NCBI GenBank assembly: GCA_977017645.1
Contig: OZ360228.1
Location: 97,030,001-97,094,000 of the forward strand
Length of the DNA stretch: 64,000 nucleotides
Source of the DNA: Torpedo marmorata
Lineage: Eukaryota
Reading direction: 5' to 3'
This document shows positions 1-64,000 of this stretch, one piece after another. How positions within the stretch are numbered: the first letter of the stretch is position 1; each line of letters starts with the position of its first letter. The translations under genes and the position numbers were made by a program. Under the pieces are notes generated by a model, which did not search any database, was not told the origin of the DNA, and was given only the letters and a program-made list of their open reading frames with translations.

Positions 1-415
1 TCCCCATAACGAAAGTATCTCTCCCCAGCAGTTCCGCATGTTCCTCTGCCGTCAGCGCTTTGCAACCGCACGCCCGCACCAGTGACTGTATGTCTCGGAC
101 AAATTCGTTCATCGACTCCCCGGGCCGCTGATGCCGCGTTGATAGCCTGTGCCTCGCGTAGACCGCGTTCACGGGCGTTATGTATAGTCTTTTCAGGGCG
201 TCCATAGCCTCCACGTAAGTTTGACAATCCCGAATTGTCGAATATACCCGAGGGCTTACCCTGGACACGAGGACCGTCTGTTTTTCGTCCTCGTTTTCCA
301 CCCTGATCGTCCTTAAGAAGGACTCGAAACAACGCAGCCAGTGTTCGAAAGCGTTACCGGCGTCTGGAGCTAGAGGATCGATGTCCAACTTATCCGGTCT
401 CAGGACGCTCTCCGT
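1..415 (-). CDS. gag: Gypsy Gag N-terminus (partial; start codon reads ACG where the paralog has ATG)
   Basis: Manual translation (T)ESVLRPDKLDIDPLAPDAGNAFEHWLRCFESFL...VYARHRLSTRHQRPGES...RDTFVMG is open to the window edge and colinear with MENFLRPDKLDIDPLAQDA... at 23265. Confidence 0.85.
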
Positions 416-692
416 CAGATTTTTATAGTGAATAAAATTGATAGGCCTATCAATGATTCTCGAGAGACAGTGAGTAGAACACGAACAGTAGGCTTTTATT
501 CACTATAAAAGGAAGCTACAGTTGACCTGCTGATCTATCCCGGACTGAGGGCGGAGCAGTGGCACAAGGGCCTTTATTCGGGGGAGGGGCTACCGGGACA
601 GCCAGGAAGGGGGAGGAGCAACCGGGACAGACAGCAGGACATGCCCCAGACCTATCCCCAGCCCACATTACACATAACAGTGGTTTACCACA
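1..692 (-). mobile_element. 5' end of a Mag-like Gypsy LTR retrotransposon (5' LTR 439-692 plus start of gag); continues beyond the window start
   Basis: On the minus strand the 254 bp LTR begins TGTGGTAAACCA and ends TGATAGGCCTATCA, like the LTRs at 22981 and 26927. It is followed by an open frame homologous to the gag at 23265. Confidence 0.93.
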
Positions 693-1679
693 TGCGCGGG
701 AAGCCAGTTATGAATGGGCTGCCTGTTGACAGGTCGTTGACTCGACCGGCAAAACCAGTTAGCGTTACTGTGTTAAAAGGCATTATGCATTTCGTAAGCT
801 TGTATGCGTACTGTTCACCCAGGAAATGGCCGAAGTAATTAATTCAGATGGCTTTGGAGGATGAGATGATTAGTTTTAATTGTTTGTCTGGGATGTGCCT
901 CTGCCTAGTGAACATGTGGCTCTGTCTGGCACCAACTCTGAAGCTAGTGACTAGTGTGCTTAATAACACATCTGTGGTTCTTCTCTCATAACTGTCATTT
1001 CTGGATAGCATAGAAATATAGACTTTAATGCTTGTAAAGGGAAGCTAGAAAAGCTTATAAAAGAGGAAACAATAGCTTAACGGAGATTTACATGAGAAAA
1101 CAGAACTGTTCGAAAAATAAACATTGGTTTGAATGGCCTGCATCTGTGTGGATTTCCATGTGAAGCATGCCATCTTTCACCTTTGCGACTCCTCGTTTTC
1201 TGTCTCCACCCAATCTCTTGACCTTCGGCGTGGGGAAGGCAATGTAAAGTCTATTCTTGTGCTTGTTCAAGATGTCCGTCCATAGGTCGAGGTTGTTAGT
1301 GATCAGTAAGCTTGTCCTCTTTTCAGAAGAGGAGTTCTACCACCCTTGTCCATCTGCCTTGCTTGCAATTCCAGAGCCTCTAAGTGATAGACCAAGCTAT
1401 TCAGTTCTTGTATTCAAGTTCAATATCATCTGGCTGTACAGAAACCACCAGACAAAACAGTATTTCTCCCAATCATGATGCACACATATACGCAGCACGT
1501 AATAATCACGTATACCCATATATATAATCAAATATTTATATAAATATTTTCAAATAATTTATTGGTTTCATTTATCAGAGACCAAAAGTTGTGGGATACT
1601 ATTAATCAATGTCACATCCTGCGGAAATAAACTTTTTCCCAGTTAAACAGGAAAGTCTGCGGACACTATGATTGCAGTG

Positions 1680-1790
1680 CAATACACAAAAATGCTGGAG
1701 AAACTCAGCAGGTCACGCAGCATCTATAGGAACTAAAGGGATATAACCAACGTTTCGGACCTGAGCCCTTTGTCCAGGTATAAACAAAAA
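1680..1790 (-). mobile_element. Penelope-like element terminal fragment
   Basis: Shares AAATGCTGGAGAA-CTCAGCAGGTCA and GTTTCGG-C-TGAGCCCTT with the copy at 8765-9065. Confidence 0.6.
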
Positions 1791-2419
1791 AGTCTTCCAA
1801 GATAGTGACACCCAGGAATTTAAATTTGCTCACCCTCTCCACCTCTGATCTTCAATTAGTTACTGTGAGTTGGTAAGGGGTGGGGGAGGTTGGGAAGAAT
1901 CACATCAATAAATCAATATAAATCAGGTAATGACCATGTGCATAGAACCACCAATAAATGAAATTTTTAAAAATGCAGATGCTGTAAGTTCCGATATTGA
2001 TAATGAGTTTATTGTCATACTTACAAGTATAATGTATGTACGCACTGATCTTTTTACTTGCCTCAGCCAAATGGGTTGTTGTAAAATAAAAACTCCAGTA
2101 GTATTTATTAATGTATGGAAAGAGATAATAAATATAAAAATAGATAATATAGTTACAGTAGTGCAAGAAAAGAATAGTTTCAATGTTGCAGATGGGTCTT
2201 TTTGTGGTGCTGGTCTAGTTTATAATTAGGGTAGTAAGGGGAGTTTCAAGAGCCTGATAACTGCTGGAACAAAATTGTTCTTGAACCTAGAGGTGCTGGA
2301 TGCAAGGCTTTTGTACCTTCTTCTCAATGATAGCAGCAAGAGGTTGAGGCCAGGGTGAACCTGAAATGTTATTTGAGTCACAGAGAGATAAAGTAAGAAA
2401 TCAGGCCATTTGATTCACT

Positions 2420-2830
2420 GATTCAGTATTGACCATCAACCACCCATTTTTACACTATTGCCATTCTAACACATTTCATTCACCCATTCTCATCAATTCC
2501 CTCTGGATTCTACCAGTCACCTACAAACCTGGGTGTTCCGGTTTCCTCCCACCCTCAAATGTATGGGGTTTGTAGGTTAATTGGTGTATTTGGGCAGCAT
2601 GGGCTCGTGGGCTGGAAGGGCCCGTTACCATGCTGTATTTCTTTTTTTAAAAATTAGAATTCCCTATTAACCTGCCAACTCACATACCTTTGGGGTGTGG
2701 GAGGAAACTAGAGCAACCAAAGGAAAACTTGTGTGTTCACAGGGAGTCCGAGCAAACACTGCAAGTCATCATCAAACCTGGTCAGTGGAACATAGCAGTT
2801 TTAGTTGCTATTTTCATGTGCTACTTTTGT
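2420..2830. mobile_element. Degraded V-SINE fragments in both orientations (approximate limits)
   Basis: Contains TCCGGTTTCCTCCCAC and its complement GTGGGAGGAAAC (V-domain core) plus a LINE-like tail GGGCTGGAAGGGCC. Confidence 0.5.
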
Positions 2831-3955
2831 TAATTGTTTCTCTCTGCAAATGCTGCCTGACCTATTCAACCTTCACAGCACTTCTGTTTTTATTTCTATA
2901 ATCATTGCTGAGAAAATGGGAATTGTGGAAATTTAATAAGTAAAATAAGGCTCAAACTATATGAATTCTATACACTGCAAAGGACACTTCAGAGACACAA
3001 AAAAGACATATAGCTGCCCATTCTGAAAAAAAACCTGTCGCTTATCAGTAAAGAAAATTGAACATCTTGATGAAATAATTTTGACTAAATGTTAACAGGC
3101 ATTTTTCCAAAAGTGATAAATGAGGCAAGGTCCTTTATATATTCCAACATTAACCCAGTAAAAAACTTGCTCTAAATTGTTTTTTAATTGGAGCAAAACA
3201 GCAAGGCAATTGAATGTTTTAAATAAGCAGTTAATATTTAATAGCAATTCAAAATGTATTTGGAACACATCCTGTTGATATAAGTAAACATGAACAATAT
3301 ATGAATGCACAAAACCTAATGTTTAGAGTAAAATACAAAACGTACCATAATTCATTATGTACTTTATCATCTTTACAATGTTACTCAATCTATATGTAAT
3401 AAAAACAGATACTGTCTAATTACTATTAATAACAACATATCAGGAATAAAAACAATTGGTCTGAATGGTATTGCTGTTCACATGAGTCTCCAGCAATCAA
3501 GGAATGTGAATTACCTGAAATTCAACATAAAGTGATCTTATAGTGGTGAGAATAATCAAGTAACTTGTAAACAACAATGTATGAAAAGCTAATGATCAGT
3601 AAAAGTAAAAATTGGGCACTTTGTACTTACCCAACACATTCATTTGTCTCAATAATATGTAAGGTATGTCTTGCTTTACCATATTATATTTATTGATGAA
3701 AAATTCCATTACAGCTGGTGTTATTACTCAAAACAATTTATTTCAGAATATGGCCCAGGGTGATATAAAATGAAGTAACATACCTACTATGTTAATCAGT
3801 CTACAAAATGAATATAATAAAACTTAACAATCACATTTATATCAACCCAATTTGGGTTTGCAATTTCAAATATTACATTTGCCATCATAATGACATACCA
3901 TCATTAAATGTGATGTATACAAATATCCTTAAATCAAACTGTTTAAAATACATTT

Positions 3956-4088
3956 TCATTTTTCTTGCCGTCCAGCTGAAACCCAGAAAGTGATCTTTTT
4001 CTCCACTTGAGATAACAATTGACGAGGCAACCATGGAAGCTGGTTCTGTAAAACTGTGGAATTTTTAGCAATGCAGTCTAAGCACAGC
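3956..4088 (-). CDS. KLHDC1: KLHDC1 last coding exon
   Basis: Acceptor tttcccttggtag, then (R)LCLDCIAKNSTVLQNQLPWLPRQLLSQVEKKITFWVSAGRQEK*. Matches the recalled KLHDC1 C-terminus (CLDCIGKN...LPPKLL...KKITFW) with BC-box/cullin-box residues; phase 2 fits the previous exon. Confidence 0.93.
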
Positions 4089-5559
4089 CTACCAAGGGAA
4101 ATAAAACACAGATCAGCATAATGCATGTACTCATGTAAAAATTACACAACTATATTTCATAATAACTCTTCCTTTATGGGCTTGCACCACCCTTGTTCAA
4201 AAGAAGTACTTTTGAATTGTAAATCAAAATAAAAATCTGCAGCTCTGGAAACCTGAAATGCGGGGAACACCCAACCTGTTGGGTGGCATATGGTACTTTT
4301 ACTTTTGAACAGTGGATACTGTTGCAGCATAGAAATTGTGATAGTCAAGGTGTGTGCACAAGATTTACATAATGAGCAAAAATATAATGACCAATTAATT
4401 TATTTTGTGACCTAAATGTTGAGTTGAAAATAAATACAACTAGATGGTGCTATTTGATCTTCTGTCCATTTGAGAAAACAGCCAGATTTTAATGTCTTGT
4501 CCAAAAGAGTGCACTGAAGCCCAAACTTTTGATTCAAGAAAGAGCACTAATAAGCCTTGGTTAACATTATATTCAATTTACCACAAACGTGGCACAGACT
4601 ATTTTTACTCTAAAATGTCTGATCTTTATTTGATGGCCATCAGCTCTGGTTTCCTGCTGCTGGAGAAAAAAAAGTCAGGTTAATCTCCTGATTTGTAATT
4701 TAGTGACTCTCATGCAAGACTCAATTATGAAAGCAACAAGAGTAAATTAACTGCCATTATCTAGGTTTACATAATGTTCACAGCAAGGTGTGGGCTGAAA
4801 AATCTTCCATATTTATCACCATGAGAACCTTCCTTCAGATTAAAATATCTACTCTTGTTAGATATTTTGCAGTCCTCTCCAACAGTCCCCTTTCCATGCA
4901 TTTCATCAGTGCAAAGTCTTTTGTTTTCTAAGCCTGAGTGTGGTTGTAACTGTGCTGCTGTTTACTTAAATGAGATGGAGTGAAAAGTATATAGAGAAAT
5001 GCATGATTGCACTTCATAACTAGACTATACTCATTTTTATCAGCCACATCTGCAGAAAGAGAAAGTGTTCCTATCACATCATTATAACTTAACTGTGTAG
5101 CCTTTTGATATGGTACTAGCATCATTATGCATGACATCAGAATACCCAGGTATACTAAACAGCGTGAAGAATTTGAAAAAATGTTGCATATATGCCCATC
5201 TCCAGCCTCAATTCAAAATCCTGCTCTTGTATTTTGCACACCTTGGGAAAAAAAGGTTTGACCCATTATCTTCCCGTTCCCATGCTTATCCTTAACATCT
5301 CGTTATTGCCACAAAAGCAAAAAGGTACACTTAGCAGTGGAAATTCTGACAGCATTCATTTCAAGGTCCTTGCAACAGGATACATTTGTAGATTTTGGTG
5401 GATAGAAATATAAACCATGCAAATATTCACGGAAGAAACAGGAAAGCATTCTTATTGAAACAGATGATGTTAAGTAAAGAAAATGCTCGTACCAATTCAA
5501 AACATTCTGGTGCCCCCCACCCCCACCACAGGAGAAGCAAGACAAAGTTTCATCTCACA

Positions 5560-5900
5560 TCCAAGCTTTGTAATCACCATCAGGTCACAGTAAATCCCAA
5601 GCAATGGAGAAAATTAGATGGCAGGGAAAGAAAGGAAGAATTTATGCTTGCTGCAGCAGTCTTCCACCAGTATTCAGACACTTTAATGCAGAACTGCAAT
5701 GGTTCGGGAGGATGGGATCCAACATAAGGAGGTTCACAAAACTCCACAAGATTATTCACTGCCACCTACACAACCTTCAACGATGATGTAAAACTCTGGA
5801 GTGCAGTTCATAATGGAGGATATATTGCCACAAGCAACTTCTATCATTGTCATTACCTGATTAAGTTGCCAACATTCTACCATTATCACCACTTCTTCGT
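5560..5900 (-). pseudogene. Possible heavily decayed PIF/Harbinger transposase relic
   Basis: Frameshifted minus-strand remnants in the expected order resemble HDSRVL, GDSGY (read here as VGGSE*) and FRCL..GG.L (read here as LKCLNTGGRLL). Confidence 0.35.
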
Positions 5901-5962
5901 ACAAGCATGTTAACATTAGCAATTAAACAATGAGAGGTTAATGTACTTTTCAATTAATCCTA

Positions 5963-6262
5963 GTAGAGCTGTGGCCTCACATATTAGCAACCAAGGTTCA
6001 ATCCTGACCTTGGCTGCTACGTGTTGAACTTACAGGTTCTTTCTGTGACTGCATGGGTTTCCAAGTTTTCTCCCACATCCCAAAGGTTATTAAGTTAACT
6101 GGCCCCTGTAAAATGCCCCCAGCGTGTGATAGAATTTGGGAAGAGGTAAGGGGAATGTGGGAGAATAAGATGAGATAAATGTAGGATAAGTGTTAATGCG
6201 TGCTCGATGGTCTACATGGACTCAGTGGGTTGAATGGCCTGTTCCTGTGCTGTAGGCCTCGA
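5963..6262 (+). mobile_element. tRNA-derived V-SINE (HE1-like)
   Basis: B-box-like GGTTCAATCC, core TTTTCTCCCACATCCCAAAG and tail GGGTTGAATGGCCTGTTCCTGTGCTGTA. Confidence 0.7.
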
Positions 6263-7315
6263 TGAATTTAGTTTTTAATTTTTATTTGTACCAAGTCAAA
6301 ACATCCCATGTTTATTTCATTTTCCTGCAAAATACTGTATTCGTGCAGTGCATAGAAATCATCAGATAGGATCCTACTACCATCCAAGCATAAAATAAAG
6401 TGAGTTTGTGAATGGCTCCAATCAAATCAAACTTATGTAAAATTTGTCTCATGAATGGCTTCCAGAATCAATATCTTACGCAATTCTGCAACCTTCTAAT
6501 ATTTTTTTTTGCTTTGAGCTGCCTTTGAAGACGATCAACTGTGAATTAGTATATTAAAATTAGAGATGCATTGTTTTCTGAAGAGTCACAGTTCAGTTCC
6601 TTCCTTATTAACAAGTGGTAGGAACTCAAGGTAGTTCTCGAATTTATCACAGATTGTTGGTATTCTCAAAAGATCATCACATCCACAATTTCCATGAATC
6701 ACGGACACTGTTTGCTGAATGGTCACAATGTTGACTCTGAACAAAACTCTATGGATAATGAATGAACATATTTTAGACTGATGGAAAAGCTCCTTTAGCA
6801 CAACCTCAAATATTTTGGGGAGAGGAGGATTTATACTATAGCTATCCAGAATGTTAGATAAAATCCAAGGTCCCAGAGATATAAAATCATATTTCTGCAA
6901 ACAATTGATCCACAGAGAGCAAGATTTTTTTAAAAACTGGCCTGTCTCTAGCAGGATCTCAGATCCTTATATTATTCACTTTAAGTCAGTACTAGGCTCC
7001 ATTCTAAACTCTCGGTATTATAGATATAATACTACGATCACAAAACCTCATATCTCCATACTTGATGTACTTCTCAAACCTGATATTAGGTAACCCCCAC
7101 ACAAAACAAGAAAAAGTTAAGTTAAAGGAAGTGAAATTGTCCAAAATGTCAGAATTCTAAGTTCAATGTTTACAACAAAGAAAATTACGAGTGATAGTTA
7201 TTCTTTCTTTTCACAGGTGCTTTGAAAGAAATATAAAAAAAAAAATTATTTTATAATTACCGGTAATACTGTTATAACCAAGTTCTAAATCAAAAGAAAA
7301 ATTTAAAACAGTTAC

Positions 7316-7368
7316 CTGAACAGTGAATATGGCTGCGTTTGAAAGATCAGCACATCATTACAATGACC
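7316..7368 (-). CDS. KLHDC1: KLHDC1 coding exon (53 nt)
   Basis: ttttttaaattag | GHCNDVLIFQTQPYSLF(R) | gtaac. Near-identical to recalled KLHDC1 GHCNDLLIFQTQPYSLLR and distinct from KLHDC2 (HSNEILIFSVQPKSL). Confidence 0.95.
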
Positions 7369-8764
7369 CTAATTTAAAAAAGCAGCAGAGACAAAATGTG
7401 TTAATATTTAAAAATTTGATCCCTCTCCACTGATAGGCAATAATCAATTCTCCAACTGTAGTTTCCATAAAAGGAGACTACATTTGAATGTGCACATTTC
7501 TTCTGAAATATTATTCAGGTTTAAGTTTAATTTGGTGAGCCGCCACTGATCAGAATTTATTTTGGTTCCTTAAGAGAGAAATAAATGAAGTTTCAGTTTT
7601 ATTTAGACATGCAATTCCGTAAGAAGATCTAAAAATATTTGTTAAATAAGAAAAGCAGCATAAAATAAAAATTACAGGGTGATAAATTCAAAGGCAGAAG
7701 CCCAGTGTTGTCATTTCATTATTATTTATTCACGATTTCCAGATGTCAACACCTACTATTGCATTTCTTTACTTAACCTTGATGGCAAAATATTCCATGG
7801 CTACTTCATTAGAAATCTTCGACCAACATGAAATTTGGTTGTTTTCCAGTTTCAGTATTTAAAAAAAAAAAAGAAACATTGATACATTTGGCCTTCAATT
7901 ATCTTCGCAGGTTTTTGTTTTCTTTATGATTTTTACTGTCTTTCTAAAGCTCTTGAATCAAACAATTTTATTTTAAACTCGAAGTAAATAACCCTCTCAA
8001 AAATAAGGGGTCACATCAAGATAATGTAACGACATCCTTCTGATTCTGACCCACTTGGCACATGATTTAAGGTTTGCCTCAAGGTCAGGCTTTCTCTTTT
8101 TTTAAGATAGCTGTCAAATGTTTTGGTATTTGTTCTGTTTATTCATAATATATATAATATTGTCCCTCTGTCTTATCAGTAGCTCCATCAATAGTCAGCC
8201 TCACCTCTCAACACGCTGATGACCTTAATAAATTGTCTATGATCATCTTGAAGCCTGATGTAATGGGTCAACATTTACTTTTCTCCATATGAAACAGACC
8301 GTTCTACACTCATTCAGCCTTCACGTTCAACTTCCATGCTTGGTAACTTTTTAAAAAAAAAGTAGGTTCACTTTGTTTTACAATAGTTAAATATCCTATT
8401 CCCAAACTGTTTACAGAAGGGAGAAATGATGGAAATCAAAAGATGAAAAAAATAGATTTGCTTTCCTCTTTACTCGTCCTAAAAAAAAGCAATAGAATGA
8501 GCAGCTAGGTTTGAAAGTTGCAAAGTACTCAAAAGTTCCAAGATTTTTAGAGAATCAAACCTCTGTGAATGATAGATTTTTGGGCTCATCAATAATTAAA
8601 GTTTGCAGTACCTTAGAATACAAATATAAAATTATATTAATGCAAGTTTTCTTTAAGTACTTAGGTGGTTAAGAAGTTGTAAAAACTCATCATATCTGTA
8701 ACAAATTTTGATGAAGGATGCACACATCCACCTTTAGCTTACTTTAACTGGTGTATGGAAGTAA

Positions 8765-9065
8765 ATCACGAAAGTCCGTAGACACCGTGGTTGAAGTAAA
8801 AACACAAAATGCTGGAGAAGCTCAGCAGGTCAAACAGTGTCCTTTATGTAGCAAAGGTAAAGATACATAACCGATGTTTCGGGCTTGAGCCCTTCATCAA
8901 AGTATGAGAAAATGCCGGCAGGCATACGAACAAAAGAGTGGGGGGGGGGGGGGGAAGGGAGGCAAAGGCAGGAGATGATAGGTGGAGAAAGGAGGGAGGG
9001 GACAGCAGTAATGAGGGGGAGGAGGGATGGGTGGGTGGAAGAACTGGAAAGACAGGACAGGGGGT
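8765..9065 (-). mobile_element. Penelope-like element terminal fragment with hammerhead-ribozyme-like core
   Basis: Minus strand reads TTGATGAAGGGCTCAAGCCCGAAACATCGG followed by TGACCTGCTGAGCTTCTCCAGCATTTTGTG, with a C-rich tract upstream. Confidence 0.7.
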
Positions 9066-9329
9066 GGCATTTCCAAACAATTACATTTTCACTTAAAGCC
9101 TCTGGCATTTATTTTTTTCATTTCATTTTTAATTTCTGTTTCATTTTTTTCACCTTAAGAAGCAAATAATTAGTCATTATCAGTCAAAAATATCCAGTGT
9201 ACAAGAGATTGCCAGTTTAAAGCATCTCTACAGCAAAACTAGCTATTTAAAAAAATCGAATGCACTTGTTCTTCCATCTTGATTAGCATTAAGAGGAGAC
9301 ACACCAGTCAGTCATTTCAATATACTTAC

Positions 9330-9414
9330 AGAATCAAAGGAAAGTAGGTCATCTTTACTCCCACCAAACACCATCACTTCATACTCCTTTCCCAAACAGG
9401 CTGTATGCCACAAC
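9330..9414 (-). CDS. KLHDC1: KLHDC1 coding exon (85 nt, kelch repeat)
   Basis: ctgcag | (R)LWHTACLGKEYEVMVFGGSKDDLLSFDS | gtaagt. Kelch GG motif present; phases 2 and 0 fit the neighbouring exons. Confidence 0.95.
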
Positions 9415-10309
9415 CTGCAGATGTTTTCAATATTAGATAGATTACTATGTTTTATTACACATGTTGAAGTTTTTTTTCATTAATGCTAATACAGTATATC
9501 AAAGTAAAAGTAAAATATACACATTTGATTAATTTTCTTAAATTGTGTCATTGTAGGCACTTTAATGTTGAGAATTGGCAGTAATTTTTCCAAAGGTTGA
9601 CTGAAGCTATAATCAATGCCAATTTTTTGTGTAACTACTCTCTCAGAAAGTATTAAATGCCCCTCTGCTTTATTTTTTCCTAATAATTATTTTCATTCAA
9701 CAACATGGACCTCACATGTATCCTATTAAAGTGTTAAAATTTGCATTCAAGGTATCTTAATTGTTTTTCACCTTTATCATTCAACATTAAATTTCATAGA
9801 ATATTTTTCTTGTGAGGATGCATGAGTATTTTGATGTTTTGTGAGAAGAGAGGAAATTCACTTTTGAAGAAATGTTGCTTACTCACCTTTGTTGCTAATG
9901 TAAAAGCTATTCGCCACACACCACAGCTTTACATCACATCTAATAATCAGAGATGTCTAGCCTTTGAAAGATTTCTAATTCAATCATATATTACTAATCC
10001 CTCCCAAATCCTATGACAGAACCCTCTTGGGTGGCAGGCAGTACCTTCAACTAAATAAGGTGGAAACTGGCATTACAAACCAAGTATGAATATCAAGAAA
10101 GAAAACCACAAGAAAGGAATGGAGTGGGGCCATTTATCTATCGCAGGATGTGCATCCTACAAGAGATGATTACTGAGTGATCAGCATTCAGCCCCAAAAG
10201 GTGAACAAATGTTCAACATCCAGTCAGGAGTATCTGGAATTTCTGTTGCTTCCTCTGTCCAGTTTCGCTCATGTTTCCTCAGAAAATAAATCATATCGAA
10301 AAAAAATAA

Positions 10310-10645
10310 AGGAAATGGTGGTAAGGAGGTGTGCAGCTTCATACTGTAATCTCAGAGCTCTAGGGATCTGGTTCAATCCTGATTTGTGTGCCTTCTGAGT
10401 GAAGTTTGAATATTCTTTCCATGATTGAATAGTTTCTGCTGTAAGTGCCAGATCCCCCTCACATCCCAAAGACATGTTGAAATGTTAACTGGCTACTGAA
10501 AATTACCCCCATTCTCGATAAGTGGAAAACAAATCAAATCAGATTATAGGACAGAAGGGAAATAAGGCAGCACGAATGGCACAGATGGGATTAGTCTGCT
10601 GGGAGCTAGCAAGTCCAGAAGGCTGAATGGCCTTTTCTACATCCT
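10310..10645 (+). mobile_element. Degraded V-SINE
   Basis: GGTTCAATCCTGA, CTCACATCCCAAAGAC and tail GGCTGAATGGCC, colinear with 5963-6262. Confidence 0.6.
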
Positions 10646-12310
10646 GGTAGAAAATCAAAAAAATATCCTGTCTCCATGAGCTGTTTATAGATATTTGAAA
10701 TTAACTCTAAAATTTGAGACTGCTATTAAAATAATAGCATGTTCAAGTGCTCTCCAGCACAAAATTTAAGATATAATCCCGTTACGAACTAACAAACCTT
10801 GCTAGTACTAACAAAGAAACAGCAATGGAATATGCACCAGACAATGGTAAATTCAAAAATAGTTTTTATTTAAACTATTAATAAGATAACATATCTTACT
10901 TATCTCTAAACTTAACTCTAACTTAAACCCCACTATGCGCAAATGTAAATGTGTGTGTGTTAAAGTCCAAACTAGTTCAGTTTAAACTTAATTCTGAAAA
11001 AGTCAATTTCTTAAAGTCCAGTTTCCAACTTCTTTTGTTGAACTTCAGGATCCCTTTAAATTGTGATTCAGAAATTATTATAAAGCAAGAATGGAATATT
11101 CCATTTCTTTCAAACTCACACGTCTTTTGATGAGTTGACTTTTAGAGATAGTCTTCATCTTCATACAAGTGTTCACAAGGTTCCCCCTATCTTGTTAGGG
11201 TTACGGAACTGTAATCTTCAAAATGATTTCTTTCTTAATCAGGAGTAACATACGATGATGTTCTATTTTCTTAGAAACAATTTGAAAAGTGGTCTTACTT
11301 ATTTTAAAAGCCACATATGGTGTATCTCCTATGATAAGGATAATACACAGAACAGCACCTCCTCACTCAGAGATCACTGTTCAGACTTAATTCTGCCTTT
11401 CCAGAATATTAAAGTTCTTCAGACTTTATATTTTCGTCTTTCCGAAGTGTCAGAGTTTTCTCCAGTCTGGTTCAATCTGCCTCAAAAATGTCTCTCTGCT
11501 TTCATTATATATTTCTGACATCATGTGACATTACATCACCACAATTTTAGTTTCATTTTCAGAAAGCATTACCTCATGCCTTTCTTCAAAATCACTTACA
11601 TCTGACCTCATCTCTGTTCCAAGAGGTTTAAGTGATTACGACTCCGAATAGTCTGGCATATGTCACTCAAGTGGCACTTGAGTTTGCAACAGCTGCTATC
11701 ATAAGGCTTTTAAAAACCACTTCAGTTTTTAAATCACTTAAATGTTTTTAAGCAACCACTTCAGGTTTTATGGCTTTTGTCTTTCATAGACATGTCGACT
11801 CCGAAAGACTCCCAGCTGCAATTTCTTTCTCAGTAATAGTTTTTTTTCTGCAAATGTGCCGTGACCCTGTACCAGCCCACAACTAACCTTACTAAGATAT
11901 CTAATTCTATAACTTAACTTTAAATATTAATATTAACATTAACACATCCGTCACACCTCCTTTCCACAGAGAAAAGTTTGAACTTCTAAAAGGTCAAAAT
12001 TTTAAATTACAATCTACCATTTATTTAATAGATTTCTTACACAACATGATACAAACAAATATTGCAGAAATAACATGTAAATTCAACATCTGGACAGGCA
12101 ATCAGCAATAACATTGTCTTTGCCCCCAAAATGAGTTATTACTAAATCATATTCTTGTAAAATTAAACTCCAGTTCAATAGCCATTTATTCCTAATTTTA
12201 CTCAAAAAACACCAACAGATAATGGTCATTGTAAACAATAATTCCATAGCATTGCAAATATATACTTCAAAATGTTGCAAAGCCCATACAAGAGACAATA
12301 ATTCCTTTTC

Positions 12311-14451
12311 AATAGTAGCAGAGGGGGGTACAGAGGCCTAGAGTTTGTAGCTTCTTGACCAGGACTGAGGGAATAATGATATTGAAGGCCGAGCTGTAGT
12401 CGATGAAGAGCAACCGTATGTATGAATTGCTGTTTTCAAGGTGATCCAGAGCTGAGTGGAGAGCCAGCGATATTGCATCTGCTGTGGAGCGATTGTGGCG
12501 ATAGGCGAATTGCAGTGGGTCCAGATTTTTGCTTAGGTATGTGTTAATTCTGGCCATGACCAGCCTCTCAAAGCATTTCATCACAGTAGAAGTTAGTGCT
12601 ACTGGGCGGTAGTCATTGAGTCAGCCCACACTACTCTTCTTGGGTGACCATGAACACTCCGGCTAGTTGGTTGGCGCAGATTTTCAGTACCCTGCCAGGT
12701 ACGCCGTCAGGGCCTGACGCCTTGCGAGGGTTCACCCTCTTGAATGATGTTCTGACGTCGCCCTCAGAGACAGATATCACAGGGTCCTCAGCCTTTTCAG
12801 GGATTCTAGTAGGCACTGTTTTGTTCTTCTTCTCAAAGCGGGCATAGAAGGTGTTCAGCTCATCGGGTAGTGAAGCATCACATGCGTCTATAGTGTTCGC
12901 CCTCGCTTTGTAGGCTGTAATGGCCTGCACTCCCTGCCATAGCTGGCGTGTTTCTGTCTCTGTCTCTAGCTTCCTCCGGAATTGCCACTTTGCTTCAGAG
13001 ATGGCCTTCTGCAGGTCGAGCCTGGACTTTTTGTAAAGATCCCGGTCCCCGGCCTTAAACGCCCTTGTTCTCGTCCTCAGCAGGTTACGAATTCTCTGAT
13101 TCATCCAGGGCTTCTGGTTGGGGAACACCCGGTATTTGCGCATGGGCATACACTCATCCACGCAGGTCTTGATGAAGTCGGTGACACCTGTTGCATATTC
13201 ATTTAGGTCTATGGCTGAGTGCTTGAATATGTTCCAGTCCACCGATTCAAAGCAGTCCTGCAGACGCTCCTCCGCCTCCCTCGACCATACTTTCGCCGTC
13301 CTCACCACTGGTGCTGTGGTCTTCAGTCTCTGCTTGTACGCCGGGAGTAGAAGTACAGCCAGGTGATCAGACTTGCCGAAGTGCGGTCGTGGTATGGCTC
13401 GGAATGCGATCTTCACGGTGGTGTAGCAGTGGTCGAGTGTGTTGATTACCCTGGTCTCGCAAGTGATGTGTTGGTGGTAGTTTGTCAGTGACTTCTTCAG
13501 ATTGGCCTGATTGAAGTCTCCCACAATGATCGGGAAGGCATCAGGATGTGCTGTCTCATGGCTGTTTATCACAGTGCTCAGTCCCTCCAGTGCCAGCCTG
13601 ACGTTAGCCTGGGGCGGAATGTACACTGCGACCAGGATGATGGCGGTGAACTCCCTCGGCAGATAGAATGGGCGACACTTGATCGCCAGATGTTCCAGGT
13701 CGGGGGAGCAGGACTGGGACATGACCATCACGTCTGTGCACCACGATGAATTGATAATGACACACACGCCGCCTCCCCTGGTTTTTCCAGACACTGGTGT
13801 TCGGTCAGCGCGATGGAGGATGTAGCCCTTGGGCTGTAGTGCCGTGTCCGGAATGTCCTCGTTTAGCCACGTTTCTGTAAAGCACATCACGCAGCACTCC
13901 CTGATGATTCTCTGATGTTGAAGTCTGGCTTGGAGTTCATCAAGTTTGTTCTCCAAGGATTGTACGTTGGCCAGGAGGATGGTAGGGAGCGGAAGCTTCA
14001 GGTCCCAGCGTCTCAGCTTGACTTGTAGCCCCCCTCTGCGTCCACGTGGTCGGGACTTCTTTACCTGGCCCGTGGGTCCACTGCCTATAGTTCCCGCAGT
14101 GTTTAAACGGTCCGTGCGCTGTCCCTTTAAATCCTGAGCAATTTGTAAGTGTGCTGAGTGCCTGCTGTCTGCGACTCCCGCGAAGTTTAAATGGCCCGTT
14201 CTCTGTCTGTTTAAAACTCCCGCAGTGTTGCTGCTGTACTTGCATGAGTTGTTTAAAGGTCCCGCGGCCCGATGGAGACTGCCGATTTTGCGAATTCCGA
14301 GTTCTGCCAGCGATCTTTGGACATCCACGTTGTCGGGTAAGTTTGATTTTGTGTTTCTTGTTTTTTGTTTGATTTTTAGAAGTTCTGAACGGGAATATTT
14401 GATTATTCCCGTCAGAGCTGCACGCAAAGAGTCGCCGCTGTAAGGCGCCAT
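12311..14451 (-). mobile_element. Rex1/Babar-type LINE, 5' half (APE endonuclease ORF 14451-12631 and RT start), 3' part missing, nested in the Gmr1-like element
   Basis: Motifs LANVQSL, CFTETWL, VGDFN, TLDHCY, GKSDH, KASGPDG, then MKCFERLV...FIDYSSAFN. Short internal deletion near 12640; no 3' tail. Confidence 0.9.
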
Positions 14452-15104
14452 CTCTCATTTCTATTTCAAACCTCCATTTTCTTTCTGCTTCTCTCCTTTT
14501 ATCTTCAAACTCCCTTTTCCTTTGGGCTTCCTCAGCTCTATGTTTGTCTAATTCTAGCTCAAACTGCCTCCACTTTTCAGCTTCTTCCGCGTCAAATCTC
14601 CTTTGGTGTTCTGCTTCCTCTCTTTGTTTTTCTGCTTCCTCTCTATCTTTCGTAATTCTATATTTTTCTAACTCCATCTCCTTTATACGTAGTTCAATCT
14701 CCATTCTTCGTCTCTCTAACTCAATCTGTTCCAGCTGTACCTGCTGCTTAAGAGATTTATTCTCAATAAATGGTTTTAACACCTCACTCTCAACCCTCTG
14801 CAACTCTGCAGAGCTTGGCCATTCCAAAAGCTTATCAAGTCTCACTTGGAAAGTTTCACTTGGTCCACACTTAGTTTTGGGGTTTAAAACATAATCATCT
14901 GCAATTTTTGCAGACTTTGACCAAGTCTCCACTTTCAAATCTACACCACTTGGTGTGACCAAACATTTACCAAAACCCATTGCTGCTGTTTTGTTTACAC
15001 ACACAATAAGCCTTTTAATTAGCTTTCAAAAAGATTTTTAACCAACAAATCGAATTTTAATCGATCAAATAAGCTCTCATTAAGCTCATAAATCTTTGGT
15101 AAAA

Positions 15105-15122
15105 ATCCCGGACAAGCCCCCA
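15105..15122 (-). promoter_or_regulatory. tRNA-Pro primer-binding site of the Gmr1-like element
   Basis: TGGGGGCTTGTCCGGGAT, one mismatch from the canonical tRNA-Pro PBS TGGGGGCTCGTCCGGGAT, 4 nt inside the LTR end. Confidence 0.88.
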
Positions 15123-15334
15123 ATTTTGTTACGAACTATCAAACCTTGCTAGTACACTTATAAAGAACTGTAAACATAACGAATGTAAACAAGCTGACTG
15201 TGCAATACAGAGAATTTAAAAAAAAACAAATTAAATTAACCAAAAAAAAACCAACCAAATTAAACAATAAAGTTAAGGATGTGGGCCCTTGTTGCTATTA
15301 TTTGTTGCAGATTTTACAAGGTCTAGCTCAAGAT

Positions 15335-17133
15335 AATTCGAAGCAAATGGCAGGGCTTAAATGCCATAACCTGTTACAAAACCAAATCCGGTAAAGTAGC
15401 AGACGGCAAAGCTTCTCTCCCAGAGGAACTCAACGCCTTCTATGCCCGATTTGCCGACAGTAACAGCGAAGAACCACCCCTCCGCACCCCCATGTCCCCT
15501 GATGATCCCATCCTGTCCGTATCTGAGGATGACGTGCGTGCTGCCTTCAGGAGAGTGAATCCAAGGAAAGCATCCGGCCCGGATGGAGTACTTGGCTGAG
15601 TATTAAAGATCTGTGCTGATAAACTTACCAAGGTATTCACGGATATCTTCAATATCTCACTCCAGCAGGGCGTGGTACCCACCTGTTTCAAACAGGCGTC
15701 AAACAGGTGCCCAAGAAGAGTGCAATAGCCTGCCTTAACGACTATCGACCAGTAGCACTTACATCAACAGTGATGAAGTGTTTTGAAAGACTGGTGATGA
15801 AGCATATCAGCTCCTGTCTGAGCGGTGACATGGATCCATTTCAGTTTGCCTATATTGAAACAGGTCTACGGCGGATGCCATCTCACTGGCTCTACACAAA
15901 GCCCTGGAAAACCTGGACAGCAAAGATGCATACATCAGGATGCTCTTTATCGACTATAGTTCGGCATTAACACCATCATCCCCTCAAAACTGATCAGCAA
16001 ACTCCAAGACCTGGGAGTTAACACCCGAATGTGTAATTGGATCATGGATTTCCTCACCTCCAGACCACAATCAGTGAAGATTAGTAAGAACTTCTCCTCC
16101 ACAATCTCCATCAGTACCGGAGCACCACAGGGCTGTGTTCTTAGCCCTCCTCTACTCACTTTACACCTACAACTGTGTAGCTCGGTACGACAATAACACC
16201 ATCTACATATCTGCCGACTATACCACGGTAGTGGGTTGTATAAAGGGGATGAGTCAGCATACAGGATGGAGATTGAAAACTTGGCTGAACTGGTGCACCA
16301 ACAACAACCTTGCACTCAATGTCACCAAAACTAAGGAGCTGATTGTTGACTTCAGGAAAGGAAAGCCAGAGGTATACAATCCAGTGATCATTGGGGGATC
16401 AGAGGTGGAGAGGGTGAGCAAATTTAGGTTCTTGGGAGTCACTATCTCGGAGGATCTTTCCTGGACCCAACACCAATGGCATCGTGAAGAAAGCACGTCA
16501 GCGCCTCTACTTCTTCAGGAGTTTGCAGAGGTTTGGTATGACACTAGAAACCCTGGCAAATTTCTACAGAGGTATGGTGTAAAGTGTGCTGACTGCCTGC
16601 ATCATGGTCTGGTATGGGAACACCAATACCCCTGAGCGTAAAGCCCTCCAAAAGGTAGTGGACACAGCCCAGGACATCACAGGCAAAACCCTCCCCACTA
16701 TTGAGCACATCTATAGGGAACGCTGCCATTGGAGAGCAGCAGCAATGACCCACACCACCCAGCACACGCTCTGTTCTCGCTGCTGCCATCAGGAAAGAGG
16801 TATAGGTGCCACAAGACTCACACCACCAGGTTCAGGAACAGCTGCTACCCCTCCACCATCAGAATCCTCAACGACTAAGTCAATCAGAGACTCATTTAAG
16901 GACTCTTACTTGTGCACTTTATTGATTTTCTTTGTTCTCTCTGTATTGCACAGTCAGTCTGCTTACATTCATTATCTGTTTACAGTTATTTTATTTGTTT
17001 ACATGTTTATGATGTGTACAGTTTACTTTTTGCACTACCAATTAGTGGTAATTCTGCCGTGCTCGCAGGAAAAAGGAATCTCAGGGTTGTATGTGATGTC
17101 ATGTATGTATGTACTCTGACAATAAATCTGAAT
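15335..17133 (+). mobile_element. 5'-truncated Rex1/Babar-type LINE (second family, frameshifted)
   Basis: RT fragments [32 protein letters not shown] and FLGVTISEDLSW; ends ACAATAAATCTGAATC. Confidence 0.88.
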
Positions 17134-18570
17134 CCTATGTCTTATGGCCTTATTCAGAATAGAAATTAAAAGAAATGTTCTCATTCTCTTTCCAAGAGGG
17201 CAGTAGAGGCTTTTGTTTACGTTAAGGATATTAAAAGAATCAAGGGACATGGGATTAGTGCAGGAAAATGATGCAGAGGTATGAGATCAACCACAAGCTT
17301 ATTGAAAGGCAAAGCAAGCACAAGAGATCAAACAGCATAGTCCTGCTTTTATTTCTTGAAAGACAAGTCAATTATCGGCTCAGTTGAGAGCATTTCTGCG
17401 CAGCAACTTGCTGAGTCAGGTAAATCCCATTCAAGATACTCCAGCTAACAAATATAGCCAGACACTCCAAGTCAAGAATGCCACAGATCAGAAAGGGGAG
17501 GGGCGTGAGGGGAGGGGGAGAATTGGGGGGACGGGACAAAAAACAAATTCAAGGCATTGTTTGTTCCATTACAATACAAAGGGAGACAAGTGTTTCTGTA
17601 TGCCTAATTGACCACAGCCTTTGAACCAAATTGTTGTTCTCAGCACTTAAGATGTAACAGAACAATCAAATGCAGATAGCAGGGACAAATGTCAGCTGGG
17701 GAACCACACTATATAGCTGAACATGGTTGCATTTGTGCAATGTTCTAATGCTTAAGAAAATTTTAGGCAGATACAGATTTGCTCAAAGAAAGCAGCGCTA
17801 CAGCATAAATTAGATACACAAGTGGTACAATGGTTCAGATATGATGCAATTATGCTAAGACAAGCAAACTGGGAAAAGGATGTGCATTATTTTCTAATCT
17901 GTATTTGATTCTGAACTGTATTGGATTAGATACTATTAATTAGAGTTTATATGATTTCAGAAAGGTCTTGTTCATTACAATTAGAATTTTATTCAAAATT
18001 CACAGCTGATTTTAAAAAAAGCGATAAAAAAGACAAATTGGGTGATGATTTAAAATACCTCTGGTGGATTCTAAATTTTAACCATGGATCTGCAAGATAT
18101 AGTACAGTGCAGGAAGAAACTCATATGTCTAAACCAGCAGTAAAAATTAATGCATTGCGACAACATTTCTCTCAGTGGTAAGAAACAGTAATACTACATT
18201 ACCATCTGTGACGTTCTTGCATTTTTCAGTTCATTTTATTTGTGTGGGACTGTCCCTTTAAGAGAACAGATTGAACAAACCTTGCAGGTTTTGGAAAGTG
18301 ACTGTGAAAAGGGCTGCAGGCTTCGAAGCCAGCATGTTCTTAACTTGATACATTTGCAGTGAAGGGAGAAGCCCTGAAGCAGAGAGCATGTGACCAGCTT
18401 ATTGAAGAGACAATGCACATTTTACTCAGGGGGCCATTTTAAGAAGGCAGCACAAGAGTAAAGTGCTCTTCAACCTCCTTTGTGGGATTGAGAAACCCAC
18501 TTGGCCTCATTGTGTGGTTATAGACAAACTGTCAGATTTCCTCCTGTTAGTTATAGAGGGATGAGAAGAC

Positions 18571-18785
18571 CACTTCGACTGACCCACGAAAAGGGTTCTA
18601 GTTGCAGAAGAAATACTGCACTCTACTTTGACTGACCCATGAAAAGGGTTCTACTTGCAGAAGAAACAATGCACTCTACTTCGACTGACCCACGAAAAGT
18701 GTTCTATTTGCAGAAGAAATACTGCGCTTGGATGGTGACCAGAGTGAGAGTCACTTGAGTTTGGCTGATCCACGAAAAGGATTCT
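18571..18785 (+). repeat. 53 bp tandem repeat, about 3 units plus a spaced partial unit
   Basis: TT(C/T)GACTGACCCA(C/T)GAAAAG at 18574, 18627 and 18680, with a variant near 18760. Confidence 0.9.
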
Positions 18786-18960
18786 GGAATATTTGGGAGC
18801 ATCACTTGCTTCGTGTCCCCTATGCCAAAGAAGAGGGGAGTTTTGGTTGGCACTCGTCTAAAAAGAACATTTCTCTGAAGCACCTCAACAAGGGTTTCGT
18901 GAGTTAATCAACGTTCTGTCACCCCCGGTCTCTTTCACCCACTTCTTGAACTGCTCATTT

Positions 18961-19105
18961 CATCTAAGGCCTGCGTGTCTGACCCATCTAAAGCCTGCGT
19001 GTTGCAATCATCTAAGGTCTGCGTGCCTCACCATTCTAAGGCCTGTGTGTCTCAACCATCTAAAGCCTGCGTGTCGCATCAATTTCAAGCCCACGTGTCA
19101 TCACT
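18961..19105 (+). repeat. About 24 bp tandem repeat, 6 units
   Basis: Unit CATCTAA(G/A)GCCTGCGTGT followed by about 6 variable bases. Confidence 0.9.
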
Positions 19106-22100
19106 GAATTTACGAAACTGAACTTTGAACTGCCTTCTGAGAATTGGGCCTTGAGCTGTAGTGGTTTGTGGTATTCCACACACACTAAGATATTCGTGCA
19201 TATTTGGGGTTTAATTTAGATAAGTGTAAATAAGTTTAGTTAAATTTAGATAATTTAGTTAAATTAAATTAGGTGTTATATCATTGTTGTTTAATAATTA
19301 AAATATTATTTTAAATATAACCGTCTGGGCTAATTTTTATCGCTGCTCTCTGGTACGTAACATGATCATACCACCAACAACAGAGAATAATGTGGCTGTT
19401 TCGGGAGTGGGAATATCATAAATATGAGACGGAAAAGATTCTGTTGCTACGGTTTAAAAATCCTTTAAAATGATGCATAGATCCCCATTTTATTGCTAAA
19501 TTCATCCATAATTTGTTCAGTATAAACAAATTATGTAGTTGACTCTTAAACTTTAAATATTCTAAAGCACAAGCTACATATAAAGATGTTAAACAGTTAC
19601 ATTTGCACATTTTACTGCCACCTAAGTGGAATAAATTTCAGTTTTATATTTACATGTATTTTTAAATGAAAGGGATGTCAAAGGCAGAAAATGTTTAGTT
19701 CATGCCTTTCTTCTTACAAACTATTTCTAGTTTATGAAGCTTTCCCTCTGCATTCAGATTTGAATCTAATGCATCCCTGTGGAATTTATTTCTCATAATC
19801 TGGCAATGAAAAGTAATCAAAACAATATATCTAATTAGTATAATCTGAAACACGCATACACTCTTAACTGATCTGCTATAATAATCACCCTACTTTAACT
19901 AGACAATATTACAATAATAATTTTCCAACCTTGTATTGAACTAAGAAGCAGTCTACATTTCCTTGCCCTGCACTTTGCATCTGCCTTTGCTTTCCTCACC
20001 TCATCAAAACCTTTGTCTCATGACTTGTTGTTGGTAAACTCCTGCCTGGTCTGCTTCACCGTAGAACATGGAGTAGACTTTCCTGACTCGAACATGTTGA
20101 AATCCTAGCTTGCAACCTGACGCTTTTTTTGTACAGACTGTAACAGTGCTCTATTACGCTTGGTTGCTGCTAATCTAAAACGGTGCAAAATGTCACTGCC
20201 GTAACTAGTATAAATTCTATTACAGAATGTTTCAATTATTTACTCATAATATACACACACAAAATGAAAATGGGAGTTTTTTTAAGACAGGAAAAAATCT
20301 AACAACTTAAAAATACTTTAATTACAATGTGAAAAGTACTAGATTTAATTTACAACAGTAATTACTAAAACTGGAAAAGTAAACAATTCCCCCTTATCTA
20401 TATTAAAGAGCGATATAGAAACTATTCAAACTACAGAAATATGTACCACTCATCATTCTTTTATAAAATTTAAAAGTCTAATTGACAAATATTTAGTTTG
20501 TTTTTTTGGAGAACACAAGTTTGAAGTATAATACTTACTTATTAAACTATAATATGCATTTGTACCAGTGCTAAGCATTTGGATTTTTGCATGATCGAAT
20601 CTTCAATAACATTAAACAAAGATAAAACTCTCAGAGTTAAATGAAAGTTTAAATAGGACCATTAGGACTCATTTAAGTTTAAAAAAATCCACAATTCATT
20701 AAAATTAAGTTGTATGATTTTAGTAATGGGTCCCAAGTAGGAAAAACAAATTTCCCATTAGAGACTTCAGGTCATTATTCAATAACAAAATACAGTTGAT
20801 TTTTAAAAAGATTATGGAATTATGCATAAATTTAGTTCTAAGCTTATGGAACACCTATCATTTAATGAAGTTTATAAGTATTTAAACATAATTAATTTTT
20901 GTTAATAATTTTGAAAAGTAACTATGTTCCCCTCCAATGTTTTTGGTATATTTTCTGAACCATTTTGTGCTCCCCTTAAACATAAAGGAGATAGATCTAT
21001 AACCACAAAGTAAACCTTGTGAGAAATGGCTTCTATTTTCACAAAGCACTGAAAAATCTTCATGATATAAATTTCTACTGCATCAATTTTCTACTGTTCA
21101 TGCAGAAAATTTTAAACACAATGTTTTGCTAATGCTTGATTAGTTACAAAACTACATCTTCAGATTTAAAGCAGTTCATGTTATCGATCTAAATCTTCAC
21201 TTTTGAAATGTGGTCAGCAGATGGGATTGAAATTGCAGTTTGAGGAAGCCTTACTAGCAAACTCTTTTATGTTCATGAAATAAACACATAAAAAAAAGTT
21301 AAAATGTCAAAACTGTTGCAAATATTTTATACTTGAGCATGTGACATCTGCAATACATGATCTACTGACAGTTCTTCACATAGTCATTTTCCAAATATAC
21401 TGAGCCAATGTCCTTTGACTATTTTAGGGTTAATGACAATTTACATAAAATAAAATTTATTTTGAGAGAAGTTGTTTCAATTAATCTGTGTTTAATTTAA
21501 TGTTTTGAAACTGGAATATTGAAAGAACCAAATAGTCAAAACAAAATGAAATTTTTGAAAATATTTCTCAATTTGCCCAAACTTGAATCATGCATAGCTT
21601 GGAGCTACGGGGACAACCTAGCAATCGCTACCAGGCTTTAAAATTTCTATTGAGAGAAGGGCTACACGTATGTGACTGATTTGGTCACAATATAGCTTCA
21701 TATTTTGGTTTCTCAATGTGGGAAGAATCTGTTCATTAGTTTCTCATACCAGGGAAGTAAGCATAAGAATAGGAGTTTAAAAAAAACATGGCAAGAAACT
21801 TGAGACCCTAATGCATGCAACAACTAAGAAAATTAATTCATCTGAATAAGGCATTTAATCTAAACATAAATGGCATGATTAGTAAGTTTGTGGTTGACAC
21901 CAATAATGGTGGAGTTGTGGACAATGAAAAATATCGTCTAAGATTATAAAAGGACCTGGGTCAACTGGGAAAGTGATTTAAGGAATGGCAGATGGAATTT
22001 AACTCAGACAAGTGTGAAGTTAAACAAGAGCAGGGCATACACAGTAATGGCAGGGATCTGGGGAGTGTTGTAGCACAGAGAGAGGTACAAGTACATAGTT

Positions 22101-22374
22101 CCCTGAAAACGGGGACACAATTAACTGGATAGAAGAGGGCACATGGCCTTCATCAGTTGGGACATTGAATACAAAAGTTGGGAATGTCATTTTATAGTTG
22201 TACAATATGTTAGTGAGACAACACTTGGAGTATTGTGTGCAATTTTAATCGCCATACTATAGAATAAATGTGATTAAGTTAGAGAGGGTGCAGAAAAGAA
22301 TCACAAGGATGTTGCCAGGACTGACAGGCTTGAGTTCTAAGGAGATATTGGAGAGGCCGGGACTGTTTTCAAAT

Positions 22375-22630
22375 TAAATTTACATTTTTAAAATTTAGAC
22401 ATATAACAGGCCAATTTCAGCCCACGAGCCCGTGCCGCCCAATTACACCCAATTAACCTACAACCCCCGGCACGTTTTGAACCGTGGGAAGAAACCAGAG
22501 CCCCCGGGGAAAACCCATGCAGACACGGGGAGAAGTACAAACTCCTTACAGACAGCGCAGGATTCGAACCCCGGTCCCAATAGCTGGTGCTGTAACAGTA
22601 TTGCGCTAACCGCTATGCTAACTGTGCCAC
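22375..22630 (-). mobile_element. Young tRNA-derived V-SINE
   Basis: Minus strand has A-box-like TAGCATAGCGGTTAGCGC, B box GGTTCGAATCC and core GGTTTCTTCCCAC; CpGs retained; related to 56470-56745. Confidence 0.85.
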
Positions 22631-22980
22631 CCTGGAATGAGCTAGGTTAAAGGGTGACTTTATGAAGTTTTATAAAATCATAAGGGGCAGAGATACGATG
22701 GATGGTCACAATCTTTTTCCCAGGGTAGGGAAGTATAAAGATTCAAGATGCATTTTATTGACACGTAATAATAGAAAAAAATGTAATATACATGATATAC
22801 TTCAACTTTTGCCTGCCATAAAGGCAAACAAAGAACTTGAGAGCATTGGTTTGAGGTGAAAGGGGAAAGATTTAAAGGGGGATGTGAGGGATAAGTTTAT
22901 CAGAGAGGGTAGATGGTTAAACATAATGAGCTGCCAGAGAAAGTGATGGAGGCAGATACAATGCTACCATTAAAGAGGGA

Positions 22981-25900
22981 TGTGGTAAACCACTATAGTA
23001 TGTATATATGTATTGTGGGCTGGGGCAAGTCTGACCATGACCTGTCTGTCTGTCCCGGTGACTCCTCCCCCTTTCCCCTGGAATAAAGGCCTTGAGCCAT
23101 TGACTCCACCCACAGTTCCGGGACAGTCCTGCAGGGATCACCAGGTCAAGTGTAGCTTAGCCCTGGCCTGATTTCTGGTATTAAAAGCCTATTGATTTCC
23201 TGCACTTCCTGACTCGCGCTAGTCATTGATAGGTACATCAATTTTAATACCAGATCTCAATCTGATGGAGAATTTTCTGAGGCCGGACAAGCTGGACATC
23301 GACCCCCTGGCCCAAGACGCCGCAAGTGACTTTGAACTCTGGCTACGCTGCTTCGTAGCCTTCCTGAGGTCGACCAGAGCGGTTACCAACGAGAATAAAC
23401 TCGACATCCTCATGTCCAGGGTAAGCAAACGGGTGTATGGCACTGTCAGAGACTGTGATACCTATGAGGATGCCTTGGAAGCCCTCCGAAGACTGTACCT
23501 GACGCCGGTGAACGAAGTTTACGCGAGGCACAGGTTATCGCAACGGCACCAGCGACCCGGAGAGTCGATCTCTGAGTATATCCAGGACGTGCAGCTCCTG
23601 GTGCGGGCGTGCGATTGCCGAGCCCTGATGGCTGAGCAACACGCTGAAATATTGGCAAGGGACACTATCATTATGGGGCTCAGGTCGGTTTACATTCGCC
23701 AGCGATTGCTGGAACACGCCGACCTGACCCTGAGATCTACCGTCCAGACAGCCCTCACGCTGGAGTCGGCGCTCAGGAACGCTGACGCTATGCAGGCGCA
23801 GCCTGCCTCGTGGATCGCCCCAACCGCCAGCCCTGCAAGCAACGCGACGGCCGCTGCCGTCTACCGGGACCCGATCGCCGCCGCCGACGCTATCCGTGAG
23901 TTGGCCGCTGCCGCCGCTACCCGGGATCCCGCCGCCATCCGTGAGTTAACCGCTGCCGCTGTTACCCGGGAGCCCGAGAAGTGTTACTTCTGTGGGCTCG
24001 ACAAACACCCACGTAAGCGCTGCCCGGCCCGAGACGCGACTTGTTCTAGCTGCGGCAAGAAAGGCCACTACGCAAAGGCCTGCCGCTCCAAGTCGCGTAC
24101 GGGTCCGAGCAGCGCCGCGAGCGAAGTAAGGGAGCGGCCATCTTACCTGTCGTCACTTCCGGCGGTGACCTCGTGCGAGGAATGGAGGCGGCCATCTTGG
24201 CCTTCGGCATTTCCGGTATCGACACTTCCGGCACGGCCATTTTATAGCCTCACCGCGGCACTTCCAGCACTTCTGGCGCCGCCATCTTGTAGCGACACGT
24301 GCGACCTACGGGAGCTGCCATTAGCGTCGGATCAAGACGGCTCGTCGGATCAAGACTTCGTCCCGACCCTGGCATCCGTGACGCTGGATCAAAGCGCGCC
24401 CCATCAGCTGTCCAGATCGATGATGGACATATTAGTTGAGGGGCATAAGACTACCTGCCTGTTCGACACAGGCAGTACTGAAAGTTTTGTTCACCCAGAC
24501 ACCGCCCAGCGCTGTGGCCTCACAGTTGTACCGGTAAGCCAGAAGGTGGCCATGGCGTCTGGAACTCACACAACAGACATCCGGGGGGGTTGTGTGGCGA
24601 ATATAGTAGTGCAGGGCACGGAATATCGCGGGTTTTCATTGATGGTCATGCCCCGCTTGTGTGCTCCTGTATTGCTGGGACTGGACTTCCAAAGCCACCT
24701 GCGAAGCGTCACCATGCACTATGATGGGCCCCACCCTCCGATCGTAGTGACCAACCCCCAGTACTTGAATAATACGCCCCAGACTACCTGTGGTCTCTCC
24801 ACGCTGAAGACCCAACACCCGCCACTTTTCGCCAACCTGACCCCTGACTGTAAGCCTGTAGCAACTAAAAGTAGGCGATACAGTGCAGGGGACAGGGCAT
24901 TCATTAAGGCGGAAGTGCATCGTCTACTGGGGGAAGGGATCATAGCACCCAGTAACAGCCCCTGGAGAGCTCAGGTAGTCGTAGTGAAGAACGGGGCTAA
25001 GAGCCGGATGGTGGTGGACTATAGCCAGACCATTAACCGGTTCACGCAACTGGATGCCTATCCGCTGCCAAGAATCGCGGATATGGTCAACCAGATTGCG
25101 CAGTACAAAATATTTTCCACCATTGACCTAAAATCGGCTTACCACCAACTTCCGATTCCCCTTACCCCCAAAGCCCTTAAACGATGCCTCGGGTTCTTCT
25201 CGTATTATGCGCAGTGGGTCCCCAACTACGCGGACAAAGCCCGACCCCTCGTCAAATCCACCAAGTTTTCCCTAGCAGCGGAGGCACGTGAGGCCTTCGA
25301 CCTCATAAAAGGGGACATCGCCCGAGCAGCTACTCTCAACCAGGCGGGAAGACCGGTAGCGTTTTTCTCCCGCACCCTTCAAGGCCTCGAAATTCGGCAC
25401 TCCGCGGTAGAGAAAGAGGCCCAGGCCATAGTTGAGGCTGTTCGGCACTGGAGGCACTATCTCGCCGGAAAACATTTTACCCTGCTGACGGACCAGCGCT
25501 CCGTCGCATTCATGTTTAACAGCCAGCAGCGGGGTAAAATCAAGAATGATAAAATCACGAGGTGGAGAATAGAACTCTCCACCTACAATTACGACATCCT
25601 TTACTGGCCCGGGAAGCTCAACGAGCCCTCCGATGCTCTATCCCGGGGATCGTGCGCCAGCGCGCAGATCGACCGAGTATACTCCCTACACAACGACCTC
25701 TGCCACCCAGGAGTCACCAGGCTGTTCCACTTCATCAAAGCACGGAACCTGCCTTACTCCCTGGAAGAGGTCAGAACCATGACCAGCAGCTGCCGAGTCT
25801 GTGCGGAGTGCAAACCGCAGTACTACCGCCCCGACAAAGCACAGCTGGTCAAGGCCACCCGCCCGTTCGAACGTCTCAGTATAGACTTCAAGGGCCCCCT

Positions 25901-27185
25901 TCCCTCCACGAACCGCAACGTGTACTTCCTTAATATCATCGATGAGTACTCGCGGTTCCCCTTTGCCATCCCCTGCCCTGATACCTCGGCGGCTTCGGCT
26001 ATCAAAGCCCTCCGCCAGGTATTCACCTTGTTCGGGTTCCCCAACTACGTCCATAGCGATCGAGGATCCGCGTTCATGAGCGAGGAGCTGCGGCAGTACT
26101 TGCAGACCCGAGGCATCGCCACCAGTAGGACCACGGGGTACAACCCGCGGGGGAACGGACAGGTGGAGAGGGAGAACGCCACGGTATGGACAGCTACACT
26201 ACTGGCCCTGAAATCAAAAGGGTGGCCAGTGGCCCGCTGGCAGGAGGTTCTCCCGGACGCCCTCCACTCCATACGATCCCTCTTATGTACCGCCACTAAC
26301 GCTACCCCTCACGAACGTCTCTTTTCCTTCCCCAGAAAATCGACCACCGGAACTACCCTCCCTGCCTGGCTGACGTCCCCGGGACCGGTGCTACTCCGCA
26401 AACATCTTCGGAGTAGCAAGTACGAGCCCTTGGTCGAGAGGGTGCAGCTGATCCACGCGAACCCGCAGTACGCATTCGTGGTTTTCCCCGACGGGCGGGA
26501 AGACACGGTGTCAATACGGGACCTGGCGCCTGCAGGAGCGTCAGAAGAGGTCCCCGACAGCGGGAACGCCGGGTCACAGCTGCTCCCTCCGCCCCATTCG
26601 CCTCCCAGCACGGCGGGTACAACGCCCCAGCCGGAGCTGGAAGAGCCACAAGCCAGGCAGGAGGCATACCTGACCCAGACCCACCCTACCCTCGTTCCAC
26701 AACCACAACCATCACCGCAGGTATTATGTGCCCCCGTTCCACAACCACAACCATCACCGCGGGTATTGCGCAGGTCACAGCGGCGAACCCGGCCGCCGGA
26801 TAGACTCAATCTGTAGATGTGATGGTGACTATCTAAATAATCTGTGTATATTTGTGTGATCTTTAATTACGGTATCCACTTCACCCCCCCCCCCCCCGTC
26901 GGACTTGTTCTAAAAGAAGGGGTGAATGTGGTAAACCACTATAGTATGTATATATGTATTGTGGGCTGGGGTAAGTCTGACCATGACCTGTCTGTCTGTC
27001 CCGGTGACTCCTCCCCCTTTCCCCTGGAATAAAGGCCTTGAGCCATTGACTCCACCCACAGTTCCGGGACAGTCCTGCAGGGATCACCAGGTCAAGTGTA
27101 GCTTAGCCCTGGCCTGATTTCTGGTATTAAAGCCTATTGATTTCCTGCACTTCCTGACTCGCGCTAGTCATTGATAGGTACATCA
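22981..27185 (+). mobile_element. Mag-like Gypsy provirus with both LTRs (22981-23240 and 26927-27185), 5 bp TSD AGGGA, internally deleted pol
   Basis: TG...CA LTRs of 260 and 259 bp differ by one substitution and one 1-bp indel on my reading. PPT AAAAGAAGGGGTGAA at 26912-26926. AGGGA lies on both flanks. Confidence 0.97.
23265..26816 (+). CDS. gag-pol: Gag-protease-(deleted RT/RNase H)-integrase polyprotein in a single open frame
   Basis: Two CCHC knuckles (CYFCGLDKHPRKRC, CSSCGKKGHYAKAC), protease LFDTGS, RT start through IDLKSAYHQ, integrase HHCC and D-D-E (IDFKG, SDRG, GQVER). First ATG after the LTR is at 23265. Confidence 0.93.
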   Translation: MENFLRPDKLDIDPLAQDAASDFELWLRCFVAFLRSTRAVTNENKLDILMSRVSKRVYGTVRDCDTYEDALEALRRLYLTPVNEVYARHRLSQRHQRPGESISEYIQDVQLLVRACDCRALMAEQHAEILARDTIIMGLRSVYIRQRLLEHADLTLRSTVQTALTLESALRNADAMQAQPASWIAPTASPASNATAAAVYRDPIAAADAIRELAAAAATRDPAAIRELTAAAVTREPEKCYFCGLDKHPRKRCPARDATCSSCGKKGHYAKACRSKSRTGPSSAASEVRERPSYLSSLPAVTSCEEWRRPSWPSAFPVSTLPARPFYSLTAALPALLAPPSCSDTCDLRELPLASDQDGSSDQDFVPTLASVTLDQSAPHQLSRSMMDILVEGHKTTCLFDTGSTESFVHPDTAQRCGLTVVPVSQKVAMASGTHTTDIRGGCVANIVVQGTEYRGFSLMVMPRLCAPVLLGLDFQSHLRSVTMHYDGPHPPIVVTNPQYLNNTPQTTCGLSTLKTQHPPLFANLTPDCKPVATKSRRYSAGDRAFIKAEVHRLLGEGIIAPSNSPWRAQVVVVKNGAKSRMVVDYSQTINRFTQLDAYPLPRIADMVNQIAQYKIFSTIDLKSAYHQLPIPLTPKALKRCLGFFSYYAQWVPNYADKARPLVKSTKFSLAAEAREAFDLIKGDIARAATLNQAGRPVAFFSRTLQGLEIRHSAVEKEAQAIVEAVRHWRHYLAGKHFTLLTDQRSVAFMFNSQQRGKIKNDKITRWRIELSTYNYDILYWPGKLNEPSDALSRGSCASAQIDRVYSLHNDLCHPGVTRLFHFIKARNLPYSLEEVRTMTSSCRVCAECKPQYYRPDKAQLVKATRPFERLSIDFKGPLPSTNRNVYFLNIIDEYSRFPFAIPCPDTSAASAIKALRQVFTLFGFPNYVHSDRGSAFMSEELRQYLQTRGIATSRTTGYNPRGNGQVERENATVWTATLLALKSKGWPVARWQEVLPDALHSIRSLLCTATNATPHERLFSFPRKSTTGTTLPAWLTSPGPVLLRKHLRSSKYEPLVERVQLIHANPQYAFVVFPDGREDTVSIRDLAPAGASEEVPDSGNAGSQLLPPPHSPPSTAGTTPQPELEEPQARQEAYLTQTHPTLVPQPQPSPQVLCAPVPQPQPSPRVLRRSQRRTRPPDRLNL

Positions 27186-28394
27186 AGGGAAAAGGGCCAA
27201 ACACAGGTAAATGGGACTAACTCAGGTACGCAGCTTAGACAGCATGGATGAATTGGGCCAAAGGGCCTGTTGCTGTGTGCATAACTCTATGATCACAAGG
27301 CCAAATAAAATCTGATTTACAGAATAAAAAACAATACTGTGCATAAAGGTTTTTAAATGACCAGTATATATTACTATATACTTGCTGCAGTTCTTTAAAA
27401 AAAACATGATAACAGTCTCCAACTTAAAAAGAGCAATGATCATCCTTATTTCATCTTCTAAAAATGTAAGCTATAAATTTGAAATAACTTGGTACTTTTA
27501 AAAATTTTGGGACTGTTCATTATTTCCTCTGAACAACTTCCATGCAAACTTGATGTGACTGCAGCAGATATAATTTCAAACAGGAGAACGTTGCTGCTAC
27601 ATCTTGTCTCAAATAATTTAAATAACACACAAATGCACTTCTCAATTTTGTCATGTATATTTTCTTTTGCCCAAAGATCCTTGTTCTAAAAGGTATGCAG
27701 AGGTATGTTTAGTTGTCAAAGCCCAGTTAGCTTAATGCTTGAGATAGAAAACTGCCAAAAACAGTAAGTCAGAGATTCTAATACTGTTATGGTAGACAAT
27801 CAGCATGGACAGAACTGGCCTCCTCTTGTGTTGTAACCATTCTAACATTCAAAGAAAACTAATGGTAATTTGGACAAAAATACAGTAATTAAAAAATCTA
27901 ACATATGTTAAAGACAAATTATGCTTAACTAACATGGCTATGATTTTTTAATGAGGTAATTGATGATTAATGAGGACAATGCAGTTAATTTTGTACATGT
28001 GAATTTTCAAAAAGCATTTAAAGTGCAACAATTAATCAACAAAATTAAGCTGAATATTAATTTGCTCAGGGAAGCTGAAATAAAGAACTGAAAACAGAAA
28101 ATGTGGGCATCTTTGCATAGGGTTAACATCTTGGTTCAATGTCTTTTCATCAGCATTCTGTAGAGAAATGTAAAGTAATACACTTTAGTATGAAGAACGA
28201 TAAAAGCTAATGGAATAAGGGTATAATTCTAAAAGCACCGCTGGGATGGAGAATCTTGGGCATAAAAGTGCATAAATCTTTGAAGGTAGATGGACAGGTT
28301 TATGACACAGATTGACAAAATATATTGGATCCTGTGGTTGATATATAAATGGAAAAAATACCAAAAAAAAGGTGAATTTTAGAAACTGCTGGTT

Positions 28395-29904
28395 CATAAA
28401 CTGATAATAGTCGATAAAGGAACCCCAAATATTAGTAAATTTTAGGTTTAATTTAATATTTGAACATCTAATCTTTTCTAATGTTAAATAGGACATTAAA
28501 CTTGATAGCCAATCTTCATATATAGGAGGATTACCATCCTTCCACTTTAGCAAGATCTGTCGCCTTGCAACCAGAGAAGAAGAAAAAGCAACCGCATGTT
28601 TTTGATTATTAGTAAGATCATGATTACTAGGATTTTTTCTACCAAATATTGCTATAAATGGATTTGGATCTAATTGAGTAGCTAAAACCAAAGAAAGAGT
28701 ACAAAAAATTTTGTTCCAAAATCTAACTAATTTAGGGCACAACCAAAACATGTGAAATAATGTACCTTCATGAACATTACATCTATCACACATAGATGAT
28801 ATATTTGATGAAAATTTAGCCAGTAAAGATTTTGAGTAATGAGCTCTGTGAACTACTTTGAATTGAATTAAGTTATGTCTTGCACATAATGAAGAAGTAT
28901 GGATACGGTCCAAAATATTGGACCACACTGAAGGTGAAAAAACTTCTAAAAAATCTCTTTCCCAAGCCTCCTTTATTTTATCCACATGCTGTATCACATT
29001 TTCTTTTAAAAGGTTATAAAATACTGACAATGGTTTTGGTATATCAGGAGTGATAGTAAAAACCTTTTCTATGATTACTAACTTTAAATCTAAAGGAAAC
29101 TCTAATCTCAAGGAATTTATAAAATTCCTAACTTGAAAGTATCTAAAATAATTGTTTCTAGATAAGTTATACTTATTAACCATCTGTTCAAAAGTAATAA
29201 AATTAGAATCTATAAATAAGTTTTTAAATGAACATATACCGTGATCTTGCCAAATCTGGAACCCTCTATCCCCACTAGCTGGGGTAAAAAAGGTATTGAA
29301 ATTTATTGTACTATTGAGCAAGAAATTAAGGAAATTATTTGCTTTTCTGAATTGGAACCATATTTTTAACGTTTGTTTAACTATCTTATTATTAGAAATT
29401 TTGGAATATTTAAAAGGTGAAGGCATTCCTAATATGGATACTAACGAATGTTTACCTATAACCTTCATTTCTGATTTCATCCATTTAAATCTTTCTTGAT
29501 AATTCTTAAAATGTATCCAAATATTAATAAATCTAATGTTAGCAGCCCAATAATAATTCCTGATGATTTGAAGTTATATTATTTCTACAGGTCAGTGCAA
29601 TTCTGGGGTGGGGGTAGGTGGTAGGCTAGTTTAGATTGCTTTAGCTTTTATAAAAAAATGTATTATGATAAAATTACTATATTATCTTTTTTTTGTGGCT
29701 TGGTTCTTTTTATACCTATTGGTATTATAATACTAAATTGTAAAGAAAAAAAATTGATATATATCTGTAATGTATACTCATTATGGATGGATTAATGGAA
29801 CATGTGATAATGCATTTCTTTGTTTTTTTTCTGTAAACGTGTATAGTGAATGAACTGTTATATCCATGATTTTATGGAATTAATAAAGAGATTTAAAAAA
29901 GAAA
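28395..29904 (+). mobile_element. 5'-inverted, truncated L1: inverted ORF2 C-terminus 28395-~29560, sense 3' UTR and A-rich tail ~29560-29904, 14 bp TSD
   Basis: AGAAACTGCTGGTT at 28381-28394 and 29905-29918. Minus-strand ORF carries CDRC...HMFWLC; plus-strand part ends AATAAAGAGATTTAAAAAAG. Confidence 0.9.
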
Positions 29905-30119
29905 AGAAACTGCTGGTTTGGTTGTAAGTAGTCAATATCTGGAATTCACTATGTGAAAGTAAGGAGGATGAAGAATCAAACGAACAGATTTGGGTATACA
30001 TTCAAGAAAAATGTGGAGCTTCTGGGAGATGAGATTACCTGGATTGCTCTTGTGAAGACCTATTAAGGATTCTATTGGCTGAAAGTCCTCAAGTGCTGCA
30101 ATGATTTAATAAAGTAATA

Positions 30120-30924
30120 CAGGGACATAATCTTTTATCCGAAACCCTTGGGACCAGACACTTTTCGAAATTCGGAATTTTTCGGACAATAGAATAATAG
30201 TAACGTTAAGTAATTGCGCTGATTTCAGATTTGCGCACAACAAAGACACACTCCAACTAGAAGGGTCTCTGGACTGGTGGGGGGGGGGGATGAGGGGTTG
30301 CGGCAGCGCTGGGTGGGGGGTGGTAAATGAAGTGAGATAAAGATAGATCATAAAGTTACTAGCGTACTTTTTATTTTTAAGTCAAACATACAGTAAAACT
30401 TCAAACATAAACTGGCTCAAACTAAGCTAACACCTGAAAATATGGTGACCATCGTCTTCAGATTGGAGTCTTTTTAAAGACATCTTCCAGTGTCATTGGG
30501 CTCCTGGGCAGGAGCGGGGACCGTAGTCAGGGACCGGCGGCGGTTGGGAGGTGTCGGGGACCGGCGGCCATCCGCATCAAAGAAGTTGCTTTGGGCTCCC
30601 GGGCAGGAGTGGGGACCTCGGGCTCCCGGCAGCAGCGGGGACCGTAGTCGGGGACTGGTGGCGGTGGTTGGGAGGTGTCGGGGTCTGGCGGCTGTCCGCA
30701 TCGAAGAAGTCGCCTCGGGCTCCCGAGCAGGAGCGGGGACCTCGGGCTCCCAGCACGTCTGACTGGTAGGAGCTCTGAGACACGGCACTGGATGGGGGTG
30801 GGTCGTGTCGGGTCATGTTTGGCGCCAAATGCGAGCTTTGATGTGCAGGCAACATCCATGGAAAAAATGTTCGGTTTTCGGAGGTTTCGGTTTTCAGAAT
30901 TTCGAATAAAAGATTATGTACCTG
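30120..30924. mobile_element. Non-autonomous Tc1/mariner-superfamily (pogo/Tigger-like) MITE with TA TSD
   Basis: TA|CAGGGACATAATCTTTTATCCGAAA ... TTTCGAATAAAAGATTATGTACCTG|TA (25 bp TIR, 2 mismatches); no transposase ORF. Confidence 0.88.
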
Positions 30925-31189
30925 TATTATCAACCAAAGTTGAACATATCACTTGCAAGATGCATACTTGTTTATTCTCCCACCACGTATTGTACCAGCT
31001 ACCAAATAACCTGATCTTTTGCACCTAGTGGTGTAGCCTTGCACAGACATAATGAAAGTAACTGGAGGCAAAACTTTCCAATTCTTTCCCTAATTTCCTT
31101 GTGGGGAAACTTTCACCATGTTCCACTTAAGAAATTGTGAAATTAGCTTGCAGAAATTATTAGATGCAAGTTAAAGTGCACCATAAGCT

Positions 31190-32440
31190 TGTAAAATCAT
31201 ACAGCAGTGAAACAGGCTTTTCAGCCCAACTAATGGATACCCTTTTGTATGAACTCTATTACCCAGCAGTTGGTTCATAGCCCTCCAGAAGGTCTAAGTT
31301 CTCAGCTATACACTTCTTAAAGGCTGTCAAAGACCCAGCTTCAATCATTCTCTCAGGCATTGCATTCCATGAACTTAGCACTGTCCAGGTGAAGAAGGTT
31401 CCTTTCATATCTCCTCTGAATCCCTTCCCCCTTATCCCAAATCTGTCGCCTCCAGTTTTATCTACCTCTGATATAGGGAAAAGCTTCCTGCAGTATATTC
31501 CATCTATACTTACAATTTTATAAACTTCAATTGTGTCCCCTTTTAAACTCCTCCTCTCCAGGGAGAAAAACGAGCTTCTCCAGTCTCTCCTCGTAACTAA
31601 ACTACGGTACTTAATGCTGCTGAATTTCCTTTTCACTCTCTCCAGCACTATCACCTTCTTCCTACACCTTGGCAAACAGAATTGCATGTAGTATTTCAGT
31701 TGAGATCTGACAAAGATTTAAGTTGGAGCATAATCTCCCTAGTTTAATATTCAATGCCCTGACAAATGAAGGCCAGTATCCCATATGGCTTCCTAACCAT
31801 GTTGTCTCTCTGTGCTGCCATCTTCAATAACCTATGGACGTACTCCAATGTCCCCCAATACTCTCTCAGATCCTACCATTCATGGTGTATGTCCTAGCCT
31901 CATTAGGGCTCCCAAAATGCATCATCTTACTTTTTTGATTAATCTCCAACATTTATCAGTCCATTTCATCAACATCTCTCAGCAGTTTAAGACTATCTTT
32001 ACACTTGCAAAACTCCATCAATCTTAACATTATCCATGAACTTACTGATCATGCCTTCCACCCCCACATGTATTCATTCATGTATATTACAAGCAGCAAG
32101 GGTCCCAGCAATTACCCTTGTAAAACACCACTGTCACAGGCACCATTAGTCTAGGTATCAGGTTGCCAAGCCAATTTTCCATCCAGTTTGCCAACTTACT
32201 CTGGATCCCTTGGGTCTTAACCTTTTGAACCAGTGTCCCATGTGGGACCTTGTCAAAGGCTTTAAAGAAGTCCATAAAAATCACATCACCTCCTGCATTT
32301 TGTTACCTCTTCAAAGAATTCAATCAAATTGGTCAGATAAGATCTGTCCTTAAAACCATGTATGTCACTCTTTAGTCCCTGCCTTTCCAAGTGATCATTA
32401 ATCTTTTTCAGAATTTTTTTCCAGTATATTCCCTACAACT
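31190..32440 (-). mobile_element. Decayed CR1 3' fragment
   Basis: MDFFKAFDKVPH and SLERRSLKGDTIEVYKI in minus-strand ORFs. Confidence 0.8.
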
Positions 32441-32824
32441 TTGTTAATCAGCTTTGTTAATATAAATTATTTTATTGATGCATTTTTATTTTTTTCCCAA
32501 AATGGATGGTTTTAAATTTAGAAACTACAGTAATTATTAATTAATAAGGAATATTTATTTTAAACAAATTGTTTAGAACTGGACAATGCAACTTTGGTGT
32601 TTGAAATTCTGCATACGCTCAATGATTAAAACAGAATTTGCAATTTGTTACAACATACACGTTCACTTAAAGTTTACCTTCATCATCTTCTTTTACCGGT
32701 CCACTGGCTAAATATTGAAATATGGCTAAATCTAAAATTCCTATTAAATAATAAAAATTACTGATCTTTCATGTGCACTATAAAAAATTTGCATTCTTCA
32801 GCAGAAACTTTGCCTTGTGTATAC

Positions 32825-32897
32825 CTGGGTCTGTTCTTAGGACAATGCTCCAGTTGCCTCCATTCACTAACTCCAACATTGTATATCCATGCATCAC
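32825..32897 (-). CDS. KLHDC1: KLHDC1 coding exon (73 nt)
   Basis: tttcttccag | (S)DAWIYNVGVSEWRQLEHCPKNRP(R) | gtatac. Phases 1 and 2 join the 113 nt and 85 nt exons in frame. Confidence 0.93.
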
Positions 32898-33104
32898 CTG
32901 GAAGAAATAAAGAAAACACTACTGTCAAATTTAAGCCACCAATTAACCAAAGTCATCATTATAATTAACAATGCACAAAAGTTGAAGAGAGACGTTGCTA
33001 CACCTGGTTGTAACAGGTTATTATTTAGATTCAGAATTAGACTTAATACATTATTTACAAGACAAGAAACATAGCCAGGAAAACCAGTACTTGGAGTCAA
33101 ACAG

Positions 33105-34110
33105 ATTAACAGCACGAAAACAGGCTGTTCAGCCCAACTTGCCAATGCTAACCAAATTATCTACCCAAGCTAGTCCCATTTACCTTAATCAGCCATATCT
33201 CTACAAACCTTTCCTAACCACGTACTAGTCTAAATGTATTTTAAATATTACAACTGTACCTGCCCCTCAACATTTCCTCTGGCAATTCATTCCATATACC
33301 CAATACCCTCTGTGTGAAAAAGATGCTCCTCTGGTCACTTAAATATTTCCTCTCACCTTAAATCTATACCCTTTAGTTTCACGACCTGAGGCAAAAAAAA
33401 CTATGACTATTTACATTATCATGATTTTATAAGCCTCTCTAAGGTCCCACTTCATCCTCCTACGCTCAAGGGAGAGAAGTTTCAGCCTATGCAGCAGCTC
33501 CTTATAATTCAAGCCTACTGGCCCTGGTAACACTCATGAATCTTTTCTGTACCCTTTGCAGCTTAATGATAGCTTTCCTATAGCTGGATGACAAGACGAT
33601 GGTGAGATCACACTTGGAAACATTATTTTCAGTTCTGGTCATCGAGGTTTAGTTGGAAAATATGCAGAAAAGATTCAGAAGAATGGCAGGCTTGAATGAA
33701 TGGGAAAGATTGGTTAGGATGGAAATTTTCTCCAGGGAGAAAAGGAGGTTAAGGGAAACTTTATAGAGGTTTATAAAATCATGAGGGACAGATATAATAG
33801 TCATGTCTATTTTCCAGGGTAGAGGAATCTAAAATTAAAGGGCAAAGATTTAAGGCGAGAGGGAAAAGATTTAAAAGGGTTCCAAGCGGCACCTTTTTCA
33901 CAGAGGGTGGTGGCATATGAAATGAGCTACCACAGGAAATGGTAGAGGGAGATACAATTATAATGTTTAAAAGACATTTAGAGAGGTACAGGGAGAGGAA
34001 AGGTTAGAGGGATATGAGCTGAATGCAGATAAATGGGACTAGCTTGAGTAGACAGCTTGGTAATATGGACAAGTTGGCTGAAGATCCCGTTTCCATGCTG
34101 CATAACTATA
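33105..34110. mobile_element. Two old CR1 3' fragments joined head to head (minus ~33105-33595, plus ~33600-34110)
   Basis: Both carry the CR1 3' region (RGDLIEVYKIMRG-like coding remnant, AAATGGGACTAGCTTG tail) in opposite orientations. Confidence 0.7.
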
Positions 34111-37100
34111 TTCAGATTTCAGACATTAAAAAAAACTTTGTGAGAATGATCCAAGGTTTTGTTTCTCCTCGAGGACTGTGAGAGCAGGACTTGGAATGAG
34201 GAGTGGTTAAAAAGCACCGGGAAAGATAGGTGCTTTTTAAATTTCACCATTGGCTAATTAGCTGCAGCCAAAAAAGGGAAGGGGAGCTGAAGTAGATTCA
34301 CCACTGTGAAAGTTTGAAGTTTGGCTTGAGATGCTTTGGTGAACAGAGGCAAGGACAGGACAACACAGCCCTGTTGAGGAACAAAAGAATTCAGCAAGGA
34401 GGCACAGGTAAGGACAGGTTTTTCTAACTTTTTTTCCTCCATTTCATAAGACAGTGGGAATGGCAACCAGAACAGGCACATGCTCCTCTTGCAGAATGTG
34501 GATAGTCAGGGAAGCCAACAGTATCCCTGATGACTTCATCTGTAAGAAGTGCATCCAACTGCAGCTCCTTACAAACTGTGTTACGGAATTGGAGCTGGAG
34601 TTACAGAGATGCAATCACACCTAGGAGGCAGGAGGTAGCTGGGTGACAGTTAGGAGAGGAAAAGGGAACAGGCAGGCAGTACAGGATACTCCTGTGGCTG
34701 TTCCCCTCAATGACATGCATACCGTTGAGGGGGATGACCTACCGGGGAAAGTCATGGCAGTCAGGTCTCTGCCACAGAGTCAATAGTGAGGGGAAGAGAT
34801 TGAGAATCCTGGATGGCACATTGCCTCCCAGGTGCCAGGGTCTGGGATATCTCTGATTGGGTTCATGGCATTCTCAAGGGGGAGGGGGAGCAGCTGGATG
34901 TTATGGTCCATGTAGGGACCAAAGATGTTGGTAGGAAAGGCGATGAGGTCCTGAAAAAGAGTTCAGTGAGTTAGGGGCGAAGTTGAAGGACAGGACCTCT
35001 AGGGTTGTGATCTCAGGACTGCTACCCGTGCCACATGCAAATGAGGTTAGAAATAGGAGGATAATGCAGCTTAATATGTGGCTAAAGAGATGGTGCAGGA
35101 GGGAAGGCTTCAGATTTCTGGATCATTGGGTTCTCTTCCAGGGAAGGTGGGACCTGTACCGGCAGGTCACTTTGCATCTGAAATGAAGGGGGATTAATAT
35201 CCTTGCAGGAAGGTTTGCAAGTGCTGCTCTGGGGGATTGAAACTAAATTTGCAGGGGGATGGGAACCAGAATGCCAGAGTAGATAGTGACAGAAAAAATG
35301 TTAAGACTGCATATAAAGACAGAAATCAAAGGGCTGTGATTGGTGGAAATAATGTTCTAAGGTGCATCTCTTTCAATGCAAGGAGTATTGTAGGAAAGGC
35401 AGACGAGTTTAGATTGTGGATTGCCATGTGTAATTACGACATTGTGGCCATTAGTGAAACTTGGTTGCAGGACTGGCAGATCAATGTTTTGGGGTTCTGT
35501 TGTTTCAGACATGATGGAGTGGGAGGGATGAAAGGGGGAGGAGTAGCATTGCTCATCAGGTAAACTCACAGCTGTGCTCAGATAGGACATACTAGAGGGC
35601 TCGTCTACTGAGGCTATATGGGTGAAGCTGAGGAATGGGAAAGGTATGACCACATTAATGGGGTTGTATTATAGACCGCCCAATAGTCAGTGAGAATTGG
35701 AGGAGCAAATCTGCTGAGAGACAGCAGACAGTTGCAGGAAATAAAGTTCTGATAGTTGATCATTTTAAAATTCCACATATTGACTGGGACTCCCATACTG
35801 TAAAAGGGCTGGATGGCTTGGAGTTTGTCAAAAGTGTTCAGGAAACTTTTCCAAATCAATATATTGAGGTACCAACTAGATAGAGTGCAACACTAGGATC
35901 TCCTATTTGCGAATGAAACAGGACAGAAGTATGTGTAGGGGAGTACTTTGGGCCCAGTGATCATAATGCTATTAGGTCTGGTCCTCGGGTTGAGATTTTA
36001 AATTGGAGTAAAGCCAATTTTGAGGAAATGAAAGGATCTAGAAAGTGTGGACTGAGCGAGGTTGTTTTCTGGCAAGGATGTGCTCAGCAAGTGAAAGGCT
36101 TTCAAAGCTGAAATTTTGTGAGTACAGAGTTTGTATGTTCTTGTCAGTATAGAACATAGAACAATACAGCATAGTACAGGCCCTTTGGCCCTCGATGTTG
36201 TGCCGACCCATATATTCCTTCCTAAAAAAAAAGTACTGAACCCTCCCTAACCCGTAACCCTCTATTTTTCTTTCATCCATGTGTCTAAGAGTCTCTAAAA
36301 TGCCCCTAAAGTTTCAACCTCCACCACCATCCCCGGCAAGGCATTCCAGGCACCCACAACTCTGTGTAAAAGACCTACCCCTGATGTCTCCCCTGAACTT
36401 CCTTCCCTTCACTTTGTACGTATGTCCTCTGGTGTTTGCTGATCCTGCCCTGGGAAACAGGTGCTGGCTGTCCACCCTATCTATGCCTCTCATAATCATA
36501 ATCTACGCTCCAAAGAGAAAAGTCCCAGCTCTGCTAACCTTGCCTCATAAAACTTGTTTTCCAATCCAGGCAACATCCTGGTAAATCTCCTCTGCACCCT
36601 CTCCATAGCTTCCAATCCTTCCCATAATGAGGTGACCAGAACTGAACACAATACTCTAAGTGTGATCTCACCAGAGATTTGTAGAGTTGCAACATGACCT
36701 CTCTACTGAATTCAATCCCCCTATTAATGAAGCCCAGTATCCCATAGGCCTTCTTAACTATCCTATCAACCTGTGCAGCGACCTTGAGGGATGTATGGAT
36801 TTAAACCCCAAGGTCCCTTCATCCACACTCTTAAGTAACCGACCATTAACCCTGAACTCAGCCTTCTAGTTTGTTCTTCCAAAATGCATCACCTCACACT
36901 TATCCGGATTGAAATCCATCTGCCGGAGACTTCTGGTTGGGCTGTGAGATGGAGTAGACGTCCTTATCACAGCTGCACACCTTCAGTGTACTTTTCCCCT
37001 GTTTACTATTCTTAAAACTTTCGAAGTGGTGTTGAATTGCACATTCTATATTTGAAATGGATACAAGAGCTGGAAAGATTGCTAAAAGTGGAAAAAACGG

Positions 37101-38067
37101 AAAGAAACAAGAAACTCCGCCTATTCCACTGGCAAGACTGATTACTGAGGGCTCCTCCGATGTACTTGAACAAATTAAAGAATCTATTGATGCAGGATTT
37201 AAACGTCTAGGTGAAAGGCTTTTGGCACTGGAAAATCGATTTGCCACAGGTCTGTCATTCTACAGAAGAACAAGGTGAGCTTTTGACCTTAGCAGAATCT
37301 GTTTTGGAGAAATTTAACGACTGCGTCCACCACCTGGAAGACAATAACGAGAGACTAACGATGAGAATTATCGATTTGGAAAGTCGAAGTAGGCGGCAGA
37401 ACCTGCGCATTGTTGGCTTGGCTGAAGATACTGAGACTGGTATGCTTACTAAATTTTTCTCTGATTTGTTGGCAACGGTGTTTGGAGATAAGTTATTTCC
37501 AACACCACCGGAGCTTGATAGAGCACACCGTTCATTATTGCCTAAGCCTAAATCGGGGCAAAAACCACGTTCGGTGGTTATACGCCCACATCATTATCAA
37601 ATGAAGGAACTGCTGATTCGTGAAACCTGTCGTAAAGGTACCCTGCAATACCAAGGCAAAAAATTTAGAATTGTGGAAGATTACTCTCCCGAAGTTATGA
37701 AGCAGCGGGCCGTCTACAGGGAAGCTATGTCGGAATTATATCAGCGTGGGTGGAAGCATTCACTGTTGTTCCCAGCTCGTCTTCGCATATCCCTTCCCAA
37801 CGGGAGCAAGAAATGGTTTGGTTCAGTGGAAGAAGCTCAGGAGTTCATTCTTAACCCTCCCGCTCCAACTCCTGAATGACATTCTCTCTTTTTTTTCTGT
37901 TGGTTTGCTGCTTTGAACTGATGATTGTATTTTAATGTGTTAAAGGTTTGTTTTTAAAGCTTTCATAGAGAAAGCATTGTTATTGTGAGTTGATTTAATT
38001 TGGAGTGGTTGAAGGGAAAAAATTTGACACACTTTGATTGTGCTTACGGTTAAGTTTACTCTATCAA

Positions 38068-38580
38068 AACATGGGAAAAGAAAGAGTACTCTCTATTAGT
38101 AGGATAAAATAAACGCTAAACATCTGAAGTGCCATAATCCGATAGAAAAGAATATATTAATGAGGCAGATTTATTTAATGTAGCCGGATTAGAAGATGAA
38201 CGATCTAGGATAGGGTCCTGATAGGCCTTATCAATGATTACTCAAAGACTGTGAGAGTGAGTGAATCATAGGCTTTTATTATCAAAGAATGGAGCTGTGC
38301 TTCTCACTCGATCAGATCCGGACTGAAGGGGGTGGGCCAAATACAGTGGCCTTTAACCAGGTGAGGAAGGGGAGGGATTACCTGGAGACCCAAGGGAGGG
38401 GAGGGAGTAGGTATCAGTCCGGCCTGCAATACCAGAGCACACCACAACACACCAATACAAATACAGTGGTTTACCACAGGTCCAACCAACAGTTAAAATC
38501 CCCGCCTGGAATAAGCGAGTATAAACTTAAATCTGGCAAAGAAGTAAGAAGGTTTTCAAAAAACCCCGGATCATCAACAT
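38068..38580 (-). repeat. 248 bp inverted duplicate of 39418-39665, interrupted by a solo LTR
   Basis: Reverse-complement match by eye; 513 bp minus the 260 bp LTR and 5 bp TSD equals 248 bp. Confidence 0.93.
38219..38478 (-). mobile_element. Solo LTR (260 bp) of the Mag-like Gypsy group, TSD GGTCC
   Basis: Minus strand TGTGGTAAACCACTGT...TGATAAGGCCTATCA; GGTCC at 38214-38218 and 38479-38483. Confidence 0.94.
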
Positions 38581-41500
38581 AATATAAAAAAATAATATAA
38601 AAAAATTATTTTATATATCCTGTAACGTATTTTTAAATAATAACTTCACGAGAAGTCTCTAATTTTTTTTTCGATGTTCACTGTATTTAGACTAAACAAG
38701 GCTTCTTTTGGTTTGTTATCAACAGCTGCAGGGAAATTTTATTATTTTGCTTCAGAGCAAGAACATTTAATCTATACTGGAAGATAGTGGGTTTTTAGAA
38801 TTAATTAGCACGCTGTCGGCCTTTCTGTCAGCCTTAGGGGGGTGGGACTGGAGAAATACAGGGGTGGGATCATGGGTGTTTTGTGTTGCCATGGTGCTTT
38901 ATTGTTTAGATCTTTCTGGTTCCACCTTATGGAGTTGTACTCTATGGTTTAATAAGGCCATCTGCAGGCCGGAGGTCGTTGTGCATGCTGCACGAACTCG
39001 GCTTTGCACATGCGCATTGGAATTTCTGAAATTAGCTTTACTGTTAGTGTATACTTTCTATAATTGAGTGATCATGGCTAATCCTATTAAGTTCCTGAGT
39101 TGGAATGTGAAAGGCTTAAATCATCCAGTAAAACGAAGGAAAGTGGCTTCACATTTAAAACAACTTAAAGCTGCGATTATATTTTTACAGGAGACACATA
39201 TACGTGGCAGTGATGTTTCGCACCTGATGTCATGGTGGAAAGGGCAACAATATCATTCTTCTTTTCAAGTTAAATCTAGAGGGGTATCGATCCTTATTAA
39301 TCGGAATATTCCTTTTAGTATACATAATGTTGATTCGGATTCCAATGGTCATTTTGTTATTGTTTCAGGGAAATTACATGATAAAATGGTGGTTTTCGCA
39401 AACGTCTATGCTCCCAAATGTTGATGATCCGGGGTTTTTTGAAAACCTTCTTACTTCTTTGCCAGATTTAAGTTTATACTCGCTTATTCCAGGCGGGGAT
39501 TTTAACTGTTGGTTGGACCCTATCCTAGATCGTTCATCTTCTAATCCGGCTACATTAAATAAATCTGCCTCATTAATATATTCTTTTCTATCGGATTATG
39601 GCACTTCAGATGTTTAGCGTTTATTTTATCCTACTAATAGAGAGTACTCTTTCTTTTCCCATGTTCACCACACGTATTGATTATTTTTTTATTGATAATC
39701 ATTTAATTTCATTAACTCATTCTTGTGAATACCACAGTATTGTAATATCTGATCACGCCCCTGTTACAATGTCATTGATTCTTCCTAATTTTCCTCAAGA
39801 TAAAAGACACTGGCATTTTAATTCAGTGTTATTATCAGATAAGGACTTTGTTAAATTTATGGAAGAACAGATAGTTTTCTTTTTTGATACTAATCTCTCT
39901 TCGGAGACCTCTAGTTTAGTTATATGGGATACCTTGAAGGCTTTTCTCAGGGGGCAAATCATTTCGTATACTGTTAATAAAAAAAGGAAGACTAATAAAG
40001 AAAGATCTGAGTTAATTAAACAAATTAAATAGTTAGATCAACAATACACTCAAACTAAAAACTCAGATGTATACAAAAAACAGATTGAACTTAAAACTAA
40101 ATTTGATCTTCTCTCAACATATCCAGCCGAATGCCAACTTTTGAAATCTAAAAGTCAATTTTACATTCATGGTGATAAATCTGGTAAGTTTTTGGCCAAC
40201 CAATTGAGAGGATTTGGTTCTAAACGTCACATTATAAAGGTTTGCAAAGATAATGGTATTATGACTTCAGATCATTTGGAGATAAACGATACATTTAAAA
40301 GATTTTATTCCAAACTATACTCTTCCGAATGTACGAATGACGGTGATTTGATGAATTTTTTTTTAGACAGATTGAATATCCCCAAGATTTCTTCAGATAG
40401 CCAAATTAGACTGGATGAATCTATTTCGCAAGAGGAAATAACGGTTGCTATTTCCTTATTACAATCTAGAAAGGCCCCTGGATCCGATGGGTTCCCTATA
40501 AAATTTTTCAAATTATTTTCTTAATTGCTCACACCTTACCTAAAGGTGGTGTTTGCAGATTCGTTGAAACAGGGTAAACTTCCAGATGAGGCTTGCATTT
40601 CTTTAATTGCTAAGAAAGGTAAGGACACAACCGAATGTTCCTCCTATAGACCGATCTCTTTACTGAATGTTGATGCTAAAATTTTAGCCAATAGGATGGA
40701 AAACATTTTACCATCAGTTATTTCTGAAGATCAAATGGAGTTTATTAAAAACCAATATTCCTATTTTAATATACGTCGCTTAATGAATATTATGTATTTG
40801 CCTTCCGGGAAAACTCATGAGTGTATTCTTTCATTGGATGCTGAAAAAGCTTTTGATCGTATAGAATGGACATATCTGTTTACAACCCTTGAAAATTTTA
40901 ATTTTGGTTCTGATTTTATTACATGGGTTAAATTATTGTACTCATGGCCATCCGCCACAATTCTTACTAATTTACAACAATCTCAGCCTTTCAATCTGCA
41001 ATGTGGCACTCGTCAAAGATGCCCGTTAAGCCCTTTATTATTTGATCTGGCGATTGAACCATTGGCAATTGCATTTCGTGAGTGCAGGGACATCTTGGGG
41101 ATATGGAGGAAAGGGATTGAACATAAGGTCTCTCTTTATGCAGACGATCTCTTACTTTACATTTCGGATCCAGTCACCTCCCTCCCTCATATGATGTCAT
41201 TGCTTTCACAATTTAGTCAATTTTCAGGATATAAATTGAATGTGCATAAAAGTGAACTTCTTCCATTGAATTTTTCTGCAGCAGTGTGTGATGGTTCTCC
41301 TTTTAAGGTTGTTAAAAATCAGTTTACCTATCTTGGTTTTATAATAACAAAGAATCATAAACATCTTTTTAAGGAGAATTATCTTGCTATGCTTAAACAA
41401 GTGAAACATTCCCTGATCCAACGGTCACCTTTGTCTTGGCCGTATAAATTCTATTAAAATAAATATTTTGCCTAAATTTTTATATCTTTTTCAATCTGTT

Positions 41501-44500
41501 CCAATTTTTGTTCCTAAATCACTTTTTGACTTACTTGACTCGGCCATATCGTCTTATAGGCAACCTCGCCTTAATAAAGTTTTTCTACAGAGATCTAAGA
41601 TGGTGGAATGGCTCTACCTAACTTTATATTTTACTATTGGGCAGTCAATATACGAAAGTCTTACGTTTTGGTCCTTCTTTCATAATCCCTCTGACCGCCC
41701 ATTATGGGTATCAATGGAGCTGATTTCCCCCCAAAAATTTTCTAATTTAGCGCTTCTTGGATCTTCACTTCCATTTTCAACTACGTTAATAGATAATCCA
41801 ATTGTTAAATATTCTATGAGAATTTGGGCACAGTTTAGAAAACATTTTGCATTTCATAATTTTTCTCTCTCAATCCCTATCGTATCCAATCACTTTTTTC
41901 AACCTTCTTTACATGATGCTATTTTTCAAAGATGGTATAGAGAGGGTATTCTAAGGATCTGTTCATTGATGGATATTTTGCATCATTTGAGCAGCTTTCT
42001 GCTAAATTTAACTTGCCCAAGTCTCAATTTTTTAGATATTTGCAAGTCCAGCATTTTCTTGAATCACAATTATCTGATTTTTCAAGTCTGAATCAAATTT
42101 TGTCGATGAGATTTTTAGCTTAATGCCTTCTCGTAAAGGTTTAATATCTATTATTTACGAGAAAATGTTATGTTTAAATCAGACCATTAGTTAAAATCAC
42201 TATATCGGATGTGGATTGGGACAAAATTCTTAAGTTGGTTAATAGCTCTTCGTTATGTGCTCGCCATTATTTATTACAATTTAAAGTAGTACATAGAGCT
42301 CATTTGTCTAAGGCTAAATTATCTCGTTTTTATTCCAATATGAGTCCTTGGTGTGACAGGTGTAAGAGCGGAGAAGCGTCATTAATTCATATGCTCTGGA
42401 CTTGTCCTAATCTAGAAAAATACTGCAGAGGTTTTCCATACTTCGTCAAAAAATTTTAATATAGATTTAATACCGAATCCTTTGGTGGCCCTCTTCAGTA
42501 CAATGGGAGTGAATGATTCTTCTTTGTCTCTGGTTCAGAGACGTGCTATTTCTTTTGTCTCTCTTTTGGCGAGGCGTGCGATTTTACTTAAATGGAAGGA
42601 TGCTGCCCCGCCTCCTCATGATCAGTGGTTGCATGACATCATGTCTTGTTTGAATATGGAAAAGATTCGTTATTCAATTAATAATTCAGATATAAGATTT
42701 CAGAAGTTATGGGGGTCATTTATCTTATCTTACTTTATAATTTCATTTCAATGTACCGTAATTAAATTGTCTGACTTGTATCTTTTCCACGTTCTTTTTA
42801 TTTATTTTTTTTACCTTCGTTTTTCCTTTAATAATCATCTGGCAACGCAGTTAGGCAAGGGTTTTGAGTTTTTCTCCTTTACTACTTTCTTTTTTTTTTT
42901 GTGTTATGAGTTTTTTTTCCAAAAAAAGATATACATCATTTAGAATATGAACTATGGATATGATTTATAATTCATGTATGCTTTTATACTAAATGCCTTA
43001 TTGAGTTTGTGTAACTATCCATATCATCTTATCGAATTGCACCTTTTTTTGTGTATAAGTTCTTTATTAAAATCAATAAAAATATTTTAAAAAGAAATCC
43101 ATCTGCCACTTTTCTGCCCAACTCTGCATCCTGTCTATATCCTCTTGTAACCTTCTACAACCTTCAGCTCCATCCACAACTCCTCCAACCTTCGTGTCAT
43201 CCGCAAACTTACTGACCCATCCTTCCGCCTCTTCATCCAGGTCATTCATAAAAATCACAAAGAGCAGGGGTCCCAGAACAGATACTTGCGGCACTCCACT
43301 AGTCACTGACCTCCAGGCAGAATACTTTCCTTCCACTACTTTCTGCTTTCTTCCTACAAGCCAATTTTTTATCCACACAGCCAAGGTTCCACTGATCCCG
43401 TGCCTCATGACTTTCTGGATGAGTCTCTCATGGGAGACCTTGTCAAATGCCTTACTAAAATCCATGTAGACCTCATCTACTGCCCTACCCTCATCAATTT
43501 CTTTTGTTACCTCCTCAAAAAACAATTAGACTTGTGAGGCACGACCTTCCCTTCACAAAGCCATGCTGACTATCCTTGAGTAGACTGTACTGATCCAAAT
43601 GCTCACAGATCCTATCCTTAAGAATCCTCTCCATAAGTTTGCACGCCACTGGCGTAAGACTCACCGGTCTATAATTCCCAGGATTCTCCCTATTACCTTT
43701 TTTAAACAAGGGGACTGCATTTGCCATTCTCCAATCCTCCGGCACATCCCCTGTGGTCAAAGAGGATTCAAAGATCGTAGCTACTGCCTCAGCTATCTCT
43801 TCTCTCACTTCCCACAGCAGCCTGGGGTATATCGCGTCCGGCCCCGGCGACTTATCAATCTTGATGTTTTTAAAGAAGATCCAACACTTCCACTTCCTTA
43901 ATCTCCACATTGTCCAGCACATAGGCCTGTTCAATTTCGACCTTACCGTGTTGAAGGTCCTTTTCTCTTGAGAATACTGACGCAAAGTATTCATTTAGGA
44001 CCTCCTCAACCTCCTTTGCCTCCAGGCACGTTGCCTCCTTTATCCTTTAGCGGTCCCACCTTCATTCTCGTCATCCTTCTGTTCTTCACATACGCATAGA
44101 ACGCCTTGGGGTTCTCCTTAATTCTACATGCCAAGGCCTTCTCATGCCCCCTTTGAGCTCTCCTAAGTCCTTTCTTAAGCTCCTTCCTGGCAACCATATA
44201 TTTTTCATGAGCCCTTCCTGTTTCCTATATCTAATGTATGCTTTCTTCTTCCTCTTGACTAGTTGCCTGACCTGTTTCGTCAGCCACGGTTCCCTTTTCC
44301 TACCATCCTTTCCTTGTCCCAGTGGGACAAACCTATCTTGAACCCTGCACAAGTGGTCCCTAAACTTCCTCCACATTACTTCTGTGCTTTCACCCTTAAA
44401 CATGTTTCCAATTTACTCTCGCTAGTTCCTGCCTCATCCCTTCATAATTAGCCCTTCCCCAGTTAAGCACTTTCCCATTCTGACTGTTTTTATCCTTTTC

Positions 44501-45623
44501 CATAGCTATGTTGAAGCTAAGGGAGTTATGGTATTAAAGGCAAAGTTAACAGGCATAAGGAACCTTGGTTTTCGAGGGATATTGGGGATCTGGTTAAGAA
44601 GAGAGCGGCGTATAGCAGGTATGGGCAAGGAGGAGTAAATGAGGTACTTGAGGAGTATACAGAATGCAGGAAAATACAAGAGGAAAATCAGGAGGGCTAA
44701 AAGACATGAGGTTGCTTTGGCAGACAAGGTGAAGGAAAACCCTAAAAAATTCTACAGGTATATTAAAAGCAAAAGGATAGTAAGGGACAAAATTGGTCCT
44801 CTTGAAGATCAGGGTGATTGGATATGTATGGAGCCAGAAGAGATGGGGGAGATCTGCATCTGTATTTACTCAGGAAACTGGCAGAGTCTAGGGAAGTGAG
44901 ACAAACAAGCAGTAAGGTGATGGAGCCTATACAGATTAAAGAGGAGGAGGAGGTGCTTGCTGACTTGAAGCGAATAAAGGTGGATAAATCCACAGGTCCT
45001 GACAAGGTATTCCCTCGGACCTTGAGAGATACTAGTTCACAAATTGCAGGGGCCCTGGCAGAGGCATTTAAAACTTCCTTAGCCACAGATAGCGTGCCAG
45101 AGGATTGGAGGGTAGCTCATTGTTCCATTGTTTAAAAAAGGTTCCAAAAATAACCAGGAAATTGTAGGCCGGTGAGCCTGACATCAGTAGTAGTTAAGTT
45201 GTTGGAAGATGTTCCAAGAGATCGGATACAAAATATTAGGATAGACAGGTATTGATTAGGGATAGTTAATATGGCTTTGTGCATGGTAGGTCTTGTTTAA
45301 CAAATCTTGGGAGTTTTTTGAGCCAGTTACCAGGAAATTTGCTGAAGGAAAGGCTATGGATGTTGTCTACATGGACTTTAGTAAGGCCTTTGACAAGGTC
45401 CCACATAGGTTAGTCATGGTGAGGTAGTAAACTGGATTTGATATTGTCTTTGTGGGAGAAGCCAGAGAGTGGGAGTGGATGATTGCCTCTCTGACTGGAG
45501 GCCTGTGACTATGGTGTGCCTCAAGGATCGGTGCTGGGTCCTTTGTCATCTATATCAATGATCTAGAAGATGACAATGGTAAATTGAATTAGCAAATTTG
45601 CAGAATATACAAAATTTGAAGGT

Positions 45624-46898
45624 CAGAATCAGAATCAGAATTTATTGTCATGAACAAGTCATGAAATTCGGTGTTTTGCGGCAGCATCATAGTGCAATTA
45701 ACATTCATATTAACCATCTAACGACATTACTATAAAAAATTATAAACAATAGTGCATGAAAAGTAAGGCAGTGTCTTTGGTTCATTGATTATTCAGGAAT
45801 CTGATGGCAGCGGGGAAGAAGCTGTCCTTGTGCCGTTGAGTGCTCGTCTTTAGGCTCCTGTACCTTTTCCCCGATGGAAGCAGAGTGAAGAGGGCATGGC
45901 CTGGGTGGTGGGGGTCCTTGAGGATAGAGGCTGCTTTTTTAAGACACCGCCTCATGTAGATGTCCTCGATGGAGTGAAGTTTGGTGCCTGTGATGTCACA
46001 GGCCGAGTTAAAAACCTTCTGGAGTTTACTCTTGTTCTGGGAGTTGGCGCCGCCATACCAGGCAGTGATGCAACCAGCCAGAATGCTCTCCACGGTACAC
46101 CTGTAGAAGTTCACGAGAGTCTTTGGTGACATACCGAATCTCCGCAGACACCTCACAAAGTATAGCCGCTGATGAGCCTTCTTTGTGATTGCATCCACGT
46201 GGATGCTCCAGGACAGATCCTCGGAGATGTTGACACCCAGGAATTTGAAGTTCTTGACCCTCTCCACTACTGAGCCCTCGATGAGGACTGGGTCGTGTTC
46301 CCCTGACTTCCTCCGGAAGTCCACAATCATCTCCTTGGTTTTGCTGACGTTGAGCTCAAGGTTGTTGTCATTACACCATTCAACGAGCTGATCTATCTCC
46401 CTCCTGTACGCTTCCTCATTGCCGTTTGTGATTCTGCCGACAACTGTGGTGTCATCGGCAAGCTTGTATATGGCATTGGAATTGTGCCTGGCCACACAGT
46501 CGTGAATGTATAACGAGTAGAGCAGTGGACTAAGCACGCATCCTTGGGGTGCGCCTGTGTTGATAATCAGTGAGGAGGAGACGTTGTTTCTAATTCGTAC
46601 TGACTGTGGTCTTCCAATGAGAAAGTCAAGGATCCAGTTACAGAGGGGAGTACAGAGGCCTAGGGTTTGAAGTTTCTTGACCAGCACTGAGGGAATAATG
46701 GTATTGAAGGCCGAGCTGTAGTCGATGAAGAGCAACCGTATGTATGAATTGCTGTTTTCGAGGTGATCCAGAGCTGAGTGGAGAGCCAGCGATATTGCAT
46801 CTGCTGTGGAGCGATTGTGGCGATAGGCGAATTGCAGTGGGTCCAGATCTTTGCTTAGGTATGTGTTAATTCTGGCCATGACCAGCCTCTCAAAGCAT
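45624..46898 (-). mobile_element. Young 5'-truncated Rex1/Babar-type LINE with open RT C-terminal frame
   Basis: CFERLV...PQGCVLSP...LADDTT...AIRFLNNQ*, (ATTCTG)n tail; same family as 12311-14451 and 54412-55777; no TSD. Confidence 0.92.
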
Positions 46899-47599
46899 AG
46901 TGGACAGCAAGAAAGACTTTCAAAGCTTGCAGAGGAATTTGGACCAGCTAGAAAAATGGGCTGCAAAATGGCAGATGAATTTTAATGCAGACAAGTGTGA
47001 GATGTTACATTTTGGAAGGACAAACCAAGGTACGATATACACGGTAAACGGTAAGGCATGGAGGAGTGCGGTAGAACAGACGGATCTGGGACCACAGATA
47101 CATAATTCCCTGAGAGTAGATAGCGTCATAAAGAGAGCTTTTGGCACATTGGCCTTCATAAATCAAAGTATAATGGGAGTGGAATGTTATGGTGAAGTTG
47201 TACAGGGACATTGGTGAGTCCAAATATGGAGTATTGTGTGCAGTTTTGGTCACCTAACTACAGGAAACATATCAATAAGATAGAAAGAGTGCAGAGAAGA
47301 TTTACTAGGAAGTTGCAGGGACTTGTGGAACTGAGTTACAGGGAAAGTTTAAACAGGTTAGGACTTTGTTCCCTGGAGTGAAGAAGAATGAGGGGAGATT
47401 TGATAGAGGTATACAAAATTATGATGGGTATAGATAGAGTAAATGCAAGTAGGCTTTTTCCACTGAGGTTAGATGAGATACAAACCAGAGAACATGGGTT
47501 AAGGGTGAAGGGGAGATGTTTAGAGAGAACATTAGGGAGAATTTCTTCACACAGAGCGGTGGGAGTATGGAATAAGCTGACAGCTGAAGTGGTGAATAC

Positions 47600-50557
47600 A
47601 ACGTTTAAAGTTCAAATTTATTGTCAAGAGTACATGCACGACATCACATACAACCCTGAGATTCTTTTTCCTGCGGGCCAAGCAGAATTTCTACTTATCG
47701 GTCTTGCAAAAAAAAAAACTGTACTCAAGATGTGTATACAAAAGAGAGATGTAAACAAGAAGCAAAGCAATGCAGAAAATAAATTTTAAATGATAAATAA
47801 TGTGAAAAGTAAGAGTCCTTAAATAAGTCTCTGAATTTGTTGCTTAGAAGTCTGATGGTGGAGGGGTAGCAACTGTTCCCTGAACCTGATGGTATGAGTC
47901 TTGTGGCATCTATACACCTTTCCTGATGGCAGCAGTGAGACGAGAGCATGTCATCAGTGGTGTGGATGGTTGATAATTGCTGCTGCTCTCTGACTGCAGC
48001 GTTCCATGCAGATTTTCTCGATGGTGGGGAGAGCGTTCTCGATGGTGGGGAGAGTTTTGCCTGTGATGTACTGGGCTCTGTCCATCATCTTTTGCAGGGC
48101 TGTCCGCTCAGAGGTATTGGCGCCCACCATTCCAGGCCGTGATGCATCTGTGGAAGTTTACGAAGGTTTTCAATGTCATACCAAACCTCCACAAACTCCT
48201 AAGAAAGTAGAGGCGCTGACGTACTTTCTTCATGATGACATTCGTGTGTTGGGTCCAGGAAAGGACCTCCGAAATAGTGACTCCCATAATTTAAATTTGC
48301 TCACTCTCTCCACCTCTGATCCCCTAATCAATACTGGATCGTACACCTCAATTCAAGTTAAGTCACCTTTATTTGTCGTTCATTACCATATACACAGTAA
48401 GACGAGATAGCGTTTCTCCAGGACCATGGGCAAATGTACATAAATATCATAATACAATTAAAAAAACGATAACATGCTAATACACATATATATCTAAAAA
48501 TTGAGGAGCCTGATGGCTTGGTGGAAAATCTGGACGTACGAGCCCGAATGCTTCGGTACCTCCTTCCAGATGGCAAAAGGGGTGTGAGAAGTCCTTCACA
48601 ATGTTATTTGCCTTAACAATCAGCTCCTTTGTTTTGGTGACATTGAGTGAGAGGTATTGTTAGTACACCATTCAGCCAGGTTTTCAATCTCCCTCCTGTA
48701 TGCTGACTCATTGCCCCTTTTTATACAACCCACTGCTACCGTTTTATCAACAAATTTCTATATGGTGTTGTTGTCGTACCAAAGCACACAGTCGTGGGTG
48801 TAAAGTCAGTAGAGCAGGGGGCCAAGAACACAGCCTGGTACTGATGGAGATTGTGGAGGAGATGTTCTTGCTCATCCTCACTGATTGTGCACTTGGGGTG
48901 TGGAAATCCAGGATCCAATTACACAGTGGGATATTGAGGCCTAGGTTTTGGAGTATGCTGATCAGTTTTGAGGGGATGGTGTTGAATGCTGAACTGCATT
49001 TGATAAAGAGCATCCTGATGTATGCATCTTTTATGCCCAGGTGTTCCAGGGCTTTGTGTAGAGCCAGTGAGATGGCATCTGCTGTAGATCTGTGGCTGCG
49101 GTAGGCAAACTGGATTGGATCCATGTTGGCACTCAGACAGGAGCTGATACGCTTCAATGGAGTTCAGGGAAATATATTGGCATGGATTGAGGATTGGTTG
49201 TCTGACAGGAGGCAGAGAGTCAGGATAAATGGGTGTTTTTCTGATTGGCAGACAGTGGGGTGCCGCAGGGGCCGGTGCTGGGCCCACAACTGTTCATCAT
49301 TTACATTGATGATTTGGAGGAGGGGACAAAATGTAGTGTAGCCAATTTTGCGGATGATACTAAATTGAGTGAAAGAGCAAATTGTACTGATGATGTGGAG
49401 AGGCTGCAGAGGGATACAGTTAAGTTAGGTGAGTGGGCAAAGGTCTGGCAGATGGAGTACAATGTTAGTAAGTGCGAGGTTATCCACTTTGGCAAGAAAA
49501 ATAAAAGAGCAGAGTATTATTTAAATGGTGAAAAACTGCAGCATGCTGTTGTGCAGAAGGACTTGGGAGTGCTTGTGCACGAATCACAAAAAGTTGGGTT
49601 GCAGGTGCAGCAGGTTATTAAGAAGGCAAATGGAATGTTGGCCTTCATCGCTAGAGGAATTGAATTCAGGAGCAAGGAGGTAATGTTGCAACTGTACAAG
49701 GTACTGGTGAAACCGCACCTGGAGTACTGTGTGCAGTTCTGGTCTCCATATTTGAGGAAGGATATACTGGCTTGGAGGCAGTACAGAGGAGGTTTACTAG
49801 GTTGATCCCTGAGATGAAGGGGTTGACTTATGATGAAAGATTAAATCATCTGGGATTATACTCGCTCGAGTTCAGAAGAATGAGAGGAGATCTTATAGAA
49901 ACATATAGAATTATGAAGGGGATGGATAGGATAGAGGTAGGAAGGTTTTTTTCACTGGCGGGTGAGACCAAAACTAGGGGACACAGCCTCAAGATTCGGG
50001 GGAGTAGATTTAGGACAGAGATGAGGAAAAACAGTTTTTCCCAAAGAGTGGTGAATTTGTGGAATTCTCTACCCAGGGAAGTGGTTGAGGCTGCTTCATT
50101 GAACATATTTAAGGTTCAGTTGGATAGATTTTTACATAAAAAAGGAATTAGGGGATATGGGGAAAGGGCAGGTAGGTGGAGTTAGGTCATTGATCAGATC
50201 AGCCATATTATTGAATGGTGGAACAGGCTCGATGGGCCGGTTGGCCTACTCCTGTTCCTACTTTCTTATGTTCTTAACACCAGCCTCTCAAAACACTTCA
50301 TCACTGTGGATGTGTGCCACTGGTCAGTAGTCATTTACACAGGTTACCACACTCTTCTTGGGCACAGGTACGATCAGGCCTGTGTGAAACAAATGTGTAC
50401 CATACCCTTTCAGAGTGATATGCTGAAGATATCTGTGAATATATTGGCAAGTTGGTCAGCACAAGTTTTCAGCACTCAGCTGAGTACTTCATCCAGACGG
50501 GATGCTTTCCTTGGATTCACTCTCCTGAAGGTAGCCTAATCGTCATCCTCTGATACA
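47600..50557 (-). mobile_element. Older Rex1/Babar-type LINE related to 15335-17133, split by a CR1 and a short LINE tail (~48345-48580)
   Basis: MDPIQFAYR...[11 protein letters not shown] and a 3' UTR like 16880-17130; sequence resumes at 50277. Confidence 0.78.
49157..50276 (+). mobile_element. 5'-truncated CR1 (third family, lightly diverged)
   Basis: SGVPQG, FADDTKL, PHLEYCVQFWSP and RGDLIETY; tail TTCTTATGTTCTTA. Confidence 0.9.
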
Positions 50558-50729
50558 AATGCGGGCTCAATTTTAACATTTAAGAAAAATTTGGACAGGT
50601 ACATGGATGGGAGGTGTATGGAGGCATACAGAATGGGTGCAGGTCAGTGGGACTAGGCAGAATGATAGTTTGACACAGACGAGAGGGCTGAAGGGCCTGT
50701 TTTCTGTGCTGCAATGTTCTATGGTTCTA

Positions 50730-52700
50730 ACATAAGAAATAGGAGCTGAAGTAGGCCTTCCGGCCTGTCGAGCTTGCTTTGCCATTCAATGAGATCACAG
50801 CTGATCTGGCCATGGACTCAGTTCCACTTGGCCACCTTTTCCCCATAACCCTTAAATACCCTACTGTGCAAAAATCTGTGTCTTAAATATATTCAATGAG
50901 AGAGCATCCACAGCTTCTTTGGGCACAGAATTTCATAGATTCACTACTTTCTGGGAGAAGCAGTTCCTCATTTCTGTTCCAAATCCACTCTCCTGAATCC
51001 ATGTCCTCCAATTCTTGTCTCACCTACCAGTGTAAACAACTTTCTTGCCTCTTTTCTGTTCCTTTCATGATTTTGTATGTTTCTATAAGATCCCCGGCTC
51101 TAAAGGTTGTCATAGTCGAAGGGTGGTAGTGGGGACGAGCTCCCACTGCTACACAAATGCTCTTCATGGAATGTGTCTCAAACAGCCTCTGACAACCAAG
51201 TCCAACTCCTGGCCTTCACGTGTGGCATAGTTCTTATGCCCGGCGGAGCTGTTCTCACTGACAGGAGAAGGGGCAAAGGTGGGCCACTGGCGCCTTGAAA
51301 CCAGTTGCTCCGGGCAGAAGGGGCTCGTTAACCACGGATGGTAACTCATCTAGGAGAGGGAAAACTCCAATTTCAAACCTCCACTGCCTTGTGGCTATAT
51401 CCGCTCATGGGAAAGGCTTTGGAAGTAAACCCCGAGGAAAAATCCAGAGTCGCAGTCCTGAAGGCGGCTGACTGCTGCGATGCTGCTGGCACCAAACTGT
51501 ATTGACTTTCGTCGTTCCTTTGGACCTGTCATTAGCATGGAGAGAGGGGGGGTGGGGTCCCACTGCATGGGCCACAGATGGATCTCCACATCAACTCTGC
51601 CCTGGCTCGCGCCCTGGAGAGGCCACTCCAGCTTCGCTTTAGCCGCAGTACCCATGGTCAACCACAAACGACGGAGGCCACAAATAAAATCCCCTCTCAT
51701 TCTCAACTCCAGTGAATGTAGTCCCAATCAACTTGATCTCTCCTCATAGGCTAACCCTCTCATCTCTGGAATCAATCTGGTGAACCTCCACTGCGTTGCC
51801 CACAAAGCCAGAATATCCTTTCAAGTAAAGAGATCAGAATTGTACATAATACTCCAGGTACAACATCACCAGTACCCTGTACAGTTGCCACAGAGCACCC
51901 CACTTTTAAATTAAATCCCTCTTGCAATGAATGGCAACATTTCATTTGTCTTCTTGATTACCTGTTGCACCTGCAAACCAACCTTTGGTTGCTGCAATCT
52001 ATCACAAGTTAAATATAACACCATTAACATTTTTCTTACAAAATGGATAATCTCACACTAACCAATGTTGTATTCTATCGATTAGATCTTTGCCCACTCA
52101 CTTAACCTATCTATACTTCTTTGCAGAAGGTCTGCACAATTTGCTTTTCCACTCAATTTAGCCTCATCAACAAACTTGTATGCACCATATTGGTCCGCTT
52201 CTCCAAATCATTTGTGTACATTGTGAACAGTTGCAGGCTTGGCACTGTTCCCTGTAGCACTCTGCTCAGAGCACCCATCCAGAGAAACACCCATTTACCC
52301 AACTCTGCCTTCTATCCATTATGCTAAACTCCATGCATCCTTACCTCATGTAGAAGTCTTTTATGCAGAAGCACCTTATCAAACACCTTCTGGAAATCCA
52401 AGTATTGTATACAACATCCACCTATTCCCCTCTATCCACTGCGCTCATTGTATTCTCTAGTAAATTTGTCAAACATGATCTGACCTTCCGGAATCCATGT
52501 TACATCTGCCTGATGAAAGAATTTTTATCCAGATATCTCACTATTTCTCCTTAATGATAGCTTCAAGCATTTTCCTGACTAAACATTGCTAGCTGGCCCA
52601 TAATTAGCTGCCTTTTTCCTACTTCCTCTCTTAACAGTGGCAAGACGTTTGCTGCCTTCTACTCCACCGGGACTTGTCCAGATTCCAGAAAATTGACCGT
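50730..52700 (-). mobile_element. Decayed CR1 3' portion
   Basis: Starts with reversed tail AACATAAGAAATAGGAGC; CR1 ORF2 remnants on the minus strand. Confidence 0.7.
51096..51683 (+). mobile_element. 588 bp non-coding retroposon, probably an RTE-related short non-autonomous element, 11 bp TSD
   Basis: ATAAGATCCCC at 51085-51095 and ATAAAATCCCC at 51684-51694. Structured 5' region, RTE-UTR-like GGAGAGGGAAAACTCC and AAACCCCGAGG; ends GGCCACAA. Confidence 0.68.
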
Positions 52701-53719
52701 AAATCTTTTTGCACTGATTTGTGCCATAACCATATTGACCTTGTTTCAAATGCTACAAACATTCAGATAAAGTGGCTTTACTCTGTCCTTTTCTAATCTA
52801 GTCATCTTTTTGTCTTTTGCATTTGATTTGTTTTTTGTCTGCCACTTTTACTTTTCTCTTTTTGTAATTTTGCTCTGGTCTCTGCAATGATACAGATGTG
52901 TTCTCTTGAAGAATGTGTGATACAAGATTTGTTTTTGATCTCTTAAAAATATAGCGTCTTATTCTGTTATGTTAAAAATGGCCTTTATTAATTAAGGTTG
53001 CATTTTTCTAAGAGATGTTTTTCTTGAGTCTGTATACTCCTCAACCAGGACATTGTCTTACTTGATAAATACAACATGTGTAGAGTTGAAAAGTGAATCC
53101 TTGCATTACTTTTGCTGGACTTGTTACATTACTCTACTTCCTCAAATTGGAATACAGAAGATAATTCATTAGGTGCCAACTACTTATTTTGTTGAGTAAT
53201 TAAACAATTATTAACAAAAAGCTCTATCGTGCTTCCAGGAATTCTCAATGCCCCAGGTTTTCCTGAAAAATGTCAGCTTTTCTCCACCAAGTATCAGCAA
53301 GTTCAAGATTTACAAGCACATGTTCGTGAACACTGAAGTCCCAAACCATCTGACAGCAATTCACTGAAACTGCTCTGTAAGACTTGAAATCCAATGAGAG
53401 AATCAAAGTTACTTTGATAACTGAATACTGGACCAGCTTCTCTATTGATTTCAATAGAGTGGCTGAGAGGGTGAAGGCCTCTATGTTGGTAAAGTCAAGT
53501 ATGGACTTGACAGGTAAGTCAGTTTTGCTAGAAGAAAGTCTTTGCCAAAGTCAGTTACTTACTCTGCACTAGAACACAAGATAAAATTGAAAATCAAAAA
53601 CTGTGGAGGCTGAAGATCTGAAATAGAAAATGCTGAAAATACTTAAAACAGGAAGCATTTGTGGAGAGAGAATCAGAGGTAATGTTTCAGGTCAATGACC
53701 CTCCATTAGAACAGGCTTC

Positions 53720-54300
53720 CGATCAATCTGAAAGTGGTGACATAGATAAACTAGGTGGTGCGCTTGCCTTCATCAGTCAGGATGCTGAGAACAAGAGTTG
53801 TGACGTTGTAGCTGTATGGGAAGTTGGTAAGATGGCATTTGAAGTACTGTGTGCAGTTCTGGTCACCTGTCTATATGAAGGACGTTATTAAACTGGAAAG
53901 AGTGCACAAGATTTGCATGGATGTTGCCAGGACTGGATGGCTTGTTATAAAGAGAGACTCAATATGCTGGGGCTGTTTTCCCTGAAGCTGAGGGATGACC
54001 TTGCAGGAGACACAAAATCATGAGGGATATTAATGTCTTTTCCCAAGGCATAGGAGTCTAAAACTAGGGGCTATACATTAAAAATGAGAAGGAAAAGATT
54101 TAAAGGGAAACCAAGAAAAAGTTTTCCCCACACAGGTGGTGGTTATATCGAATGAGCTGGCAAAAGAAGTGGTCAGAAGTGGGTTACAATTGCAAATTAA
54201 AAATGCATTTAGACAGGTACATAGATAGAAAAAGTTGAGGGATATGTGCCAAATGCTGGCAAATGGGACCTGCTCAGTAAGGCAACTTGATCAGTGTTGT
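53720..54300 (+). mobile_element. Old CR1 3' fragment, preceded by a Penelope-like tail (~53595-53710)
   Basis: TACTGTGTGCAGTTCTGGTCACC, CTGAGGGATGACCT and AAATGGGAC tail. Confidence 0.65.
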
Positions 54301-54411
54301 ATAATGAAAGATTGATGACCAGAAATTGTAAGTCTTTTTCCCCCCAGAAAGTGATAAATGAAGCATGATCCTTTCAATCTTTTGTTACAACTCACTACTA
54401 AAAATTCTGTA

Positions 54412-55777
54412 TCAAAAGGGCATCAATCATCCCGGTTCCCAAGAAGAGCAGTGTGAGCTGCCTCAACGACTACCGCCCAGTAGCACTAACTTCTACTGTG
54501 ATGAAATGCTTTGAGAGGCTGGTCATGGCCAGAATTAAAACATACCTAAGCAAAGATCTGGACCCAATGCAATTTGCCTATCGCCACAATCGCTCCACAG
54601 CAGATGCAATATCGCTGGCTCTCCACTCAGCTCTGGATCACCTCGAAAACAGCAATTCATACATACGGTTGCTCTTCATCGACTACAGCTCGGCCTTCAA
54701 TATCATCATTCCCTCAGTGCTGGTCAAGAAACTACAAACTCTAGGCCTCTGTACCCCACTCTGCAACTGGATCCTTGACATTCTCATTGGAAGACCAGAG
54801 TCAGTACGAATTAGAAACAACGTCTCCTCCTCACTGATTATCAACACAGGCACACCCCAAGGATGCGTGCTTAGTCCACTGCTCTACTCGTTATACACTC
54901 ATGACTGTGTGGCCAGGCACAATTCCAATGCCATATACAAGTTTGCCGATGACACCACAGTTGTCGGCAGAATCACAAACGGCAATGAGGAAGCGTACAG
55001 GAGGGAGATAGATCAGCTCGTTGAATGGTGTAATGACAACAACCTTGAGCTCAACGTCAGCAAAACCAAGGAGATGATTGTGGACTTCCGGAGGAAGTCA
55101 GGGGAACACGACCCAGTCCTCATCGAGGGCTCAGTAGTGGAGAGGGTCAAGAACTTCAAATTCCTGGGTGTCAACATCTCCGAGGATCTGTCCTGGAGCA
55201 TCCACGTGGATTCAATCACAAAGAAGGCTCGTCAGCGCTATACTTTGTGAGGTGTTTGCGGAGATTCGGTATGTCACCAAAGACTCTTGTAAACTTCTAC
55301 AGGTGTACCGTGGAGAGCATTCTGGCTGGTTGCATCACTGCCTGGTATGGCGGCGCCAACTCCCAGGACAAGAGTAAACTCCAGAAGGTTGTTAACTCGG
55401 TCTGTGACATCACAGGCACCAAACTTCACTCCATCGAGGACATCTACATGAGGCGGTGTCTTAAAAAAGCAGCCTCTATCCTCAAGGACCCCCACCACCC
55501 AGGCCATGCCCTCTTCACTCTGCTTCCATCGGGGAAAAGGTACAGGAGCCTAAAGACGAGCACTCAACGGCACAAGGACAGCTTCTTCCCCGCTGCCATC
55601 AGATTCCTGAATAATCAATGAACCAAAGACACTACCTTACTTTTCGTGCACTATTGTTTATAATTTTGTATAGTAATGTCGTTAGATGGTTAATATGAAT
55701 GTTAATTGCACTATGATGCTGGCGCAAAACACCGAATTTCATGACTTGTTCATGACAATAAATTCTGATTCTGATTC
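54412..55777 (+). mobile_element. Young 5'-truncated Rex1/Babar-type LINE with one frameshift near 55238
   Basis: ORFs 54453-55250 and 55247-55621 are almost identical to the 45782-46898 protein; FADD; (ATTCTG)n tail. Confidence 0.93.
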
Positions 55778-56198
55778 ATTAACATATGATCCTTTGAATA
55801 TTTTGTTACAACTCACTACTACAAATTCTGTATCATTAACAAGCTAGTAAAATGCATCTGGTCAGATGGCCAAGCCTCCTAAGTTGCCCATGGTGTCCCA
55901 AATAGTGCACAAATCAGTTGTTGTTAAGGAGATTTTGTTTTCTGGAGCTCCAGTGTTGGTCAGGGAGGGTGGGGTGGGGAGGACAGCAGATGGACATCAG
56001 GAGAGAGGTGACACAGAGAATGAAGAATCTCAGTCATCACTAGATGAGATTAGAGAAAATGGTGGGGAAAATTAGTGCTTGAGAGGGATTTTGATTTTGA
56101 CAGGAGTATCACTGTTCATTAAATGTGCAAGGGGAAATAACCCAATTACAAACCGAATCTGCCAGCATCAACTGTAACAGAATTGTGCATACACTTAC

Positions 56199-56311
56199 TA
56201 AGTGGTTGGCTTTCTGCACTTAGTCCTCCAAAAAGGAAAAGCTGATCGTCTGTCACAGAGGTCAGTGTGTGCCATGATCGTCCTTGTGGACGTATTCCTT
56301 TAACAGTAATT
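56199..56311 (-). CDS. KLHDC1: KLHDC1 coding exon (113 nt, kelch repeat)
   Basis: ttactcccttag | (E)ITVKGIRPQGRSWHTLTSVTDDQLFLFGGLSAESQPL(S) | gtaagt. Confidence 0.95.
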
Positions 56312-56469
56312 CTAAGGGAGTAAAAAATAAAAAAAATATAATCCTAGTGCAGCTGTGTACCAATAAAAACATACCTATTAATTAACGGAACCACTCAAGT
56401 TTATGCTCAATGTGAATGGCTTATACACACGATCATAACTTAGTACAGTACTTGTGTTGTATTTAAACC

Positions 56470-56745
56470 ATGGCAGCATGGTTAGTGTCATGGTTAGTCG
56501 TTAGTGCAATGCTATTACACTGCCAGCAACCTGGGTTTGAATCTGGCACTGTCTGTAAGGAATTTGTATGTTCTCCCCATGTTCGCATGGGATTCCTCTG
56601 GTTGAATCTCAGTTTCCTCCCTCATTCCAAAGACCTATGGGGTTAGTAGGTTAATTGGTCACATGGGTATAAAAAGGTGGCACAGGCTTGTGGACCAGAA
56701 AGGCTTATTACTGTGCTCAATCTCTAAATTAAAAAAAAAAAAATA
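56470..56745 (+). mobile_element. V-SINE with A-rich tail
   Basis: GTTAGTGCAATGCTATTACA, GGGTTTGAATC, GTTTCCTCCCTCATTCCAAAGAC and a terminal A run. Confidence 0.75.
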
Positions 56746-58143
56746 GATTAGCAACCAGAGTTCTGAACCCAAGAAGGAAGGCAAACCGTAGATGCTGGAA
56801 ATGTGAAATAAAAAGAGAAAATGCTGGAAATACTCAGCAGGTCAAATAACATTTGTGAAGGAGAAATAGGAATTAACAGTTCAGATTAATGACTTCTATC
56901 AAAGTTCTACAGGTGTACTGTGTAAAGTATATAGACAGGTTGCATCACAGATTGGCCAAGAATGCAGAAGCCTCCAGAAGGTAACAAACCTGGTCCATCC
57001 ACAAATGAATCTATGTGAGGTGCTGCCTTAAGAATGCAGCCAACATAATAAAGGACCCTCATCACGCTGGCTCTTTGCAAGCACGTTCAATGGCAAGGTC
57101 TGAACATTAATTGGGTTCCAGACAATGTGGTTTGGAAGATCCACCCCTGAAAACCTTTCACAGCCAAAGTTAGGAGTGGAGCTTTTCTAATTGTAAAAGG
57201 TGTGAGGTATTTGAACAGGTTAAATGCCCCAACATCAAGGACGTTTAAAACGATTGAAGTAAACTATTCAAGCTGAAAATAAAAACTACAACATAATAAT
57301 TGCACACATTAAGTTAAAGGGAACTTATTAAAACATATTTTGCCTTTCTTTTTGCTTCCCAATCAAATCTAGATCCCCCATGAAGTCAATAAGTCTGATC
57401 TTGTGTTGGCCGCCCTGCTGCGCAATCTGAGTGGCAATTCCTCAACGGGACTGTGCCCCAATGCTGGAATCTATCACTCGCCAAAGCACTGGGTGCAATT
57501 TACAATGTCCAATTAACCCACAACCTGCGAGGTGGAAGAAACTGGAACACTCAGAAGAAACCCCAATTGTCATTGAGACAGCACTTGAAATCTGAATTAA
57601 ACCAGGGTCTGGTGCTGTGAGACAGTAGCTCTACTAGTTGTTCAAGAAGACAAGAGTGGGAGCAAAGGGCTGCTGTGGTGCTATTCATAATTGTCATTAA
57701 TGATTTGGAAACTAACAAAAAAACTATTATTACATTTGTGGTTGAAACGTTTTGGTTTAGGCAGGAGAGGGAGGATCTTTGCAAATTCTCCCATCAAACA
57801 ATACTTTTTTTTTTAAAAATCCACAATTAATACCAATCTCCTTTCTCCTATATTAGCTCATTGCCTTGATTCAAAAAATACTTTTGAGATAATATTTTCC
57901 CAAGATGGTGCAGTTCAAAAATTTCTATATCGGAACTAACTGCACTGTGTACCAATAGGCGCAGCATCACAAAGATAAAATGTGACGTTGTTACAGAAAA
58001 CTGTGCTAAGGCAAGAGATGAAGTCTGACAAGGTTCATCTCATGAACACCAGTGTTAACAATGCAGATAAGTATGCACTTCAAAAGAAAGCCCAACTTAA
58101 TTCAGATAGTAGGAACTCATTTCCTATTTGGATATTTAAGTTA

Positions 58144-59059
58144 CCGTATTTGACGGCATATAAGACCCACGGGCATATATGACAACGCCCCCCCCCCCCC
58201 CATTTCAGCAGGGAATATTAAGACATTTTTTTAGTGTATTTACGGGTAAGTTGGCGAACGGGTTCCTCCTGCACCTCTTGCGCTGCTGGCGGGGGCCGCC
58301 GTGGTCGGCCTTCTCACCGGGGGAAGTGAGCAGCAGCTCCGGAAAGCATGGTCTTGTGCTGCTGGCGGGGGCCGCCGTGGTCGGCCTTCTCACCGGGGGA
58401 AGCGGTGGCGGCAGCTCCGGAATTAGATGGGTTTCCTCGGAGCTGGAGGGCCGCACTGGCACACATGGAGCCTCTCCCAGCAGCAAATGCGCTCTCTCTG
58501 CACCCTCACAGCGACCATGCTCCTTTGGTCACCCGCGGCTCCTTACCTCTCAGCCGAAGCAGCAGCGCGGCCACAGCGCTGTCCACTCCGCCAGACATGG
58601 TGCACACCACCCAGTGTAGCGACTGGCTCATCTGCCACCAGGCGCAGGTCAGGCCGCCGCTTCTCCCTAGCAATGTTCAGCGCCCAGTGTCCGCCGCGCA
58701 CAGGATCCGCCGGGAAACTGCGGCTGGTGAACAGGAGGCCAGTTCTCCGTGTAACAGCTCACCATCCCCCGGTGTGGGCAGCAGGAGAAGCTGAGCCACG
58801 GCCGTATGCCCCAGGGAATCCAATGTTAATTAAATCGGCGCCCTGAATCCCACCTGTCTGCTCTGACCAACAACCCGAGACCCCGAGTCTTTTGCTTGCT
58901 AGAAGAACCTAATCAATTTCACCTGCACATGCACGGCAGTATCGCTCATGACATGCAACGTACGGATCACGCTAATTTTACTTCACATATAAGACCTGGG
59001 GGATATTTTTGAGCCAATTTTTGGGAAGAAAAGTGGGTCTTATATGCCGTCAAATACGG
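58144..59059. mobile_element. Non-autonomous Tc2/pogo-like MITE, perfect 27 bp TIRs, TA TSD, GC-rich interior
   Basis: TA|CCGTATTTGACGGCATATAAGACCCAC ... GTGGGTCTTATATGCCGTCAAATACGG|TA. Confidence 0.92.
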
Positions 59060-59689
59060 TACTTATCTTCAATATAATTTCTACTTAACATGTAGTGTGA
59101 TGCCAAGCAATTAATAAAAGTGCCACCCATCCTGGGCAACTGTACAGCGGCATTTAAGTTCAAAGCACAGATCTGCCAGAATTGGAATCTGAATCAAGAA
59201 AACAAAAGTCACACTCTAGGTGTACCTCAGAAAAATTCACGTTTCAAGTTTGTGATTTCATAAATTCCTAAAAGTTTTACTAAGAATTAAGGACAGTCTA
59301 GATTTATAGTTTTAGCATTATTTAGGACCATGAAAAGGTCTTCAAGTTTGTGACTTTTTGCGAGCAGCCGAGTGGTCTGTTTGTTAAACAAATTAGTACA
59401 TATCTGGAAAATGCTGGTTAATTCCAAGAAAATTCTCTTTTTGCTTGATTATGTGTTACAAAAAAGGCATGTTTTGAAGAAGTGAATCAGAAGCCTAAAG
59501 AGACTTTCAGGCAATAGAATACTGAAATCTGTGACACTTAGATAATTCTTGCTTAAAATTGAAACTGAAACCTGGAATCAAAAAGTCATTAATCTCAACC
59601 AAAAGCAGGTGCCATAGGAAAGGCACGTCAAACAATTTTTGCCCTAAGATGTATGAACACAAGAACATAACATATGAAATAAGAGTAGG

Positions 59690-62600
59690 TAGTGGATTTG
59701 ATTGAAAGAGATTTGATAAAATTTAATTATGATGGATAGTAAGAATATAAATTTAGTAAGCATTAATATAAATGGGCTTAACAATCCGATTAAAAGAAAG
59801 AGAACCCTAGCATATATTAAAAAGTTGAATGTAGATATAGCTTTTTTACAGGAGACCCATTTGATAGATTCGGAACACCAAAAATTAAAAAGAGAATGGG
59901 TTGGTCAAGTGGTGGCTTCTTCATTTAACTCTAAAGCAAGAGGGGTAGCTATATTAATTAATAAAAAGTTACCTTTTAAGATACAATCGGTAGTTATAGA
60001 TGTGGCAGGAAGATATGTTTTGATACATTGACAGATTTATTCAGAATTTTGGACACTTATGAATTTATATGTGTCAAACGTAGATGATGAGCAATTTATT
60101 CAGGATGCTAATGAGAATATTTTAATTGGGGGAGACTTCAACTGTTGTTTAGATTCAATAATGGATAAAACTTCAAGATCACCTGTTAAAGCTAAAATTG
60201 TTAAAAGAGTTCTTACTTTGATGAAAGATTTAAATTTAATAGATATTTGGAGGAAATTGAATCCTAGGGAAAAAGATTATTCTTTTTATTCTTTTAGACA
60301 TGATTCATATTCCAGGATAGATTTATTTTTATTGTCTTCTCAAGTTCAAGATAGAATAACGCAAGCATCCTATAAAACGAGAATAATTTCTGATCATTCA
60401 CCTTTATTAATATCTTGTATAATTCCGGAAAAAGAAAAAACTGTATATAGCTGGAGATTTAATTCATCTTTATTAAAAAGGAAAGATTTTTGTGAATATA
60501 TGAGAAGGGAAATTCAGGAATTTTTGCAAATAAATTCTAATTCTACTGATAATAAATTTATTATTTGGGAAGCTTTAAAAGCTTATTTAAGAGGTCAAAT
60601 AATAAGTTATTCAGTAAAAATTAAGAAAGATTATCTTAAGGAAGTAGAAAAACTTGAGAAGGAGATTGAATGTTTGGAAAAAGATTTACAAAAAAACAGA
60701 TCAATTCAAAAAAGAAACCATTTAATAGGGAAGAAATTACATTATAATTTATTACAAACATATAAAATGGAAAAATTAATTGAAAGAACTAAACAAAGAT
60801 ATTATGAATTAGGGGAAAGAGCTCATAAAGTTTTGGCATGGCAATTAAAAAAAGATCAAATTTCTAGAACTATAAATGCTATAAAAAAAAACTCTGGAGA
60901 AATAACTTATAAACCTCGAGAAATAAATGATTATTTTAAAGATTATTATTTGAATTTATAAAAATCTCAGATTGATCAAGATGATTCTAAAATTACTAGA
61001 TTTCTATCTAAAATTACATTACCTAAACTGAATACTCAAAGTAGAGAATCTTTAGATTTAACTTTTACAATGAGGGAAGTTAATGAAGTTCTTTCTTCAT
61101 TAAAGAGTGGTAAATCTCCAGGTGAAGATGGGTTTCCATCAGAATTTTATAAGGAGTTTAAAGATTTATTAATACCTCCATATATGGAAGTATTGAATCA
61201 AATTACGGAAACTCACTCATTACCGGATACTTTTTTAAATGCAATAATTACAGTTATACCAAAGAAGGATAGAGATATATTGAAAACTGAATCTTATAGA
61301 CCTATTTCATTATTAAATGTAGACTATAAGATAATGGCAAAAATTTTAGCAAATAGAATGGCTAATTATTTACCAGATTTAATTCATGTAGATCAAGCTG
61401 GTTTTATTAAAAATAGATATTCAAAAGATAATATAGCTAGATTGATTAGCTTAATTAATTTACATAAAAAGAAGGAAGATTTACCATTAGTTTTAACATT
61501 AGACGCTGAAAAGGCTTTTGATAGAGTAGAATGGAATTTTTTATTTGAGGTACTGGAGAAATTTGGCTTTGGAAATACATTTATTAATTGGATTAAAACT
61601 ATATATAAAGAACCATCGGCTAAAGTAGTTACAAATGGACAAATTTCTCCAAAATTTCTTTTGACTCAATCTACTAGACAGGGATGTCCTTTGTCACCAG
61701 CATTATTTATTTTGGCGATAGAACCTTTGGCTGAATTAGTTAGAAAAGATCCTAAAATAGTTGGTATTAAAGTTGGAATGGAAGAACATAAAATTAGTTT
61801 GTTTGCAGATGATGTATTGATATATATGACAAAATCTATTACATCTTTAGTACAATTGTCTATTTTATTGAGAGAATATGGGGAAATAACTGGATATAAA
61901 ATTAATTCTGATAAAAGTGAATTTATGGCATTATCACAAGGGGATTATAGTAGATGTAAAGAAATTACACAATTTAAATGGGCAAGGGAAGGAATTAAAT
62001 ATTTGGGAGTAAGGGCTGATACAAAATTGGCTAATTTATATAAATTAAATTACCTACCATTATTTGTGAAAATAAAGAAAGATTTAGAAAATTGGAAAGA
62101 TTTACCTATAACTTTAATGGGAAGAGTAAACTGTATTAAAATGAATATTTTTCCAAGAATTCAATATCTTCTTCAATCAATTCCTTATGGAATTCCTCAA
62201 AACATTTTTAAAGATTTAAATTCAATTATTAGGAAATTTTTATGGAAAGGAAAGTTAGCAAGAGTAGGTGTGGAAAAATTAACTTGGAATTATGAAATGG
62301 GTGGCTTACAACTTCCTAATTTTCAAAATTATTATAAAGCAGCTCAATTAAAATTTGTTAATGAATTTTTTGATTCAACTGAATTTCCTGCTTGGATTAA
62401 AATAGAATTAAATAATATAGGTGATGACTCCAAAGAAGAAATTATTTATAAATGGGATTCTAAATTAATATCAACAAGAAAGAAAAATTCGCCTATTTTT
62501 AAACATTTGTTAGAAATATGGAAAAAGACAGATAAGGAAATAGGTGGAAAAGGATTGATTTCTTCAAGGATGCCTTTATATCAAAATGGACTTATTCCAT

Positions 62601-63759
62601 TTACTGTTAATAATCAATTATTTAAAATTTGGTTTCAAAAAGGTATTAAAAAGATTAAAGATTGTTTTGAAGCTGGGAAATTTATTACTTTTCAAAGAAT
62701 GAAAGATAAATTTAATATATCAGATAATACACTTTTTGCTTATTATCAAATTAGAGCTTTTTTGATTGAGAAATTAGGTTATGCTTTGATTCTACCAAGA
62801 CAAAATGAATTAGAATTATTAGTTACTAATGGAGATGTTAATACATTTATTTCTCAAATGTATAAATTGTTTCAGAGGAAACTGCCTAAAATAGGATTAC
62901 ATAAATCAAGATTAAAATGGGAATTAGATTTGAATGTAAGAATAGATGAAAATCATTGGAAAGAATTATGTAAATTTAGTATGACGAAGATTATTAATGT
63001 TAGATACAGATTAGTACAGTATAATTTTTTTCATCAACTACATTTAACACCTAAAAAATTAAAGAAATTTAATCCGACACTATCAGGTTTATGTTTTAGA
63101 TGTAATAAAGAAGAAGGTTCTTTTGTACATTCTACATGGTTTTGTCCAAAAGTTTATGATTTTTGGTTTAAAGTTAAAAAATGTTTAGATAAAGTATTTA
63201 AAATTACATTCCCAATGGATCCTATGATATTTTTGTTTGGAGATATTAGAAAATTTAGTATTAAGATGAAATTAAATATGTATCAAATAGAATTTTTGCG
63301 AATTGCTTTAGCTGTTTCAAAAAAATGCATTGCTATTACTTGGAAATCTGATTTAGATTTAGGATTAGAAAGATGGCATGCAGAACTTCGTTCGTGTATA
63401 CCACTTGAAAAAATTACCTATAATTTACGTAATAAATATCATTTTTTCTTAAAAATTTGGAGCCCATATATGAAAGCTGTTGGTTTAAGGATTTGAAGAT
63501 CGCTGGATATCGGATCTACTGGCACACTTGACCTCCATAATAGAATTAGTTTATAGATGGCATTCCCCTTACATTTCTTTCTTTCTTTTTTCTATTTTTA
63601 CTTTTTATTATATTTTTATTAGATTAGTGGGGGTGGGGGGGTTGGGGAGGGGAGGGAGGGAGGGGGGGAGAAAATGTATCACAAATAATTTGATAATTTT
63701 ATATTCTATTTTATGTATTTTGTGATTTAAAATTTTAAATAAAATATTAAAAAAATAAA
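59690..63759 (+). mobile_element. L1 truncated just upstream of ORF2; ORF2 59729-63496 nearly intact; 14 bp TSD with one mismatch
   Basis: GAAATAAGAGTAGG at 59676-59689 and GAAATAGGAGTAGG at 63760-63773. ORFs 59729, 60059 and 61070 share one frame with stops at 60029 and 60959. EN (LQETH, GGDFN, SDH), RT (FADD), CFRC...HSTWFC; G-rich 3' UTR. Confidence 0.95.
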
Positions 63760-63796
63760 GAAATAGGAGTAGGAACATTTTTATAGAACTACTTAC

Positions 63797-63855
63797 TCTC
63801 CAGACCAAGTCCATGTGTCTAAGTCAAGGTAATGCAAATCATTGATTCTTGTTTC
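63797..63855 (-). CDS. KLHDC1: KLHDC1 coding exon (59 nt); upstream exons lie beyond the window end
   Basis: ttttgactttcag | ETRINDLHYLDLDTWTWSG(E) | gtaagt; matches recalled KLHDC1 TRMNDLHYLNLDTWTWSG. Confidence 0.94.
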
Positions 63856-64000
63856 CTGAAAGTCAAAAATTAAAGCAGATACATTTAAACATCACCTCAA
63901 ATGCAGGAGAGATATAAACTTCCCCAGTTTTTCGAAACCACAAATTGTCTTTCACAGCAATAAGATATAGATGGAGTACAACCATGTAAATTCATTCATT

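Follow-up and report, generated by a model that had tools for sequence, protein, structure and literature searches.

The window analysed here, a 64-kb stretch of the Torpedo marmorata genome, contains an LTR retrotransposon with the following layout.

22981-27185, plus strand: whole element, Ty3/Gypsy LTR retrotransposon
22976-22980 and 27186-27190: 5-bp target duplication AGGGA, flanking the element
22981-23240, plus strand: 5' LTR, 260 bp, TG...CA
23081-23089, plus strand: TATA-like GAATAAAGG, putative promoter element (alternative reading, a poly(A) signal)
23111-23118, plus strand: Inr-like CACAGTTC, candidate transcription start at 23114
23174-23186, plus strand: LTR arm, the predicted primer, with ATTAAA inside (23180-23185)
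23187-23234, plus strand: predicted second helix, in which GCCTAT (23187-23192) pairs with ATAGGT (23229-23234), stacking on the primer helix
23186/23187, plus strand: predicted cut site at the border of arm and second helix
23242-23254, plus strand: putative primer-binding site, complement of the arm, 1 nt past the LTR and without TGG
23265-26816, plus strand: single gag-pol ORF of 1183 aa with two CCHC knuckles, protease, truncated RT, partial RNase H and integrase
26912-26926, plus strand: polypurine tract and spacer, preceding the 3' LTR
26927-27185, plus strand: 3' LTR, 259 bp, with the arm one A shorter

The element has the LTR termini TG...CA, target duplication, polypurine tract and domain order PR-RT-RH-IN of Ty3/Gypsy. 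The top match among solved structures was Ty3 Gag-Pol (E 1e-60), while the ESM Atlas returned generic names only. The two LTRs are 99.2% identical. A deletion has removed the RT core, including YxDD, together with the start of RNase H, and has left the reading frame open. The copy is young, RT-deleted and non-autonomous, and because the RT core is missing from its ORF it needs RT in trans. It can still make Gag, protease and integrase despite the deletion. A chromodomain is absent from the integrase of this ORF.

Paired arms in the window

A single A separates the LTR-terminal CA from the paired tract. The initial annotation had proposed that the tract 23242-23254 is the exact reverse complement of 23174-23186 and lacks the TGG of a tRNA primer site. 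Both points were borne out over the full 13 bp, as was a perfect 17-bp inverted pair, of different letters, between 421-437 and 494-510 in a relative at the window start. Two further families are represented in the window:

421-692, minus strand: second family; 5' LTR approximately 692-439, arm 510-494, primer site 437-421, 17 bp; the body runs past the window start
38219-38478, minus strand: third family; solo LTR with duplication GGACC, of which full-length copies elsewhere in the genome pair over 14 bp

Only three perfect inverted pairs of at least 13 bp with a spacing of 20-120 nt occur in the 64 kb, and two of them are the arm pairs just described. When the LTR was resampled 20,000 times with a first-order model, its longest complement to the leader never exceeded 10 nt (0/20,000 reaching 11 nt), compared with the 13 nt observed.

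At locus L031 (G000:C40:97021001-97031000), a LINE fragment splits the second-family element of the window start. This fragment in turn carries an inserted full element of the same group, with approximately 86-90% protein identity to P0001 and one stop in gag. A short tandem array with a 24-nt unit lies at 18963-19097.

Co-variation across the genome

A search pattern fixing five bases per arm matched 22,213 places in the genome, and a pattern fixing neither arm matched 25,641; the control gave 0 in both cases. From the second search we took the first 100 places, all near the start of one contig, and 96 of these are LTR-leader junctions. In the other four, a solo or 3' LTR happens to have an ATGGA. 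Pairing is complete (12/12) in 83 of the 96 junctions, reaches 11/12 in 11 and is broken in two, one having its arm region replaced and the other a single-base deletion. The two broken junctions were left out of later counts, leaving 94 copies. Over 12 positions these give 1117 Watson-Crick pairs, one G.U pair and 10 mismatches.

The 83 perfect copies contain 22 different arm sequences. On a tree built without the arm and primer site, we counted 35 coincident changes on both arms at positions 4-12, compared with 3-7 when the partners were slid. Double transversions, such as A-U to U-A, are frequent among the arm swaps. For 32 variants obtained with the five-fixed-bases pattern the covariation score was 0.296 versus 0.114 after shuffling (0/500). 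Pairing drops to 71/94 copies at position 13 and 54/94 at position 14, and coincident change fades beyond. The claim that pairing rather than sequence is conserved is upheld by these arm variants and coincident changes and by seven families outside this genome that pair with other letters (see below). A self-complementary, co-varying putative primer site that does without a tRNA is thereby strongly supported at the sequence level.

The length at which perfect pairing fades, 12-14 bp, is near the spacing of approximately 13 bp reported for Ty3 RT from its polymerase site to its RNase H site (PMC5371799, excerpt); this may be a coincidence.

Wobble pairs in the primer helix are not favoured. At pair 8, counted genome-wide, U.G is found in 45 copies versus 59 with C.A, spread over several families; in the adjacent helix, G.U is the closing pair in 38 of the 94 copies. 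A lack of preference for wobble is to be expected when the site is copied anew from the primer. It could also be caused by a strict need for a regular helix or by correction through template switching. Among 20 mismatched copies that we checked, 13 have a 3' LTR; the 5' arm alone differs in seven of these, and in six both arms disagree with the primer site. Such copies are compatible with ordinary decay.

Search for tRNA primer sites in the clade and in control elements

None of the 96 junctions starts with TGG. The longest complement between the 32 leader variants and 20 tRNA genes was 5-7 nt, with a mean of 6.1 versus 6.0 for shuffled sequences; this tRNA set is partial, with nine anticodon types drawn from 30 loci and no tRNA-Pro. 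Other elements of the same genome served as controls. Those which we take to be Mag-type, judged by their motifs, carry TGGCGACGAG-type TGG primer sites, and Gmr1-type elements carry TGG sites of the TGGGGGCT type. The primer site of the clade occupies the exact position of these TGG sites.

The window itself contains an old Gmr1-like remnant (11900-15200, minus strand), interrupted by a LINE. An ordinary tRNA-Pro primer site had been ascribed to it. A TGG-initiated site is indeed present at approximately 15122-15105 on the minus strand, presumably of the tRNA-Pro type. Four other Gmr1-type loci (L257, L258, L259 and L263), with integrase before RT, have paired LTRs and ORFs of 1004-1321 aa in which our scan did not find YxDD. 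They are possibly an amplified family without an RT core. A search of the genome with RF00005 gave 364,395 rough tRNA-like candidates, suggesting abundant tRNA-derived repeats.

Predicted RNA fold, poly(A) signal and candidate transcription start

RNAalifold, applied to the 32 variants, predicted a primer helix of 12 bp that stacks on a GCCT/AGGY helix of 5 bp. The initial annotation had noted a small hairpin at the end of all three LTR families. The three terminal 14-15-mers are present, but the hairpin is absent from the predicted structure and is without covariation support; its bases pair instead with the GCCT just 3' of the arm. One pair of the terminal hairpin is broken in 10 of the 94 copies, and most of its positions are fixed by the search pattern. 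The conserved second helix of the model is the RCCT/AGGY helix adjoining the arm. Folding of the region as a whole is not exceptional (z -1.47).

The arm contains the hexamer AATAAA in 69 copies and ATTAAA in 23, together 92 of 94. Because the hexamer is kept so widely, poly(A) control also shapes the arm. Upstream of it stands the conserved GAATAAAGG. Relative to an Inr-like CAGT, its TAAA has the position -30 in 75 copies out of 89, and the range over all 89 is -29 to -32; the remaining five of the 94 copies have no Inr-like match. The distance from CAGT to the arm end is variable (50 to 75 nt). Judged by motif and spacing, the pair looks like a core promoter with its start 50-75 nt before the arm end. 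With a start upstream of the arm, the primer would be internal, unlike that of Tf1. We lean slightly towards this internal arm over an arm that forms the first bases of the RNA.

Alternatively, the true poly(A) site could be an upstream AATAAA with the CA that follows it. The arm would then belong to U5, and strand transfer would be blocked. A poly(A) site upstream of the arm would be fatal to the self-priming model. Against this reading, the third family has GTTAAA at the position of the TATA-like motif, and in the complete outside LTRs examined there is no canonical hexamer upstream of the arm. A search for poly(A)-tailed retrocopies gave 11 matches at three places. Of the two inspected, one is a 3' LTR truncated at a T run by a further insertion, and the other is unrelated.

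Relatives outside the genome

Among named proteins, those of rays and sharks are nearest (76-82% identity), followed by those of an anemone and Trichuris at approximately 60%; corals also carry relatives. Related proteins at 50-56% occur in flatworms, Trichinella, a spider and a sea slug. Among metagenomes we found 53 related loci, 15 of which, from seven families, have an intact LTR-gag junction; the others are too short, rearranged or without a junction, and two of the metagenome loci (L106 and L127) have deletions through the arm region.

Thirteen of the 15 junctions pair perfectly over 13-18 bp and two with one mismatch. CA-A-TTT is found in all 15 and TGG in none, and in 13 the arm ends in TAAA followed by RCCT. 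A hairpin directly after the arm was predicted in all seven outside families folded. The arm lacks a canonical hexamer in five of the seven families, three of which have one 5-28 nt downstream (two LTRs being partial); in all five families that possess a hexamer it lies in the arm or downstream of it. As the metagenome loci are spread over several branches of one clade, the self-complementary design is likely to be ancestral to the clade. A search of viral contigs gave 13 candidates, none of them related. Two clade members (P0016 and P0059) are deposited as proteins of bacterial metagenome bins on 4-kb contigs; they are likely to be animal DNA in these bins.

Proposed mechanism and alternative explanations

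An arm of 12-14 nt in the element's own LTR is matched by an exactly complementary primer site. We propose that the clade primes reverse transcription with this arm, independently of tRNA, as in Tf1, and give this reading a probability of about 80%. By analogy with Tf1, the arm would fold onto the primer site in the RNA and stack on the RCCT/AGGY helix, and RNase H would cut at TAAA^RCCT. The freed 3' end would be extended over the single A into U5 and then through what remains of R. For strand transfer, the part of R on the 3' side of the cut would serve, so the poly(A) site would have to lie downstream of the arm. With the primer recopied into the plus strand, a mutation in the arm would reappear in the primer site within one or two generations. 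In the T. marmorata genome the primer helix would also hide the 5' poly(A) signal. If the primer is internal, its long 5' tail would have to be tolerated.

A more detailed version, which we offer tentatively and with the odds against it as a whole, describes an animal-wide Gypsy lineage in which self-priming evolved independently of Tf1/sushi. The primer would be internal to R: cutting at TAAA^RCCT would release a capped fragment of 50-75 nt whose 3' end is the primer, and a single helix would act as primer duplex and, in sharks and rays, as a mask of the 5' poly(A) signal. Rewritten from the LTR in each cycle, the site would drift freely and escape silencing by tRNA fragments.

The co-varying helix might also serve masking of the 5' LTR poly(A) signal only, with something else as the primer. 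Retroviruses are known to mask a promoter-proximal poly(A) signal in a hairpin, and in the clade the leader is absent after the 3' LTR and the arm nearly always contains AATAAA or ATTAAA in T. marmorata. Most outside families, however, have no canonical hexamer in the arm, and in three it stands downstream, outside the helix. A masking helix should accept G.U, but U.G shows no advantage over C.A. Under masking alone the element would have no primer site at all, and the constant spacing of 1 nt from the LTR end would go unexplained; we consider this reading unlikely. Element RNA might prime, though not through the 5' arm in cis, but through the arm copy in the 3' R or a short LTR transcript acting in trans. 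The arm is repeated in the 3' LTR, mirrored changes are predicted here too, and the LTRs, in their tens of thousands, could be a source of short transcripts. A local fold is nevertheless favoured by the conserved helix on the 3' side of the arm and by the short loop (34-66 nt), and a cut in the 3' copy would cost that molecule the R bases on which its transfer depends; priming of this kind seems quite unlikely.

Two explanations have very little to recommend them. A tRNA fragment or other host small RNA could be the primer, the match to the LTR being secondary. Half-tRNA primers exist in copia-type elements (PMC6317226, excerpt), and the tRNA set compared here was partial. This is hard to reconcile with at least 22 site sequences within a single genome, each with a counterpart in its own LTR, and with tRNA matches no longer than those of shuffled sequences. 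Equally improbable is a functionless inverted repeat kept perfect by template-switch correction. Template switching gives mirrored changes without wobble, as observed, but the position, length and TAAA^RCCT junction of the pair persist at approximately 60% protein identity and in very different hosts. Priming by the element's own LTR arm is the reading that we prefer.

Significance

This is a large and widespread animal Gypsy clade with a real, strongly co-varying, self-complementary putative primer site. Its proteins occur in rays, sharks, corals, an anemone, nematodes, flatworms, a spider and a sea slug, and one vertebrate genome contains some 25,000 of its 5' junctions. Annotation pipelines that demand a tRNA primer site would miss or misfile it. 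tRNA 3' fragments target LTR elements through the primer site (PMC7472051, excerpt); a tRNA-free site could, speculatively, help to explain the amplification. The 22 natural arm variants are a ready comparative test of primer inheritance. In the excerpts available, self-priming is experimentally shown for Tf1 and otherwise predicted for chromovirus relatives and one plant copia lineage. A separate self-priming Gypsy group, if true, would be another origin.

Comparison with known systems

The description of the element as non-chromoviral agrees with its domain content, as neither a chromodomain nor a Tf2-type SH3 was found in P0001, P0003, P0022 and P0119. Some chromoviruses have lost the chromodomain; independence from Tf1/sushi is suggested by domain content together with Gag type. 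A Chromo search of the genome gave 15 matches, none of which gave a long RT-RH match. In a quick RT-RH tree of 40 rows with unnamed references (59 candidates less 19 near-duplicates), the 32 rows of the clade group together with support 99 and a stem of 2.06, apart from five Mag-type rows (stem 1.71) and from the Gmr1-type rows. Clade and Mag-type rows join in this tree with support 93, a value that carries a long-branch warning and depends on the same unnamed references.

The term Mag-like, used in the initial annotation, is not confirmed. The Mag lineage (A, B and C clades, SURL) has two CCHC knuckles, short LTRs, a single ORF and a wide range of animal hosts, and the clade shares all of these; the knuckles are at residues 240 and 260 of P0001. 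Mag-type elements of the same genome differ in being only 26-31% identical in pol, in forming their own long branch and in their TGG primer sites. Cigr-1 of Ciona, reportedly with LTRs of approximately 245 bp, one ORF of 3.6 kb and a SURL-like Gag, is similar in size and layout. A Cigr-1 clade has been named and is present in molluscs (PMC6238403, excerpt); the literature covered gave no statement about the primer of Cigr-1. A motif search in the available part of the supplement of PMC8556966 gave no match.

Other groups could be set aside. CsRn1 elements have a CHCC Gag motif, a tRNA-Trp site and a 4-bp duplication (PMC2582038, excerpt), whereas the clade has two CCHC knuckles, a 5-bp duplication and no TGG. 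The Gag motif of Saci-2 is CCCH (same excerpt). Gmr1 has its integrase before RT, in contrast to the order PR-RT-RH-IN of the clade. 'Selgy' was considered as the name of a self-priming animal clade; it denotes a Selaginella clade (PMC6317226, excerpt), and the matches listed were almost all plant papers.

Self-priming is reported, in the excerpts available, for Tf1/Tf2/Tj1, the Tf1/sushi group including vertebrates, Tcn1, several fungal elements and TAR copia. Self-priming of the present clade is not described in the available portions of PMC6317226, PMC4600332, PMC5341516, PMC7175516, PMC6934838, PMC5371799, PMC6238403, PMC2582038, PMC2774666 and PMC3601003. The literature on self-primed gypsy elements that we covered holds no account of self-priming in the clade; Repbase reports and subscription papers lay outside its scope, and a prior note there is possible.

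For the TAR lineage of plant Ty1/copia (Houba, Osr-1), self-priming has been predicted from sequence (PMC6317226, excerpt). It resembles the clade in this and in standing outside the chromoviruses; superfamily and hosts are different. As TAR copia shows, more than one origin of self-priming has been proposed.

The closest parallel in design is with Tf1/Tf2 of Schizosaccharomyces pombe, Tj1, Tf1/sushi and Tcn1, which share with the clade a site next to the LTR complementary to their own LTR, the lack of a tRNA and a single ORF. Tf1 self-priming reportedly requires a stem-loop, and a structured region lies beside the predicted cut in both Tf1 and the clade. The primer site of Tf1 is complementary to its own LTR and uses no tRNA (PMC7175516, PMC4600332 and PMC5341516, excerpts); the transcript's initial 11 bases pair with it, and RNase H cuts between bases 11 and 12 (PMC7175516, excerpt). 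The clade differs in its helix of 12-14 bp or more compared with 11 in Tf1, in an arm that usually holds a poly(A) hexamer and in a transcription start that may lie well upstream of the arm. Unlike Tf1/Tf2, it has two CCHC knuckles and neither a chromodomain nor the Tf2-type SH3.
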